Assembly (NCBI GenBank): GCA_965211635.1
Contig: OZ242948.1
Coordinates: forward strand, 1,460,653 to 1,524,652
DNA: 64,000 nt
Direction: 5' to 3'
From: Dehalococcoidia bacterium
GTDB lineage: Bacteria; Chloroflexota; Dehalococcoidia; Bin125
Under the pieces are notes generated by a model. That model was not told where the DNA came from, searched no databases, and saw nothing but the letters and a program-made list of their open reading frames with translations. Positions 1 to 64,000 of the stretch are shown here, in pieces. Each line of letters opens with the position of its first letter. Position 1 is the stretch's first letter. Position numbers and translations under genes: made by a program.

Positions 1-1154
1 GGCTGGGCGCGGACGTGGTCAAGGTCGAGCAGCCCGGCGTCGGCGACCCCGGACGCGGCGTGCGCACCGGGACGCTGAACTCGCCCTACTTCATCAACTG
101 GAACTCCAACAAACGCTCGGTCACGATCAATCTGCAGGAGCCCAAGGGCCGCGAACTGCTGCTGGAAATGCTGCCCCACTACGACGTCTTCGTCGAGAAC
201 TACGGGCCCGGCGTAATGGAGCGGCTCAACCTGACCTACGACGTGATGAAAGAGGTCAACCCCTCGATCATCTACGCGCGGCTCAAGGGCTTCGGACTCT
301 CCGGGCCGTGGGCCGACTACAAGTGCTTCGACATGATCGCCCAGGCGGCGGCCGGGGCCTTCTCGGTCACCGGCGAGCCGGACGGTCCGCCGATGCTGCC
401 CGGCTCAACTGTCGGCGACTCCGGCACCGGGGTCGAGCTGGCGCTCTCGATCACCGCCGCCTACGTGCAGAAGCAGCGCACCGGCGAGGGCCAGTTCATC
501 GAGATCACGATGCAGGAGGCGATGACCTACTTCATGCGCACGCGGATCGCGTACGCCGAGTGGGGCGAGAAGGTCGCCCCGCGACGCGGCAACGCGGCCG
601 GCGCGCCGACCGACCTCTATCCCTGCAAATCGACGCCCGAGAGCGAGGAACGCGGCGGCAACAACGACTGGGTCTACATCATGGTCGTGACCAGCCGCAT
701 GTGGGACACGCTCTGCGCGGCGATCGACCGGCCAGAGCTGCTGGTCGACCCGCGTTTCGAGGACATGTGGAAGCGAAACGAGAACGGCAAGGAGCTCTAC
801 GCCGAGATTTCGAAGTGGACCCGGACGAAGACCAAGTGGGAAGTGATGGAGTTCCTCGGCGCGGCCGGCGTGCCCTGCTCGGCCGTGCTCGACACCTACG
901 ACCTGTTCCACAACCCGCACTTCGAGGAGCGCGGTTTCGTCCACGACCTTGAGCATCCGGCTCACGGCAACATCCGCCTGCTCGGCTGGGCGCCGAAGAT
1001 GTCCAAGAGCGATGTCCCGCTCGAGCGCGCCCCGCTGCTCGGCGAGCACACGGCCCAGGTCCTCTCCGACGACCTCGGCCTCTCGGCCGGAGACCTCCAG
1101 GAGATGGAAGCCGCCGGCATCATCGGCGGCGAACCGGTCTTCCCGGCGAAGTAG
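1..1154 (+). CDS. CoA transferase family III (CaiB/BaiF), 5' end outside window
   Basis: Frame open from base 1; LGADVVKVEQ...GDP...R motif typical of the CaiB N-terminus; conserved family III core. Confidence 0.85.
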   Translation, partial: LGADVVKVEQPGVGDPGRGVRTGTLNSPYFINWNSNKRSVTINLQEPKGRELLLEMLPHYDVFVENYGPGVMERLNLTYDVMKEVNPSIIYARLKGFGLSGPWADYKCFDMIAQAAAGAFSVTGEPDGPPMLPGSTVGDSGTGVELALSITAAYVQKQRTGEGQFIEITMQEAMTYFMRTRIAYAEWGEKVAPRRGNAAGAPTDLYPCKSTPESEERGGNNDWVYIMVVTSRMWDTLCAAIDRPELLVDPRFEDMWKRNENGKELYAEISKWTRTKTKWEVMEFLGAAGVPCSAVLDTYDLFHNPHFEERGFVHDLEHPAHGNIRLLGWAPKMSKSDVPLERAPLLGEHTAQVLSDDLGLSAGDLQEMEAAGIIGGEPVFPAK

Positions 1155-1308
1155 CCTCCAGAATGCGCCGATAAGTCCCAGTCCCTGCTTCACGCTGGGA
1201 CCCGTTCCCCTCTCCCCCCGCTCCACGAGGGGCGATACCGCAAGTCCACTTCCCCTCTCCCCCCGCTCCGCGGGGGGAGATGCGGAAGGCAGAGGGGGGC
1301 TCCCCGCC
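1155..1308. repeat. Family B GC-rich hairpin repeat units (TCTCCCCCCGC..GCGGGGGGAGA / GAAGGCAGAGGGGGGCTCCCC)
   Basis: Same modules recur at more than 12 intergenic sites in the window; copy ends 2 nt before the ATG at 1309. Confidence 0.7.
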
Positions 1309-1839
1309 ATGCCTCCCGACGACCTGCTCCACGGCCTCCCGCCAATCCTCCCCGACGGCCCCATCCGCGCCCTGATTCTCGGCTCGTTCCCCAGCGTGCA
1401 ATCGCTGGAGCGGCAACAGTACTACGCCCACCCCCAGAACTGGTTCTGGCGAGTGATGCAGCACTGCGGCGTCGTGGACGACGCCGGCGCGGCGTACTCG
1501 AAGCGGGTCGAGCAGGTCCGGTCCGGGCGAATCGCCATCTGGGACCTGTACGAGCGGGTGCGTCGCGAGGGCTCGGGCGACGACAAGATCCGCGACGCCG
1601 TGCCGAACCGAGTCGGCGAGCTGCTGGAGTCACGTGGCCCGTTCCCAATTCTGCTCAACGGCCGTCGGTTGAGGGAGTTCCGTCGGGCATTCCCCGACCT
1701 GAACGCAGAGCTGATCGCCCTACCAAGCACCAGTCCGCGTCCGCTGCATTGGAACACCGAGGAGTCGAGGTCGGCGGCGATCGAGGAGTGGTGCGCGGCG
1801 TTCGCGCTGCAGTGTGATCGGCATACAGTGGACGGCTAG
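1309..1839 (+). CDS. Hypoxanthine/deoxyinosine DNA glycosylase, UDG family 6-like
   Basis: LILGSFPS..S...YYAHPQNWFW motif; ATG at 1309 derived from the ORF frame; repeat-derived GAAGGCAGAGG sits just upstream. Confidence 0.65.
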   Translation: MPPDDLLHGLPPILPDGPIRALILGSFPSVQSLERQQYYAHPQNWFWRVMQHCGVVDDAGAAYSKRVEQVRSGRIAIWDLYERVRREGSGDDKIRDAVPNRVGELLESRGPFPILLNGRRLREFRRAFPDLNAELIALPSTSPRPLHWNTEESRSAAIEEWCAAFALQCDRHTVDG

Positions 1840-2125
1840 CTCACGACCGATCGCGAAAGAAAGCGACGTGTACCACTCAGTCGAGGAAGAAGAGCTTCCA
1901 GCGGAGCACCTGGACAAGATCGCCGACATTCTCGGTCGGCTGGACGTAGCCAGCGAGCCGTCGAGCATGGACATCCCCGGATTCCAACTTCGACGTCTGG
2001 ACGGCTATCACGAAGGTCAATGGGCCGTACGGGTTGCCGATGACCTGCTGATCAGCTTCCGCTTCGTCGGCAGCGACATCACCGAGGTCGACCTGCTCTC
2101 TTCCGCCCAAGGAGGCCCAACATGA
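1814..2125 (+). CDS. higB: RelE/ParE-superfamily toxin, HigB-like (alternative GTG start at 1868)
   Basis: About 90-100 aa; C-terminal IPG..L..L.G...W..RV....ISFRF pattern of the plasmid-killer/HigB family; directly followed by a HigA-like gene with ATGA overlap. Confidence 0.55.
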   Translation: MIGIQWTASSRPIAKESDVYHSVEEEELPAEHLDKIADILGRLDVASEPSSMDIPGFQLRRLDGYHEGQWAVRVADDLLISFRFVGSDITEVDLLSSAQGGPT

Positions 2126-2409
2126 GGATGGCCAATCCACCCCATCCGGGAAGATCGCTGCTCCGGGACTGTATCGAGGAATCCAACCTCAGCATCGCCG
2201 GAGCGGCGGAGCGCCTGGGCATCCAGCAGTACTACCTCGAAGAGGTCTGCCGCTGCGAATCGCCGATCACACCGATGATCGCGATCCGCATCGTCGCAGA
2301 ATTCGGGGGCGGCGCAGAGACGTGGCTGGCGATGCAGTCGGCGCACGACCTGTGGTTGATGCGGGAGATTCTGGCTGTGTTCGAGGGATCTCAGTCGGAG
2401 CAGGCATAA
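2122..2409 (+). CDS. higA: HigA-family HTH (XRE) antitoxin
   Basis: MRMANPPHPG...L..LS...AA..LG......L..........A.R.....G....WL..Q...DLW is the canonical HigA N-terminus and HTH. Confidence 0.75.
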   Translation: MRMANPPHPGRSLLRDCIEESNLSIAGAAERLGIQQYYLEEVCRCESPITPMIAIRIVAEFGGGAETWLAMQSAHDLWLMREILAVFEGSQSEQA

Positions 2410-2467
2410 GAATTGTTAGTGATTGAACGCCAGACGTCTGAGATTCCGACAGCGATCCTGATCACCT

Positions 2468-2587
2468 CGTCATTGCCGCGCTCCGCCGCGGCAATCTCGC
2501 TGTGCGGGGCACGGACGTCTGTGCTGCACGCGGCGAGTGATCCCCGCCTTCGCGGGGACAGGCTCCGCGGCAGGCGCGGGTATGACG
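2468..2587 (+). repeat. Family A dual-hairpin element, copy 1 (variant with inner CCCCGCCTTCGCGGGG hairpin)
   Basis: CGTCATTGCCGCGC..GCGGCAATCTCGC ... GCGGCAGGCGCGGGTATGACG; about 90% identical to the copy at 8658-8777. Confidence 0.8.
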
Positions 2588-2703
2588 TTGGTTGTTTGGG
2601 GGCGGGTACAACGTTGGTTGTTTGGGGGCGGGTACAACGTTGGCTGGATGGGAGCGGGTATGACGCTGGTTGGGCGCGGGTATGACGCTGGTTGGTTGGG
2701 GCG
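2572..2703 (+). repeat. Short tandem repeat, about 25-bp unit x5 (GCGGGTA[TC][GA]ACG[TC]TGGTTG[TG]TTGGGG)
   Basis: Read directly: five consecutive near-identical 22-26 bp units derived from the tail of the family A element. Confidence 0.8.
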
Positions 2704-2728
2704 GAAGTGGCTCTCATTCTGTGGTTTC

Positions 2729-3019
2729 TCAGGCCAAATCGAGATAGAGGTCCCTCCACTCAGGATTGAACTCGTCGATTAGACCGCGACGACGGGCCTT
2801 GCTCCAGCGCTTGATCTGCTTCTCCCGAGCGATCGCCTCGTCCATGCGGTCGTGTGGCTCCATCCAGACCAGCTTGTCGATCTGGTAGCGCCTGGTGAAG
2901 GCGGAACCTTCTCCTCTCTTGTGTTGCCAGACTCGGCGAACGAGGTCGGCGGTGACTCCGGTGTAGATCGCTCCGTGAGGTCGGCTGGCGAGGATGTAGA
3001 CGCAGGGCTGGCGCGGCAT
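2729..3019 (-). CDS. GIY-YIG nuclease family protein (small YhbQ/COG2827-like)
   Basis: CVYILASRP.GAIYTGVT.DL.RRV.QHK.G.G...TRRY.....VW.E......A...EK.IKRWS.A.K..LI...NP.W.DL; 96 aa. Confidence 0.8.
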   Translation of the reverse strand: MPRQPCVYILASRPHGAIYTGVTADLVRRVWQHKRGEGSAFTRRYQIDKLVWMEPHDRMDEAIAREKQIKRWSKARRRGLIDEFNPEWRDLYLDLA

Positions 3020-3049
3020 GGTCGGCAGAGTAGCGTGGGTTCGTCTTCG

Positions 3050-3618
3050 TCACGGCGAGATACCCGCGGCAAGCGCGGGTATGACGGTGGTTGGTGGCGG
3101 GAGAGTGACGGGATTACGCCCCCTCGTCATTGCCGCGCTTGCCGCGGCAATCTCGCCGTGCCGGGTACTGGCGTTGGTCCTGGAAGCGGCGAGATACCCG
3201 CGGCGAGCGCGGGTATGACGGGGTTGGTTAAGCGCGCTTCCCCACTTCGTCATTGCCGCGCTCCGTCGCGGCAATCTCGCCGTGCCGGGTACTGGCTTTG
3301 GTCCTGGTGGCGGCGAGATACCCGCGGCAAGCGCGGGTATGACGGGGGGTCTTGGGTCGCCCCTCCACCTCGTCATTGCCGCGCTCCGTCGCGGCAATCT
3401 CGCCGTGCCGGGTACTGGCGTTGGTCCTGGTGGCGGCGAGATACCCGCGGCAAGCGCGGGTAGGACGGGGGTCTTGGGTCGCCCCTCCACCTCGTCATTG
3501 CCGCGCTCCGTCGCGGCAATCTCGCTGTGCCCCGGTCTCGCGTTGGGACTGGAAGCGGCGAGATACCCGCGGCAAGCGCGGGTATGACGGGGGTTTGGGG
3601 GGCGCGGGTATGACGGTG
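3050..3618 (+). repeat. Tandem array, about 4.6 copies of a 122-123 bp unit built from family A hairpin pairs
   Basis: Unit boundaries at 3125, 3248, 3371 and 3493; unit = CGTCATTGCCGCGCTCCGTCGCGGCAATCTCGCC-spacer-GGCGAGATACCCGCGGCAAGCGCGGGTATGACGG-spacer; the spacers are conserved, so this is not a CRISPR array. Confidence 0.85.
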
Positions 3619-3628
3619 ATCTACGCCG

Positions 3629-6600
3629 TCAGCGGTCCAGGATCGCAGCGACCCTCCGCGCCACCTCCGAGAACCACGACACCTCCGACACGCTCAACCC
3701 CCGGCCCAGCACCTTCGATTCTCGGTAGCTGAGCCACTTCTTGAGGACCTGGTAGCCGCCTAATCGGTATTCCCACACCTCGACCGGCACATCCCGCCAG
3801 TACGCCCGATCGTTCAGATATACGTCTACCACGTCTCCCCGACGCTCGAGCTTGCCCTGGCCGGGCATGACGGCTTGATTGGAGCCGAAGTGGCCCCAGC
3901 CGGCGGTGAGGTGGAAGTCGGCCGGTTGCATGGGGTTGGCGTCGACCGTGGTGGGGACGGCGATGTGGGTGTGGTCGGCGAGGAGGTCGGCGACATCGGA
4001 CTCGGTGTCGAGCAGGCGGGCGAGGCGGTGGCCTCGGGCGGCGGACTGGGCGAGGTCGGCGGGGTCGTCGGGCAGGGGAATGCGGGGCCAGCCCATGCGC
4101 AGACCGCCGGCGTTGGCCTCGCGGTAGGCGGGGTCGTGCAGCGTGGCGAGGACGTGGTGGAAGAGGTCTTCGGGCGAGGCGTCCATGGAGTCGATGTAGG
4201 CCCGCGCCTGCTCGCTCAGGTTGGCGGTGCGCTTGACGCCGTCGACCTCCTCGCCGAGCAGCTCGTCTCGGAGGTAGAGCGGGAAACACGTAGCGCTTCG
4301 ATCCATAAGGTCTAGGCAGCCAATACAAGAAAGAACCTGTGGGGGAGACCATTCTCGTCTGGGCTTCTGTTGGGATACCAAGGTCAGATTGTCGGCGAAT
4401 ACATGTGGACGGTACTTCGGCCGCGGACGGTCCAACAACTCGCTGGCCGGAGCCCAGTAGAGCCAACGTGCATCGAATGGTCGGTACGAGTAGCGGATCA
4501 GTTCTGAGCCATCGACGTCCATGTAAGGGCCCAGTCTCACAGCGAGGAGATCATGGTCAATATCCACGACCAACTCGTCGTTGCCGGTCTTGACTCCTGC
4601 GTAGTAACCGGGGAACAAGTCCGGAAGAGACGGCATGTTAAACCATCCCTTACTTGGTTCGAGCGGGGCAAAGGGGAGCCCGACCTTAGGCTCCGAATCG
4701 ATTTCCTTATACAACTCCACCGGTTCTGTGCCGGCCGAGCATTCCAATGCCTTCAGTTTCTCTACGCCCCAAAGGTCCCTCCATCCAACGCTCGATGCTG
4801 GCTCGTGTTTCTCCTTGCGAACAAGAGTCGCAATCGCCGTACCTACCTGGATGCCGACCGGATCGTCCTTGGTCGAGAAGACGCTCGGATCGGGATCACC
4901 CTCCGGTGTGAGCTTGCCGGTGCGGTACTTGTCGCCGTTGAGGTTGTCGATGCGGATGATGTCGAATGCGTCGAGGTAGCGCTGTCTCATGCCGGGGAAG
5001 GAGAGGCCGTCGAGCCAGGAGTAGTTGCTGATGAAGCAGACAATGCCCTTGCCCGTCTTCTCGGCGATGCGCCGCTCGGCCATGCGGAAGAAGCGCACGT
5101 AGAGGTCGTTGAGTCCCTGGCCCTGCGGCTTGGGCACGTCGGCTCCGGAGACTGGCTGCTTGACCGTGCGGTAGGCGTCCGACAACGCCCGCTCCTCCGC
5201 CACGTCGGGCACGCCGGGGAAGCCGTTGTAGGGCGGGTTGCCGAGCACGACGAGGATCGGGCGCTGCTGCTTGACCTCGTTCGCGCTGCGGCGCTCCTGT
5301 TCTAGCTCGGGGAAGGGCAGCGGCTTGGTCGTGTGCGGCTCCCAGCCGGTCAGGGCGTTGGTCAGGAAGACCCCGGCGCGCTGCTCTGTCGAGAGTCCCG
5401 CGCCCAGGCGCTCCAGCGCGAGGCCGATTTCGAGGTGCGAGACGACGAGCGGCGCGGGCATGATCTCGAACCCAAAGACCCGCGTCGCGGCGGCCTGTCG
5501 GACCGACTCGGCCCAGGTCGCGCCGCCCGAGGCCTGCTCGGTCTCGGCGATCCGGCGCAGCGTCTCGACCAGGAAGGCGCCCGTGCCGCAGCAGGGATCG
5601 AGCACGTAGACGCGCTCGTCGGCAAGGCCCTTGGCGATTCCCAGATCGTCGCGCAGCGCCCGGTCAACCCGGGCGACCATGTAGCGCACGATTTCGCGCG
5701 GCGTGTACCAGACGCCGAGCTGCTTGCGCAGGTCGGGATCGAATGCTTCGAGGAAGGGCTCATAGAAGTACTGCACCGCCTCGCCCTCCGAAAAGCGCTT
5801 GAGAAACGCCTCGCGGTCAACGCGGTCCAGCGCCGCCTCGGTCCAGTCCAGCACCTCGTCCAGCCCCAGCCGTTCCAGCCGGCCGGGATCGGTGATCTGG
5901 TGGAAGAGCATGCGCAGCACCGGCGCGCGCAGCTCGTAGACGGTGTCCTTCCAGCCGAAGCGTCCCGATTTGCCGGCCCGCGCCCAGAGCACCCAGGCGG
6001 CGAAGACTCCGTAGAACAGCGTCTGCACCAGTGTCGAGCGGAAGAACCGGCCGCCGTCTTCGCTCTCGAACGACATCCCCAGCGCCTGCTCGATCGCCTC
6101 GCGGATCGTCTGGAGCGAGTCCTCTTCCTCCGCCGCCTGCTCGACCCGCTGCAAGGCGTCGCGGGCGTAGGAGGCGAGCAAACGGGCGAGGTCGCGCGGT
6201 TCGGAGATCGTCGAGCGGTGCGACATCACGCGCAGCAGGTACTCGCCCAGCGAGATGCCGTGCCGGTTGGCGGCTCGGGTGGTGTGTTGGAGCAGGTCGT
6301 CGAAGGCAGGGATGGAGTCGGCGAGCGAGTAGCGCTCGAGCGTCGCCTTTGCGCCGTCGTTGTCCTGTCCGACCAGCGCGAACTCGCGCAGGTTGGTCAC
6401 GAGGACGAGGTTGCGCGCTTGCCAGTAGCTGTCGACCTGTTCGGAGGCGATCAGCGCGTCGAGGTCGGCGTCGGCGCCCTTGACCTCGACCACGCCGCGG
6501 TCGGGGTCGGTGTTCTCGCCGGAGAAGAATCCGAGGTCGGGTTGGCCGGAGACGGTCTCGCTGTAGTGAACGACGGCGCGCACTTTGGGCGAGAGTTCAT

Positions 6601-6724
6601 CGCCGACGGCGTCGAAGAGGTTGTCGAGCGCGGTGTAGTGGGAGAGCTCGGGTGTCCCGACGCGGCTGCCGGCTGAGATGGCGTCGAGGTACCGCTTGAC
6701 GGCCTGGCGGAGTTCGACGGTCAC
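3629..6724 (-). CDS. MmeI-family Type IIL restriction-modification enzyme (N-terminal PD-ExK-like nuclease, gamma-class N6-adenine MTase, C-terminal TRD)
   Basis: 1031 aa; DPDRGVVEVKGAD (D..EVK) near the N-terminus; motif I VLDPCCGTGAFLV; motif IV LGNPPYNG; C-terminal W.Y.LGGYQVLKKWLSYR as in MmeI/PglX-like enzymes; GTG start overlaps the upstream stop (GTGA). Confidence 0.8.
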   Translation of the reverse strand: MTVELRQAVKRYLDAISAGSRVGTPELSHYTALDNLFDAVGDELSPKVRAVVHYSETVSGQPDLGFFSGENTDPDRGVVEVKGADADLDALIASEQVDSYWQARNLVLVTNLREFALVGQDNDGAKATLERYSLADSIPAFDDLLQHTTRAANRHGISLGEYLLRVMSHRSTISEPRDLARLLASYARDALQRVEQAAEEEDSLQTIREAIEQALGMSFESEDGGRFFRSTLVQTLFYGVFAAWVLWARAGKSGRFGWKDTVYELRAPVLRMLFHQITDPGRLERLGLDEVLDWTEAALDRVDREAFLKRFSEGEAVQYFYEPFLEAFDPDLRKQLGVWYTPREIVRYMVARVDRALRDDLGIAKGLADERVYVLDPCCGTGAFLVETLRRIAETEQASGGATWAESVRQAAATRVFGFEIMPAPLVVSHLEIGLALERLGAGLSTEQRAGVFLTNALTGWEPHTTKPLPFPELEQERRSANEVKQQRPILVVLGNPPYNGFPGVPDVAEERALSDAYRTVKQPVSGADVPKPQGQGLNDLYVRFFRMAERRIAEKTGKGIVCFISNYSWLDGLSFPGMRQRYLDAFDIIRIDNLNGDKYRTGKLTPEGDPDPSVFSTKDDPVGIQVGTAIATLVRKEKHEPASSVGWRDLWGVEKLKALECSAGTEPVELYKEIDSEPKVGLPFAPLEPSKGWFNMPSLPDLFPGYYAGVKTGNDELVVDIDHDLLAVRLGPYMDVDGSELIRYSYRPFDARWLYWAPASELLDRPRPKYRPHVFADNLTLVSQQKPRREWSPPQVLSCIGCLDLMDRSATCFPLYLRDELLGEEVDGVKRTANLSEQARAYIDSMDASPEDLFHHVLATLHDPAYREANAGGLRMGWPRIPLPDDPADLAQSAARGHRLARLLDTESDVADLLADHTHIAVPTTVDANPMQPADFHLTAGWGHFGSNQAVMPGQGKLERRGDVVDVYLNDRAYWRDVPVEVWEYRLGGYQVLKKWLSYRESKVLGRGLSVSEVSWFSEVARRVAAILDR

Positions 6725-7215
6725 TCGCGTCCCACGCCGCCTCGCCAGACGAGCGGCTCGCCGGTTTCCTCGTCCAGGAGGCCGTCAAGGATGGGCGGAT
6801 CGGCGGGGTCGGCCATGGCGGAGTCGAGTTGGGCCTGGGTCAGTCCGATGGCGACGCCTTCGAGTCGGTCGGAGAAGATCGCGCCGCTGATGTCTGCGCC
6901 AAGCAGGTTGGCTCCTGTGAAGTTGGCGCGCCAGAGTTCGGCGCCGTGCAGCACAGTGCGGGAGAGGTTCGCGTTGGTGAAATCGGCGCCGGACATGAGT
7001 GAGCCGGTCAAATCTGAGCCACGAAGATTCGCGTCAACGAACCACTTGTCCTCCGCGATCGCTCCGCGCATGTTTGAGTACGGCCAATCGATGGGAATCG
7101 GTCGCTCGCGCTCTGCGTTCTTGGGATCGGCGCGTATATCGACGATCGCCTGCTGATCACGCCGCATAAACGGGACGGATTTCCTACTGCGTGCTGGATG
7201 ATTGCTGGTCGTCAT
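6721..7215 (-). CDS. Pentapeptide-repeat protein
   Basis: Run of A(D/N)LxG pentapeptides (ANLRGSDLTGSLMSGADFTNANLSRTVLHGAELWRANFTGANLLGADISGAIFSD); ATG at 7215 preceded by GAAGGAG; stop overlaps the start of the R-M gene. Confidence 0.75.
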   Translation of the reverse strand: MTTSNHPARSRKSVPFMRRDQQAIVDIRADPKNAERERPIPIDWPYSNMRGAIAEDKWFVDANLRGSDLTGSLMSGADFTNANLSRTVLHGAELWRANFTGANLLGADISGAIFSDRLEGVAIGLTQAQLDSAMADPADPPILDGLLDEETGEPLVWRGGVGRE

Positions 7216-7642
7216 CAGCTCCTTCACCGTCCCGTTCGAACTTGTCGATCCTGAGTAGTAGGGCGACCTGTAGCTCGTACTCTTCAGGGTAGGCGCTCGC
7301 AAGCTGCTGCAAGGTCCGGGCGGCCGTCTCCCTCACCGATTCATCTGCGCTTTCCAACATCCCGACGGCTCGATGAAAGCGCTCATCCAACTGGGCTCGA
7401 TGGGCTGTTTCCGCCTGTCGTTCGCTGACTCGGCTGCGCCAAATCGCGAGCGGCAGCGCGATCACGGCGGCGGCGATCAGGCCGAAGTTGCGCACCTCGT
7501 CGGACGAGTCCCACCAGATGGCGGTGACGGCGATCAACAGGGCGAGCGCGGCCAGCGTGACCAACGCGAGCCGTGACTCCAGGCGCCAGAGCGCGGCGCG
7601 CACGAGCGCTTCCAACCACAGCAGCGGGTCGCGCCAACTCAC
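7184..7642 (-). CDS. Small membrane protein (2 predicted TM helices, acidic C-terminal tail)
   Basis: Hydrophobic segments LALVTLAALALLIAVTAIWW and FGLIAAAVIALPLAIW; start overlaps the panE stop (ATGA). Confidence 0.5.
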   Translation of the reverse strand: MSWRDPLLWLEALVRAALWRLESRLALVTLAALALLIAVTAIWWDSSDEVRNFGLIAAAVIALPLAIWRSRVSERQAETAHRAQLDERFHRAVGMLESADESVRETAARTLQQLASAYPEEYELQVALLLRIDKFERDGEGADDDQQSSSTQ

Positions 7643-8598
7643 GGCTGCGGCCCGCCCAGCTTGCCGACCAGCGTCGCGACCATCGACATCATCGGCACTC
7701 CCACGCCTAATTCACTCGCCCGCTGCACCGGTTGGCGGAAGATGGCGTCGAGTTCGAGGGGGCGGCCCTCGTTGTAGTCGATGACAGTGCTGGGGCGGTA
7801 GGCGCCCATGCCGAGGGTCTGGGTGAGGAACTGGTGGGCGAGTCGGCCGCCGTCGATGCGGACGGCTTCGCCACGCGCGTCGAGGTCGGCGTTGCCGGCG
7901 GCCACGATCTCCATGATGATCTCGTAGGCCGCGTCGTAGAGCGGCGGCTCGGTGATCACCTGGTCGACGCCGACGCCACCGGCGATCACGCAGAGGCCGT
8001 TGAAGGGGATGTTCCAGCAGAGCTTCTCCCAGCGGGCTTTGAGCAGGCTCGATTCGGGCCGGATCTCGACCTTGCTGCCGGCGAACAGGTCGACCCCGCG
8101 TTGCAGCTCGTCGGGGTCGTCGCCGTGGTGTCCGAGGTTGATCGCGCCGAACTCCTGGTGCAGGATCTGGCCCGGCTCGCCGCGGATCACGCCGATGAAT
8201 CCGAGTCCGCCGAACAGCGACGTGCCTTCCGGCAGTTGCTCGGCGATCTCATCGTCAACCGTGAGGCCGTTCATGATCGCGAGGACGCGCGTGTCGTCGG
8301 AGAGCAGCGGTCCGACAAGCGTGGGGATGTCGGGGATCGCGGTCGCCTTGAGTCCGACCAGGACCCAGTCGACGGGTCCGTGCGCGGCCAGCGCCTCGGG
8401 TGTGCGCTCGACGGTCGGGGCGTCGAGAGACAGGTCGCCGAGGTGGCTGGTCAGGTGCAGTCCGTCGGCCTTGACGGCGTCGTAGTCGCGGCGCATGAGG
8501 AAGCGGACGTCGTGGCCGGCCTCGGCGAGCCGCATGCCGAAGTAGCAACCGATCGCGCCGGCTCCGATCACCGCGACCTGTTGGGGTTGTGGATGCAA
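7639..8598 (-). CDS. panE: 2-dehydropantoate 2-reductase (ApbA/PanE family)
   Basis: N-terminal VAVIGAGAIGCYFG Rossmann motif; family-typical K...N..N and C-terminal EGRPLELDAI...A...GV..P. Confidence 0.8.
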   Translation of the reverse strand: MHPQPQQVAVIGAGAIGCYFGMRLAEAGHDVRFLMRRDYDAVKADGLHLTSHLGDLSLDAPTVERTPEALAAHGPVDWVLVGLKATAIPDIPTLVGPLLSDDTRVLAIMNGLTVDDEIAEQLPEGTSLFGGLGFIGVIRGEPGQILHQEFGAINLGHHGDDPDELQRGVDLFAGSKVEIRPESSLLKARWEKLCWNIPFNGLCVIAGGVGVDQVITEPPLYDAAYEIIMEIVAAGNADLDARGEAVRIDGGRLAHQFLTQTLGMGAYRPSTVIDYNEGRPLELDAIFRQPVQRASELGVGVPMMSMVATLVGKLGGPQP

Positions 8599-8657
8599 AG
8601 GGCGCCCCTTTGTGAGTTCGTACTGCCTTAAGACCGTCCGAATCCTGCCCAGAGCAC

Positions 8658-8777
8658 CGTCATTGCCGCGCTTGCCGCGGCAATCTCGCTGTGTTGGGCA
8701 CTGATGTCCGCGCTAAACGCGGCGAGTGATCCCCGCCTTCGCGGGGACAGGCTCCGCGGCAAGCGCGGGTATGACGG
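8658..8777 (+). repeat. Family A dual-hairpin element, copy 3 (same variant and orientation as copy 1)
   Basis: CGTCATTGCCGCGCTTGCCGCGGCAATCTCGC...GCGGCGAGTGATCCCCGCCTTCGCGGGGACAGGCTCCGCGGCAAGCGCGGGTATGACGG. Confidence 0.8.
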
Positions 8778-8813
8778 AGTCATGTCTGTTGATTCGTTGC
8801 ACATGAACTGGCC

Positions 8814-10001
8814 TCAATCCCCAGCCGCCGATTGGGCCTGGAGCGGTTCAACAAGGCGGTCGATGCGGAAGAGGCCGAGGTTGTGCTCGGTCTTACGGTG
8901 CATGCTGAGGTCGGCGAGGGCCTCGCCGATGGCCGGGGCGAACTTGAAGCCGTGTCCCGAGCAGGGGCTGGCGACCACGATGTTGGGCCGCTTGGGGTGG
9001 ATGTCGATCAGGAAGTGGTGGTCGGGCGTGTGCGTGTAGAGACAGGTCTCGGCGCGCAGCAGCGTCCCGGAGACATCGGGGAAGGTGTTCGCGAGGAAGT
9101 CGCGCACGCGGCGCATATCAGTCTCGGTGATCTCGCGGCTGTAGTCCGACGGCTCGACCTCGTCCAGCGGCTGGTGCAGTCCCAGCTTGAAGCCCTTGCC
9201 GATGTTGGGAAAACCGTACCCGGTCTCGGTTTCGCTGCGTTGCCACATCCAGAAGGGGATCGCGCCGAACTCGAAGTGGTCGGGATTGTCGCGCGCCTCG
9301 AACCAATACATCACCTGGCGGGTGACGGTCAGCGGCAGGTTGAGCTTGCCCAGCAGTCCTGCGTTCCAGGCGCCGGAGGTGACGACCAAGCGCTCGGCAT
9401 CGTACGTGCCGCGCGCGGTCTGGATCCTGATTGGCGATTCAAGGTCGTCCATCTCGATCGGCAGCCAGCGGTCGACCGGCTCGTCGAAGTGCAGGTCCGC
9501 GCCGTGCGCGGCGGCCTGGTCGAGCTGACCGTTGAGCGCCGTGTCAATGTCCAACATCCCGGCGCGCTGTTCCAGCACGCCGACAAGGTCGTCGGTGACG
9601 TGGATGCCCGGGTAGCGGCGGCGCAGCTCGGCAGCGTCCATCTGCTCGACCGCGATGTCGTGCTCGCGGGCGCTTGCGACCACGCCCTGGACGAGGTCGT
9701 TGCCTTCCGGTCCCAGCGAGAGCGCGCCGGTCTGGGTGAAGATCGGTTGTCCGACGGCGTTGGACAGTTCGTCCCAGAGCTCGTAGGCGCGGCGGACGAA
9801 GGGCACATAGGAAGGCCCCTCGGTATAGGCCTCGCGGATGCCGCGGCTGTCGCCGTGGGTCGAGCCGAACAGGTGCGGCGGCCGGAATCGGTCGAAGCCG
9901 ATCACCCGCTGTCCGCGTCTGGCCAGGTGCCAGGCGGCGGCGGAGCCCATCGCTCCGAGCCCGACGACGGCTACGTCATATCGATTGTTCGAAGTGCTCA
10001 T
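8814..10001 (-). CDS. FAD-dependent N-methyl-L-tryptophan/sarcosine oxidase (MSOX/SolA family)
   Basis: YDVAVVGLGAMGSAAAW FAD motif; MSOX-like C-terminus H..C.YT.TPD..F; start ATG 10001 with AGGAGGA 5 nt upstream; ATGA overlap with the upstream gene. Confidence 0.8.
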   Translation of the reverse strand: MSTSNNRYDVAVVGLGAMGSAAAWHLARRGQRVIGFDRFRPPHLFGSTHGDSRGIREAYTEGPSYVPFVRRAYELWDELSNAVGQPIFTQTGALSLGPEGNDLVQGVVASAREHDIAVEQMDAAELRRRYPGIHVTDDLVGVLEQRAGMLDIDTALNGQLDQAAAHGADLHFDEPVDRWLPIEMDDLESPIRIQTARGTYDAERLVVTSGAWNAGLLGKLNLPLTVTRQVMYWFEARDNPDHFEFGAIPFWMWQRSETETGYGFPNIGKGFKLGLHQPLDEVEPSDYSREITETDMRRVRDFLANTFPDVSGTLLRAETCLYTHTPDHHFLIDIHPKRPNIVVASPCSGHGFKFAPAIGEALADLSMHRKTEHNLGLFRIDRLVEPLQAQSAAGD

Positions 10002-10453
10002 CCTGATCCTCCTGCGGCCGCGGAACCGGCCTGCGATTTCATCTCCGAGGCCACCTGCGACATCGAGTTGTGTTCCCAGTAGAGGACGTGTTCGACGTGT
10101 TCTCGGATTGACCACTCGTCGTTCGGCGCCTTGGCGTCGAGCAGGGCGTCGTCCATGTGCAGGAGCTGTCCGACCAGCTCGGCTCGCTGGAAGATCAGGT
10201 CGCGCGCGAGGTGGGAGAGCGGCGACTCCTGCATCTGCTTCGCCGTGTAGCGCGCGGTCGAGACGGCGCCGGCGTGCATGCGGTCGTGCTCGGCGTTGTG
10301 CACCAACAGGCGTCGGACGCCGCCGTTCATCGCGCAGCCGTGCTCGGTCGGGAACGAGAGGTCGTCGTCCGAGAGTCCGGAGAGCTGCTCGACCGTGTCG
10401 GTCAGTTGGCGCAGCAGCTTGAGCGTGAGTTCGGTGGATTCATTGGTAGGCAT
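9998..10453 (-). CDS. DinB/YfiT-like four-helix-bundle protein
   Basis: 151 aa with spaced His residues (H..H...H..H) typical of the DinB_2 fold; translationally coupled to the oxidase gene. Confidence 0.5.
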   Translation of the reverse strand: MPTNESTELTLKLLRQLTDTVEQLSGLSDDDLSFPTEHGCAMNGGVRRLLVHNAEHDRMHAGAVSTARYTAKQMQESPLSHLARDLIFQRAELVGQLLHMDDALLDAKAPNDEWSIREHVEHVLYWEHNSMSQVASEMKSQAGSAAAGGSG

Positions 10454-10504
10454 GAGCCCCCTCCGCCCCTTCGGGGCACCTCCCCCAGAGGGGGAGGTCT
10501 TCGT

Positions 10505-11542
10505 TCAGTCGTTTCCTTTTGCGAGGAACTTCAACAGCGTCTGGTTGGTGAAATCGGGCGCTTCCTCGGGGAAGAAGTGGCCGGCGCCGGGGACGCCGAC
10601 GGCGGTGAGGTCGGGGAAGTACATCGAGAACTGGTCGAAGAACGGGTTACCCGAGGGCGCCTCGGCGCCGGACCCGCTGTCGGGCGCGAGGCGGGCGTTT
10701 CCGTACATCCAGAGTGCGGGCTTGTCGAAGCGCTTGTGCCGATCCTCCGGTCCGTACTCCATGAACTCGCGGCCCCAGGGGTGGTCGTTCAGCCCGCGGC
10801 GCCAGACCTCGCCGACCAGCGACGATGTCAGCCGCTCGCAGCGGTAGCCTCCGTCGACGTTCGCATCCGGACGCATGCGGTGGAAGGGCAGTGCGTGGCG
10901 GTAGTAGGAGATGGCGGCGGCGTGCGACTCGGGATCGGAGAAGGCCTGCTTGTAGACCTCGACGTCGACGTCGGTGGCCCAGCGATTTTGCGTCAGCCGC
11001 CGACCGGACACGTTCCAGGGCGAGGCGGGCCAGCCGGGCAGCTCGGGGTCGGACTGTCCGGTGAAGATGGTCTCGATGAACTGCTGGTGGTACTCGGCGA
11101 AGAAGTGCTCGGGCAGCGGGCGCGCCTTGAACCAGAAGCCGTGGATTGCCGCCGGCGTCCAGACCGTGCAGAGCGTGTCCATCAGCGCCGTCCGCGAGAC
11201 CCGATCCTGGTAGTCGATCACCACCTTGAAGCCGATGATTCCGCCCCAGTCGTGCCCGACCACTGCCGCCTGTTCCACGTCGAAGTGGTCGAGCACGCCG
11301 ACCATGTCGGCTGCCAGCGTCGCCCTCGAGACCGGCCCCGGCGGCTTGTCGGAGTCGCCGAAGCCACGCGTGTCAGGGACGATCACGCGGTAGCCGGCGT
11401 CTACCAGGACCGGCACCTGGTAGCGCCACTCGTACGAGGTCTCTGGAAAGCCGTGGATCAACAGGACGGGCGGTCCGTCGGAGGGTCCGTCCGTGGTGAC
11501 GTGGATCCGTATCCCGTTGGCATCGATGCGCTGGGTCTCCAT
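10505..11542 (-). CDS. Alpha/beta hydrolase (epoxide hydrolase-like)
   Basis: LLIHGFPETSYEWRYQ ... GHDWGG nucleophile elbow. Confidence 0.75.
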   Translation of the reverse strand: METQRIDANGIRIHVTTDGPSDGPPVLLIHGFPETSYEWRYQVPVLVDAGYRVIVPDTRGFGDSDKPPGPVSRATLAADMVGVLDHFDVEQAAVVGHDWGGIIGFKVVIDYQDRVSRTALMDTLCTVWTPAAIHGFWFKARPLPEHFFAEYHQQFIETIFTGQSDPELPGWPASPWNVSGRRLTQNRWATDVDVEVYKQAFSDPESHAAAISYYRHALPFHRMRPDANVDGGYRCERLTSSLVGEVWRRGLNDHPWGREFMEYGPEDRHKRFDKPALWMYGNARLAPDSGSGAEAPSGNPFFDQFSMYFPDLTAVGVPGAGHFFPEEAPDFTNQTLLKFLAKGND

Positions 11543-11604
11543 GGGCGGCTCCGATCGCTACATCGCGCAGGCTAGCGCGGGAGGGCGTCGACTACACTGA
11601 CCCC

Positions 11605-11964
11605 ATGGCAACCGAGCAAGTCGTTCACTACCGAGGCATCAGCGCCGAGCACCTGGACCACGCCCAAGGGTTCCTGGCCGAGGGCGATCTCAAGCAAGCC
11701 TCCGAGAAGGCCTGGGGTGCAGCAGCATTGCTGGTCAAAGCGGCTGCGGAAGAGCGGGGGTGGCGACACGAGGGGCACCGTGACTTATGGCGCGCCCTGC
11801 ATCGGCTCGCCGACGAAACCGAGGACGAGGAGATGCGCCGGCAGTTCGGTCTGGCCGGTGCGTTGCACACCAACTACTACGAAGACTGGCTCGACACGAA
11901 GGCAGTGGAACAGTATCTCGGCGAGGTTAGGCAACTGACTGGCAAACTCAGCGTGCTGGCCTAG
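11605..11964 (+). CDS. HEPN-like small protein (PaREP1-family resemblance)
   Basis: GDLKQASEKAWGAAALLVKAAAEERGW.HEGH (R-x6-H) pattern; 119 aa. Confidence 0.4.
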   Translation: MATEQVVHYRGISAEHLDHAQGFLAEGDLKQASEKAWGAAALLVKAAAEERGWRHEGHRDLWRALHRLADETEDEEMRRQFGLAGALHTNYYEDWLDTKAVEQYLGEVRQLTGKLSVLA

Positions 11965-12114
11965 CTGTTGCGTTGTCTTAGCGTCACCCGTTCCCGCTCC
12001 GTCACTGCATGGCCCCCGCCCGGAAATCTTGCATGGTCGGACAGTGCTACACAGGGGGCGAGATTCCAGGCAGAGCCTGGAATGACGAAGACGTTGGAGC
12101 TCAGCACCCCGCTA

Positions 12115-12330
12115 CTACTCGCGTGGCACGCGGAACTGGTTGAGGTAATCTGCCAGCTCCCTCTGCGTCTCCTCCGACAGTTCCAGAGGCTCGTAGGCGA
12201 ATGTCTCCAGCAAGACCTCTGTGAGTGAGCGCTTATCCGTCTCCGGTATCGGCTTGATCGGCACGTACCAACTGGGCCGCTCGCGCGGCTCAGTTCCGTC
12301 TGCGCCGTTGGTCGTTGGGTTGTCCGCCAT
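12115..12330 (-). CDS. Hypothetical small acidic protein (71 aa)
   Basis: GGAGATTGAG-ATG ribosome-binding site; non-repetitive composition; no recognisable domain. Confidence 0.4.
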   Translation of the reverse strand: MADNPTTNGADGTEPRERPSWYVPIKPIPETDKRSLTEVLLETFAYEPLELSEETQRELADYLNQFRVPRE

Positions 12331-12402
12331 CTCAATCTCCTATCACCAGCCTAACTCGGCTGAGCAGCTGCTGAGGCTGGGGAGATTCCGATCAGATGCG
12401 CT

Positions 12403-13380
12403 CTAGTCAAATGCCGGCAGGACCTCGTTGACGACGCGGTCGTACGCAGCTTGCTGGTCGTAGCCGACGAGGCGGAGGGTGATCGTGGTGGCTCCGGCGT
12501 CGATGTAGGACTGGATGCTGGCGATGCACTGCTCCGGCGTGCCCATCGCGACCCAGAGGCCGAGCATCTCGTCGGAGTACTCGGTGTTGTAGTAGGCCTC
12601 GAGGTAACGTCGCGATTCGGCCAACGCGGCGTCGCGGTCGTCGTTGACGTTGATGTTGTAGTAGATGCAAACCTCGAAGTCGTCCGGCAGCTCGCGGCCT
12701 TCCTCATCCGCGTAGCGGCGGATGTCGGCCATGTACTCCTCCACGATCGCGGGCGGCTGGAAGGTGGTCATCCAGCCGTCGCCGAGGCGCGCAGTGCGGC
12801 GCAGACCGGCCTCGCGGTTGCGTTTGAGGTCGGGGCGGGGATTGGACGTGACCCAGATCGGGATCGGCCGCTGGACCGAACGCGGCTCGATCGTGACGTT
12901 GTCGAAGTCGTTGTACTCGCCGTGGTAGGAGACGTTCTCCTCGGAGGTCAGCAGGCGCATGACCTCGATCGCCTCCTCCATGCGCTTCATGCGCGACTCG
13001 GGCGCGACGCAGAAGGCGTCGAACTCGTGCAGCATGTCGCCGCCGCCGGGCGCGGCCTGGCCCATGCAGGCGGCGAAGATGGCGCGGCCGTTGGACATGA
13101 AGTCGAGCGAGGCGTACTGGTATGCGAGCAGCAGGGCGTCGCGCAGCGGGGTCGAGGCGAAGCAGGCGGGGCCAATGCGCACGCGGTCGGTGACGACGGC
13201 CAGCGCCGACATGAGGTTGAGGGCGTCGAGGCGCGGCTTGGCCAGGATCGAGTCGCCGACCCAGACCGAGTCCCAGTGCTCGTCGGCGTCGGCGCGCTGC
13301 GCCAGGGCAATCATGTCGTCAAGAGTGGAGGCGCCGGTGACGACGCCGCGGTTGGAGAGTGTGAGTCCGAAGTTGACCAT
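12403..13380 (-). CDS. LLM-class flavin/F420-dependent oxidoreductase
   Basis: MVNFGLTL...VWVGD luciferase-like monooxygenase N-terminus; tandem paralog of 13434-14393. Confidence 0.85.
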   Translation of the reverse strand: MVNFGLTLSNRGVVTGASTLDDMIALAQRADADEHWDSVWVGDSILAKPRLDALNLMSALAVVTDRVRIGPACFASTPLRDALLLAYQYASLDFMSNGRAIFAACMGQAAPGGGDMLHEFDAFCVAPESRMKRMEEAIEVMRLLTSEENVSYHGEYNDFDNVTIEPRSVQRPIPIWVTSNPRPDLKRNREAGLRRTARLGDGWMTTFQPPAIVEEYMADIRRYADEEGRELPDDFEVCIYYNINVNDDRDAALAESRRYLEAYYNTEYSDEMLGLWVAMGTPEQCIASIQSYIDAGATTITLRLVGYDQQAAYDRVVNEVLPAFD

Positions 13381-13433
13381 GGGAGTGCTCCGTTCGTGCG
13401 AGGCAGTCTAGGGCTCGGACGGTGAGAGCACAC

Positions 13434-14393
13434 TCAGACGAACGCGGGCAGTACTTCTTCGGAGATGCGCCGATACTGTGTCGTCTGATCAGCGCTGCAG
13501 ATGCGCAGCAGAACCGAAGTGGCTCCGGCGTCGATGTAGCGCTGGATGTCCTCGACGGCCTGCTCGGGCGGGCCGTATGAGCACCAGCGGCGGACCATGG
13601 CTTCGGAGTGATCGAGGAAGTAGTAGTCGTCGAGGAAGCGCTTGGCCTCCGCGTAGGCGGCGTCACGGTCGTCGTCGATCATCACCGAGTGGAAGGCGAC
13701 CACGTCGAAGTCGTCGGGCAGCTCGCGGCCGGCCTCGGCGGCGTAGCGACGGATGTCGGCCAGGTACTCGCCCAGCAACTCCGGAGTCAGGGTCGTCGAC
13801 ATCCAGCCGTCGCCCAGTCGGGCGACGCGGCTGAGGCCGCGCTCGCGATTGCGTGCGTCGTTCGGATTGGGATTGGAGACGATCAGGATCGGGATTGGCC
13901 GCTGGATCGAGTGCGGTTCGATGGTCAGATTGTCGAAGTCGTTGTACTTGCCGTGGTAGGACGCGTCGTCCTCCGAGGTCAGCAGTCGAATGATCTCGAT
14001 CGCCTCTTCCATCCGGCCGGATCGGGTGATGGGAGGGACGCAGAAGTGGTCGAACTCCGACGCGTCGGCGGCGCCCATGCAGGCGGCGAAGGTCAGGCGA
14101 CCGTTGGAGATCACGTCGATGGCGGCAAGCTGATAGGCGAGCAGGATCGCCGGGCGGACCGGCGTCGTGGCGAAGCATCCAGGCCCGATCCGAACCCGCT
14201 CAGTCCGAGCCGCGAGCGCGCTCATCAGCGACAGAGCGTCCAACCGAGGCTTCGCCGTGATCGAGTCGCCAACCCAGACCGAGGTCCAGCGCTCGTCCTC
14301 GTCGACGAGCCGGGTCAGGTTGTACATCTCCTCCAGCGAGGAATCGCCGGTAACAACGCCGCGGTTGGTTAGGGTCAGCCCAAAGTTGGTCAC
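13434..14393 (-). CDS. LLM-class flavin/F420-dependent oxidoreductase (tandem paralog)
   Basis: MTNFGLTLTNRGVV...; about 55% identical to the downstream copy. Confidence 0.85.
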   Translation of the reverse strand: MTNFGLTLTNRGVVTGDSSLEEMYNLTRLVDEDERWTSVWVGDSITAKPRLDALSLMSALAARTERVRIGPGCFATTPVRPAILLAYQLAAIDVISNGRLTFAACMGAADASEFDHFCVPPITRSGRMEEAIEIIRLLTSEDDASYHGKYNDFDNLTIEPHSIQRPIPILIVSNPNPNDARNRERGLSRVARLGDGWMSTTLTPELLGEYLADIRRYAAEAGRELPDDFDVVAFHSVMIDDDRDAAYAEAKRFLDDYYFLDHSEAMVRRWCSYGPPEQAVEDIQRYIDAGATSVLLRICSADQTTQYRRISEEVLPAFV

Positions 14394-14450
14394 AGCATGC
14401 TCCGATCGTGCGAGCGCAGGTTACCGCCAGACCGGCGCTTGCTCGGCCGG

Positions 14451-17198
14451 TTAGTGCCCGGAAGGGATATTGGCGTCAAATCCCCAGGGCCTGGTGTCTC
14501 TTCCATCTTTGAGCGGTGGACTGATGAGCTCCACGCTTAGGTCGATCCCTTCTGGAATCCGAAAGTAGCGGACAGCCTCCATCGGCTCACCGCTCGGGTC
14601 ATAGCGCTTCCACCAGGAGCGGCCGTTGGAACGTAGCCCAACAACGTAGGCCCAGGCCTCCGATTGACGCTCCCACGTGGCAGTGACGGTCTGCTGCTTA
14701 CGCTCGATCGAGAGTTGTTGTGGTGGTCCGAGAGTAGTTACAGTCTGAGTCTTCGTCCAACGCAGGCGTTCGAGACTTCGATGCTGGGAGGATGGCTCGA
14801 ATCGAGCAAGTTGGTACTCATAAGACGTGACGGGCTTGAGCCCGTCCCACGTTCCACGACAGCGGAAATCTCCGTCCCGAGTTTGGCGTAGCTCCGTCGC
14901 GTAGTTCCAGTCGGCTGCGCCCAGCTCGCGCCAGCGAAGCGCCGTTGTGAAAGGCCAGTAGCGGCAGCTCCAACTCAACAGGACAACATGCCGATGGACG
15001 CTGCGCGCTGTGAGAGAGACACCGAAGGGGTCTTCTTCGGGGTCGGAAGCACCGTCCCACAACGTCGAAGGCCTGAACCAACCGACATGGGTATCACCAT
15101 TCGCGTCCATAACCGACACGTGCATATCGGCGGCAGTTCCGGGCGCATTGGTTCGGCAAGTGACGACGCTATGTCCGGAGCGCTCTTCTGTCTGGAAGCC
15201 CAACTGATCGCCCAGCGACACAGTGAACGGAGGCGCGCCGCCTCGGACGCCCCATAGGACCATGATGGGCGCTTGCTGAGCTGGAGGGCACGGGGAGAAC
15301 TCGGCTGTCACCCTGAGTTCAAGCGGGCTCCGCGCGTACCAACCATACCCGCCGCCACTGACTTCTCCATAGTTCACCGCGATCGCATCGACGGCCACCC
15401 AGTAGCTCTCGTCGTCCGGGTGAATGGGAATCGTTGCGCTGGTCACTTGCCCAACATCGACTACTTCGGCTTCTTCGTAGTTTCGGCGAACGTGGAGCCG
15501 ATACTCGAGAGCGACCTCGCTGTGCTCAGGTGGATCCCAGTGAATCTGCAGGGAGCCGGCTTGCTCCCAGATTCGAACGTTGCCCGGCGGGGTGACGACT
15601 GTGGGAATCCTTGCGGGGACTGACCACGGGGTCCACGCACCGTCTTGGAGCAGGCGTACTCGAAGAGACTGAGGAGCGGCGCCTGCATCCAGTTGAATCG
15701 TGAAGTCGCTGTCGCGGGATTCGCGGATGAAGGTGCGACCACGGGCCTGCCATGACAGCTCGGCCAACTCGGCGTCATTGGATTCCAAGTCGAATCTCCA
15801 AATGCCGGCGTAGATCCCGTAGTGACCGCCCGAGGTATCCACCCAGTGCAAGTCTACGAATGCAGGCGCCGCAGGCGGATCACCGGCGGTGAGCAGGTTT
15901 GGCTCATAGGTCGGCACGTGCATCTCTACCAGGCTGGTTCTCGGCGGCGCCGCGAGGGTGGACACTCGAATCTCAAGCGTGCCGCCCGGATGGTGCCAGG
16001 GCATCTGTAGCTGCGCGCGACTTTGACCCGCACTCACCTTCTCGCAGGACTGCTGCCACTGGAGCTCGAGCGAACGGGCGCAGACCCGAGTCTCGAAGCG
16101 AGATCCTACGGGAGGAGGTGTCCAGTTCACCTCCAGTTGCCTGTCTTCGACGGTCGCCTGTATGTCGGTCGGCGCCAAGATCAATGAAGACCATCCTTCA
16201 GGCGCCGGCTCTGTCCGTAACTCGAATCGATTGTGTTCCAAGGCGTATCCCCACTGATGACCTTGATCCAGATACACCCGTACGTGATAGAGGGTGTCGG
16301 GCAGGAGATCCTCAAAGCGCGCTTCAACGATCGGCTCGCCGCGAACTCCAAGCTCCAGCTCCGATCGATAGGGATATCCGGGCTGGACCGCGTAAAGCTC
16401 AGCAATGTAGCGTTGTCCGGATGTGTGCGGACCCCAGGTCAGCGTAATCGTGTCGTGTGTTGCTTCGGCCTGTAGTTCCCAGGGATGGTCAAGGATGGTC
16501 ACTGAAGTGGTCGGCGACCAGTTCAGCACCAATGGCGTCCGCAGGTCAAAGAGATGGCGAAGTTGGGCGGCCTGCAACTCGAGCCGCTCACCTCGATGTG
16601 TGAGCGCGGTTGTCCAGCGGGCGCTATCCGAGTCGTCGTTGGACCGTAGTCGGCGAAGGTGTTCGAGCGTCCACTCGGTGCTGCCCCTGACCCTCCAACG
16701 CAGTGCTATGTCGTCGGGACGCTGTCCCTCCGAAATCCCTGCAGTCCACCACCTTGCCCACAGGTACGCAGTGGAGGGCCCATATCCCTGATTAGAGACT
16801 TGAAGACGTACGGGAGCTGGCAGTCCCGGCACGAGCCGATGCTCCGAGGCGGCATAGGCGCGATTCCCCACCGAGTCGGTGACGCTGACGATTATCCTCT
16901 GGATGTCTTCGTTGCCGGGCGGTCCCGGACGGGTCCATCCTGCAGATGTTCGGCAAGGGATGTAGTGCGGGTCCGATGACTGCTCGACTGCCCGACCGTC
17001 GACGGTGAGCTGGTAGGGCGGTTGGCCTCCCTGGATGTCGTAGTCGAGCGTGGTGACGGAGCCGAGCGTGCAGGTCTCGCGGGTGGGCTGGACCGCAAGA
17101 CTCAAGGGTTCGGAGTCGTCAAGGCCGGCGACTGCGCCGCCGAGCAGTATCCACCAGGCAATCAGCGGCACAAAGGCTGCGGGCCAGCGACGTCGCAT
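14451..17198 (-). CDS. Large secreted/membrane-anchored protein with repeated beta-sandwich (FN3/Ig-like) modules
   Basis: N-terminal RRRW-hydrophobic anchor; 915 aa; repeated W..P..SG..Y.... blocks; no catalytic motif recognised. Confidence 0.55.
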   Translation of the reverse strand: MRRRWPAAFVPLIAWWILLGGAVAGLDDSEPLSLAVQPTRETCTLGSVTTLDYDIQGGQPPYQLTVDGRAVEQSSDPHYIPCRTSAGWTRPGPPGNEDIQRIIVSVTDSVGNRAYAASEHRLVPGLPAPVRLQVSNQGYGPSTAYLWARWWTAGISEGQRPDDIALRWRVRGSTEWTLEHLRRLRSNDDSDSARWTTALTHRGERLELQAAQLRHLFDLRTPLVLNWSPTTSVTILDHPWELQAEATHDTITLTWGPHTSGQRYIAELYAVQPGYPYRSELELGVRGEPIVEARFEDLLPDTLYHVRVYLDQGHQWGYALEHNRFELRTEPAPEGWSSLILAPTDIQATVEDRQLEVNWTPPPVGSRFETRVCARSLELQWQQSCEKVSAGQSRAQLQMPWHHPGGTLEIRVSTLAAPPRTSLVEMHVPTYEPNLLTAGDPPAAPAFVDLHWVDTSGGHYGIYAGIWRFDLESNDAELAELSWQARGRTFIRESRDSDFTIQLDAGAAPQSLRVRLLQDGAWTPWSVPARIPTVVTPPGNVRIWEQAGSLQIHWDPPEHSEVALEYRLHVRRNYEEAEVVDVGQVTSATIPIHPDDESYWVAVDAIAVNYGEVSGGGYGWYARSPLELRVTAEFSPCPPAQQAPIMVLWGVRGGAPPFTVSLGDQLGFQTEERSGHSVVTCRTNAPGTAADMHVSVMDANGDTHVGWFRPSTLWDGASDPEEDPFGVSLTARSVHRHVVLLSWSCRYWPFTTALRWRELGAADWNYATELRQTRDGDFRCRGTWDGLKPVTSYEYQLARFEPSSQHRSLERLRWTKTQTVTTLGPPQQLSIERKQQTVTATWERQSEAWAYVVGLRSNGRSWWKRYDPSGEPMEAVRYFRIPEGIDLSVELISPPLKDGRDTRPWGFDANIPSGH

Positions 17199-17237
17199 AC
17201 ATTCAGGACGCTCGCGGAGCCGACGAGGTTCCCTCGC

Positions 17238-18032
17238 TTACGCGGTCACTCCGGCTAGGGCGAAGTTGCGGACGAGGTCGGCGAGGGCGGCAGGGGCCTC
17301 GAGGTCGGCGATGTGACCACTGCCCGCGAGTTCGACCGACTGCGCTCCGGGAATTGCGGCTCGCCAGATGTCGCCCATCTCGTGCGCGACGACGTTGTCG
17401 TGCTCGGAGGTGGCGATCAGCGTGCGCGTGTCGATCCGCACCAGTCGGCGTCCGACGCCGGTGTCGGGGATCGGCCAGAGGAACTTGGCCGAGGCGCGCA
17501 GGTCGAGCAGCTCCTCGACGTACGCGTCCATCGGGTCACGGTCGGCCATCAGCAGCTCGTTGCGCTTCTCGGGGTCGCTGAACAGGACGGCGGTGGGGAA
17601 GCCGGGATGCTGTGCGAACGGGTCCTCGCCGGGATGGTTCTCGGACCAGAGGCCGAGCGGATTAACCAGGGTCAGCGACTGCACGGCGTCGGGCCTGATG
17701 GCTGCGATCTCCGCGCCGATCCATGCGCCGATGCTGACGCCGACGACGTGCGCCGAACCGACGCCCAGCGTATTGAGCAGGTCGACGTTGAAAAGCACGA
17801 GGTCGAGTCCGTCGCGCACGCCGGGCAGGTCGTCCTTGGCCGGACCCCAGCCGGGCTGGTAGGGCGCGATCACATGGAAGTCTGAGGCCAGCGACTCGAG
17901 CGCGTCGCCCCAGCGCGGGATGCCGGTGATCGGGTGGAGGAACAGCAGTGCCGGGGAGTCGGCGTCGCCGCCCTGCCAGACGTGAGCGGTCTGTCCGCCG
18001 GGGGTGAGGTCAAGGGTGCTCAGTTCTGCCAT
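17238..18032 (-). CDS. Alpha/beta hydrolase
   Basis: HVVGVSIGAWIG nucleophile elbow (GxSxG); ATG at 18032 overlaps the upstream stop (TGATG). Confidence 0.7.
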   Translation of the reverse strand: MAELSTLDLTPGGQTAHVWQGGDADSPALLFLHPITGIPRWGDALESLASDFHVIAPYQPGWGPAKDDLPGVRDGLDLVLFNVDLLNTLGVGSAHVVGVSIGAWIGAEIAAIRPDAVQSLTLVNPLGLWSENHPGEDPFAQHPGFPTAVLFSDPEKRNELLMADRDPMDAYVEELLDLRASAKFLWPIPDTGVGRRLVRIDTRTLIATSEHDNVVAHEMGDIWRAAIPGAQSVELAGSGHIADLEAPAALADLVRNFALAGVTA

Positions 18033-19279
18033 CAGTTCACTCCTGCGAGATCGCGCCCCGGGGCGCGTGATTGTTGCGTCGCTATCGGTCGCGGCGACCA
18101 GTGGTCCTCGTGATCTTCCCACAAGTGTCGCAGACGCGGGATTACCTGCTCAGCAAACAGGCGCGTGCTGCGCAGGGTGAGGTCGTGTGGCATGTCGCCG
18201 ACGTGGAAGACGCCGATCAGGTGTCCGGCGCGGAGCGTCTTGACGAGGTGCTCCAACTGCTCGGTCACGGTCTGGGGCGAGCCCGCGGCGAGCGAGCCGA
18301 CGTCGAGGCGTTCCTGCCACGTCGGGATGCGCGACGGCTGCGGATTGGCCAGTTCCTCCATCGTCTGCGCGGCGCGCTCGCGGATGCCGCGTTCGGTGCG
18401 CCAGCCCGGAGCTTCGGTCCAGCCGGGGAAGTCGTCCAGCGTGTGGCGGGAGGAATACTCGAAGTGCGGCTCGTAGCGCTGCTGCGCTTCGTCGTCCGTA
18501 TCGGCGACGACGATGGTCTGCGAGACCGCGCCCTGGTAGGGGTTGGGCTCGACGCCGTGGATCTCGATGCGCGACCAGAACCCGTCCATCGCCGATTGCG
18601 CCGGGGCGATGCCGCGGCTGGCGAGGCAGACGTAGTTGTACCCGCGCTCGGCGCAGAAGTCCCAGGTCTCGGAGGAGATGCCGTCGGCGGGAATCCAGAT
18701 CGGAGGGTGCGGACGCTGGATCGGCCGCGGCCAGATGTTGACGTAGCGCAACTTGTCCGAGTCGCCATTCCAGGCGAAGACGTCCGGGTCCTGCCAGGCG
18801 CGCAAGATCAGGTCGTGGTGCTCGCGGTAGACCGAGCGAAAGTCGGAGGGATTCGCGCCGTAGGCGAAGTTGGCGTCCATCGGCGTGCCCAACGGGAATC
18901 CAGCGACAATGCGCCCGCCGGAGAGGACATCGAGCATGGCGATCTCTTCGGCGGCGCGGGTCGCAGGACGGTAGAGCGCAATCGACATGCCCAACATGAT
19001 GATCGCGGCGCGCGTCGTGCGGCGCGCCAGGACGGCGGCCATGAGCTGCGGCGACGGCATCAGGCCGAAGACGTGCTGATGATGCTCGTTGAGCACCAGC
19101 CCGTCAAACCCTGCCAGCTCGGCAAACTCAAGCTGGTCGAGGTACTCGTGATACAACTGGTGACCCTCGACCGAGTCGTACAACCGAGAGTCGGCGTCGA
19201 CCCAGACGGATCGGTTGCGCTCACGGAAGTCGTCAGGCAAATGCGGCCACGGCATCCCATGAAACCAGTGGAACTTCAC
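18032..19279 (-). CDS. LLM-class flavin-dependent oxidoreductase
   Basis: MKFHWFHGMPWPH...NEHHQ; paralog of 19399-20634. Confidence 0.85.
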   Translation of the reverse strand: MKFHWFHGMPWPHLPDDFRERNRSVWVDADSRLYDSVEGHQLYHEYLDQLEFAELAGFDGLVLNEHHQHVFGLMPSPQLMAAVLARRTTRAAIIMLGMSIALYRPATRAAEEIAMLDVLSGGRIVAGFPLGTPMDANFAYGANPSDFRSVYREHHDLILRAWQDPDVFAWNGDSDKLRYVNIWPRPIQRPHPPIWIPADGISSETWDFCAERGYNYVCLASRGIAPAQSAMDGFWSRIEIHGVEPNPYQGAVSQTIVVADTDDEAQQRYEPHFEYSSRHTLDDFPGWTEAPGWRTERGIRERAAQTMEELANPQPSRIPTWQERLDVGSLAAGSPQTVTEQLEHLVKTLRAGHLIGVFHVGDMPHDLTLRSTRLFAEQVIPRLRHLWEDHEDHWSPRPIATQQSRAPGRDLAGVN

Positions 19280-19284
19280 GAAGT

Positions 19285-19398
19285 CACCCAGCTTTGCCTG
19301 GTTTCCCGCTCCCCCTGCAAGGGGGAGCGGGGAAGATTTGGCAGCTCCCGTGGAAGGAGGGAGCGGGATTTCTCTTACAGCCGTTGATGCGGCTTTGG
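19285..19398. repeat. Family B hairpin repeat (CTCCCCCTGCAAGGGGGAG variant)
   Basis: GCTCCCGCTCCCCCTGCAAGGGGGAGCGGGGAAG ... GGAGGGAGCGGG between the two LLM paralogs. Confidence 0.7.
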
Positions 19399-20634
19399 TC
19401 AGTTCGATCCTGTCAGCACCGGAGCTGGTGTCGCGACCTGCTCGGAGTCGATTGGCTTCGGCGACCAGTGGTCTTCGTAGTCTTCCCAGATGTGCTTGAC
19501 CCTGGGCATGACTTGCTCAGCGAAGAGCTTGGTCGAGGCTCGAGCCTTGTCGTCGGGCATGTCGCCGACGTGCAGCAGGCAGACCAGGTGGCCGACCTGC
19601 AGCTTGGTCGCCAGCGCTTCGATCTGCTCGGTTACCGAGTCGGGCGAGCCGGCCACGATGTAGCCCTCGCGCACCCAGTCGTCCCAGGACAGCGTGTGGG
19701 CGACGCCCAGACCCTGCGCGCCGCCGGCGCGGAGACCGGCGCGGATCGTGTTCTCGGTGCGGTAGCCCGGCGCGTCGGCGAAACCGGGGTAGACGTGCAG
19801 GCACTTGTCGAAGAAGTACTGCATGTGCTCGGTGTACATCTGCTCGGCCTGATCGTCGGTCTCGGCGACCACGATCTGCTGCGCGAACGCGCCCTGGAAC
19901 GGGTTGAAGTCGACGCCCAGCTCGCCCAGCCGGTTCCAGAAGCCCTGCATCAGCGCCTCGCCACGGACGTAGCCGTTGAACGACAGATACGAGTAGTTGT
20001 AGCCCATCTCGGCGCAGAAGTCCCAGGTCTCAACCGAGCCGCCGCCGGGAATCCAGATGGGCGGGGGCTGCTGGATCGGGCGCGGCCAGAGGTTGACGTA
20101 GCGAATCTTGTTGTACTCGCCGTTCCAGGAGAAGACCTCCGGGTCCTCCCAGGCGCGGCGGATCAGGTCGTGGTTCTCGCGGTACTTGTCACGCAGCGTG
20201 GCTGGGTTCGAGCCGAAGCAGAAGTTGTCGTCCATTGACGTGCCGACCGGGAATCCCGCGACCAGGCGGCCGCCCGACATCACGTCGAGCATCGCCATCT
20301 CTTCCGCCACACGGGTCGGCGGGTTGTACAGGGCGATCGACTGACCCAGCAGCAGCAGCGTCACGTCCTTGGTCCGACGCGCTAGCGACGCCGCCATGAT
20401 CTGCGGCGAGGGCATCATCCCGTAGGCGTTCTGGTGATGCTCGTTGACGCCAATCCCGTCGAAGCCCAGATTGGCCGCATACTCAAGCTGGTCGAGGTAC
20501 TCGTTGTACACCCGGTGCCCCTCGACCGGGTCGTAGAGCCGAGAGTCGACATCGACCCAGACGGAGCGATTCGTCTCGCGGAAATCGTCCGGCAGGTGAG
20601 GCCAGGGCATCAGGTTGAACCAGTGGAACTTCAT
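19399..20634 (-). CDS. LLM-class flavin-dependent oxidoreductase (paralog)
   Basis: MKFHWFNLMPWPH start at 20634 within the longer ORF; about 70% identical to 18032-19279. Confidence 0.85.
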   Translation of the reverse strand: MKFHWFNLMPWPHLPDDFRETNRSVWVDVDSRLYDPVEGHRVYNEYLDQLEYAANLGFDGIGVNEHHQNAYGMMPSPQIMAASLARRTKDVTLLLLGQSIALYNPPTRVAEEMAMLDVMSGGRLVAGFPVGTSMDDNFCFGSNPATLRDKYRENHDLIRRAWEDPEVFSWNGEYNKIRYVNLWPRPIQQPPPIWIPGGGSVETWDFCAEMGYNYSYLSFNGYVRGEALMQGFWNRLGELGVDFNPFQGAFAQQIVVAETDDQAEQMYTEHMQYFFDKCLHVYPGFADAPGYRTENTIRAGLRAGGAQGLGVAHTLSWDDWVREGYIVAGSPDSVTEQIEALATKLQVGHLVCLLHVGDMPDDKARASTKLFAEQVMPRVKHIWEDYEDHWSPKPIDSEQVATPAPVLTGSN

Positions 20635-20743
20635 GGGAAAACTCCTTGCGTCGGAGGCAGTCGCGGGTATCGAAGTCAGTGTAGACGGTGGCATGCCGAA
20701 TCAGGAGTAGACTCGAACGTGAGGTAGGGAGCGAGTTCGGTTC

Positions 20744-21061
20744 GTGAGCAAACCCATCAACGACGACATCCGATTCATGCTGGCGGGCGGGCCTCGCGTC
20801 CCCCGTCCCGAGGATCCCGACGCCTGGCGAGCGATCTGCGATTCCTACGAGCGCAACGAGGCCTGGTACGACGAGCACGTTGACGAGGTGTGGGCAGACC
20901 GAAGCGAGGCGTGGGTCGTGGTCTACGATGACGCGTGCCTCAGGGCCTCCAACGATCTGACTGGTTTGTTCAGGTGGCTCAGCGACCAGGAGCCGCTGAG
21001 TCGGATTGGCGCGTATGGTCCGGTGACCAGACCTGGACAAAACAGGGCCCTGATCCTTTGA
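20744..21061 (+). CDS. Hypothetical small protein (possible partner of the downstream protease)
   Basis: 105 aa with GTG start; W.VVYDD..L.AS.DL..L motif weakly reminiscent of DUF5678-like small proteins (low confidence). Confidence 0.35.
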   Translation: MSKPINDDIRFMLAGGPRVPRPEDPDAWRAICDSYERNEAWYDEHVDEVWADRSEAWVVVYDDACLRASNDLTGLFRWLSDQEPLSRIGAYGPVTRPGQNRALIL

Positions 21062-21120
21062 GCCGCACTGTCCAAGGTCACTTTCGTCAGACCCCAGGCG
21101 CGTCGTCCCTGGTCCCGGCC

Positions 21121-21540
21121 ATGCCCTTCGTCAACGTGCGCTTCCCGGGTACCACCGGAGAATTCGGGTACGAGTTCCTGATCGACACGGGCGCAGATTT
21201 CACCACTCTCAACCCGCGAGACGCCGTCGCCGTCCTCGGCGCCGGGTACTTCAACATCGACTTCGCCGATACCGTCCGGCAGATCAGGATGACCGGGATC
21301 GGCCAGGGCGATTCGGTTGGCCTGCTGTTTCCATCAGAGCTACAACTGCTGGCGTCCGATGGCGAGTGGATCAACGTCGAACTCCCAATCCTCATTCCGG
21401 AACCTATGCCGCGTGTCCCCGGAGATCATGGCAACTGGCAGCTTCCCTCACTCCTCGGCCGAGACATCCTCAGCCACTTCGACCTCGCCCTCTCCTACAA
21501 GCCGCCCGCGGTCTCGCTGACGGAGGCGGCGCTGGTGTGA
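21121..21540 (+). CDS. Retropepsin-like (clan AA) aspartic protease
   Basis: FLIDTGADFTTL (D-T-G-A active-site signature) followed by the GIGQG flap-like segment; about 139 aa single domain. Confidence 0.7.
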   Translation: MPFVNVRFPGTTGEFGYEFLIDTGADFTTLNPRDAVAVLGAGYFNIDFADTVRQIRMTGIGQGDSVGLLFPSELQLLASDGEWINVELPILIPEPMPRVPGDHGNWQLPSLLGRDILSHFDLALSYKPPAVSLTEAALV

Positions 21541-21577
21541 TAGGTTGGCTCGCTACGCTGACGATGGGAGCTAGCCA

Positions 21578-22129
21578 ATGACCATCAAGCAACCCCCCGA
21601 CGCCACTGCCCAGGAACTGCTGAGCGCAGCCCGCGAGCTGGCTTGGTCCGACGACGAATCCGCCGCCGTCGACGCCTACGACTGCGCCATCCGCGCAGTC
21701 GAGCAGGCATTCCGCAGCATCGCCACGCCCGACAACCCCACCGACGACCTCGGCGTGATCCTCAAGCACTGGCAAGACCGTCCCGACCTCTGGTGCGAGG
21801 GCTACTCCAGTGTCCTGGATATCGACACGGTCATGCCGGTGCTCGCTGATCTCTGGGAGAGACGACCGGAAGCGGATGAGGCCTTCCCTGTGTCTCTCGA
21901 AGACGCCCGCACTGCGCTGGTAATCGCCGAATGGATCCTGAAGCTGTTCGACCTGGGCTTCATTGAACTCCTGGACGAACTCACGCCTGAGGAAGAGGCG
22001 GCGGATCTAGCGTTGGCGGAACAGCGATCGCGGGAGCGCGAAGAACGCAAGCGTCTCGGGGTGGAGGAGGAGACCATCCCGTGGGAGGAAGTGGAAGAGC
22101 GTCTTGCCGCCCGGTGGCGTAAGGAATGA
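21578..22129 (+). CDS. Antitoxin-like protein: unknown N-terminal domain plus C-terminal CHP02574-like addiction-module component
   Basis: C-terminal ...EETIPWEEVEERL tail typical of RelE-partner antitoxins; GGGAG ribosome-binding site 7 nt before the ATG; ATGA overlap with the RelE gene. Confidence 0.5.
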   Translation: MTIKQPPDATAQELLSAARELAWSDDESAAVDAYDCAIRAVEQAFRSIATPDNPTDDLGVILKHWQDRPDLWCEGYSSVLDIDTVMPVLADLWERRPEADEAFPVSLEDARTALVIAEWILKLFDLGFIELLDELTPEEEAADLALAEQRSREREERKRLGVEEETIPWEEVEERLAARWRKE

Positions 22130-22404
22130 CAGACAGGTCGCGGCTGCCCTATCGGGTCGTCACAGAGCCGAGAGTTGAACGGCAGTTGGCGCGTCTCGAG
22201 AGGCGGGACCTTGCTTCAGTCAGGAAGAAGATTCGCGGCCTCGCCGTCGAGCCTCGTCCGCGGCGAGTGCTCCACCTCGGAGACAGTGAGTATCGTGTGC
22301 GCCAGGGCAACTGGCGCATCTTCTACGACATCAATGACGCCGAGCGAATCGTCACCATCACCGACGTCCTACGCCGAAACGAACGCACCTATCGTGATCG
22401 CTAG
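22126..22404 (+). CDS. RelE/ParE family toxin
   Basis: Y.V......L..L...........I..L...P......L.G....YRVRQGNWRIFYDI.D....V.I..V..R..Y pattern. Confidence 0.75.
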   Translation: MTDRSRLPYRVVTEPRVERQLARLERRDLASVRKKIRGLAVEPRPRRVLHLGDSEYRVRQGNWRIFYDINDAERIVTITDVLRRNERTYRDR

Positions 22405-22634
22405 CCGCGCGGCGGGAACGGGTCCTTTGCCGGAGGGATTGTGTTCTTCTGGCGAATCTGTCCCTGCTTGTTATGGGTAACCAGTTCGCCACCACCTTGC
22501 TTGGCCAAGCCTCGGCGAGCCGCTCGCTGAGCTGCCGCCTGGGTCCCGTGAACGCTCGACGCCCGCTGATTGCCCGCCTTCTTGTTTGCCCAACCATTGC
22601 CTCGGGGTGTCACGTGCCTAGCATTGCGAGCCAT
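22401..22634 (-). CDS. DUF2188 domain protein
   Basis: MARNARHVTPRGNGWANKKAGNQRASSVHGTQAAAQRAARRGLAKQGGGELVTH..GQIRQKNTIPPAKDPFPP matches the DUF2188 consensus nearly position by position. Confidence 0.6.
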   Translation of the reverse strand: MARNARHVTPRGNGWANKKAGNQRASSVHGTQAAAQRAARRGLAKQGGGELVTHNKQGQIRQKNTIPPAKDPFPPRG

Positions 22635-22683
22635 TTTCGACCCTTCATGTACTCGACGGCTTCGATTTCGATCAGCCGACTAT

Positions 22684-22989
22684 TCAGTTGTACCGAGATG
22701 AAACCCAGTTGTCAATCCTCGGTTCGCTTGTCCAACAACCGACCCACCAACTCCTCCACCCGCCGACCCTCCGGCGACTCCGACAGCCACTGGCGTATCT
22801 CCCGACGTGCGACCGTGACCGACGTGGATTGGCCGTTTTCCTCCCGCTCGGCCCGAATCTGGTCCCACAGAGCCTTCGCGCCGGCCGCAGCATCCTTACC
22901 AGCCTGGGCAATCTCGACGTGCAGCGAGTCGGAGTCGTCGTATCATTCGTTGGAACGGGGCGCGACTGCGCCGTAGGACTCTCCCTCAT
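22684..22989 (-). pseudogene. Small ORF disrupted by a +1 frameshift / in-frame TGA
   Basis: Frame A gives MRESPTAQSRPVPTND...; the adjacent frame gives a protein-like DDSDSLHVEIAQAGKDAAAGAKALWDQIRAEREENGQ...LDKRTED with no start of its own. Confidence 0.3.
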
Positions 22990-23009
22990 CGGGACGGGAA
23001 AGCGATATT

Positions 23010-23615
23010 GTGCCGCTCTTTCGCCGAAATCCCGACGGGAACGCGTTCAATGAGCGACTCTCCTTGCCTTATGAGCTTAGGACTCAGGATTTCTCCCTTG
23101 TCATGCAGGACGTCTATGACTTCTTCTACGATGTGAACACTCATCTGCAGGGCAAGGGCATCAGGCGACTTGACGAAATGCTGCGACCAGCTGCAATGTC
23201 AGGCCTCATCTCCGACATGGTCTCGGCGAGTTTGGCTCGCCACTCACGAGTCTTGGTCGAGAATACCTATCACAACGGCCATCCGGACCTCATTGTTAAC
23301 GGAGTCTACCCGAACGACTCGGTCAAGTCCGGGTCGGAGGGCGTCGAGATCAAGACAACACGCAAACGCGGCGGCGCGGTTGATACTCACGGCGCACGCG
23401 ACCAATGGATGTGTGTGTTCGTCTACCAAGTCGACAACACTACGGAACCTGCCGTCGACAGAGCTCCAATGCGTTTCACAGAAATCTATCTTGGCCATGT
23501 GACGGTTGATGACTTTCGTCGGAATCCCCGCGGGGAGTTGGGAACGAGAACTGCGACCCTTGACAGATATGGCATTCGAAAGCTCCGCCAGAGCTGGGTG
23601 TACTTGGACACTTAA
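23010..23615 (+). CDS. Type II restriction endonuclease (PD-(D/E)xK)
   Basis: GHPDLIV...(20 aa)...EGVEIKT catalytic motif; lower GC (about 53%) than surroundings; convergent with and overlapping the MTase gene. Confidence 0.6.
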   Translation: MPLFRRNPDGNAFNERLSLPYELRTQDFSLVMQDVYDFFYDVNTHLQGKGIRRLDEMLRPAAMSGLISDMVSASLARHSRVLVENTYHNGHPDLIVNGVYPNDSVKSGSEGVEIKTTRKRGGAVDTHGARDQWMCVFVYQVDNTTEPAVDRAPMRFTEIYLGHVTVDDFRRNPRGELGTRTATLDRYGIRKLRQSWVYLDT

Positions 23616-24789
23616 TCTTCTCCAGTGCAGGAATAGCCGATTCGGCCACCTTCACATACCGGGAGTCGTGTTCTATGCCGACGCTACTGAACTCGAAGTG
23701 ATTGGCCGCCGCCAGAGTAGAGCCGGAGCCGGCAAACGGATCCAGGATGACGCCTTGCTCCATGGGCAGCGCCGCTCGAACCAGCTGCCTCAAGAACGCT
23801 TGTGGCTTCAACGACGGATGCGGCGCCAGTTCTTTCTCTTTGGGTCGCGTTGGACTCGATCTGATGACGTCGCCGAAAGGCCGTTGGTCCGACAACCTTC
23901 GTAAACCGCCTGTCCCCCAGGTCCTGAGGTTGTCTTGCACGCGGCCTTCCAGGGGCTTGCGAAACAGCAACCATGGTTCGGACATCGACCGGGGCATGAC
24001 AGTGACCTGCGAAAACTCATCATGGGCGTTCTTCGGGCGATCGCCACCGCGCATTGTCATCACGAGACGCGTCACAACCCCTCGGTTCTCGAGTCCCGAA
24101 CTCGCGAGGGCTGACGCGACCACATGCGACACCAGTGGATTGGAGGCGACGAACACATGGGCTCCAGGCACCAGCACTCTGGTTGCTTCGTGTCCAAGGC
24201 GATGAAAGAACTCACTCATGTATTGCAAGTCTGCGGCCTTTAGTGTCGTAAACCGAGGTACGGGCGACCTTTGGTGTCCATCAAACGATGGAGGGATTCT
24301 CCAAACACCGCCCTTGCCCTCGCGCAACTTCTGCTGCTCCGTCTCCGTGTACTCGACTAAGCCGTAAGGAGGGTCTGTGACTATCGCATGAAAGCTGTTC
24401 TCTGAGCAAGACCGGAACCACTCAAAGCAATCGGCTTGATACAGCGCTGCGCCTCCGTGTTCGAGTGTGGGAGCGTTGTAGTAGGCGACGGATTCCTCGA
24501 CAGATGGCCGGGCTCTCAAAGCGGTCCTCTTCAACCGATACAGACCATGCCCCGTTCTTTCAAATGTGTCGGGACGAAGCCGCAAGTACGACCGCACTGA
24601 GGACGCGGGTACGTGGCCAAGTTCTGCCTCAACGGCACTTCTGATCTCTGTCACGCTCGCATCTCCATACAGCCCGCCTAGGAAGCCGACTATCGCATCC
24701 CTGACGGTGCCTGGCGAGTGTTTGCGCTGTGTCACGCTGCGTCTCCTTGCGTCAGGGTTCAAGGTAGACGTCCAGACGTCAAAAGGCAA
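23476..24789 (-). CDS. Beta-class DNA methyltransferase (N4-C/N6-A) with N-terminal winged-helix-like extension
   Basis: Motif IV AIVTDPPYGL precedes motif I VILDPFAGSGSTLAAA (beta-class order); C-terminal tail overlaps the REase gene by about 140 nt. Confidence 0.8.
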   Translation of the reverse strand: MPFDVWTSTLNPDARRRSVTQRKHSPGTVRDAIVGFLGGLYGDASVTEIRSAVEAELGHVPASSVRSYLRLRPDTFERTGHGLYRLKRTALRARPSVEESVAYYNAPTLEHGGAALYQADCFEWFRSCSENSFHAIVTDPPYGLVEYTETEQQKLREGKGGVWRIPPSFDGHQRSPVPRFTTLKAADLQYMSEFFHRLGHEATRVLVPGAHVFVASNPLVSHVVASALASSGLENRGVVTRLVMTMRGGDRPKNAHDEFSQVTVMPRSMSEPWLLFRKPLEGRVQDNLRTWGTGGLRRLSDQRPFGDVIRSSPTRPKEKELAPHPSLKPQAFLRQLVRAALPMEQGVILDPFAGSGSTLAAANHFEFSSVGIEHDSRYVKVAESAIPALEKIKCPSTPSSGGAFECHICQGSQFSFPTPRGDSDESHQPSHGQDRFL

Positions 24790-24952
24790 GGCTCTGTCGA
24801 GCGGAGCCAGCGATGGAGCGGCGGAGCGGGACCCCCTCCGCCTTCGGCACTTCCCCCTGCAAGGGGGAGGGGGAAGAGTGAGGCCTGGGTCTCCAGAGGG
24901 ACAGGGGCGAGATCGTCAGTGGGCTAGACCAACCCGCACATACACTGACTGC

Positions 24953-25834
24953 ATGAGCTCCCGCGATGCGACCTGCTATCGGCATACGGATACCTGGGCG
25001 GGGGTTCTTTGCCAGCGTTGCAACCGGCCGATATGCACGCAGTGCATGGTTCAGGCTCCGGTCGGCTTTCAGTGTCCGGAGTGCGTGGCCGAGGGGCGGC
25101 GACGGACTCGCGAGTGGTCGACGGCGTCGCCTTACCGGGTCACACAGGCGTTGGCGCTGGTCAACGCGCTGATCTGGCTGGTCGTATCGGTGTACACGGG
25201 GTCGCTGTCGCTGTGGGGCAGCGGTGTCAGCGAGATTCACCGCGACTTTGCGCTGCACGGGGCGTTTGTGCATGAGGAGGGCGAGTGGTGGCGGCTGGCT
25301 ACGTCGGCGTTCCTGCACTACGGGCTGCTGCACATGGTGATGAACATGTTCATCCTCGTGCTGCTGGGTCGGATGCTGGAGCCGGCGATCGGCGGCTGGA
25401 GGATGCTGCTGCTGTACGCGGTGTCGCTGACCGGCGGCGCGCTGGGCGCGCTGCTGGTCGAGCCGAACGCGTTCACGGCGGGGGCGTCGGGCTCGGTCTT
25501 CGGCTTGGCCGGCGCGGTGGTGATCGCCGAGCGAGCATCGGGTCGGCGCTGGCAGGACTCGGGCATCCTGGTGTTCCTGATCATCAACATCGTCTTCTCG
25601 CTGCTGATTCCAAGGATCAGCATCGGCGGACACCTGGGCGGGATGATCGTGGGCGCCGTGGCGGCGTTGATCCTCTGGAGTTTCCCCAACTGGACGGGAT
25701 TCATCCGCACGGCGACGAACATCAAGGTGCTGCGTCCGCTGCCGGAGCTGTCGGTCTTCGGACTGGGCGTGCTCTGCGTCTACCTGGCGCTGGAGCTGGC
25801 GGCGCCTCGCTGGTCGGATCCGCTCTTCGGGTAG
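24953..25834 (+). CDS. Rhomboid-family intramembrane serine protease with N-terminal zinc ribbon
   Basis: C..C.....C..C zinc ribbon; GASGSVFGL (catalytic Ser) and GHLGG (catalytic His); multiple TM helices. Confidence 0.8.
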   Translation: MSSRDATCYRHTDTWAGVLCQRCNRPICTQCMVQAPVGFQCPECVAEGRRRTREWSTASPYRVTQALALVNALIWLVVSVYTGSLSLWGSGVSEIHRDFALHGAFVHEEGEWWRLATSAFLHYGLLHMVMNMFILVLLGRMLEPAIGGWRMLLLYAVSLTGGALGALLVEPNAFTAGASGSVFGLAGAVVIAERASGRRWQDSGILVFLIINIVFSLLIPRISIGGHLGGMIVGAVAALILWSFPNWTGFIRTATNIKVLRPLPELSVFGLGVLCVYLALELAAPRWSDPLFG

Positions 25835-25839
25835 CGGCT

Positions 25840-25980
25840 TTCTCTCTACCCCCGCTCTGAGGGGGGGAGGTGTCGCGTAGCGACAGAGTGGGGCTGCGAG
25901 GAGATTGCAGAAGTCGGCGTGCCCCCTTCAGTCCCTACGGGACAGCTTCCCCCAAAGGGGGGAAGCGGGAAAAGGCGCCG
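25840..25980. repeat. Family B hairpin repeats (two units, one inverted)
   Basis: CCCCGCTCTGAGGGGGGG..GTCGCGTAGCGAC.. and CAGTCCCTACGGGACAGCTTCCCCCAAAGGGGGGAAG. Confidence 0.7.
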
Positions 25981-26021
25981 ACTATCATCTCCATGAGCAC
26001 GACGAAGAGAGGCAGCAAGCA

Positions 26022-26798
26022 ATGAGTGATCGATTCGAAGGCAAGGTGGCAATCGTGACCGGCGCGGCCGGGGGCATTGGACGGGCGGCGTGTGTGCGAT
26101 TCGCGTCGGACGGCGCGAAGGTGGTCGCGGTCGATCTGGCGGGCTCTGACCTGGACGAAACCGTGGCTGCGATCTCTAACGCTGGCGGCGAGTGCATCAC
26201 GGTCGAGGCCGACGTGACGCAGGAATCGGACGTAGCCAACTACGTGGCCGAGGCGCTGTCGGCCTACGGTCGCGTTGACGCCTTCTTCAACAACGCCGGC
26301 ATCGAGGGCGTACGCTCGGCGCTGACCGAACTGGACGAAGCCGACTTCGATCGTGTGATCGCGGTCAACCTCAAGGGGGTCTGGCTGGGGATGAAGCACG
26401 TCGCGCCGGCGATCCAGCAGTCGGGCGGCGGGGCGATTGTCAACACCGCGTCGATCGCCGGTCTGTCGCCGACACCGGGCATCATCGCCTACGGCGCGTC
26501 CAAGCACGCGGTGGTCGGGATGACCAAGTCGGCCGCGCAGGAGCTCGCGCCCGACATTCGCGTCAACGCGGTCTGCCCGGGACCGATCGAGACGCGCATG
26601 ATGCGCTCGTTGGAGCGCCAGTTCGATCCGGACAATCCCGAGGCCGTCCACCAGATGTTCGCCGCATCCAATCCCATGGGTCGCTACGGCGAGCCGGAGG
26701 AAGTCGCCTCGCTGGTCACGTGGCTGTGCTCGGATGACAGCGTGTACATCAACGGAGCGGCCCACACGATCGACGGCGGCGGCAATCGGGGACGCTAG
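26022..26798 (+). CDS. SDR-family oxidoreductase
   Basis: TGAAGGIGRA Rossmann motif; NNAG; YGASK catalytic tetrad. Confidence 0.85.
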   Translation: MSDRFEGKVAIVTGAAGGIGRAACVRFASDGAKVVAVDLAGSDLDETVAAISNAGGECITVEADVTQESDVANYVAEALSAYGRVDAFFNNAGIEGVRSALTELDEADFDRVIAVNLKGVWLGMKHVAPAIQQSGGGAIVNTASIAGLSPTPGIIAYGASKHAVVGMTKSAAQELAPDIRVNAVCPGPIETRMMRSLERQFDPDNPEAVHQMFAASNPMGRYGEPEEVASLVTWLCSDDSVYINGAAHTIDGGGNRGR

Positions 26799-28051
26799 CG
26801 GTCTTGTTGCTCGCTGAGTCTGGTTCGCTGGACGATGGCGCGATCGATCAGACCATCAATGGTGGGGTCGACGTTGCGCAGAACTATGCGGGACATGAAC
26901 GCTCGCGGGCCAAGCTCCACGAATAGTCGGCCGAACACCTCGTCGGCGAAGCTGCTTGTTATGACATTTACGCCGGCGAAGTCCACGACGACCTGGCCTT
27001 GAACCCTGAGGAGGTTTCGCAGCTCTTGCCGCACTCGGGCACCCCCTCGTCTCGACCCGAGATCTCGTCCTGCATGTTGCGAGATCGCGTACAGGGTCTC
27101 GCCGATGTCCGTCTCAAATGTCCGCTCGACGTAGTCGCTCGCAATCTGGTGAGTCTCACCGTCGAATCGAAGCGCCTCTTCGAGGAGCTGACCATCGAAG
27201 CGCCCAATTGAACAGCGAACCGAGGTACCCGGAAGGGAGACTTGATCCTCGCGGATGTGCGGTTCCGGGAGACTACTGTCAGATCTGAGCACCGCCCTCA
27301 GCGAATGGACTTCGAACTCTCCGTGAGAGACGGCGGAGATTCGGCGACTGCCGTACAGACCGTTGCCCGCGTTCGACATGCGATCACGAGTACCACCTTC
27401 GGAAACAGCCTCCAACAGCGCCTGTTTTTCGTCTTCCATGGTCAGACTACCGGGAATCCCTATTCCGGCGTCTGCAACAACAAACTCGATGAATGACGGA
27501 TCTTCGGAGGCTTGAACAAATCCTCCTACTGTCGACTGAGCATGAGTAAGGACATTCTCTGTCACTTCGTTGATCGACCACTCCAGGGCCTTGAGCGTCC
27601 CGCGCCCGATGTCTCGACCTCGCAACAGAAACCGCAACAGATCATTGATCGCATCGGACATCTCCGAATGGTTCACGTATCTCCTAACAGGTACCCGATC
27701 TTGAGCCTCGCTTAACGCTGCAAACTCCTCTGGTTGAATAAAGTGCGCCCAGTTAGTACGGACAAATTTGTCATTCAGTGATGATTCAAGTGAGGATCCC
27801 GTAGCGTCGGGCAGCTTCAGATCGAACTGAGCGCCATGCTCCTCGCGATACCGGACTATCTGAGGGAGAATTGGTAACATCACCGCCTGGGTCAGGTTGG
27901 CGCAGGCGCCAAAATCTAACTGGACTCTGTCTGTTCCGCCTTCATCAATCGTCTGCCGCAAGCCTTCGAAGAGCAATCGAATTGCTTGCGTGTCCGCGAT
28001 TTCGCCCCTGGCGGTGACCGTATCGTCGGACCAGAGAATCTCGAACGACAC
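26795..28051 (-). CDS. Three-domain protein: N-terminal STAS-like, RsbW-like GHKL Ser-kinase/ATPase, C-terminal DUF4325 (STAS-like)
   Basis: E..N..H N-box (EWSINEVTENVLTHAQ) and VADAGIGIP G1-box; C-terminal VVVDFAGVNVITSSFADEVFG...RIVLRNV as in DUF4325; GC about 50-57%, well below the flanks. Confidence 0.6.
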   Translation of the reverse strand: MSFEILWSDDTVTARGEIADTQAIRLLFEGLRQTIDEGGTDRVQLDFGACANLTQAVMLPILPQIVRYREEHGAQFDLKLPDATGSSLESSLNDKFVRTNWAHFIQPEEFAALSEAQDRVPVRRYVNHSEMSDAINDLLRFLLRGRDIGRGTLKALEWSINEVTENVLTHAQSTVGGFVQASEDPSFIEFVVADAGIGIPGSLTMEDEKQALLEAVSEGGTRDRMSNAGNGLYGSRRISAVSHGEFEVHSLRAVLRSDSSLPEPHIREDQVSLPGTSVRCSIGRFDGQLLEEALRFDGETHQIASDYVERTFETDIGETLYAISQHAGRDLGSRRGGARVRQELRNLLRVQGQVVVDFAGVNVITSSFADEVFGRLFVELGPRAFMSRIVLRNVDPTIDGLIDRAIVQRTRLSEQQDR

Positions 28052-28080
28052 AGAGCACCAGATCCGAACCTCGTAAGTCG

Positions 28081-29136
<1,056 letters not shown>

Positions 29137-29185
29137 GTCGTGCCTCCTGTGGCTCTCTGTACTCAATCCTACGTGAGTGTCGACG

Positions 29186-31072
29186 TTACTCGCCGGCCAT
29201 CTTGACGATTGCCTCGGTCAGATTGCGCGCCGAGAGTGGCTGGCCGGTGACTTCGTTGTAGCCGCGGGCGTCAATCAGGAAGTTGGCTCGAATCAGCATT
29301 CGCAGCTGGCCGGTGTTGGCCTCGGGAATGAGCACCTTCTTGTAGCGCGAGACGACATCGCCGAGGTTGCGCGGGAACGGGTTGAGATACTGGAGGTGCG
29401 CATGCGCGAGTTCATGTCCGGCTTCGCGCGCGTCGTTGACAGCCGTGAACACCGCTCCGTAGGTCGAACCCCAACTGAGGACGAGCAAGTCGCCCGACTC
29501 GGGGCCGTCGACCTCGATCTCAGGGATGAAGTTGGCGATGCGTCGGATTTTCTCGCCGCGCAGGTCGGTCATGCGCTGGTGATTTTCCGGCGAGTAAGCG
29601 ACATCGCCGGTGATGTCGGACTTCTCCAGGCCGCCGATGCGGTGCTCGAGGCCCTTGGTGCCGGGCGGCACGAACATGCGCGCCAGTGTTTCAGGGTCGC
29701 GACTGTACGGCTCGAAGTCCTCGGGGCTGATGTGTTCGAGCTTGCGGTAGGGCACGTCAATCTTGTTGAGCTGGGTGATGTCCGGGACCGGCCAGGGTTC
29801 GGCGGTGTTGGCCAAGTAGGTGTCGGAAAGCAGCACGACCGGGGTAACGAATTGGAAGGCGAGTCGAACCGCCTCGAGGACCATGTAGAAGCAGTCACCC
29901 GGTGACTTTGCGGCGAGAATGCAGAGCGGGGACTCGCCGTTGCGGCCGAACATGACCTGGAGCAGATCGGTCTGCTCGGTCTTGGTGGGCATGCCGGTGG
30001 AGGGACCGGAGCGTTGCACATCGAGAACGAGCAGCGGGAGTTCTGTCATGACGGCGAGGTTGAGCGCCTCGCTCTTGAGCGCGATGCCAGGACCGGAGGT
30101 GCCGGTCACGCCGAGCCCGCCACCGTAGGCGGCGCCGATCGCGGTGCCGATGGCTGAGATTTCGTCTTCAGCCTGGAATGTGCGAACGCCGAACTCGCGC
30201 AGCGCGGCGAGTTCGACCAGCACGTCGGAGGCGGGCGTGATCGGGTAGGAGCCGTAGAACAGCTCCAGATCCGTGAGGTGGGAGGCGGTGATGAGGCCAA
30301 GGACAAGGGCCTGGTTGCCGGTGATTGTTCGGTACTCGCCTGGCGTGAGGACAGCTGGCGGGACGCGGACGTGGGCGTCGGCGATCTCGGTGGTTTCGCC
30401 GTAGGCGTGTCCGGCGAAGAGTGCACGCCGGTTGGCCTCGGCGATGTTGGGCAATCGGCCGAAGCGCTGGTCGATCCAATCGAGCGTCGGCTGCAGGTCG
30501 CGGTCGTAGAGCCAGTAGACGAGACCAAGAGCAAAGAAGTTCTTGGTCCGCTCGGCGTTCTGGGTGGTCAGGCCGAGGTCGTCAACGGCGGCGATCGCGG
30601 CGGTCGTGATCGGCGCCTTGATGATTCGATAGTCGTCGAGCGAACCGTCGGCAAGTGGATTGCTGGGGTAGTTGGCCTTCTTCAGGTTGCCGGAGGTGAA
30701 GGCGTCCTCATTGACGACGAGCAGCCCACCCTTGGTCAGAGCGGAGAGGTGAGACTTCAGCGCGGCGGGGTTCATGGCGACAAGCGTGTCGGGTTCATCG
30801 CCAGGCGTGAAGATCTGGTGCCTAGAGAACGAGATCTGGAAGCTGGAGACACCGGCGAGCGAACCGGCAGGAGCGCGGATCTCGGCGGGGAAGTCGGGCA
30901 GCGTGGAGAAATCGTTGCCGAAGATGGCTGTGGCGTCGGCAAAGCGATTGCCGGCCAACTGCATGCCGTCACCGGAGTCGCCCGCAAAGCGGACGGTGAC
31001 GCGGTCGCGTTCCTGGATCGGTGCGGCAGCGGTTTTTCCCGATCCGTTCGCCTGCGGTGAAGTGGTGGTCAT
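29186..31072 (-). CDS. korA: 2-oxoglutarate/2-oxoacid:ferredoxin oxidoreductase alpha subunit
   Basis: 628 aa KorA-type (pyruvate-flavodoxin oxidoreductase core domains); upstream partner of korB. Confidence 0.85.
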   Translation of the reverse strand: MTTTSPQANGSGKTAAAPIQERDRVTVRFAGDSGDGMQLAGNRFADATAIFGNDFSTLPDFPAEIRAPAGSLAGVSSFQISFSRHQIFTPGDEPDTLVAMNPAALKSHLSALTKGGLLVVNEDAFTSGNLKKANYPSNPLADGSLDDYRIIKAPITTAAIAAVDDLGLTTQNAERTKNFFALGLVYWLYDRDLQPTLDWIDQRFGRLPNIAEANRRALFAGHAYGETTEIADAHVRVPPAVLTPGEYRTITGNQALVLGLITASHLTDLELFYGSYPITPASDVLVELAALREFGVRTFQAEDEISAIGTAIGAAYGGGLGVTGTSGPGIALKSEALNLAVMTELPLLVLDVQRSGPSTGMPTKTEQTDLLQVMFGRNGESPLCILAAKSPGDCFYMVLEAVRLAFQFVTPVVLLSDTYLANTAEPWPVPDITQLNKIDVPYRKLEHISPEDFEPYSRDPETLARMFVPPGTKGLEHRIGGLEKSDITGDVAYSPENHQRMTDLRGEKIRRIANFIPEIEVDGPESGDLLVLSWGSTYGAVFTAVNDAREAGHELAHAHLQYLNPFPRNLGDVVSRYKKVLIPEANTGQLRMLIRANFLIDARGYNEVTGQPLSARNLTEAIVKMAGE

Positions 31073-31143
31073 TTCTCAACGGCCTCCGCGGGCGACGCGG
31101 GAATGCGATGCGCCGCCCTGTTTACTGGGGAAGGAGCCTCCAA

Positions 31144-31326
31144 ATGCGGGCAGCACAGACCGTTCCCGTCCACGACATGGTCGTGTGCGGAGTCAGGTAC
31201 GCGGCACCGGAGCACAGCATGCTGGAAGCAGGGGAATTGGCGCCGTACGGGCCGTTCATTCAGTACCCCCAGGGACATCCCCGTCACAACGGACGCTACG
31301 CCTATTGGCGCGTTATCCGCAAGTAG
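31144..31326 (+). CDS. Candidate small ORF (60 aa) with strong ribosome-binding site
   Basis: GGAAGGAG 7 nt before the ATG; MRAAQTVPVHDMVVCGVRYAAPEH...; no recognisable family. Confidence 0.3.
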   Translation: MRAAQTVPVHDMVVCGVRYAAPEHSMLEAGELAPYGPFIQYPQGHPRHNGRYAYWRVIRK

Positions 31327-31340
31327 TTTCGCGATCTCGA

Positions 31341-31481
31341 ATGAAAACGAGGAGTCTCTCCGTGGCGCCGGTGGGCGGCGCGTGCCCAAGTTGCCCGACG
31401 TGCCTGCTGCGTCGCCTGTTGAAGAGACCCGCGCGGATCGCCGAGAAGAAGTCGTTTCCGCGTTGGCAGACCCCTTCGTAG
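31341..31481 (+). CDS. Candidate small Cys-rich ORF (46 aa, or 39 aa from GTG 31362)
   Basis: GAGGAG 7 nt before the GTG at 31362; ...GGACPSCPTCLLRRLLKRP...; high-GC context makes a chance ORF possible. Confidence 0.2.
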   Translation: MKTRSLSVAPVGGACPSCPTCLLRRLLKRPARIAEKKSFPRWQTPS

Positions 31482-31754
31482 TCCCCAACCTGTCGATCCC
31501 GTCCCCGTCAATTCCGCCGAGGGCGCGAGTCCCGCTCCCATCGAACGGACGCGGATCCCAAACGAGATTCCAGGCGGGACCTGGATTGACAGAAGGGCGC
31601 GGTTGCGCAAGTTCCTCCGCGGGCGGGGACCACGCGACCAGGTAGGCGCCTCCAGGCCCCGCCTGCGCGGGGCCGAATCTGATCGAATCATGGGCAGGTC
31701 TCACTGAGGATGAAGCGGACCTGCCTCTCTTTGGGCGGGATGCCGGAGTCTGGG

Positions 31755-33290
31755 TCATTCGTAGAAGGTGTCGAGGATTGCCTGCATCTGCTCGGCGTTG
31801 CCAACCGTGGGTGTGATCAGCAACTGGGCGCTGTTGAAGTAGGAGACGGGATCGATCCGGAAGCGCTCGGCGAGGAATGCGCCGACAGCCGCCAGGAAGG
31901 ACTGAATCTCGGGGTGATCGGGGATGGCGAACAGCATGCGGCCGTCAGCAACGTGCTCAGCGACAGAACGGGTGAAGCCGAAGGTGGCCACCGGCACTCT
32001 GCGGTAGTACTGCCGCGCCGAGGTGAGTGCCTCGCGGCCGACCGATGACGAGAGTGCCAGGACGCCGTTCACGTCACCCTTGCGGATGCGGGCATAGAGC
32101 TCTTCGACCGTGGTCTCGCGGTCGGTCATGCTCCAACGTTCGACGGTTCCGTTGAAGGTCTCTTCGAGCCCGTCGCAGCGATCGTGGAGGCCCTGGTTTT
32201 CGGGCTCGTGAATGATGCAGAGGAGGCGTCCCTCGACGCCTCGAGCGTTGAACTCACGACCGGCGACTCGACCGGCCTCGAGGTCGTCCAGCGCGATGTG
32301 CAGGGCGGTGCCGACGTCGGCGGCGTCCTCGGCGCCGGAGTTGAACGAGATCACGGGCACGCCCGCAGCCAGCGCCTGTTGCACGGCCGGCTTGAGGACT
32401 GCGGGCTCGGCCAGCGTGGTGGCGATGGCGACAGCGCCGTCGGCGGCGCAGCGGCGGATGCCTTCGGCTTGTTCCTCGCCGCTGAAGTAAACCTCGTTTC
32501 GAAGGTTCATGCCCAGCGCGCCCGCAGCGGCAACCGCAGATTCAGAGGCGAGCCCCCAGAACAGGTCCGCGTCGCTGCCGTGGCTGATCACGCAGTACAG
32601 GTTTTGCGGGTCGGGCAGCAGGGGATCGATCAACTCGATCCATGAGGTCCAGGTCAATCGGCGGCCGACCGCTTCCCTGGTGACATCTACAACGTGGGCA
32701 AGCTGGATGCTGGTGGCAAACGCGCCTCCGAAGTCGCGATCATTGAGCAGCCTTGCCTGGAAGTGCTCGGCGAATGCGTCGTAGTCGGATACGGCAACGC
32801 GCTCGACCGGACCGGCGTAGCCGCTCTCGAAGCCGTCGCAGAGCGCGCCGATTCCCGGCTCGTTCAGGTCCTCGATGCAGAGGAACTTCGTGATTTCGTC
32901 GTCGGAGAGGTCCGGACGGCGGAATCGCTCGGTGTAGCGCTGTCCAATCTCAAGTCCGGACTGTGAGAGGAAGGCCGCGTAGTTGTCGGCGACTGTCTCG
33001 TAGCGGCTGTCGGTGTCGACGATCACGGGAGAGCTGTGCAGCGGAGTGCCGACTGCTGCGTGAGGAGGGAGGAATCGATACGTTGACTTGAGCGTTTCAC
33101 CCCATCGGCCGTCGTTCTCACGCTGCTGCAGCCCGGCTTCGACTCGGCCGTCACCGAGTCGCTCGAGCACGATGCGCACATCGACTGCGCCATCCGGATC
33201 GGCGGGCGTGTTGGCGACGTTGGCCCAGACCGCTCCCAGAGCGGCAACACCGACGGCGACACCGATAATCAAGAAGATGAGACTCCGCAT
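31755..33290 (-). CDS. Membrane-anchored periplasmic-binding-protein (type I, sugar-binding-like) domain protein
   Basis: N-terminal TM (LIFLIIGVAVGVAALGAVWA) then a PBP-like fold (GAEDAADVGTALHIALDDLEAGRVAGRE...); 511 aa. Confidence 0.55.
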   Translation of the reverse strand: MRSLIFLIIGVAVGVAALGAVWANVANTPADPDGAVDVRIVLERLGDGRVEAGLQQRENDGRWGETLKSTYRFLPPHAAVGTPLHSSPVIVDTDSRYETVADNYAAFLSQSGLEIGQRYTERFRRPDLSDDEITKFLCIEDLNEPGIGALCDGFESGYAGPVERVAVSDYDAFAEHFQARLLNDRDFGGAFATSIQLAHVVDVTREAVGRRLTWTSWIELIDPLLPDPQNLYCVISHGSDADLFWGLASESAVAAAGALGMNLRNEVYFSGEEQAEGIRRCAADGAVAIATTLAEPAVLKPAVQQALAAGVPVISFNSGAEDAADVGTALHIALDDLEAGRVAGREFNARGVEGRLLCIIHEPENQGLHDRCDGLEETFNGTVERWSMTDRETTVEELYARIRKGDVNGVLALSSSVGREALTSARQYYRRVPVATFGFTRSVAEHVADGRMLFAIPDHPEIQSFLAAVGAFLAERFRIDPVSYFNSAQLLITPTVGNAEQMQAILDTFYE

Positions 33291-33512
33291 TCCTCACTCC
33301 GTTCGTTACGTCGAGTGACCCGCTTCATGGCTATCGTATCGAGAGACTCTATCGAGCCGACCCTATCGGACGAATCGCCAAGAAGGGCAGGAGGTCGTGG
33401 ACGCCCAGGCGCGGCCCGACGCGCGACTGAGCGCCTATCCTGCCGTCGGCGGGTTCAACACAACGGATCAACTCACTGTCCGGCGCTGCTGGAGGATTGA
33501 GAGATTGCTGAG

Positions 33513-34319
33513 ATGGCTGGAGCTCTGGAAGGCAAGGCGGCGTTGATTACAGGCGGAGCGAGCGGAATCGGCGCGGCATGCGCAATCCGCTTCGCCGAGG
33601 AGGGCGCCAATGTGCTGCTGGCCGATCTGTTGCCGGATCGGGCGGCAGACACGGTGGCGGCGGTCGAAGCCATGGGTCGCAGAGCGGTCGTAGTCCAATG
33701 CGACACCTCGACGGAGGCGTCCAACGACGCGGCGGCGCAGGCCTGCGTAGACGAATTCGGTCGGCTGGACGTGGTTGTCGCCGCGGCTGGCATCTCAAAC
33801 GCGGAGTATGTCTCCGGCGAAGTGACCGACATCGGCGATGACCGCACCGCGTCGTTCATCACCAACCAGAACGTCGAGCACTGGGAGAAAGTCCTGGCCG
33901 TCAACCTGACCGGGGTGATGATGACCGATCGCTCCTGCGCGCGCAAGATGATCGAGCTGGGCAACGGCGGTGCGATCATCAACATCGCCTCGATCATGGC
34001 CAAGTTCCCGCAGCCCGGCGCAGGCAACTACTGCGTCTCCAAGGCCGGCGTCTGGATGCTGACCAAGGTGCTGGCCCAGGAGTTGGTGCAGGACGGGATT
34101 CGCGTGAACGCGATAGGTCCAGGATTCATCGAGACGCCGATGACGGCGGCGATCTCGGGGAGCGAAGAACTCAACCAATGGGTCTTGAGCATGACGCCGA
34201 TGCGTCGCTTCGGACAGCCGGAGGAGATTGCCAAAGTGGCGCTGTTCCTGGCCTCGGACGAGGCGTCGTACGTGACCGGCGAGATCATTCATCCGGATGG
34301 CGGCTGGTTTACCGAGTAG
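33513..34319 (+). CDS. SDR-family oxidoreductase
   Basis: ITGGASGIGAA; NAAG-like motif; YCVSK catalytic motif. Confidence 0.85.
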   Translation: MAGALEGKAALITGGASGIGAACAIRFAEEGANVLLADLLPDRAADTVAAVEAMGRRAVVVQCDTSTEASNDAAAQACVDEFGRLDVVVAAAGISNAEYVSGEVTDIGDDRTASFITNQNVEHWEKVLAVNLTGVMMTDRSCARKMIELGNGGAIINIASIMAKFPQPGAGNYCVSKAGVWMLTKVLAQELVQDGIRVNAIGPGFIETPMTAAISGSEELNQWVLSMTPMRRFGQPEEIAKVALFLASDEASYVTGEIIHPDGGWFTE

Positions 34320-34375
34320 ATCGATTTTTCCTCTCCTCCCGCGGAGCGGGGGAGATGCCGAAGGCAGAGGCCACC

Positions 34376-35557
34376 ATGTCGCTCCATAAGATTGCTTCGC
34401 AAACGATCGATGCGGCATCCGAGTCGTTGCGGGCTCTGAGTCTCGACATTCATTCACACCCTGAGGAGAACTACGAGGAAGTGCACGCGCACGGGGCGCT
34501 AACTTCCTGGTTGACCGATGCCGGGTTCGATGTGACTCCGTCGGCGTACGGGATGGAGACTGCATTCGAGGCGACGCGGGGAGTTGGCGGACCGACGATT
34601 GCGGTGCTGTCGGAGTACGACGCGCTGCCAGGGATCGGGCACGCCTGCGGTCACAACTTGATCGCTATCTCGGGCGTTGCGGCCGGACTGGCGGTGGCGG
34701 AGGCGCTGGAGCGCGAGGGCGTCGAGGGCACGGTCAAGGTGCTGGGATCGCCGGCGGAGGAAGGCGGTGGCGGCAAGATCCGGCTGATCGACGAGGGCGC
34801 ATTTGACGATGTCGGCGCGGCGATGATGATTCATCCGGGAACGGGCAACATCATCTATCCGTTCGTGCTGGCGATCGACACCTGCTTTGTCGAGTTCAGA
34901 GGCAAGAACGCGCACGCCGCGGGAGCTCCGTGGGAGGGGCGCAACGCGCTCGACGCGTTGGTGCTGGCTTATCAGGCGATCGGCTTGCTTCGCCAGCAGT
35001 CGCATCCGACTGTTCGAATTCACGGCAAGATTCACCACGGCGGCGAGAAGCCGAACATCATCCCCGACTACGCGCAGGCGGAGTTCTACGTGCGCGCGCC
35101 GTACGAGAGCCGGCTGAACGAAATGATCTCGCGGGTGGAGGACTGCTTTGCCGGAGCGGCGCAGGCGACCGGCTGCGAGTGGTCAGTCGACTGGCAGGCG
35201 GGCGAGCGCTACAGCAACATGGCCAACAACGGACCACTAGCCGAGGCCTACGGCCAACGCTGGGGCGACCTGGGTGTCAGCGCCGCCGACCTGGACGGCG
35301 GCATCCAGGGCAGCTTCGGCTCGACCGACATGGGCAACGTGTCGCACGTGGTGCCGTCGATCCATCCGATGTACTTCATCCCGCACGAGAGCGGTAATCA
35401 CACGCCGCAGTTCACCGCAGCGGCAGCGAAGGACGAGGGGCATCAGCTCACTCTGACGGCGACCAAGGCAATGGCGCACGCGGCTCTGGACTGGTTGACC
35501 GACCCGGACCTGCGAGATCGGGCGCAGGCCGACTTTGAGGCAACCCACGGCAACTGA
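34376..35557 (+). CDS. M20-family amidohydrolase/peptidase (M20D-like)
   Basis: GHACGHNL metal-binding motif; GSPAEEGGGGK; start ATG 34376 immediately after a family B repeat. Confidence 0.8.
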   Translation: MSLHKIASQTIDAASESLRALSLDIHSHPEENYEEVHAHGALTSWLTDAGFDVTPSAYGMETAFEATRGVGGPTIAVLSEYDALPGIGHACGHNLIAISGVAAGLAVAEALEREGVEGTVKVLGSPAEEGGGGKIRLIDEGAFDDVGAAMMIHPGTGNIIYPFVLAIDTCFVEFRGKNAHAAGAPWEGRNALDALVLAYQAIGLLRQQSHPTVRIHGKIHHGGEKPNIIPDYAQAEFYVRAPYESRLNEMISRVEDCFAGAAQATGCEWSVDWQAGERYSNMANNGPLAEAYGQRWGDLGVSAADLDGGIQGSFGSTDMGNVSHVVPSIHPMYFIPHESGNHTPQFTAAAAKDEGHQLTLTATKAMAHAALDWLTDPDLRDRAQADFEATHGN

Positions 35558-35568
35558 GGAGTTAACTC

Positions 35569-36195
35569 ATGCTCGACCACATTGTGCTGGCCACGCCCGA
35601 CGTGCAGGCGACTGTTGACGAAATCGCAGCGGCGACGGGGGTGCGAGCTGAGGTCGGCGGGCGATTCACACAGATGGGCGCCTACAACCACCTGCTCGCG
35701 CTGCAGGACGGCGCCTACCTGGAGATCATCGGTCCCGATCCCGAGAACGAGGGCGGGGGATCGATGCCGTTCGGCCTCGATCCCGAGTCGGGACGCGGCG
35801 CGCACATCGCCCACTGGTGCTGGAAGGGCAACGAGCAGATCGACGAGCTCGCCGCTGCGATCAAGGAGGCCGGCTACGACCTGGGTCCGGTCGTCCCGCT
35901 GGGCCGCGACCTGCCCGACGGCGGGCGTCTCGACTGGCGGCTGACGATCGGCGAGTGGCCGCCGCATCTGGGTGGGTTGATCCCCTTCCTGATCGACTGG
36001 GGCGACGCGCCGCATCCATCCACCACGGCAGTCCAGGGCGTCACGCTCGCGTCCTGGCACGGGGAGCATCCCGACCTCGACACGGTGCGTGCCGCGCATG
36101 AGGTGTTGGGCATCGAGATCGAACTGCGAGAGGCGAGCGAGCCTGCCCTCGTGGCCACCTTCCAGGGCCCCGACGGATCGATCACCTACCGATAG
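35569..36195 (+). CDS. VOC (glyoxalase/bleomycin-resistance/dioxygenase) family protein
   Basis: MLDHIVLATPDV...YLEIIGPDP; tandem paralog follows. Confidence 0.65.
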   Translation: MLDHIVLATPDVQATVDEIAAATGVRAEVGGRFTQMGAYNHLLALQDGAYLEIIGPDPENEGGGSMPFGLDPESGRGAHIAHWCWKGNEQIDELAAAIKEAGYDLGPVVPLGRDLPDGGRLDWRLTIGEWPPHLGGLIPFLIDWGDAPHPSTTAVQGVTLASWHGEHPDLDTVRAAHEVLGIEIELREASEPALVATFQGPDGSITYR

Positions 36196-36205
36196 AGAGG
36201 CCAAC

Positions 36206-36835
36206 ATGCTCGATCACATCGTGCTCGCGACACCCGACGTCCAGGGCTCGGTCGCCGCGATCGAAGCGGCGATTGGCCTGCGACCCGAACTCGGCGGGCA
36301 CTTTCCCGGGCGCGGGGTCTACAACTACCTCTTGGCGTTGCAGGACGACGCCTACCTGGAGATCATCGGTCCCGATCCGGCGCAGCCGAATCCGGAAGGG
36401 CCGCTGCCCTTCGGCATGGACGACTTCGGCGGGCGCGGCGCGCACGTGCCGCACTGGTGCTGCAAGGCCGGGGCGCAGATCGAAGAGCGGGTCGCATCGG
36501 CGAAGGCGGCTGGCTACGACATCGGCGAAGTCCGACCGCTGGGTCGTCAACTGTCCGACGGGACCCGGCTCGACTGGCGCCTGACCCGCACGGTCTGGCC
36601 GCCGCTGTTGGGTGGACTGGTCCCGTTCCTGATCGACTGGGGCGACGCGCGGCACCCGTCGACCACCGCGGTCACAGGCGCGCGCCTGATCTCGTGGCAC
36701 GGCGAGCATCCCGACCTCGCCGCCGTGCGCCGCGCTCACGACGCGTTGGGAGTCGAGCTTGAGCTTCGCGAAGGTCCCACATCGGCGCTGGTCGCGGTGA
36801 TCGAGGGGCCGGGCGGATCGATTACGTTGCGATGA
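36206..36835 (+). CDS. VOC family protein (tandem paralog)
   Basis: MLDHIVLATPDVQGSV...; about 65% identical to the upstream copy; GAGAGG ribosome-binding site. Confidence 0.65.
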   Translation: MLDHIVLATPDVQGSVAAIEAAIGLRPELGGHFPGRGVYNYLLALQDDAYLEIIGPDPAQPNPEGPLPFGMDDFGGRGAHVPHWCCKAGAQIEERVASAKAAGYDIGEVRPLGRQLSDGTRLDWRLTRTVWPPLLGGLVPFLIDWGDARHPSTTAVTGARLISWHGEHPDLAAVRRAHDALGVELELREGPTSALVAVIEGPGGSITLR

Positions 36836-36858
36836 CGCACGGCAGGAAGGACTGAACG

Positions 36859-37917
36859 ATGAAACTCGGACTCTCGCTGGGCTACTCCGGCGCGAACATG
36901 ACACTGCCCGTGGATACGGTTCGGCGGGCGGAAGAGCTGGGCTACGACTCCGTCTGGACGGCGGAAGCCTACGGCTCCGACGCGTTCTCGCCGTTGGCCT
37001 ACCTGGCCGCGGTGACGGACAAGATCCGCCTGGGCACGGGTGTGATCCAACTCGCCGGGCGGACCGCCGCCAATGCGGCGATGACGGCGGCGACGATCGA
37101 CGCGCTGGCAGGCGGCGACCGGGTGATCCTGGGCATTGGCGTCTCGGGTCCGCAGATCGTCGAGGGCTGGTACGGCGAGCCCTGGGGCAAGCCCAACACC
37201 CGAATCCGCGACTACGTGGCGATCATCCGCAAGATCCTCGCCCGCGAGGAGCCGGTCGAGCACGACGGCAAGGAAATCCAACTGCCGTTCACCGGCCCCG
37301 GCAGCCTCGGACTGGGCAAGCCACTCAAGTCGATTCTGCACATGAATCCCAACATCCCGATCTGGCTGGGCACCGGCACCGAGATGAACGTGCGCATGAC
37401 CGGTGAGGTCGCCGACGGCTGGCTGCCGCTGGGCCTGACGCCGTACAACGCCGACGTGTTCTTCCCCTGGGTCGAGGAGGGCTTCAAGCGGTCTGAGGCC
37501 AAGAGCGGCTCGCCGAAGTGGTGGCCCGACTTCGAGGTCCAGTCGTCGGCCAATGTCGAGATCACCGACGACCTGCGCGACGCGTTCCGCAAGATGAAGC
37601 CGGGCGTGGCGCTCTACGTCGGCGGGATGGGGCACCGCACGATCAACTTCCACAAGATGAGCATGGTCCGCCGCGGCTACGGCGACGCCGCCGAGCGCAT
37701 CCAGGAGCTCTACCTGGAAGGCCGCAAGGCCGAGGCGATCGAGGAGGTGCCGGAGGACTTCCTCGACGAGCAGGCGCTGCTCGGTCCGCCGGCGCGGATC
37801 AGGGAGCGCTACCAGGCCTGGGCAGACAGCTACATCACCGGCCTCACCGTCCGCACCGACCAACCGGAGGCAATGGAACTGATGGCGAAACTGGCCCGAG
37901 AATCATCGGGGGCGTAA
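36859..37917 (+). CDS. LLM-class F420-dependent oxidoreductase
   Basis: MKLGLSLGYSG...VWTAEAYG luciferase-like TIM-barrel N-terminus. Confidence 0.8.
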   Translation: MKLGLSLGYSGANMTLPVDTVRRAEELGYDSVWTAEAYGSDAFSPLAYLAAVTDKIRLGTGVIQLAGRTAANAAMTAATIDALAGGDRVILGIGVSGPQIVEGWYGEPWGKPNTRIRDYVAIIRKILAREEPVEHDGKEIQLPFTGPGSLGLGKPLKSILHMNPNIPIWLGTGTEMNVRMTGEVADGWLPLGLTPYNADVFFPWVEEGFKRSEAKSGSPKWWPDFEVQSSANVEITDDLRDAFRKMKPGVALYVGGMGHRTINFHKMSMVRRGYGDAAERIQELYLEGRKAEAIEEVPEDFLDEQALLGPPARIRERYQAWADSYITGLTVRTDQPEAMELMAKLARESSGA

Positions 37918-37972
37918 CGCCTAGCGGAACAGAGTGACGGCGGCACTACGCCACCACTGAAGGGAACGATTC

Positions 37973-38350
37973 ATGTCCGACGCGGAAGCGATCGTCAACG
38001 CATTCATGGCCGAGTTCGACGCCGAGCACCCCGACGCCGAGAAGCTGGCGTCCTACTTCACGGACGACGCGGTCTACCACAACATGCCGATGGCTCCGGC
38101 CGAGGGCATCGAGGCGGTCAAGGCGGCGTTGGCCGGCGTCTCGCAGATGACCTCCAGAGGCTGGGAAGTGCTGCACTCGGCGGCGAATGGCGATGTCGTG
38201 CTGAACGAGCGGGTCGACCGATTTGACATGGGCGGCACAGAGGTTGCCGTGCAAGTCTGCGGCGTGTTCGAGCTCCGCGACGGTAAGATCGCCCGCTGGC
38301 GCGACTACTTCGACATGGCCTCATTCCAGAAGCAGATGCCCGGCGGGTAG
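37973..38350 (+). CDS. SnoaL-like / limonene-1,2-epoxide hydrolase-like (NTF2 fold)
   Basis: 125 aa; FTDDAVYHNMP...E.RDGKIARWRDYFD pattern of the LEH/SnoaL family. Confidence 0.6.
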   Translation: MSDAEAIVNAFMAEFDAEHPDAEKLASYFTDDAVYHNMPMAPAEGIEAVKAALAGVSQMTSRGWEVLHSAANGDVVLNERVDRFDMGGTEVAVQVCGVFELRDGKIARWRDYFDMASFQKQMPGG

Positions 38351-38359
38351 TGCGAACGA

Positions 38360-38457
38360 CCGTCATACCCGCGCTTGCCGCGGGTATCTCGCCGCAGTTA
38401 ACACGGACGTCGGTGCACATCACGGCGAGATTGCCGCGGCAAGCGCGGCAATGACGG
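38360..38457 (-). repeat. Family A dual-hairpin element, copy 4 (inverted orientation, canonical form)
   Basis: CCGTCATACCCGCGCTTGCCGCGGGTATCTCGCC-spacer-GGCGAGATTGCCGCGGCAAGCGCGGCAATGACGG. Confidence 0.8.
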
Positions 38458-38493
38458 AGTTTGCTTCGGTTCCTCGCTGAGTGTAAGCAGCCG

Positions 38494-39426
38494 TTAGTCC
38501 ATGCCGAAGGCAGCGCGGAGTTCGGCGGCGATCTGGTCGAGGGCCTGGCTGCCTTCGGGGACGGCGGCGAAGGCGCTGACGAAGCCGTGGATCACGCCGT
38601 CGTAGCGCGTGCAACTCGACTGAGTGCCGGCGGCGGCGAGCGCGGCGGCGTAGGCTTCGCCCTCGTCGCGCAGCGAGTCGTACTCGGCCGTGATCGTCAG
38701 GGAGCGCGGCAGGTTGGACAGATCGTCGGCTCGCAGCGGTGACGCGTATGGCTGCGAACCCTCAGAGTCGTCGTTCAGGTAGAGGTCCCAGAACCAGCGC
38801 ATGCCCGCCTCGGAGAGTCCGTACTCGCCGCCGCCGTTGACCTTGTACGACTCGGTCTCGAAGTTGAAGTCGGTGACCGGGTAGATCAGCACCTGCGCGT
38901 CGATCTGCGGTCCGCCGCGATCGCGCGCCATCTGTGAGACGACGGCGGCGAGGTTGCCGCCGGCCGAGTCGCCGGCGACGGCGATGCGGTCGGAGCGCCC
39001 GCCCTGCTGGTCGTACATGCTGTTGATCCAGCAGACGGCGGCGTAGGCGTCTTCGGCCGCCGCCGGATACTTCGCTTCAGGCGCGAGCCGGTAGTCGACC
39101 GACAGCACGCTCATGCCGGCGCGGTTGCAGAGCGCGCGGGCGACGGCGTCGTGCGAGTCGAGGTCGCCGATCACCCAGCCGCCGCCGTGGTAGTAGACGA
39201 TTGTGGGCAGGCCGCTGGGATCGTCGGTGGGCAGGTAGCCGCGCGCGGGGACGTCGCCGGCCGGACCGGGCACGGTCATCTCGTGGACCTGGGCGACGGG
39301 CTCGGGTTCCGTTGGCGGGCGCAGGGCTGCCATCGCCTCGCGCGCTTCCTGCGGCGACATCTCGTTGAACGCCGGCGCGCCGGCGCGCATGTCGAGGATC
39401 GCCTGGGTTTCAGCGGTGACGGGCAT
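38494..39426 (-). CDS. Alpha/beta hydrolase, HSL-type esterase/lipase
   Basis: HGGGW oxyanion motif; GDSAGG nucleophile; start 39426 with AAGGAG ribosome-binding site. Confidence 0.8.
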   Translation of the reverse strand: MPVTAETQAILDMRAGAPAFNEMSPQEAREAMAALRPPTEPEPVAQVHEMTVPGPAGDVPARGYLPTDDPSGLPTIVYYHGGGWVIGDLDSHDAVARALCNRAGMSVLSVDYRLAPEAKYPAAAEDAYAAVCWINSMYDQQGGRSDRIAVAGDSAGGNLAAVVSQMARDRGGPQIDAQVLIYPVTDFNFETESYKVNGGGEYGLSEAGMRWFWDLYLNDDSEGSQPYASPLRADDLSNLPRSLTITAEYDSLRDEGEAYAAALAAAGTQSSCTRYDGVIHGFVSAFAAVPEGSQALDQIAAELRAAFGMD

Positions 39427-39439
39427 CGTGGACTCCTTG

Positions 39440-39700
39440 GTTCCTATTCGCTCCCCCTTCCAGGGGGAGCTGTCACGTAGTGACTGAGGGGGTCCCTCCG
39501 AGTGTCGCGCATTGGCGATCGCTGGACCGGAGCCCCCCTCTGCCTTCGGCATCTCCCCCCGCTCCGCGGGGGGAGAGGAGATTAGCCTTTGGCATCTCCT
39601 CCCGCGTAGCGGGGGGAGAGGAGATTAGCATTCGGCCTTTCCCCCTGCATAGCGGGAGGAGACCGAGCGGGTCCCCGAGTAAATCGGGGACTGGACGCGT
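39440..39700. repeat. Cluster of five or more family B hairpin units
   Basis: CCCCTTCCAGGGGGAGCTGTCACGTAGTGACTGAGGGGGTCC; GGAGCCCCCCTCTGCCTTCGGCATCTCCCCCCGCTCCGCGGGGGGAGAGGAGATTAGC x2; ... Confidence 0.75.
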
Positions 39701-39703
39701 TGA

Positions 39704-40630
39704 TCAGATCCGCGCGTTGATGAAGGCGGCGGCTTCTTTCAGACATTCGACCCCGGTGGGAATGACCGCGAACATCATGAACGGGTCGTGGACGACGCCG
39801 TCGTAGCGATGCACGCTGACCTCGGTGCCGGCAGCCTCGAGCGCGGCGCCGTAGGCCTCGCCCTCATCGCGCAAGGGGTCGTACTCGGCGGTCTGGACCA
39901 GCGCCGGCGGCAAACTCGAGAGGTCGGCGGCCTTGAGAGGCGATGCGTAGGCCTCCTGGCCGTCGGCGTCGCTGTTCAGGTAGTGGTCCCAGAACCAGAC
40001 CATCGAGGCGCGCGTGAGCAGCATGCCCTCGGCGTTCTCGGTGTAGGAGGGGTAGCTGTAGTTGTGATCGGTGACTGGGACGTGCAAGACCTGCGCCGCG
40101 ATCGCCGGGCCGCCCCGGTCGCGGGCCATCTGCGAGACGACGGCGGAGAGGTTGCCTCCGGCAGAGTCGCCGCAAACGGCCATACGCGAGCCGTCGCCGC
40201 CGATCTCGGAGGCATTCTCGGCGACCCACCTGGTCGCTGCGTAGCAGTCCTCGGCGGCCGCCGGGTACTTGTCCTCGGGCGCCAGGCGGTAATGGACGGA
40301 GACGACCACGGCCTCGCCCAACTCGGCCAGGAGCTGTTTGCAGGTGCCGTCGTGCGAGTCGATGTCGCCCAGCACCCAGCCTCCGCCGTGGAAGTACATC
40401 ACGACCGGCAGATTGTCGCCTTCGGAGGCATAGACGCGGACGGGAATGTCGCCGGCGGGACCGGGGACGGTGCGGTCAGCGACGCGGGCGGGTTCAGGCG
40501 CGCCCGCCTGCATGGCGGCGAAGTTGGCGATTGCGGCCCGCGCCTCGGCCGGCGTCTGTTCGGAGATATCGGGGCCGCCGGCCTCTTCGAGCATGGCGAG
40601 CAGTCCCTGGGTTTCCGGGGTTGGTGGCAT
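39704..40630 (-). CDS. Alpha/beta hydrolase, HSL-type esterase (paralog)
   Basis: HGGGW; GDSAGG; about 60% identical to 38494-39426. Confidence 0.8.
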   Translation of the reverse strand: MPPTPETQGLLAMLEEAGGPDISEQTPAEARAAIANFAAMQAGAPEPARVADRTVPGPAGDIPVRVYASEGDNLPVVMYFHGGGWVLGDIDSHDGTCKQLLAELGEAVVVSVHYRLAPEDKYPAAAEDCYAATRWVAENASEIGGDGSRMAVCGDSAGGNLSAVVSQMARDRGGPAIAAQVLHVPVTDHNYSYPSYTENAEGMLLTRASMVWFWDHYLNSDADGQEAYASPLKAADLSSLPPALVQTAEYDPLRDEGEAYGAALEAAGTEVSVHRYDGVVHDPFMMFAVIPTGVECLKEAAAFINARI

Positions 40631-40715
40631 GATTCACTCCTTGTTGTGGTGCGCGGTGTTCGAAAGTGATTGTGCGCATTTGGCGCAACCAGGACAGGAT
40701 ACGAGGTCGCAGCAG

Positions 40716-41063
40716 CTAGGGGGCTGGCGGCAACAGGCCAAACAGGCGCCGTTTCCTGGCAGGCGGATTGCGTCGTTCCTGGACTTGCTGGGCTGCGAGC
40801 TGGATCAGCTCCATCATCCCGCGCGCGGACCAGCGATCCTGCTCCAGCCAGGCGGCCAGCCTGGCGTCAGCCGCTGCGACGCTGCCGTCGATCCGCCGAT
40901 CGTGGAAGCGTTCCAGTCGGCGTACGATTCGGTATGCAGTGAGGGAGACCTTGACCACTGCCACGAGGAACAGGAACGCCGCGAGTGCGGCTCCGATCCC
41001 GGCCAGAATCAGCACGGCGTCGCGCAGTTCTGCGAGATCGTCGAAGACCGCTAGCTCGAGCAT
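40716..41063 (-). CDS. Hypothetical membrane protein
   Basis: One strong TM helix (ILAGIGAALAAFLFLVAVV); no recognisable domain. Confidence 0.4.
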   Translation of the reverse strand: MLELAVFDDLAELRDAVLILAGIGAALAAFLFLVAVVKVSLTAYRIVRRLERFHDRRIDGSVAAADARLAAWLEQDRWSARGMMELIQLAAQQVQERRNPPARKRRLFGLLPPAP

Positions 41064-41198
41064 CGGTTAGCCTGTCCTGCGGAGGTCGACGATGCCAAAG
41101 CGAGGACCCGCCGAGAGTCTCATCCTATTCCAACTGCTACTGGGCGCCGGTTTCCTCGGGATGGTCGTCTGGACCATCCTGGCCTGGGCGGGCGCGTT

Positions 41199-41480
41199 CT
41201 AGGCGAAGGCGACGATCAGGCCGACGCCAAGAACATATCCAGCGAGCAGAATCCCCACCGCTTGATTGATGTGTCTTGCCATCCTGGCTTCGGATTCTGC
41301 TATCGCTCGTAACAATTGCTCGTGCATCGACGCGAGCCGGTCGTTGTTGGGATAAGCAGACAACGCTTCATCGAGCTGCGAGTCCATTTCTTCGATGAAC
41401 TGGGTCGCGACCGTCTCGGAGGCGATCTCGCCTCGCACCATGATGGACCTTAACCGACCGGCGTTGAAGACTGCCATCAC
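41199..41480 (-). CDS. Hypothetical small protein with C-terminal TM helix
   Basis: 93 aa; C-terminal AVGILLAGYVLGVGLIVAFA. Confidence 0.4.
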   Translation of the reverse strand: MMAVFNAGRLRSIMVRGEIASETVATQFIEEMDSQLDEALSAYPNNDRLASMHEQLLRAIAESEARMARHINQAVGILLAGYVLGVGLIVAFA

Positions 41481-41519
41481 TTGTCCTGTCTGACTGGATT
41501 GTAGCCAATACTGACTGGA

Positions 41520-42686
41520 CTACGCGAAGTAGCGACCCTGGATGTTGCGCGCGATCACCATTCGCTGGATCTGATTCGCGCCTTCGAAGATCTGGAAGAT
41601 CTTGGCGTCGCGCATCCACTTTTCGAGCGGGAGTTCTCGCATGAAGCCGACACCACCGCAGACCTGCACCGCGTCGGTGGTGATCTTCATCGCCATGTCC
41701 GAGGCGAACGTCTTTGCCTTGCTCGCCTCTTCCAGGTCGAAGGGTTGGTTCGAGGCGGCCATTTCGCCTGCCCGCCAGGTCAGTAGGCGGGCGGCGTCGA
41801 TGGCGATGTCCATGTCGGCGAGCATGAAGCCCACACCCTGGTGCTCGATCAACGGGCGGCTCATCGTCTTACGTTCGCGGGCGTAGTCGGCGGCGTACTC
41901 GAACGCGGCGCGGGCGAGACCGACCGCGAACGCCCCGATCCAAGGCCGCGTCGCCGCCAGCGTGCCAAGCGCTCCGCGACCGCCTGAGCGGTAATCGGGA
42001 TCCGGGTCCCCGAGCCGGTTCTCCAGCGGAATGCGCACGTCGTCGAAGGCCAGGTCGGCGGTGTGCGAGGCGCGGATGCCCATCTTCTCCCAGACCTTGA
42101 TTTGGCTGAACCCCTCGGCGTCCTTGGGCACGACGAAGGCCGAGACGTCGCGCCAGCCTTCGGAGTCGGACTCGCGTGCGAACACCACAGTGAGATCGGC
42201 GATGCCGCCGCCGGTGATAAATCGCTTGGTGCCGTTGATCACGTACTCGTCACCGTCGCGTGTGGCGCGCGTCTTGATCATGCCGGCGTCGGAACCGGCG
42301 TCGGGTTCCGTCAGGGCGAGTGCGCCGAGACGCAGCTGGCCGTCCTCCGACGTGCATTCGGGAATCCAGCGCTCGTTTTGCTCGGGCGTGCCGATTACCG
42401 AGATCGCGGTCGCCGCGAGCCCGGAAACCTGAGTGCCCAACGCGATGCCGGCGCAGCCCCAGCTCAGCTCCTCCGCGGTGATCATCGCGGTGATTCCCGG
42501 CACCGCCGAGTGTCCGCCCAACGGGACCCCGGTCAAACCAATCTCGGCCGCCTTCGAGGCCACGTCCCAGGCGTACTCGTCGCGCTCGTCGTACTCCATC
42601 GCGACGGGCCGCACTTCTCTGGCGGCAAAGTCGTGCGCTGTCTGCTGCACCATGCGGTCGGCTTCGGAGAGTTGGAAGGTAGTCAT
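41520..42686 (-). CDS. Acyl-CoA dehydrogenase
   Basis: ACAD fold motifs (GG.G...E.GAGSD; C-terminal YEG...IQ.); start MTTFQLSEAD at 42686. Confidence 0.85.
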   Translation of the reverse strand: MTTFQLSEADRMVQQTAHDFAAREVRPVAMEYDERDEYAWDVASKAAEIGLTGVPLGGHSAVPGITAMITAEELSWGCAGIALGTQVSGLAATAISVIGTPEQNERWIPECTSEDGQLRLGALALTEPDAGSDAGMIKTRATRDGDEYVINGTKRFITGGGIADLTVVFARESDSEGWRDVSAFVVPKDAEGFSQIKVWEKMGIRASHTADLAFDDVRIPLENRLGDPDPDYRSGGRGALGTLAATRPWIGAFAVGLARAAFEYAADYARERKTMSRPLIEHQGVGFMLADMDIAIDAARLLTWRAGEMAASNQPFDLEEASKAKTFASDMAMKITTDAVQVCGGVGFMRELPLEKWMRDAKIFQIFEGANQIQRMVIARNIQGRYFA

Positions 42687-42826
42687 CGTCGGGTACGCTC
42701 TCTTCCCGCTCCCCCTCGCAGGGGGAGCTGTCACGGAGTGACTGAGGGGGTCCCCGTCTCGGACGCCATCGGCTCGACCCGATCTTGGAACCCCTTCAGC
42801 CTACGCCAGCTCCCTCCCCAGTCCAA

Positions 42827-43075
42827 TCAAGTTCGGGGCTGGCTCTGCGAGGGAGAGCGAGACGGTCGAGACTGTTGCAGGGGTGGCAGCCGATTGAGCA
42901 ACCGCGCCGTCGCCTGCTCGATCTCGTCCACCGCTTGCTCAAACGCCGCCTCGTTCTTCGCCGTGGGACGCGGCATCCCGCTCACCTTGCGCACATATTG
43001 ACGCGCCGCTACGCGCACCTCAACCGCGCCGGCCGGACCCTCCGTCAGCCGCAGCCGCTTGATTGATCTGCACAT
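42827..43075 (-). CDS. DUF2277 family small protein
   Basis: MCRSIKRLRLTEGPAGAVEVRVAARQYVRKVSGMPRPTAKNEAAFEQAVDEIEQATARLL begins with the family-typical MCRNI-like start; hidden inside a longer spurious ORF in the track. Confidence 0.55.
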   Translation of the reverse strand: MCRSIKRLRLTEGPAGAVEVRVAARQYVRKVSGMPRPTAKNEAAFEQAVDEIEQATARLLNRLPPLQQSRPSRSPSQSQPRT

Positions 43076-43099
43076 GGCGAGCCCCTTTCGTTGCCAACA

Positions 43100-43205
43100 T
43101 TCGGCGCCTGGGTGTAGGGGTGACCCTTGTGGTCGCCCGCCGGTCGGTCCTACCGGGTGGATGACCATACGCGGGCGACCACAAGGGTCGCCCCTACGCG
43201 GATCT
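43100..43205. repeat. Family D long imperfect palindrome (GGGCGACCCTTGTGGTCGCCCGC ... GCGGGCGACCACAAGGGTCGCCCCTAC)
   Basis: The two arms are reverse complements; a second copy lies at 51330-51480. Confidence 0.75.
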
Positions 43206-43220
43206 CGGGAACGCCGATGA

Positions 43221-44072
43221 TCAGAACCCCGTGAACTTCGGCTCCCGGCGCTCGACGAAGGACTGCACGCCCTCGATCCGGTCGAAGGAGTTTTGGACCA
43301 GTGGGAGGACACCACCGGAGAGTTCGAGGGCTGACTCGTAGTCGAGATTGGCCGTCCGGTAGGCCATCAGCTTGCCCACCTTTTGGCCGATCGGCGGGCC
43401 ATTCTCGACCTCCTGGGCGAACTCGCGCAACTGCTCCTGGAAGTCCTCAGGCTCGACCAGGTAGTTGCTGACGCCGGCCTCGTGGCCTTCCTCGGCGCTC
43501 ATGAAGCGGCCGGTGAACATCAGCTCCATCGACTTGCGCCAACCGATGATCTTGGGGATCGCCCAGAACCCGCCGAGATCCGCGTATAGGCCGCGCTTCA
43601 CGTATGCGACCTGGTAGCGTGCGTTCTTCGAAGCGACCAGCAGGTCGGCGAGGCAGGCCATATCGAATCCGGCGCCGACGCAGGCGCCGTTGACGCCGGC
43701 GATCACGGGGATATCGAGCCGCCGCAACTCGGCGAATGTCTTGGTCTCGTAGCGAAAGTTGAGCCGCTGGCCCTCGTTGTCGGGATGACCCTCCGGCGCA
43801 GGATTGCCCACCAACGGGTCGGGATTGTCGTCCCAGAAGTCGATCCCTCGCGCGCCGCCGCCGTGATCCATGCCTGCGCAGAATCCCCGCCCCTTGCCGG
43901 TGATCACGAGCACGCGGGCCGTGCGGTACATGCGGATCTTGGTGAGCGCGTCGAGCATCTCGGCGAGCATCGGAAAGGTCAGCGCGTTCAACTTCTCGGG
44001 ACGGTTGAACTCCATCCAAATCGTGCCGTCCAGGTGGCCGGTCCGCTCCACGGTGATGAATTCGTAGGCCAT
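43221..44072 (-). CDS. Enoyl-CoA hydratase/isomerase (crotonase) family
   Basis: FCAGMD oxyanion-hole segment; G.NGAC.G.G crotonase fold signature. Confidence 0.8.
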   Translation of the reverse strand: MAYEFITVERTGHLDGTIWMEFNRPEKLNALTFPMLAEMLDALTKIRMYRTARVLVITGKGRGFCAGMDHGGGARGIDFWDDNPDPLVGNPAPEGHPDNEGQRLNFRYETKTFAELRRLDIPVIAGVNGACVGAGFDMACLADLLVASKNARYQVAYVKRGLYADLGGFWAIPKIIGWRKSMELMFTGRFMSAEEGHEAGVSNYLVEPEDFQEQLREFAQEVENGPPIGQKVGKLMAYRTANLDYESALELSGGVLPLVQNSFDRIEGVQSFVERREPKFTGF

Positions 44073-44106
44073 TCGAGTACTCCAGGGTGATGTAGCGTCT
44101 GCCGAA

Positions 44107-45126
44107 CTACTGGAAGTGCGGCATGACATCGTTGGTAAAGCGGACGAACGAGTCGTGCGAAAAGGGCGAGGCGATCAGGTAGTCGAGGTCGATCGTCTCG
44201 CGTAGCTCCTCGATCTGATCAATCACCTTGGATGGGCTGCCGTGAATCACGACCTGGTTCGCATAGCGATCCACGCGATCGTCTACGGACAACTGTCTCG
44301 TCGGACTCGAGTTGCCGCTGACCTTCTCGTTGGCGTATGAACCGATCGTCCACTGCGCGCCGTTGATTGCGATCTGTTCGGCTTCCTCGTCGGTCTCGGC
44401 GACGGCGATCAGGCGGGCCATGGGGATCACGCGATCATCAGTCTCGTGTGAGTAGCTCTCGAGCGCCTTGAAGTAGTTGCGGCGCTTCGCGCCCAGTTCC
44501 TCGTGCGTGGCGTGCGGGTCCATGAGGATTGAGTAGCCCTGTTTGGCCGCCCAATCGATCGCATCAGGTCCGCCGGCGGCGACCCAGAACGGCGGCGTCG
44601 GCTGCTGATGCGGCTTGGGCAGTACCTCGATTTCGTCGAAGTCGAAGTAGTCGCCGTGCCAGGTGATCCGCTCTTGCCGCCAGGCTTCGAGCACGACCTG
44701 GACCGACTCGCGGAAGCGGGGATACGACTCCTCGAAGTCGACGCCGAAGACACGGAACTCGGTGCGATCAAAGCCGCGTCCCGCGCCCCAGTTGACGCGG
44801 CCGCCGGAGAGGATGTCGAGCAGCGCCACTTCCTCGGCGATCCGCAGCGGATGGTAGAACGAGGCCAGCGTCACTGCCGTGCCGATGCGGATACTCTTCG
44901 TCCGTCCCGCGACGTGCATGCCCATCAGGTGGACGGAGGGGCAGACCGAGTATGTGGAAAAGTGATGCTCGGCCAGCCAGACGCAGTCGTAGCCCGTCTC
45001 GTCCATGATGTCGATGCGGTTGAGGGCGCGCTCGTAGACCGTCTGCAGCGGCACACGTCGTCCCGGCCAGCTAAAGAACTGCAGCACACCGAACTTCATC
45101 GGATCGAGGGCGGCCGACATGGGCAC
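44107..45126 (-). CDS. LLM-class flavin-dependent oxidoreductase (start uncertain: 45126 / 45120 / 45099)
   Basis: MKFGVLQFF...VWLAEHH. Confidence 0.8.
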   Translation of the reverse strand: MPMSAALDPMKFGVLQFFSWPGRRVPLQTVYERALNRIDIMDETGYDCVWLAEHHFSTYSVCPSVHLMGMHVAGRTKSIRIGTAVTLASFYHPLRIAEEVALLDILSGGRVNWGAGRGFDRTEFRVFGVDFEESYPRFRESVQVVLEAWRQERITWHGDYFDFDEIEVLPKPHQQPTPPFWVAAGGPDAIDWAAKQGYSILMDPHATHEELGAKRRNYFKALESYSHETDDRVIPMARLIAVAETDEEAEQIAINGAQWTIGSYANEKVSGNSSPTRQLSVDDRVDRYANQVVIHGSPSKVIDQIEELRETIDLDYLIASPFSHDSFVRFTNDVMPHFQ

Positions 45127-45156
45127 AGGGTAACCGCCCCTCGCAACGACCCCGAA

Positions 45157-45864
45157 TCAGCGCCAGATCTTCGCGCAATCCAGTGTGAAGCCCTCGAGGA
45201 CACTCTCGCCTGAGAGCGTCGGCGGCCGATCCAGTTCCTCGGGTTCATCCTGTCCGGCTCGGTAGATCCAGGCCTTGCCTCGCCTGCGGTCGATCAACCA
45301 ACCGAGCTGGACGCCGTAGCTCATCCACTCGCGCACTTTGCGTTTCTGCGGAGCGACCGACTGCTTCGCTGAGATGAGCTCGACAACAAATGGAGGACAG
45401 AGCGAAAACTCGCCTGTCTCGTAGTCGTCGTCACTGATCTCGTCCAACATCTCCTGCGAAATCCAGGAGACGTCCGGCTCCCGCGATGGCCGCTTCTCTT
45501 CGAGTTCCGGCGGCGGCGTTGGTCCGAGCCGATAGCCGGCGCTGGAATCGCGGACTTCGCCGCGGCCGCCTGCGTCAACCCAGTACGTCAACTGGGTACT
45601 GATGCGTGTGCCCATAGCGGAGCTTGGACCATGTGGTACGGGGACGATGACGAGGTCTCCTTCCGCCGTCCGTTCGAACGACAGCCCTTCGTTCAGTTCG
45701 TAGATCTCGAAGAGTGCTTGATCGGTCAGCCGCCACTGCGGGGGTAATCGCAGGACGATGGGATCGTCGACTTCCGACCGGACATCGGGTGCGTCAAGGC
45801 TTGGAGACGGCGAGATCTCCTCGTCTTGCACCTTCGTCTGAGTCTTCCCAGCAGTCGTGACCAT
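45157..45864 (-). CDS. Uma2-family (DUF820) putative endonuclease
   Basis: Central PD-(D/E)xK-like core typical of Uma2 (D...EL.S....RK); 235 aa with low-complexity N-terminus. Confidence 0.55.
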   Translation of the reverse strand: MVTTAGKTQTKVQDEEISPSPSLDAPDVRSEVDDPIVLRLPPQWRLTDQALFEIYELNEGLSFERTAEGDLVIVPVPHGPSSAMGTRISTQLTYWVDAGGRGEVRDSSAGYRLGPTPPPELEEKRPSREPDVSWISQEMLDEISDDDYETGEFSLCPPFVVELISAKQSVAPQKRKVREWMSYGVQLGWLIDRRRGKAWIYRAGQDEPEELDRPPTLSGESVLEGFTLDCAKIWR

Positions 45865-45937
45865 GATGGCTCCCTACGGTCCTCGCCATACTATCTGCAA
45901 CATTGAGCATCCGTTCTGAATCGAGAACGAAGGCTCC

Positions 45938-46957
45938 TCAGGGGCTGTCCTTGTGGTTGCGGCGGACCGTGACTCCGGACAGCGTCTCCAGCACGACTCG
46001 ATTGCCAAGCAGCGCGGTGACTTCGGACTGGTCGTAGGCCGGCGCGACTTCAACCACGTCCATGCCCAGCAGATTGGACTCCATCCCGATGCGGCGGACC
46101 GCGTCGAGTAGTTGGCGCGAAGTCAGGCCGCCGGACTCGGGCGTGCCGGTACCGGGCGCCATGCCCGGATCGACCACGTCCACATCAACTGAGAGAAACA
46201 CGCCGTCGCAGTCCTCGGCAGCTCGCTCCAGCGCTTCCGTGAGGCACGCATCGAGACCGCGCTCTACGACCTCGGTCATCTCGTACCAGCGCATCCGCTG
46301 CTCGGCCATCCACTCCAGGATCGGCGGATCGGGCCAATAGCCGCGCAGGCCGATCTGCAGGAAGCGGTCGCCGCGAATGGCGCCGCTCATGATCAGTCGG
46401 CGCATGGGCGTGCCGTGGCCCCAGAGGCCGCCTTCCGAGTCGCCGGTGTCGGCATGAGCGTCGAAGTGGATCAGGGCGACGCGGCCGAATCCATGATGCT
46501 TGGCCACGCCCTGCGCGGTTGCGTAGGTGATCGTGTGATCGCCGCCGAGGACGACAGGAATCGCACCCGCCTCGGAGACGACACGGCAAGCCTCCATCAG
46601 GCGCGCGAGACCTCCCTCGCTGTCGAGCTGGGGCATGTTGACATCGCCGACGTCAACGACACCCAATTCGCCCAGCGGATCGACGCGCAACGCCAGATGG
46701 GGTCGATAGCCGCTGTGGGGCAGGTAGTCGGTCGAGCGAATTGCTTGCGGACCGAGTCGTGCCCCGGGCCGATAGCTGGTGCCGGCGTCGAAGGGCGCGC
46801 CGATTACCACGGCCTGTGCCTGCGCAAGCGACTCCGGTTCTCTCAGGTTGGCGCGCGGCACGCCGAGGTAGGTGTTGCCTGGGCCGTACCGATTTGGCGG
46901 GCGATTCCTGACGTGCGCTTCGGCGTATGAACCGGGAAGGTCGGTTTGATCGGACAT
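45938..46957 (-). CDS. Agmatinase/arginase (ureohydrolase) family
   Basis: GGDHTIT...FDAHADT...SVDVDVVDP manganese-binding motifs; ATG 46957 with GGAAGGACAGG upstream. Confidence 0.8.
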   Translation of the reverse strand: MSDQTDLPGSYAEAHVRNRPPNRYGPGNTYLGVPRANLREPESLAQAQAVVIGAPFDAGTSYRPGARLGPQAIRSTDYLPHSGYRPHLALRVDPLGELGVVDVGDVNMPQLDSEGGLARLMEACRVVSEAGAIPVVLGGDHTITYATAQGVAKHHGFGRVALIHFDAHADTGDSEGGLWGHGTPMRRLIMSGAIRGDRFLQIGLRGYWPDPPILEWMAEQRMRWYEMTEVVERGLDACLTEALERAAEDCDGVFLSVDVDVVDPGMAPGTGTPESGGLTSRQLLDAVRRIGMESNLLGMDVVEVAPAYDQSEVTALLGNRVVLETLSGVTVRRNHKDSP

Positions 46958-47057
46958 CGGTCGCCTGTCCTTCCGGTTGCCCTCGGAGGGGTAACTAGAA
47001 TGGTATCCAGCGCGTCCCACGGGGTGGCAACCACAGGCTGGGAAGGAGCGGACGGCG

Positions 47058-48629
47058 GTGGTCACTGAGTCGACGACCGAAGCGCAGCTCGCTGATCTCC
47101 GCTCGGCGCTGGAAGATCTGCCGCGACGCAGAACCCAGGCGCTACCCGCGCTGCATGTGGTCGATCACGTGTACGGATATCTGGACACGACAGCCCTGGA
47201 AGAGGTCGCCAGGTGGATGCACATGCCGCGCGCCGAGCTGTTCGCAGTCGCCACCAGCTACACCGAGTTTCGCTGGAGTCCGCTGGCCAATGACGCGGCG
47301 CGCATCTGCCGAGGGCTGCCATGCCAGATTGCATCCGGGGAGTCTGACGTCCGCGGCGAGGCGCACGAGTGCATGTTCCTCTGCGCCGCTGCGAGCGACG
47401 GTCCAATCGCAGTGAGTGGAAGCGGACGCATTGAGTCATTGACAGAGAGCGCGGTCTTCGACGCGGCGAGAGGTCTCGTTCCTGGCGGTCTGACTCGTGT
47501 GACCGCGAAGCGAACGGCTGATCGACCTGACTGGCGGGGCTGGCACGCGGCATCGAAGCTGAGTCCAGGCGAGGCAATGGAAGTCGTCGCTCAATCGGGC
47601 TTGCTGGGACGCGGCGGCGCCTACTTCCCCGTCCATCTCAAGTGGGGCGGAGCCATCGACGCTGCGGCTCGCAACGGCGAGCCCTTTCTGGTCGCCAACG
47701 GCGAAGAGGGCGAGCCGGGCACGTTCAAGGACCGCTGGCTGATGGAATCGGACCCTCAGCGCATCCTCGAGGGCATTCGCATCGCCTGCTACGTGCTCGG
47801 AGCGACCCACGCGTTCTGGTACATCAACGGCATGGCCGACCGCTCGGCGGCGGCGGCGGAAGCAGCGATCGCAGAGGCAACTTCCGCCAACCTGCTCGAC
47901 GGCCTGACGGTCGAGATCCGTCGCGGCGCGGGAGGATACGTGTGCGGCGAAGAGTCGGTCATCCTGGAATCAATCGAAGGCCGACGCGCGGTCCCCCGGC
48001 TTAAGCCGCCGTACCCCACCGAACGCGGTCTCTGGGGTCGGCCGACCGCGATCAACAGTGTCGAGACGCTGTCCAACGTCCCCGACATCTTCGAGTTCGG
48101 GGCGGACTGGTTCCGCGAAGTCGGCGGCGAGACGACGCCTGGGACCAAGCTGATTCAGCTCAGCGGGGCGTTCCGCAACCGCGGTGTAATCGAACTGCCG
48201 CTGGGGACGCCGGTGTCCGAGATCATTGAACTCGCCGAACCGTCCGAGACGCTCGCCGGCGTGACGATGGGCGGTCCCTCGGGAGGATTCTTGTCGCCGG
48301 ACAGCTTCGGCACGCCAATCGCGCCTGGCGCGATGGACGGACACGGCGCGCTGCTGGGCGCAGGCGGGATCATCGGGATACCGGAATCGTTCGGGATCGA
48401 ACGGGCGTTGTCGGTCTGGGCCGAGTACAACGCCAACGAGTCGTGTGGCAAATGCACACCCTGCCGCGAAGGATCAGGTCGAATGGCCGAGGCGTTGGCC
48501 CAGGGCAACTGGGCGGACGTCGAGGCGCTGATTCCCCTGATCACGGCTGGCTCGCTGTGCGGTCTGGGTCAGATGGCGGCCAACCCCATCACCTCGGCCC
48601 GCCACCAGTTCGGCGGCTCAGTCGCTTGA
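47058..48629 (+). CDS. NuoE-NuoF fusion (NADH-binding, FMN, 2Fe-2S and 4Fe-4S diaphorase module)
   Basis: N-terminal C-x5-C...C-x3-C thioredoxin-like ferredoxin; GRGGAYFP FMN region; ESCGKCTPCREG 4Fe-4S motif. Confidence 0.75.
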   Translation: MVTESTTEAQLADLRSALEDLPRRRTQALPALHVVDHVYGYLDTTALEEVARWMHMPRAELFAVATSYTEFRWSPLANDAARICRGLPCQIASGESDVRGEAHECMFLCAAASDGPIAVSGSGRIESLTESAVFDAARGLVPGGLTRVTAKRTADRPDWRGWHAASKLSPGEAMEVVAQSGLLGRGGAYFPVHLKWGGAIDAAARNGEPFLVANGEEGEPGTFKDRWLMESDPQRILEGIRIACYVLGATHAFWYINGMADRSAAAAEAAIAEATSANLLDGLTVEIRRGAGGYVCGEESVILESIEGRRAVPRLKPPYPTERGLWGRPTAINSVETLSNVPDIFEFGADWFREVGGETTPGTKLIQLSGAFRNRGVIELPLGTPVSEIIELAEPSETLAGVTMGGPSGGFLSPDSFGTPIAPGAMDGHGALLGAGGIIGIPESFGIERALSVWAEYNANESCGKCTPCREGSGRMAEALAQGNWADVEALIPLITAGSLCGLGQMAANPITSARHQFGGSVA

Positions 48630-48860
48630 TCTGCCCGCTCTCAGTCCCGGCCCGCGCGCCGGGACCCGCTCGGCACATGACAGCGCATTTCACCAAGACA
48701 GCGCGTTTCACCAGGACAGCGCGTTCTAACAAAGTCGCCCCCGCGCAGGCGGGGGCGCCTCGAGTCGGTTGACCCGGCCGGGCCCCGCCTGCGCGGGGCC
48801 GACGATGGTTGGCGCGGGGCCGACGATGGTTGGCTTGCGCTCCGTTCTACAGAGAGCGGC
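48630..48860. terminator. Cluster of GC hairpins and short tandem repeats between convergent genes (family C)
   Basis: CCCGGCCCGCGCGCCGGG; GACAGCGCGTTTCACCA x3; CGCCCCCGCGCAGGCGGGGGCG; GGCCCCGCCTGCGCGGGGCC; GCGGGGCCGACGATGGTTGGC x2. Confidence 0.5.
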
Positions 48861-48879
48861 GTAACCTTCGCACTGCGAC

Positions 48880-51279
48880 TCAGTCATCCGTCGATGTGAA
48901 TCCGCCCCGAGCGATCAGCAGCGGCGCCGTGGGCACGTCTGATGTGATCTCCAGCGCGTACAACTCCGCAATCTGTTCATCGTCATAGCCAAGCTCGGCG
49001 AGGACTTCGCTGTTATGCTCGGCGAATCTTGGCGCGGCGCGACGGATCGAGGGTTTGGTCCGGCTGAACTGCCAGGGCCAGCTGGGATAGGGATAGACGC
49101 CGATCACCGAGTGGTTCAGCCACTGGTAGAAGCCACGCGCGTGGATGTGGGGGTCATGCAGCACCTGCCAGTTGGCCAGGATCGGCGCCGCCGAGATACC
49201 GGCCTGCTGCAGCTCCCGGACCGCCTCGTACTGCTCGTGTTGGCTAGTCCAGACCTCAATCGCGCCGTCCAACTCGTCTTGACGCTCGGCGCGGCCCTGC
49301 AGGGTCGACAGCTCCGAGTCGGACAGCAGGTCTGTTCTGCCAATGATTGAGCAAAGCGCCGACCAATCTGCGTCGGTCTGCGCCGAGAGCGCGATCCAGG
49401 AGTCTTCGCCCATCGCCCGATACGCGCCCTGGGGCGCGAAGCGTCGGTCGCGGTTGCCGTTCGGCCGCATCACCTGACCGCTGGTCTGGTACTGCATCAG
49501 CGACTCGAAGAAGTATGCGGCGCCGGCTTCGTTGAGCGCCACGTCGATGTACTGACCCTCGCCGGTCTCGTCGCGATGCTCGAGCGCGGCCAGGATGGCG
49601 ACAGTCGCGTGATTGCCCGAGACCGGGTCTGCGTAGAACAGCGGTGTGCGGCGGACTTGCTCGGCGTCATAGCCGGTCACCGAGGCCAGGCCGGAGGACG
49701 CCTCGATGTTCGAGCCATAGGCTGACCAGTCGCGCCAGGGACCGGTGGCGCCGAAGCCGGACATCGACACGTAGACGATGCGCGCGTTCTGTTCACGCAC
49801 GGTCTCGTAGTCGAGCCCAAGGTTGGGCATCACGCGGGCCGAATTGTTCTCGACGAACACGTCGGCCTCACGCATCAGCTCTATGAAGATCTGCTTGCCC
49901 TCGGCGGCTGAGAGGTCTACGACGAGGTCGCGCTTGTTGCGGTTGAGCAGGTTGAAGTACATCGCCCGGTCGTAAGGGTACTTCTGCGGGTCCTGGGTTG
50001 GACCAGGCATGAACAGCGCCCGAGTCGCCGGACGCGCCGCCCACTCCAGCTTGACCACGTCGGCGCCCAGATCACCGAGGTGTCGACCGACGATTGGACC
50101 GGCCCAGTTGCTGGTCAACTCGACCACGCGCAGGCCTGCCAGCGGCAGGTCGGCGGTCGCCATCGCCGGCGGCGGCGGAGGCACCGGCACCTGGGCAAAC
50201 TCAGCTTCCAGCGCGTCGGTGTGCTCGCCCAGCGCAGGCGCCGATCCCTGTCGTTCGGCCGGCGTGCCCGACATCAGGAAGGCGGGTCCAGGGAAGCGGA
50301 GTTCGTCCCACTCGGCGTCTTCTCCCTGCTCCCACCAATCGCGCGAAGCGAGCTGGATGTTCGCGTCCAGGCCCTTCGCGTCGAGCACCGGTGTGCAGGC
50401 GATGCGCAGCTCCTGGGCGAGCGTGGCGACCTCGACCGAATCGTGGTCCTGGGCCCATGCTTCGACATCCTCGTAGAGTTGCGCCAGTTGCCCGCGCCAC
50501 TCGTCGATGTTGGTGATCTCGACCGACTCCATCCGCTCGGGTTGACCGATCAAGAGAAAGATGTTTGGATTCGGCACCGCGCGCATGAACAGCGCCCAGC
50601 CGTCTCGCGTCTTGGTGAAGTCGTGCGGTACCCGATTGAGCGGCAGGCCGCTGGCGATCCAGGATGAGATCAGCCAGGCGTGAGCCGAGAGGTTGGACTC
50701 GAGCGCAGAGATTTCGACGGTCTGACCGTGACCCGAGCGCCGACGCTCCCGGACTGCCGTCATCGCGGCGATCGCCGCGTGTACCCCGGCGTGCAACTCC
50801 GACTGTCCGCCCGGCAGCATCAGCGGCGAGCCCTCAGGATCGCCGGTGAAGAACATGTAGCCGCCCATCGCCCAGGTGGCGATGTCGGAGCCGCGCCAAT
50901 CCGCGTAGAGACCATCGGAGCCCCAGGGGGACAGCTCTACGGTGACGACCCGTTCAGGCAGGACGTTGGGGAGTTCCGTTCTCCAATGAGAACGCTCATC
51001 AAGGATTACTACGTCCGCCTCGCGGGAGAGTCCTCGCAGGAGACGGCGAGCGGCAGCCGGATCGCTCGGCGCCGCCGATTGCTTGCCGCCGCTGAGATGT
51101 GCCCAGGGTCCGCCCCAGGACTTCTCGCCGGCGGCCCAGGCGCGCAGCTCGGAACCATTGGGCGGCTCAACGAGGATGACTCGCGCGCCAAGGTCGGCCA
51201 GCAGCTTCGACGCGTATGCGCCGCCAAGACCCGAACTCAGGTCAATGACCAGCAGCCCGCCGAGTGCTCGATCAGTCAT
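48880..51279 (-). CDS. Tandem-fused double CoA transferase family III (two CaiB/BaiF domains in one 799-aa chain)
   Basis: Two separate GADV(I/V)K(V/L)E N-terminal motifs (aa about 25 and about 385) each followed by a full family III core. Confidence 0.8.
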   Translation of the reverse strand: MTDRALGGLLVIDLSSGLGGAYASKLLADLGARVILVEPPNGSELRAWAAGEKSWGGPWAHLSGGKQSAAPSDPAAARRLLRGLSREADVVILDERSHWRTELPNVLPERVVTVELSPWGSDGLYADWRGSDIATWAMGGYMFFTGDPEGSPLMLPGGQSELHAGVHAAIAAMTAVRERRRSGHGQTVEISALESNLSAHAWLISSWIASGLPLNRVPHDFTKTRDGWALFMRAVPNPNIFLLIGQPERMESVEITNIDEWRGQLAQLYEDVEAWAQDHDSVEVATLAQELRIACTPVLDAKGLDANIQLASRDWWEQGEDAEWDELRFPGPAFLMSGTPAERQGSAPALGEHTDALEAEFAQVPVPPPPPAMATADLPLAGLRVVELTSNWAGPIVGRHLGDLGADVVKLEWAARPATRALFMPGPTQDPQKYPYDRAMYFNLLNRNKRDLVVDLSAAEGKQIFIELMREADVFVENNSARVMPNLGLDYETVREQNARIVYVSMSGFGATGPWRDWSAYGSNIEASSGLASVTGYDAEQVRRTPLFYADPVSGNHATVAILAALEHRDETGEGQYIDVALNEAGAAYFFESLMQYQTSGQVMRPNGNRDRRFAPQGAYRAMGEDSWIALSAQTDADWSALCSIIGRTDLLSDSELSTLQGRAERQDELDGAIEVWTSQHEQYEAVRELQQAGISAAPILANWQVLHDPHIHARGFYQWLNHSVIGVYPYPSWPWQFSRTKPSIRRAAPRFAEHNSEVLAELGYDDEQIAELYALEITSDVPTAPLLIARGGFTSTDD

Positions 51280-51329
51280 CTCAGCACCTCATAGCTCCCA
51301 GCCCCGGCGCCTGAGCCGGGACCCGCTTG

Positions 51330-51480
51330 ATCCGCCACTCGCAAGCTACAAGGGTCGCTCCGGCAGCTTGTTGGGGCGACCCTTGTGGTCGCCCGCGCGT
51401 GTGCATGTCCCCGCCTTCGCGGGGACGACCTTGAGGGGTCGCGCTCGCGGCCGACCACAAGGGTCGCCCCTACGAGATCG
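51330..51480. repeat. Family D long imperfect palindrome, copy 2
   Basis: CGACCCTTGTGGTCGCCCGCGCGTG...GTCCCCGCCTTCGCGGGGAC...GGCCGACCACAAGGGTCGCCCCTAC. Confidence 0.75.
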
Positions 51481-51489
51481 GCGCGGTCC

Positions 51490-52245
51490 CTAGACCAGCG
51501 GCCATGGATATGACCGCCGGCCCGTCGGCGGCGACGGCAGGTGTCGCTCAAGCACAACCAGCTCGGCTCGCAGGCGCAGCACTTCGATCTCTTCGGGACT
51601 GAGCAATCCAACCAGCGATTCCGCCGCATCTCCACCCTCTTCCAGCCTGGGGATCAATCGTTCCACATCGTTGAGCGACTCTGCGTCGATCGGTTCGCCA
51701 GCGTAGTCCCAGATCACGGTGCGGAGTTTCTCGTCCTGGTGGAAGGAGAGACCGTTATCTATGCCCCACAACTCGTTGTCTTCTCCCTTAAGTATGTGGC
51801 CGCCCTTGCGGTCGGCGTTGTTCGACAGCCAGTCGAACAGTGCGAACCGACGCATGACGTTGGCGTACTGTTCTCTTAACTCAAAGAACGTACAACTGTA
51901 ATCAGTCGGAATGTAAGCTTGCAGGGATCCGACCCCGTACTCCATCCCTTGCTCGCGTTCAACTGTTGGCGGAATCAGATTCCAGCCCAGCGCCGCCGAC
52001 AGCCGGAAGGCCGCGACTTCTCTTCGGTACAGGTTGGGTGGGAAGTCCCAGAGCGGATTCTCACCTCGTCCCGGCTTGTAGACCGCGTAGCCGAGGGTCG
52101 GCGCGTCGTCGTGCTGCAGTTCGAGCAGGAACACGTAGTTCGAGGCGTAGGGAATGCGAGCGCCATCGATCACCGTCCCCGAGGACAACCACTCCTGCAC
52201 CCGCTCGTCCAGCGGGTCCCACGACTGCTCAGGAAAGCGCTCCAT
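51490..52245 (-). CDS. SCO1664-family protein (PI3/4-kinase-like fold)
   Basis: Pattern N.V.L..L......AVYKP..GE.PLWDFP...L..REVAA...S..LGW...P.T....G.G..Q..I. Confidence 0.6.
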   Translation of the reverse strand: MERFPEQSWDPLDERVQEWLSSGTVIDGARIPYASNYVFLLELQHDDAPTLGYAVYKPGRGENPLWDFPPNLYRREVAAFRLSAALGWNLIPPTVEREQGMEYGVGSLQAYIPTDYSCTFFELREQYANVMRRFALFDWLSNNADRKGGHILKGEDNELWGIDNGLSFHQDEKLRTVIWDYAGEPIDAESLNDVERLIPRLEEGGDAAESLVGLLSPEEIEVLRLRAELVVLERHLPSPPTGRRSYPWPLV

Positions 52246-52249
52246 CCCC

Positions 52250-52420
52250 GAATCTTAGGGCCTTCGATCCCTCACTCCTTCGAGGGAGCTGCTCGCAAAC
52301 GCGCTGCCCCCTGGGGGGAAGCTGTCCCGTAGGGACTGAAGGGGGGACCGCCGACAGTCGCCATCTGTTCCGACTCCCTCTGACCTCCGCCTTGCGGGGG
52401 GAGAGGGAACAAGAGGGGCC
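52250..52420. repeat. Family B hairpin repeats (three units)
   Basis: CCCCCTGGGGGGAAGCTGTCCCGTAGGGACTGAAGGGGGGACC ... CCGCCTTGCGGGGGGAGAGGGAAC. Confidence 0.7.
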
Positions 52421-52423
52421 CTA

Positions 52424-53200
52424 CTACACCACAGTCAGCTCATCCCCGACCCGCACCTCACCTCCGACCAGCACATTCGCCTCGACGCCGAAGTTGAGGT
52501 GGCCGTACTCGTCGTGCAGCAGCTTCATCAGGTCCAGGTCTCGACCTTCGCCGGTCGGCGAGGCGTTGACTGCGTTGCAACGCTGGATCGGCGCGGTGAC
52601 ATCAATCTCAACCGAGTCGCCGATCCGCAGGCGCTTGCCGACCCACTCGAACTCGTCCCACTGATTGACGCCATCGACCGAGAAGTTGAGCCGGAAACGG
52701 CGCATGTCGACGTCCACTCCCGCTTTGGCAGTCAGGTCGGCCAGCGACGACATGCCACCCAGCGAGATCTGGGTCGGTCCGCGATCGGTGAAGCGCGAAT
52801 CGCCGTCTCCGAGCAACTGCAGCGGTTCGCGCTCCGGCCGACCGCGCAGCGGATTCTCGGGCAGCCCCAGCACCACGCCAGTCATCCACTCCGACATCTC
52901 AGCCCGCGACACCGGGTCGTCCACATCGGCCGTCCGCGCCTGCCCCTTGACCGTGACCGTCAACTCCCGTGTCTCCGGGTCCCAGCCCGACTCGATCCAG
53001 GGCAGATACGGAGTGTTGAGCATCGTCACCGACTGGCGCTTGGAGACCCAGCCGTGCGCACCCATGATCTCGGCGTTGCCGAAGGCGAAGATGAACGCCC
53101 GGTCGCCGACCACCGATTGGCCCGGACGCAGGGCCAACGAGGGCGCCAGGTGCGCGGTCATCCCTTTGACGGGGTAGGTGTAACAGGCGGAGATGTGCAT
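52424..53200 (-). CDS. MOSC domain protein (MOSC N-terminal beta-barrel plus MOSC)
   Basis: ISACYTYPVKG...; conserved MOSC Cys (PIQRCNAVN). Confidence 0.75.
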   Translation of the reverse strand: MHISACYTYPVKGMTAHLAPSLALRPGQSVVGDRAFIFAFGNAEIMGAHGWVSKRQSVTMLNTPYLPWIESGWDPETRELTVTVKGQARTADVDDPVSRAEMSEWMTGVVLGLPENPLRGRPEREPLQLLGDGDSRFTDRGPTQISLGGMSSLADLTAKAGVDVDMRRFRLNFSVDGVNQWDEFEWVGKRLRIGDSVEIDVTAPIQRCNAVNASPTGEGRDLDLMKLLHDEYGHLNFGVEANVLVGGEVRVGDELTVV

Positions 53201-53202
53201 GG

Positions 53203-55803
53203 CTAACTCCCAGCTTGTGAGATCGCATACTCGCGACAGGCCCGAGCGCGCCTGGCCTCGTCGACGGCCTCCCTGAGCTGACGGGCGAGGACCGGCTGTT
53301 CCGGTCCGAGTCGGCCCAGGACTGCTTCGGAACGGTCGATGATCTGCTCCGACGGCTCCATCTGTCCCGGATAGAGCGCGCCGAAAAAGCGCGAGGCGTA
53401 TTCCTTGTCCTTCTTCTCGAAGACATTCTCGATCTCGTCGAAGAAGCGGTCGATGTAGGAGGCGAGGAGGTCGGCCTGCGGTTTCCACCAGAATCCGTGC
53501 ATCGAGGCGGTCAGCATCTGCAGCGAGGTCTCGGTGTCCTCCTGGTAGCGCGTCCAGGCTTGCGACTTCACCTCGGCATCGGCGCGAGAGGTTCGAATCT
53601 GTTCGGCAGCGCGGCGTCCACGGTCGGAGCCGTCGCGTTGCAGCTCGGTCTCAAGCCGCTCGAATCCGCCGTCGAGCCCGTAGGCGGTGGCCTTGGTGAT
53701 CAGGGACCAGCGCATGTCCTGGTCGAGTTCGTATCCGTCGATCCCGGTGCCGTCGTCTATCAACGCGAGCGCTTCGTTGATGTGATCAGCGTTCTGCGCA
53801 GAACTGATCATGACGCGCGACCACATGATGCGAAAGTCGGGCTGTGAGGTGTCGAAGAGCTGTTCTCGCGCGAAGGCGTAGAGTCCGGCGGCGCTTTCCA
53901 GCCGCATCTCGTCGGGTAGATAAGAACTGACGGCGTGCAGGGCGTTGTAGGCAACCGTCTGGGCGATCTCCAGCGTGCCTTCAGAGGCGAGCTTCTCAGT
54001 CGCCAGCGACGCGTAGTCGGCAGGTGAGAACTGCTGATCGCGGACCATGTCCCAGAGCGTGTGCCAGAGCAGGAGCCGCTGGAATCCGTCTGGGAAGCGG
54101 TCCAACTCGTCGCGCACGAACTCAAGCGAGCGGTCATCCAGCGCGATCTTGGCGAAGGCGTGGTCGTCGTGGTTGGGGAAGACGGCTGCCGGCGCGGGCA
54201 TGCCCGACAGCTCCTCGATCACGGTCGACGCGCCGTCGATGTCGACCGGCTGCGCGTCGCGAAGCTGCGGACCCGCGTCCGAGCGGTCGTAAACGGCAAT
54301 CTCCGTCCGGTGCGGACGCAGCGTCGGATGCTCCGCCGGCGCGGTCTGCTGGATCGTGAACGAGTTGACCGCGCCCTCGGCGACATCCCACTGCGGCGCG
54401 ATCGTGTTGACCCCGGCCGACTCCAGCCAGAGCTGGGACCAGCGCCCCAGGTCGCGTCCCGAGCCGCGCTCCAGCGCCGCCAGGAACTCGCTCAGCGTGG
54501 TGTTGCCCCAGGCGTGGGTGCGGAAGTAGTCGCGCATCCCCTCGCGGAAGCCGTCGGCGCCGATGAACGCCACGAGCTGCTTCAGCACCGCCGCACCCTT
54601 GCCGTAAGTGATTCCGTCGAAGTTGAGGAAGGTCGCGTCCGTGTCGGGCACCTCGCCCGCGATCGGATGCGTGGTGGGCAACTGGTCCTGCTCGTAGGCC
54701 CAGGCCTTCATCCGCGCGTGGAACGCCGACCAGGCGCTCTCCGACCAGCGGGTCGCGTGCTCCATCGCCAGATAGGCCATGTAGGTCGCGAACGACTCGT
54801 TGAGCCAGAGGTCGTTCCACCAGCGCATCGTGACCAGGTCGCCGAACCACATGTGCGCCATCTCGTGCAGCACCACCTCGGCCCGGTTGAGCCGTTGGAT
54901 CTCCGTCGGCGGGTCTCGGAAGATCATCCGCTCCGAGAACGTGATGCAGCCCACGTTCTCCATCGCGCCCATATTGAACTCCGGCACGAACACCTGGTCG
55001 TACTTGTCGAACGGATAGCGGAAGTCGAAGAACTCCGAGAAGAACGTCAAGCCGTCCCGCGTCACCTGGAAGAACTCGTCCGGGTCGAAGTAGGGCGCAA
55101 TCGACTCGCGGCAGAGCACGCCCAGCGACGTCGTCCCCGCAGAGTCCGACCATGTGTCCTCGTAGCGCTTGTACGGACCCGCGATGAAGGCGAAGAGATA
55201 CGTCGAGATCCGCGGCGTCTCGATGAATACGTGCGTCGTCCGACCGTCGCCCGCGTCCGACGACGACACCACCGGATAGTTCGCCGCCACTTCCCACTCC
55301 GACGGCGCCGTCACGGTCAGGTCCAGCGAGGCCTTGATGTCGGGCTGGTCGAAGCAAGGCAAGAGTCTGTGTGCGTCATACGGCTCGAAGTGGGTGTATA
55401 GATACTCCTCGCCGTCCTCGGGATCAACAAACTGGTGGAGTCCGGCGCCGATGTGGTCGTACTCGTTGGTGTAGGAGATCTCGACCACGTTGTCAGAGGC
55501 CAGCGTCGATCCGTCCAGGTACAGCCGATTGCGCTCGTGCTTGATTGGCACAGCAAGATACGAGCCGTTGATCATTGCGCCTGACATGCGCAGCGAGTGG
55601 ATCGTCTTTGAGGTGCAGTCCAGGAATGTCCCGGCCGAGGGATTCGCCATCTTGAATCGAATCCAGAGCCGTCCTTCATAGGTGTCCGATCCTTTGGTCA
55701 GGTCCAACTGGAGGCGATATGCCACCTCGGAGATCTGCACGGCACGCTCCTGCGCCTCCTCCTCCGTCAGCACGTTCAAGGTGTCCGTCGCACCGTTCGC
55801 CAT
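53203..55803 (-). CDS. pepN: Aminopeptidase N (M1 family)
   Basis: GAMEN; HEMAHMWFGDLVT...E zinc site (HEXXH-18-E); start 55803. Confidence 0.85.
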   Translation of the reverse strand: MANGATDTLNVLTEEEAQERAVQISEVAYRLQLDLTKGSDTYEGRLWIRFKMANPSAGTFLDCTSKTIHSLRMSGAMINGSYLAVPIKHERNRLYLDGSTLASDNVVEISYTNEYDHIGAGLHQFVDPEDGEEYLYTHFEPYDAHRLLPCFDQPDIKASLDLTVTAPSEWEVAANYPVVSSSDAGDGRTTHVFIETPRISTYLFAFIAGPYKRYEDTWSDSAGTTSLGVLCRESIAPYFDPDEFFQVTRDGLTFFSEFFDFRYPFDKYDQVFVPEFNMGAMENVGCITFSERMIFRDPPTEIQRLNRAEVVLHEMAHMWFGDLVTMRWWNDLWLNESFATYMAYLAMEHATRWSESAWSAFHARMKAWAYEQDQLPTTHPIAGEVPDTDATFLNFDGITYGKGAAVLKQLVAFIGADGFREGMRDYFRTHAWGNTTLSEFLAALERGSGRDLGRWSQLWLESAGVNTIAPQWDVAEGAVNSFTIQQTAPAEHPTLRPHRTEIAVYDRSDAGPQLRDAQPVDIDGASTVIEELSGMPAPAAVFPNHDDHAFAKIALDDRSLEFVRDELDRFPDGFQRLLLWHTLWDMVRDQQFSPADYASLATEKLASEGTLEIAQTVAYNALHAVSSYLPDEMRLESAAGLYAFAREQLFDTSQPDFRIMWSRVMISSAQNADHINEALALIDDGTGIDGYELDQDMRWSLITKATAYGLDGGFERLETELQRDGSDRGRRAAEQIRTSRADAEVKSQAWTRYQEDTETSLQMLTASMHGFWWKPQADLLASYIDRFFDEIENVFEKKDKEYASRFFGALYPGQMEPSEQIIDRSEAVLGRLGPEQPVLARQLREAVDEARRARACREYAISQAGS

Positions 55804-55809
55804 CGCTCT

Positions 55810-55935
55810 CCCCATTTCCGCTCTCCCCCGCGCCAGGCGGAGATGCCGTTCCCTCATTTTCTCCCCCCGCTTCGCGGGGGGAGATGTCACGGAGTGACAG
55901 AGGGGGGCTCCCCGCCACCTCTCCGTATCAGCGAG
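55810..55935. repeat. Family B hairpin repeats in a divergent promoter region
   Basis: TCTCCCCCGCGCCAGGCGGAGA.. TCTCCCCCCGCTTCGCGGGGGGAGATGTCACGGAGTGACAGAGGGGGGCTCCCC. Confidence 0.7.
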
Positions 55936-56014
55936 GCTATCAGCGCCGGCCTCCGCCATTGTCTGCCGTACCATGCCGCTGGAACCGCAGAACCGAGGTA
56001 GAGAGGTCCAGACC

Positions 56015-56782
56015 ATGTCCGACGGCTACACCGAGTCCACCATCGAGGTCGCCGGCCTCCCCATCCAGGTCCTCCGCGGCGGCGATGGACCCAACGTTCT
56101 CGTCATCCACCACGAGACCGGCAATCCCGGTTGGCTCGAGTTCCACGACGCCCTCTCCGCCCAACGTGACGTCATCCTCCCCACCCTGCCGGGCTGGGAC
56201 GGCACCGAGCGTGGCGACTGGATGCGCAGCGTCCGCGACATCGCCGCCGTCTGCTCCCTGCTGCTGGACGAGCTCGGCGTTGGCGATGTCACTCTGGTTG
56301 GCCTCGGTTTCGGCGGCTACATCGCCGCCGAGATGGCCACCGCCAATCAGTCCCGCCTCAGCGAGCTTGTCCTCGTCAACGCCGTCGGCCTCCAGCCCGA
56401 GGACGGCGAAATCCGCGACCAGTTCCTCGAGGCCCACGCCGACTACGTCAAGTCCTGCTTCGCCGACCCCGCCAACTTCACCGCCCTCTACGGAGAGGAA
56501 GTCTCAACCGACCAACTCGTCGCCTGGGACGCCAACAGAGAAATGACCGCCCGCACCGCCTGGAAACCCTTCCTCTACAGCCAGACCCTCCCCCACCTCC
56601 TGCCCAACGTGAAGACCCCAACCAAGGTCATTCGAGGGACCGACGACACCGTCGTCCCAGCGTCGGTCGCGAGCCAGTACATCGAACTTCTGGGAGACGC
56701 CCAGCTCATCGAGATCCCAGGAGGCCACAACCTCGAATCCGACGCCCCCGAACCCCTCGCCGAGGCGATCGTAAGCGACTAG
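56015..56782 (+). CDS. Alpha/beta hydrolase
   Basis: VLVIHHETGNPGW ... GLGFGGYIA nucleophile elbow. Confidence 0.7.
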   Translation: MSDGYTESTIEVAGLPIQVLRGGDGPNVLVIHHETGNPGWLEFHDALSAQRDVILPTLPGWDGTERGDWMRSVRDIAAVCSLLLDELGVGDVTLVGLGFGGYIAAEMATANQSRLSELVLVNAVGLQPEDGEIRDQFLEAHADYVKSCFADPANFTALYGEEVSTDQLVAWDANREMTARTAWKPFLYSQTLPHLLPNVKTPTKVIRGTDDTVVPASVASQYIELLGDAQLIEIPGGHNLESDAPEPLAEAIVSD

Positions 56783-56836
56783 CTCGCCGTCTCAGAACGT
56801 TAGACTGCCCACCGACAACGCCGGAAAGGCCCTCCC

Positions 56837-58087
56837 ATGCACCTGATGTACTTCACCGAACAGCCGATGTCGGCCTATGACGAGCACGCCGCCGAGGAGG
56901 GCGTCACCGCGCTGCTCTTCTCCAACTCCAACTTCGACCCCATCGCCGGCTCGGAGCTCTACAACCATCGGTTGACTGAGTACAAACTGGCCGAGGAGGT
57001 CGGCGTCGACGGGATCATGCTCAACGAGCACCACAACGCGCCCTTCTGCATGCAGGCCAAGTGCAACATCTGGGCCTCGGTCCTGGCCGGCGCGACCGAG
57101 CGCGTCAAGATCGTCCTGCTCGGCAACCCGCTGCCGCTGGCCGATAACCCGATCCGCCTGGCCGAAGAGCTGGCCATGATCGACATGATCTCGGGCGGCC
57201 GCCTCGTTTCCGGCTTCGTCCGCGGGGGCGGCACCGAGCAGCTTGCGACGGGCGTCAACCCGGCCTACAACCGCGAGCGCTTCGAGGAAGCCCACGACCT
57301 GATCGTCGAGGCCTGGACCCGTCCGGGACCGTTCCGCTGGGAAGGCCGCCACTACCAGCACCGCGTCGTCAATCCCTGGGCGCTGCCGATGCAGCAGCCT
57401 CACCCGCGCATCTGGATCCCCGGCGTGCTCTCGCGCGAGACCGTGATCTGGGCGGCCAAGCACCGCTACCCCTACATCGCGCTGAACACCACAATCGAGG
57501 CGACCAAGCGCATCTGGCAGACCTACGACGACGCGGCCCACGAGGTTGGCTACGACCCGGGCCCGGAAAACCGCGGCTACCTGCTCCGCGTCCACGTCGC
57601 CGACACGACCGAGAAAGCGATGCAGAACGCGTCGCAGTTCATGTGGATGCAGGGCGAGTTCACCGGACTCGCGCACCCTGTCTGGTCGAACCCGGCCGGC
57701 TACGCCTCGCCGCGTAACCGCGAGGCGCTGGTCGAGGTCATGAACGGCCGCCGACCGCCGCCGCGCGCGCAGTCGTTCGACAACCAGATCGAGAACATGC
57801 AGATCATCGCCGGCACCCCGGACGAGTGCATCCGCAAACTGCGCACCATCCTTGAGGAAACCCGCCCCGGCATCCTCGCCCTGTGGGGCAACGATGGCCG
57901 CGTCACCCACGAGGACTCGATGCGCTGCATAGAACTGCTCGGCACCGAGGTCATGCCCGCCCTCCGAGACATGGGAGCCGAGCTCGACCTCGACGGCCCC
58001 TTCGACTCCAACCCGCCGGTCAGCATCAGCTACGACGAAGCCGCCAAAGCCCGCGCCGCATCCGCCGCCGCGGCCTCCGGCGACTAG
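56837..58087 (+). CDS. LLM-class flavin-dependent oxidoreductase
   Basis: MHLMYFTEQPM...NEHH; same family as 18032 and 19399. Confidence 0.85.
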   Translation: MHLMYFTEQPMSAYDEHAAEEGVTALLFSNSNFDPIAGSELYNHRLTEYKLAEEVGVDGIMLNEHHNAPFCMQAKCNIWASVLAGATERVKIVLLGNPLPLADNPIRLAEELAMIDMISGGRLVSGFVRGGGTEQLATGVNPAYNRERFEEAHDLIVEAWTRPGPFRWEGRHYQHRVVNPWALPMQQPHPRIWIPGVLSRETVIWAAKHRYPYIALNTTIEATKRIWQTYDDAAHEVGYDPGPENRGYLLRVHVADTTEKAMQNASQFMWMQGEFTGLAHPVWSNPAGYASPRNREALVEVMNGRRPPPRAQSFDNQIENMQIIAGTPDECIRKLRTILEETRPGILALWGNDGRVTHEDSMRCIELLGTEVMPALRDMGAELDLDGPFDSNPPVSISYDEAAKARAASAAAASGD

Positions 58088-58200
58088 CAGAACCCCCTCT
58101 CCCCCCGCGAAGCGAGAGGAGAGGGCCGATTCTCTTCCCTTCTCCCCCCGCGAAGCGGGGGGAGATGCCGAAGGCAGAGGGGGGCTCCCCTCACTCGAGA
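58088..58200. repeat. Family B hairpin repeats (two units)
   Basis: CCCCTCTCCCCCCGCGAAGCGAGAGGAGAGGG ... TCTCCCCCCGCGAAGCGGGGGGAGATGCCGAAGGCAGAGGGGGGCTCCCC. Confidence 0.7.
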
Positions 58201-58216
58201 CGAAAGACTCCTAGAA

Positions 58217-58990
58217 ATGGCAACCCTCGACATCCTCCTCCCGGGCTACTCGTTTGGTACCGACTCCGGCACGCCCGCCTTCTGCGCCGTAATCCTGGTC
58301 GAATCGGACGGACGCCGCATCCTCGTCGACACCGCCCACGTCGGCCGGCGCGTGCAACTGCAGGAACAGCTCGCCGCCCGCGGACTCGGCGTCTCCGACA
58401 TTGACCTCGTCTTCATGACTCACGCGCACTGGGATCACGTGCAGAACTTCGATGCCTTCCCCGACGTGCCCATGGCGATCCACCCGCACGAGCGCAAGTA
58501 CGCCTCCGAGCCGCACGTCAACGACTGGGCCACGCCGCAGTGGACCGGCGCCGCCATCGAGACGCATCCCATGACCGAGGTCGACGAGGGCGACGAACTT
58601 GCCAAAGGCGTGCGCGTCATCCACTTGCCCGGACACTCGCCCGGCAGCATCGGACTGCTGGTCGAGACCGAGGCCGGTCTCTGCGGGATCACCGGCGACG
58701 CCATGCACACCGCCGCCGTGGGCAAGGCCGGACGCAGCCCGCTCGTCTTCTACAGCGAGTCCCAGGCGAACGAGTCCATCGCCCGCGTGATGAGCATGTC
58801 CGACATCCTCTACCCCGGACACGACCGGCCGTTCCGCATGGTTGACGGCGATCCTGAGTACGTCGAGGAGTACAAGCTCACGCTCAGCGGTGTGCAGCCC
58901 AACATGGAGGGTCTGACATTCGCCGACCCGCCAACCGAGCTCGTCACCTGGGTCATGCCCGGCATCGAGGATCAGCCCAAGTACGACTGA
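58217..58990 (+). CDS. MBL-fold metallo-hydrolase
   Basis: THAHWDHV (HxHxDH); LPGHSPGS; 257 aa. Confidence 0.8.
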   Translation: MATLDILLPGYSFGTDSGTPAFCAVILVESDGRRILVDTAHVGRRVQLQEQLAARGLGVSDIDLVFMTHAHWDHVQNFDAFPDVPMAIHPHERKYASEPHVNDWATPQWTGAAIETHPMTEVDEGDELAKGVRVIHLPGHSPGSIGLLVETEAGLCGITGDAMHTAAVGKAGRSPLVFYSESQANESIARVMSMSDILYPGHDRPFRMVDGDPEYVEEYKLTLSGVQPNMEGLTFADPPTELVTWVMPGIEDQPKYD

Positions 58991-58991
58991 G

Positions 58992-59879
58992 GTGCAACTA
59001 GCACTCATCAATGGTCGACGGGTCGCCTACGAGATCTCGGGCGATCCGATCGGCCGCCCGGTCCTGGTCATCCACGGCGCCTGGGGCGGCCCATCCTCAA
59101 CGCTCTGGAACGGGCCGCGTGTCCGATGGTCGGCGCCAACCGACGGCCTCCAGCTCATCTGGTACGACCGCCGCTGCGCCGGCCTCTCCCAGTACGACAC
59201 GGAGCCGTTCACGCTTGAGGGCCTGGCCAACGACGCCGTCGATGTGTTGGACTATCTCGGCATCGAACAGGCGGCAGTGATCGCCACGTCGGCGGGTGGC
59301 CCAATCGGCCTCCGGCTCGCCCTCGATCACCCCGAGCGAGTCGAGTCGCTCGTCCTGCTCAATACGGGCGCATCGCTGATGTCGCTGAGTCCCGACGGCG
59401 TTGACTCCAGTGATCCGTTCGTGGCCGACCGCCTGTCCACCGTCGCCAAACGCCTCGCGCTTCTCGACCTGTTGGACTCGGAAGGAATACAAGCCGTGAT
59501 CGCCGAGTCGGAAGAGGAATGGCGCTCGCCGCCGCAATCGCCCGAGCCAGATTCGGTGCTGGAGACGCATAGGAACAACCGCCAGCGAGCGCTGACGAAG
59601 ATGTCTCGCACCGAACTCGAACGGCTCGCCCACGGAGCGCTGCTCAACATGCAGGCCCAGCGTGGCATCGATCTGAGCGCCGACATCAGCCGGATCAAGT
59701 GTCCCGTGCTCATCGTCCACGGCGACGCGGACACGACGGTGCCGGTGGCGTTCGGTCGAGCGCTGGCTATTGCGATGCCGAATGCTGAACTCGCGACGCT
59801 CGTGGGAACTGGCCACGGGCTCATCGTCATTCCCGTGGCTCAGCAGATCGCCACGAGCTGGCTTCGGCAGTTCGCCTAA
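58992..59879 (+). CDS. Alpha/beta hydrolase (GTG start)
   Basis: VLVIHGAWGG ... ATSAGG nucleophile; HGDAD...GHG. Confidence 0.7.
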   Translation: MQLALINGRRVAYEISGDPIGRPVLVIHGAWGGPSSTLWNGPRVRWSAPTDGLQLIWYDRRCAGLSQYDTEPFTLEGLANDAVDVLDYLGIEQAAVIATSAGGPIGLRLALDHPERVESLVLLNTGASLMSLSPDGVDSSDPFVADRLSTVAKRLALLDLLDSEGIQAVIAESEEEWRSPPQSPEPDSVLETHRNNRQRALTKMSRTELERLAHGALLNMQAQRGIDLSADISRIKCPVLIVHGDADTTVPVAFGRALAIAMPNAELATLVGTGHGLIVIPVAQQIATSWLRQFA

Positions 59880-61129
59880 GCCAACTCCGACAGCACCTCG
59901 TCGGTGTGCTCGCCGAGCAGTGGCGGACGACGCGTGATCCCCCAACTGCCCTTCGTCAACTGATACGGCGCGCCCGGATAGATCACTTCGCGGCCCAGTT
60001 CGGGATGCTCCACCTTGACCTGCATCCCCCGATCGACGAAGTGCGGGTCCTCCAGCGCCTCTTCGGGACTGTGGATCACGCCGACCTGGAAGCCGAAGTT
60101 CTGCGCCTTGGTGAAGAACTCGTAGGCGGTCAGCTTCGACGCGAGCAGGTCGAACGCCTCCCGGCCCGCGCCGAAGACGGCCAACAACTCCTCGTTGTCG
60201 CCTCGGAACACGTCGGCCAAGGAGAAACTCTCCAACTCCGCGCCAACCAGGAGCAGCGCCGCCTCGGGCAACTCGTCGAGTAGTCCCTCGGCCTCCAGCC
60301 AGTCGTAGCACAGGCCGAACTCGGCCGGACGACGCGGCGGGATGCCGGTGTTCACGTAGCGGCCGTCGGCGCATCTGATCTGTGACGGCATCGACGGCGC
60401 GACGCCGGCATGGCGACCGGTCTGGCGCTGCACGGTCGAGTGCGAGACAAGCCATGAGTACGAGCCCGCCTCGGTGGTCACGTTGACGGACCCGTTGATG
60501 TTGACGTTGATGTGCTGCCCAACGCCCGTCGCGTCGCGATGCAGCAGCGCGGTCAAGATTGACATGAATGCGTAGTTCGAACCCGTGTGGTACGCCTGTT
60601 GGCCGCCCCCGCGCACCGGCGGCAGCGAGTGGTCGTCGTAGCCATTCATCCAGGCGAAGCCGCCGTTGGCCGCCAACGTCAGATCGGTCTGCGGTTCATC
60701 GTCGCGCGACGAACCGAAGCCGAAGTTGGTGATCGTGCACCAGATCAACCCGGGATTGTCCGTCATGATCTGGTGGTAGTCGAGGCCCAGGCGACCGATT
60801 GGATCGTACGTGTTGGTGTCCAGAATCACGTCAGCGGACTCGACAAGCTTGAGGAACGTGTCGGCGTTGGAGCGGTCGTCGAAGTCCATCACCACGCTGC
60901 GTTTTGACGTGTTGTAGTACCAGAAGAACAGTGATCGTTCGTGGTGCGGTTCGTCGTCGACAAACGGTTCGTACTGTCTCGACGGGTCACCCTCGGGCGG
61001 CTCGATTTTGATCACATCGGCGCCCATGTCGGCCATCAGCTTCATGCACCAAGCGCCGCGCTCGTCGCCGATCTCCAGCACGCGGAGATCGTCGAGCGCC
61101 ATCATTCCGGAATTCGGATTGGTCGTCAT
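59876..61129 (-). CDS. CoA transferase family III (CaiB/BaiF)
   Basis: GADVIKIEPPEGDP...R motif and family core; ATGA overlap with the upstream paralog. Confidence 0.85.
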   Translation of the reverse strand: MTTNPNSGMMALDDLRVLEIGDERGAWCMKLMADMGADVIKIEPPEGDPSRQYEPFVDDEPHHERSLFFWYYNTSKRSVVMDFDDRSNADTFLKLVESADVILDTNTYDPIGRLGLDYHQIMTDNPGLIWCTITNFGFGSSRDDEPQTDLTLAANGGFAWMNGYDDHSLPPVRGGGQQAYHTGSNYAFMSILTALLHRDATGVGQHINVNINGSVNVTTEAGSYSWLVSHSTVQRQTGRHAGVAPSMPSQIRCADGRYVNTGIPPRRPAEFGLCYDWLEAEGLLDELPEAALLLVGAELESFSLADVFRGDNEELLAVFGAGREAFDLLASKLTAYEFFTKAQNFGFQVGVIHSPEEALEDPHFVDRGMQVKVEHPELGREVIYPGAPYQLTKGSWGITRRPPLLGEHTDEVLSELA

Positions 61130-62403
61130 CAGAGCACGCCCTCTTCGTACAAACCCGCGATCTCGGATTCACTTAATCCCAGCAGTTCGCCGTAGACGTA
61201 GTCGTTGTCCTCGCCCAGCACCGGCGCGCCACGAGTCATTGACCAGTTGGTTTTGGTGAACTTGGCGGGGATCCCGTCCACTCGGACGCGTCCCATCTCG
61301 GTCTGGCGGATCGTCGGCCAGAGCTGCGACTCGGCCGAGTTCACGTCCTGGTCGATCCGCTGTTCGGGCGTCTGCACCGCGTTGGCGGGCACGCCCGCCT
61401 TGCGCAGCAACTCGGCCGACTGGAACGGATCGCGGCGCATGCACCACTCGCCGATCCGCGCGTCCAACTCGTCCTGGGCCGCCATTCGGCCGGCGAGCTG
61501 CCCGTAGTCGTCGTTCGCGGCCCAATCGCAGCCGTCGGCGACGAGCACATCGCGCATGGCGTGCCAGTCTTCGTCGTTGCGGCAGGCGATCGCGATCCAG
61601 GCCTCGTCGAACGAGCCGGGGATTGGCTTGGCCGCGAAGATGTTGTGCGGCGCCATCGCGGGATGCAGCGAGTGGTTGGCGTCGGGATAGCCCTCGCGCC
61701 GCAGCGGTCGGCCGTTAACCGTGTAGTCCAACAGCACCGGACCGTTCAGCGTCAGCGCCGCCTCGGTCGCCGCGACGTCGACGTACTGACCCTCGCCGGT
61801 GCGGTTGCGGTGATGGATCGCCAGCATGATCGCCATCGCCATGAAGTACGCGCCGGTGTGGTCCATGTAGGAGTAGCCCCAGCCAGCCGGCGGCTGGTCG
61901 GGAATCGCCGATGACATCGTCAGACCGCTGGTCGCCTGCACGATCGGACCCCAGGTCTTGAACTTCTCGTAAGGACCCGAGTGCCCGAACCCGCAGTTGG
62001 AGATGTAGATGATGTCTTCCTTGAGTTCCTTGAGCTTGTCGTAGTCGTAGCCCCAGGAGCGCAGCACGCCGGAGGAGAAGTTCTCGGTCACGCAGTCCGA
62101 GATGCCGACCAGCCGCTCGAACAGCTCGCGGCCCTTCTCCGTCTTGATGTTCAGCGTGATCCCCAGCTTGCCCACGTTGTGATTGTTGAACGGACCGCCT
62201 AGCTCCGGACCGCGCCGATCGTCGACGTAAGGCGGCATCCCGCGCAAGATGTCCCAGCGGCCGTGATTGGTCGGGTCCTCGATCCGGATCACCTCCGCGC
62301 CGAAGGCGGCCATGAACTTGGTCGCGCCCGCGCCGGCCAACTGGCCGGTGAAATCGCAGATACGCAGATGTGAGAGCGCCTGGCTCTTGACGTGATGGGG
62401 CAT
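61129..62403 (-). CDS. CoA transferase family III (CaiB/BaiF)
   Basis: GAEVIRIEDP...; family core. Confidence 0.85.
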   Translation of the reverse strand: MPHHVKSQALSHLRICDFTGQLAGAGATKFMAAFGAEVIRIEDPTNHGRWDILRGMPPYVDDRRGPELGGPFNNHNVGKLGITLNIKTEKGRELFERLVGISDCVTENFSSGVLRSWGYDYDKLKELKEDIIYISNCGFGHSGPYEKFKTWGPIVQATSGLTMSSAIPDQPPAGWGYSYMDHTGAYFMAMAIMLAIHHRNRTGEGQYVDVAATEAALTLNGPVLLDYTVNGRPLRREGYPDANHSLHPAMAPHNIFAAKPIPGSFDEAWIAIACRNDEDWHAMRDVLVADGCDWAANDDYGQLAGRMAAQDELDARIGEWCMRRDPFQSAELLRKAGVPANAVQTPEQRIDQDVNSAESQLWPTIRQTEMGRVRVDGIPAKFTKTNWSMTRGAPVLGEDNDYVYGELLGLSESEIAGLYEEGVL

Positions 62404-62449
62404 CGTCCTACTCCTCCTGCGGAAGTCTAACTGGCAGGTATCCTGAGGC

Positions 62450-62660
62450 CCGCAATGCGGTGGCTCCTCTCGGGGAGTTGATTCGTGATCCCGCTTCCCC
62501 CTCGCAGGGGGAAGCTGTCCCGTAGGGACTGAAGGGGGTCCTGCTCAACATCGCCGAGGGAGCCCCCCTCTGCCTTCGGCATCTCCCCCCGCTTCGCGGG
62601 GGGAGAGGAAGAGTACAAGAAGTAGCAGCTCCGCCCGCCGAGCGGGGGGAGAGGAGAGTT
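62450..62660. repeat. Family B hairpin repeats (three or more units)
   Basis: CTTCCCCCTCGCAGGGGGAAGCTGTCCCGTAGGGACTGAAGGGGGTCC; GGGAGCCCCCCTCTGCCTTCGGCATCTCCCCCCGCTTCGCGGGGGGAGAGG. Confidence 0.7.
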
Positions 62661-62676
62661 GCAAGGAGACACCACC

Positions 62677-63450
62677 ATGGCCAAAGTCGCATTCATCACC
62701 GGCGCCAGCCGAGGGATTGGCAAACAGCTTGCGGCCGACTTTGCCCAGGCCGGGTACGACATCGCCGCTGTCGCCCGCTCGACCGCCGACACACCGACCA
62801 AGCTGCCTGGCACGGTCAACGAAACCGCTCAGCTTGTCGAGGAGGCGGGACAGCAGTGCCTGCCGATCGGGGCCAATCTGGCAAAGGTCGAAGACCTTGA
62901 CCGGGCCGTGGCGGAGACCTTCGACCGATTCGGCCGGATCGATGTGCTAATCAACAACGCAGCGATCGCACCGCCCGGTCTGGCGCTCGAGTCCGGACGC
63001 CAGCTCTGGGGACTCGCGGTCGAGATCAACGTCAACGCGCCCTTCTACCTGACCCACGCCGTCGCGCCCAAGATGGCCGAGAGCGACGGCGGCGCGATCA
63101 TCAACATCGGTTCCGGCGCCGCGGTTAGCCCCGACTTCGGCCGCGCCAGCTACACCACCACGAAGCGCGCCCTCGAAGCCATGTCCGAGTCGCTGGCCAG
63201 CGACCTCAAGGGCACCGGCGTCTCCGTCAACTGCCTGCGACTCGAACTCTCCGTCTGGAGCGAGGGCTACGCCTTCACCCTCGGCGAGCGGGCCAAGGAG
63301 ATGGACTTCGAGGATCCGATCATCATGTCCGACGCCTGCCTCTGGATCGTCGCCCAGGGCCCCGACTGGACCGGCCGCATCGTGACCATCGCCGACCTCC
63401 GCAAGTACGGCGCCGTCCGCCCCCGAACCCGCAAACAGTTCGACGACTAG
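62677..63450 (+). CDS. SDR-family oxidoreductase
   Basis: ITGASRGIGK; NNAA; AAGGAG ribosome-binding site 8 nt before the ATG at 62677. Confidence 0.8.
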   Translation: MAKVAFITGASRGIGKQLAADFAQAGYDIAAVARSTADTPTKLPGTVNETAQLVEEAGQQCLPIGANLAKVEDLDRAVAETFDRFGRIDVLINNAAIAPPGLALESGRQLWGLAVEINVNAPFYLTHAVAPKMAESDGGAIINIGSGAAVSPDFGRASYTTTKRALEAMSESLASDLKGTGVSVNCLRLELSVWSEGYAFTLGERAKEMDFEDPIIMSDACLWIVAQGPDWTGRIVTIADLRKYGAVRPRTRKQFDD

Positions 63451-63451
63451 C

Positions 63452-63590
63452 CAACTCCCCTCTCCCCCCGCGAAGGCGGGGGCAGAGAGGGGCTCCGCGC
63501 TCGCGGCGTCGGGCGTGCCCCCCTCTGTCACTACGTGACATCTCCCCCCGCTGGCGCGGGGGGAGAGATTAACTTCCCCTCTCCCACCGC
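63452..63590. repeat. Family B hairpin repeats
   Basis: CCCCTCTCCCCCCGCGAAGGCGGGGGCAGAGAGGGGCTCC...TCTCCCCCCGCTGGCGCGGGGGGAGAGA. Confidence 0.7.
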
Positions 63591-64000
63591 CTACATGCGA
63601 GCCTCGACGCCGTTGGCGCCACTCCCGATCGACGCCTGCGGCTTGGCCATGGTCTGCAGCCGGAACGCCAAACGCGCCTGTTCGCGTCCGTGCAGCAGAC
63701 GCCAGACCAGGGCCGAGATGCCCCCGGCGACCACCAGAATCACCAGGAGCAATCCGAACGAGGCCTGGAAGCCGACCGCGTCGGCGACCGCGCCTGCCTG
63801 CGGCACGACCAGCGCCACCACCAGCGCCGCCGAGAGCTGGAACATGGACAGTACCGTCGCCCGTTGGTCGGACGGTATCCGCCGGTTGATGTAGCCCGTC
63901 GCGATCGGCCGCGTGAGGCCGCGAATCACCGAGAGCAGCCCGATCGCCCCGACCACCCAGAGCGAGTCCCACAGCGTCGGCGCCAGCAGGACGATCGCGC
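63591..64000 (-). CDS. MFS transporter, C-terminal part (5' end beyond window)
   Basis: Frame stays open to the window edge; hydrophobic TM segments (VGAIGLLSVIRG..; LVVALVVPQAGAV..; LLLVILVVAGGISALVW). Confidence 0.55.
   Translation of the reverse strand, partial: AIVLLAPTLWDSLWVVGAIGLLSVIRGLTRPIATGYINRRIPSDQRATVLSMFQLSAALVVALVVPQAGAVADAVGFQASFGLLLVILVVAGGISALVWRLLHGREQARLAFRLQTMAKPQASIGSGANGVEARM

Follow-up and report, generated by a model that had tools for sequence, protein, structure and literature searches.

A probable Type II restriction-modification pair of convergent genes whose methylase carries a predicted winged-helix autorepressor

The analysed window, the whole 64,000-nt stretch of DNA from a Dehalococcoidia bacterium, holds between positions 23010 and 24789 a pair of convergent, overlapping genes that probably constitutes an intact Type II restriction-modification (R-M) module. 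In the arrangement we consider likely, the methylase would be autorepressed by a fused winged-helix domain acting on an operator in its own promoter, and the timing of the endonuclease would be governed by antisense transcription or collision. The assignment as a Type II pair, already proposed by the first-pass annotation, is upheld by the computed linkage of the two genes in 144/144 complete loci, by the PD-ExK motif and restriction-enzyme fold of one product, and by the beta-class methylase fold of the other. More tentatively, the pair may belong to a large R-M class undescribed in the searchable literature, in which a winged-helix controller represses the methylase via a double GACGTC box and the convergent methylase transcript delays the endonuclease.

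The convergent gene pair and its distribution

The candidate restriction endonuclease gene (23010..23615, plus strand) encodes a protein of 201 aa from a GTG start. On the opposite strand, the methylase open frame extends 5' to a TTG at 24789 (23476-24789, minus strand; 437 aa). Re-reading of the sequence reproduced both frames as first annotated, together with their 140-nt tail-to-tail coding overlap (23476..23615). The methylase start was revised: GTG 24735 is most likely the initiation codon, giving a gene at 23476..24735 (minus strand) and a protein of 419 aa, because a Shine-Dalgarno-like AAGGAG (24743..24748, minus strand) is located 7 nt upstream of this codon, and because 419 aa is the length of the database protein P0121, which is 100% identical to the methylase, and of all its closest homologues. 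The likely methylase -35 hexamer begins with the TTG at 24789. The GC content of 23010-24789 is 57.2%, compared with 64.9% for the window; the region is low in GC, as had been noted, albeit not at the earlier value of about 53%.

The methylase is, by motif order and predicted structure, a beta-class amino-methyltransferase. It matches PF01555 (N6_N4_Mtase) at 4e-19 and the PADLOC model MTase_II (PDLC03215) at 3e-107. The catalytic motif IV DPPY (residues 121-124; 24364..24375, minus strand) precedes the AdoMet-binding motif I DPFAGSGST (residues 332-340; 23716..23742, minus strand), which confirms the beta-class order read earlier, and the columns of both motifs are invariant across homologues, which come in lengths of 419, 393 and 318 aa. 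DPPY favours N6-adenine methylation, and the motif suggests this target base here; the structural neighbours include N4C as well as N6A enzymes. Foldseek matches of the model comprise M1.HpyAVI as well as M.RsrI, CcrM, M.PvuII, M.MboIIA, M.BceJIV and TTHA0409, the latter six having in common with it PF01555, motif IV before DPFxGSG, and Foldseek E values of 1e-14 to 1e-9. Compared with beta-class enzymes such as M.RsrI, CcrM and M.PvuII, the protein studied here has two additions, a winged helix at its N-terminus and a C-terminal tail containing cysteines. AF2 models the insertions between its motifs poorly.

On its predicted model, the 201-aa protein is probably a PD-(D/E)xK endonuclease that belongs to the EcoRV/NaeI structural branch. 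The GHPDLIV...EGVEIKT motif noticed in the first pass was found in the frame, and its active-site residues are conserved across relatives of 28-86% identity: P92, G111 and K115 never vary, and E113 hardly ever does. The nuclease active site, with the catalytic P92-D93 followed by E113-x-K115, and the fold are both present, as judged from motif and fold only. In fold comparison the model matches NaeI, SwaI, ThaI, EcoRV and PvuII, the top matches being nearly all Type II restriction enzymes. Most of the closest structural matches are, we presume, blunt cutters. Sequence identity to this branch is 8-14%, with no sequence-level match to solved structures. Searches of Pfam, NCBIfam, PHROGs and PDB sequences returned no match; the sole PADLOC match, to REase_II, is weak (E = 0.0034), and the protein matches no curated restriction-enzyme family. 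Among the public records examined, all named ones call the protein hypothetical. The endonuclease family has neither a Pfam nor an NCBIfam model; giving it a name would put many annotations right and benefit catalogues of defence systems.

A search of 185,579 species genomes of bacteria and archaea detected relatives in about 500, and the endonuclease family comprises more than 8000 protein clusters. The two genes are adjacent in every complete locus, 119 being convergent and 25 tandem in the order M to R. These loci span Chloroflexota, Acidobacteriota, Nitrospirota, Planctomycetota, Proteobacteria and Actinomycetota. The pair also occurs on small mobilizable plasmids (4.9 kb, with little other cargo listed), and the endonuclease family is found on plasmids of clinical Enterobacteriaceae. 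Horizontal acquisition, which the first-pass annotation had put forward, applies to the family in general, given the low GC, identities of at least 70% across phyla and the small plasmids. A recent event within the clade is ruled out by conserved synteny around the pair (SDR, rhomboid, M, R, DUF2188). A paper on plasmid pCS36-4CPA covers an unrelated system.

Winged-helix domain, operator and methylase promoter

Residues 1-70 of the methylase (24526..24735, minus strand) form a predicted winged-helix domain, which we propose as an autorepressor module. AF2 places helices at residues 8-20, 28-39 and 44-53 and strands at 58-62 and 65-68, with a pLDDT of about 90; a predicted disordered linker then occupies residues 72-84. 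The GHGLYRLKR segment falls within this domain of about 70 aa. Pfam returned weak matches to winged-helix families, none past the cut-off, a profile of the domain searched against PDB sequences retrieved only a spurious designed repeat, and no HTH_3 or Xre match was obtained for the N-terminus, the predicted topology of which is that of a winged helix. The domain is also encoded as a separate gene: in three loci (L172-L174), a 75-aa winged-helix gene shares 4 nt with the 5' end of a 318-aa methylase gene. The winged helix is present in 96/100 convergent loci and in 0/19 tandem loci.

The proposed operator, GACGTC-TG-GACGTC (24767..24780, minus strand), is the single exact GACGTC-NN-GACGTC in the 64 kb window. 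It would lie within the likely methylase promoter (24761..24789, minus strand), which consists of a -35 box TTGCCT (24789-24784), a 17-nt spacer containing the operator, and a -10 box TACCTT (24766-24761). This promoter was delineated by comparison with relatives; its boxes are weak, and a generic sigma-70 scan did not call it. In relatives, the arrangement TTGACA-N3-4-GACGTC-NN-GACGTC-TAnnnT recurs in the same register, with the operator between -35 and -10 wherever the promoter is readable, and the two central bases between the hexamers vary freely. The two operator half-sites are each palindromic over 6 bp, a form at least as fitting for a methylase target as for the half-site of a winged helix.

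The operator accompanies the winged helix. An exact GACGTC-NN-GACGTC is found at most 130 nt upstream in 91/96 loci with the domain, compared with 1/23 loci lacking it (p = 3e-18), and the same element stands upstream of the 75-aa gene in L172-L174. Because of this computed association, we infer that the domain very probably binds the operator and represses the methylase promoter, that is, that it acts as an autorepressor. The suggestion in the first pass that the winged-helix-like N-terminus might be a fused controller is strengthened by the stand-alone gene form and by the way in which presence of the domain tracks the promoter palindromes. Since the box occupies the -35/-10 spacer, repression alone is expected.

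Control of the endonuclease is entirely inferred. No conserved element was found in a search upstream of the endonuclease gene, and a generic scan predicted no intrinsic terminator between the two genes. Given convergent genes with overlapping 3' ends and no predicted terminator between them, we propose antisense read-through; coupling of the two genes through the overlap, as raised in the first pass, is plausible from the sequence. We postulate that the winged helix and its flexible linker serve as a built-in controller of the methylase, which would bind the double palindrome filling the promoter spacer. In a newly colonised cell, unrepressed methylase transcription would cross the endonuclease gene in the antisense direction and, by an antisense or collision effect, hold endonuclease expression down. 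Once enough methylase had accumulated, it would shut down its own transcription, and this autorepression would later lift the antisense block, so that methylase would come first and endonuclease second. As natural versions with fused and split controllers exist alongside a very clear operator, the proposed endonuclease delay in a convergent R-M pair is directly testable.

The coding overlap, the methylase tail and alternative readings

The overlap between the two genes is real and holds in independent assemblies. Seven clade relatives overlap by 140-188 nt, with the methylase stop at the same place, and this recurrence led us to reject an assembly or frameshift artefact as its origin. Across the family, the 3' ends overlap in 103/119 convergent loci, mostly by 4-38 nt; overlaps of 140-188 nt are seen in this Chloroflexota clade. 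Within the overlap, the methylase tail consists of two parts. The proximal part (residues 376-393; 23557..23610, minus strand) carries a C-x11-C-x2-C-x-G motif and is antisense to the last endonuclease codons, while the distal part (residues 394-419 and the stop codon; 23476..23556, minus strand) is a read-on into the endonuclease gene found only in the Chloroflexota clade.

An alternative reading holds that the long overlap and the methylase tail are functional, for example with the tail as a zinc-binding C-x11-C-x2-C knuckle required for activity, or with the overlap as a selected segment of antisense pairing that sets the endonuclease:methylase ratio. We regard this as possible, if doubtful. 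Exactly opposite the cysteine motif, third-position (synonymous) divergence of the endonuclease falls from 0.43 elsewhere to 0.16, and the whole overlap, when pooled, gives 0.27 against 0.43, a drop that 0/500 bootstrap subsamples reach. All three cysteines are retained in the 318-, 393- and 419-aa forms, which come from several phyla, and the methylase stop codon occupies the same place in 8/8 clade members. This common stop position, however, follows from the conserved endonuclease Phe-Thr codons (TTCAC). Many family members lack the tail altogether, overlaps of 4-38 nt or none being commonest, and the tail is predicted to be disordered, with an AF2 pLDDT below 45. Opposite the distal 26 residues, divergence is 0.35 compared with 0.43, a weak constraint. 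To the earlier question of whether the tail is conserved or junk, the answer is therefore divided: its first 18 residues are constrained, the distal 26 barely so. Because these distal residues are clade-specific, predicted to be disordered and barely constrained, the 140-nt length of the overlap is itself probably incidental. As a whole, the overlap region is a compact and clear case of dual-coding constraint.

A further alternative concerns the switch. The system itself could recognise GACGTC (AatII/ZraI specificity), the promoter hexamers being cognate methylation sites, a reading that we consider unlikely. Methylase expression would then depend either on the methylation of these sites or on their occupancy by the catalytic domain, as in AhdI and CfrBI, and the winged helix might sense the methylation state or merely add affinity. 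Each element is a perfect 6-bp palindrome and the two bases between the elements are free, a pattern usual for Type IIP targets; the DPPY motif is as expected of an N6-adenine enzyme; and structural matches that we take to be blunt cutters would suit a ZraI-like GAC^GTC cut. M.AatII methylates the adenine of GACGTC (PMC3287169), and the AhdI methylase methylates its own sites in the methylase promoter, which represses the promoter (PMC5333194). A search of the literature on GACGTC methylomes and on ZraI/AatII gene sequences yielded nothing usable beyond this m6A activity of M.AatII.

Against cognate sites, GACGTC is not avoided in the host: 30 occurrences were observed in the window where 35 are expected, the observed/expected ratio in 0.98 Mb of host flanks is 0.86, and at least 15 palindromes are more depleted. 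Furthermore, the sites follow the winged helix rather than the catalytic domain: none lies upstream of any of the 19 tandem methylases or of the convergent L005 methylase, which lacks a winged helix, yet they do precede the stand-alone 75-aa gene. Adoption of GACGTC as the target would alter the mechanism of the switch and leave the identity of the R-M pair unaffected; were the box also the target of the system, the switch would sense the methylation state of the cell directly. As a separate observation, CAGCTG is the most depleted palindrome, and palindrome depletion is common.

Finally, it is very unlikely that the 201-aa protein is another kind of methylase-associated nuclease (repair, nicking or modification-dependent) and the pair no restriction system: no curated restriction-enzyme family matches it, its identity across phyla, at least 70%, is unusually high for a restriction enzyme, and DpnI, MutH and Holliday-junction resolvases are among its weaker fold matches, but almost all of its top fold matches are Type II restriction enzymes, its strict 1:1 adjacency to a methylase in two gene orders and on 4.9-kb mobilizable plasmids is a standard R-M signature, and a methylase-first device is sensible only with a partner that is toxic to unmethylated DNA.

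Comparison with known restriction-modification systems

The autorepressed R-M module proposed here most closely recalls SsoII and Ecl18kI, and also MspI and EcoRII, in which a DNA-binding domain is fused N-terminally to the methylase via a flexible linker (PMC2760811, PMC3978073, PMC12707154). In Ecl18kI/SsoII, the N-terminal HTH of the methylase represses the methylase promoter and frees the endonuclease promoter from interference (PMC2760811, PMC12707154). In both arrangements the promoter of the methylase contains a palindromic operator, predicted from sequence in the present case, and the logic would be the same in both: the methylase represses itself, and the endonuclease is released indirectly because promoters compete or interfere less. 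The differences are nevertheless considerable. The SsoII/Ecl18kI enzymes are C5-cytosine methylases, whereas the methylase here is a PF01555 amino-methylase; their genes are divergent and share a regulatory intergenic region, whereas those described here are convergent and overlapping. Their operator is a single 15-bp inverted repeat between the genes, in contrast to paired 6-bp palindromes in the -35/-10 spacer. The HTH is likewise replaced by a winged helix that also exists as a free-standing gene, and no sequence relationship was found between the two domains.

The split forms of the family resemble the C-protein systems (AhdI, Esp1396I, PvuII, Kpn2I), in that a small DNA-binding protein is accompanied by a duplicated palindromic box before its own gene; AhdI and Esp1396I are also convergent (PMC5333194). 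C proteins, however, are Xre-type HTH proteins of about 80 aa, unlike the winged-helix controller found here. They are co-transcribed with the endonuclease from an upstream gene, whereas this controller is fused to the methylase, or lies immediately upstream of it and is co-transcribed with it. They first activate and then repress, while the box described here is placed where only repression is expected.

A likeness to EcoRI and Eco29kI lies in transcription antisense to the endonuclease gene, which has been proposed to lower or delay its expression in those systems (PMC3141266, PMC12707154). Their antisense RNAs arise from dedicated reverse promoters in a tandem R-to-M operon; here, the antisense RNA would be a putative read-through of the methylase mRNA. 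The fused repressor-methylases in the searchable literature are only C5 enzymes with divergent genes, and the family to which this pair belongs would extend the principle to convergent amino-methylases.

The two genes, their products and their distribution

The candidate endonuclease gene (23010-23615, + strand, GTG start) encodes 201 amino acids and converges on the methylase gene, whose open frame (23476-24789, - strand) extends to 437 amino acids from a TTG codon. The frames overlap tail-to-tail by 140 nt (23476-23615, both strands). The ORF listing returned this arrangement at the same coordinates as the first-pass annotation, and every motif quoted there was found in the translations. The methylase start was placed too far upstream, at TTG 24789, which is part of a -35-like hexamer. 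Translation almost certainly begins at GTG 24735, since AAGGAG lies 7 nt upstream and since P0121, a database protein 100% identical to the methylase, and its closest homologues all comprise 419 amino acids beginning there. The public annotation of the endonuclease is probably truncated: P0008, 100% identical to it, has only 170 residues, apparently starting at Met32 and leaving out 23010-23102. We prefer the 201-residue form because homologues keep residues 1-31, the nearly invariant P20 among them, and because this stretch is modelled with high confidence. The GC content of the pair interval (57.2%) is below that of the window (64.9%), as first described, although not as low as the 53% then estimated.

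The methylase matches PF01555 (N6_N4_Mtase, 4e-19) and the PADLOC Type II methylase profile (3e-107). DPPY (motif IV) precedes DPFAGSGST (motif I), which bears out the beta-class order read earlier from the sequence. In a structure comparison, the AlphaFold core resembles TTHA0409, rotifer N4C methylase, CcrM, M1.HpyAVI, M.BceJIV, M.MboIIA, M.PvuII and M.RsrI. The endonuclease has no match in Pfam, NCBIfam, PHROG or PDB sequence searches. Its family comprises >8000 database clusters at 73-86% identity, nearly all of ~201 amino acids and either unlabelled or called hypothetical; at the 50%-identity level it has 682 representatives. In members down to 28% identity, P92, G111 and K115 never vary and E113 hardly does, defining a PD...E-x-K motif. 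The gene is under purifying selection in the clade of the window, where its codons diverge by 0.09, 0.04 and 0.43 at positions 1, 2 and 3.

With the endonuclease as query, we sampled species genomes and metagenomes, 80 loci from each, enlarged by a few from exact-protein look-ups and plasmid matches; both genes were called by HMM scans of all ORFs. They adjoin in 144/144 loci where both are complete; 119 of these are convergent, and in the 25 tandem ones the methylase leads. Among the hosts are Chloroflexota/Dehalococcoidia, which supply the closest relatives, as well as Acidobacteriota, Nitrospirota, Planctomycetota, Alpha-, Beta-, Gamma- and Deltaproteobacteria and Actinomycetota. In Klebsiella and Citrobacter the pair is carried by mobilizable ColE1-type plasmids of 4.9 kb as nearly their sole listed cargo. 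Such a spread, small plasmids included, is what a mobile R-M module usually shows. The horizontal acquisition proposed earlier agrees with this, but the event predates the divergence of the clade's organisms, since the order SDR, rhomboid, methylase, endonuclease is kept there at 79-86% protein identity. A DUF2188 gene follows the endonuclease in both the window and L170, a syntenic relative. The plasmids, from clinical isolates (Citrobacter freundii pCAV1321-4938, L006, and near-identical 4938-bp Klebsiella plasmids), label the endonuclease hypothetical.

Several neighbouring features were also recorded. A ParE-family toxin gene (22126-22404, +; PF05016, 3e-08) is overlapped by 4 nt by the end of a 183-residue ORF (21578-22129, +) with no family match, probably its antitoxin. 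The pair (21578-22404) looks like an insertion beside the R-M module, as DUF2188 directly adjoins an aspartyl-protease-like gene in L170. A 418-residue protein (26795-28051, -) combines HATPase_c with a STAS-like DUF4325 domain and partially matches PADLOC DrmA (1.7e-21); its gene falls in another patch of low GC (55.7%, 27001-28000) and may be a further neighbour of the R-M pair that is defence-related or horizontally acquired. The rhomboid protease gene adjoining the methylase gene (24950-25834, +) encodes an N-terminal Cys-rich stretch with a weak B-box zinc-finger match (E = 0.006); its listed ORF, from 24566, extends spuriously upstream across the methylase promoter region.

The methylase N-terminal domain and its promoter

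Methylase residues 1-70 are modelled by AlphaFold as helix-helix-helix-strand-strand (pLDDT ~90), followed by a disordered linker (residues 72-84). By its predicted fold this domain is a winged helix; Pfam gave no match above threshold and weak matches to winged-helix families. Its profile matches hundreds of stand-alone proteins of 69-80 amino acids. In L172/L173 and L174, a 318-residue methylase gene that lacks the domain shares its first 4 nt with an upstream 75-residue winged-helix gene, and the endonuclease gene converges on this methylase gene as usual; other split or frameshifted forms occur at L023, L067, L088, L155 and L160. Judged from these sequences, the domain is separable.

Nearly always, the winged-helix coding sequence is preceded by TTGACA-N3-4-GACGTC-NN-GACGTC-TAnnnT, often with the start codon no more than ~10 nt beyond. 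Two perfect hexamer palindromes occupy the -35/-10 spacer, a position in which bound protein would shut out RNA polymerase. In non-redundant loci whose upstream sequence was long enough, the exact double hexamer lies within 130 nt upstream in 91/96 with the domain (89 fused, 7 split) and in 1/23 without it (Fisher p = 3e-18). Three of the five domain-bearing exceptions have one mismatch in one hexamer. The one locus that has the operator but not the domain is L048, a metagenome-assembled Alphaproteobacteria contig. Its methylase carries an N-terminal extension of another, unrecognised kind (~94 residues), which the winged-helix profile misses, and GACGTC-NN-GACGTC lies ~350 nt upstream of the catalytic core; the controller domain may have diverged or been replaced here. 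In the L006-type plasmids the double box is preceded, at a distance of 22 nt, by a third GACGTC. In the window, on the - strand, the likely -35 box TTGCCT (24789-24784) is followed by the proposed operator GACGTCTGGACGTC (24780-24767), the likely -10 box TACCTT (24766-24761), the Shine-Dalgarno sequence AAGGAG (24748-24743) and the GTG (24735); this is the only exact copy of the operator pattern in the 64 kb.

The simplest reading is putative autorepression, in which the winged helix would repress the methylase's own promoter. Autorepression by a methylase DNA-binding domain is established for the C5 methylases SsoII, Ecl18kI and EcoRII (PMC2760811, PMC3978073, PMC12707154). The modelled fold, its separability and the operator co-occurrence support the earlier suggestion of a winged-helix-like, possibly fused controller.

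We consider it unlikely that GACGTC is the system's own target (AatII/ZraI specificity). Both halves of the operator are perfect 6-bp palindromes, and the two bases between them vary freely, as they might between a pair of target sites; M.AatII makes m6A in GACGTC (PMC3287169), and AhdI controls its methylase via its own sites in the methylase promoter (PMC5333194). However, the hexamers track the winged helix and not the catalytic domain, and GACGTC shows no depletion, either in the window (30 observed against 35 expected) or over 0.98 Mb of host flanks (observed/expected ratio 0.86). Were it the target, the way the switch senses its signal would change; the identity of the module would not. 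As a separate observation, CAGCTG (PvuII site) is strongly under-represented in the window (7 observed, 30 expected) and is the most depleted 6-bp palindrome over the flanks (0.51), while ATGCAT is absent from the window (6.9 expected); other R-M systems or general palindrome avoidance could account for this.

The 3' overlap and the possible timing of the endonuclease

Coding regions overlap in 103 of the 119 convergent loci, 16 having none. Lengths show modes at 4, 13, 16 and 38 nt, with 62 nt in one subgroup and 140-188 nt in the window's clade; the sole other overlap >100 nt (110 nt) is in an unplaced metagenome locus. Endonuclease codon position 3 faces methylase position 2, so that a synonymous change in one gene alters the other protein. 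Across eight clade members, endonuclease third-position divergence is 0.43 outside the overlap, 0.35 opposite the distal 26 tail residues (394-419) and 0.16 opposite the proximal C-x11-C-x2-C-x-G (376-393). The pooled value, 0.27, was reached by 0/500 bootstrap subsamples of non-overlap codons. Groups whose overlap stops short of the same codons show no dip, in a comparison close to saturation. The proximal 18 residues appear to be under selection, as they are also kept in 393- and 318-residue methylases from other phyla. The distal 26 look like incidental read-on, ending at a TGA created opposite the endonuclease's conserved Phe-Thr codons (TTCAC). AlphaFold predicts the entire tail to be disordered.

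Among the compared loci, no conserved sequence was found upstream of the endonuclease gene, which in several directly follows an unrelated host gene, and a terminator scan predicted no intrinsic terminator between or within the two 3' ends. Together with the 3' overlaps, this leads us to propose, tentatively, antisense run-through. The near-consensus methylase promoter, unrepressed at first, would send antisense transcripts across the endonuclease gene until autorepression switched it off; the methylase would thus appear before the endonuclease with no regulator on the endonuclease side. Analogues of such timing are promoter interference, as in Ecl18kI, and control by antisense transcription, as in EcoRI and Eco29kI (PMC2760811, PMC3141266, PMC12707154). 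It would explain the confinement of the controller to convergent layouts (winged helix in 96/100 convergent and 0/19 tandem loci, p = 2e-18), as gene order can do the timing job in tandem operons. The loci of one tandem sub-family (L029, L036, L041, L042, L047, L052, L059, L065, L066, L070, L071, L077 and L086; mostly Acidobacteriaceae) have neither winged helix nor GACGTC box, a different regulatory solution for the same enzymes.

Comparison with known systems

The R-M pair itself is ordinary. Its regulatory architecture, unannotated endonuclease family and dual-coding tail make it moderately interesting and easily testable. As a whole, the module would behave as a Type IIP R-M system whose methylase has a putative regulatory role. 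Membership of the SsoII group is ruled out by a different catalytic class, gene layout and unrelated DNA-binding fold. Nor is it a C-protein system, in which the controller goes with the endonuclease: here an Xre HTH is absent and it is the methylase that the putative controller accompanies. In the literature searched (REBASE not covered), fused repressor-methylases are described for C5 enzymes only (PMC12707154).
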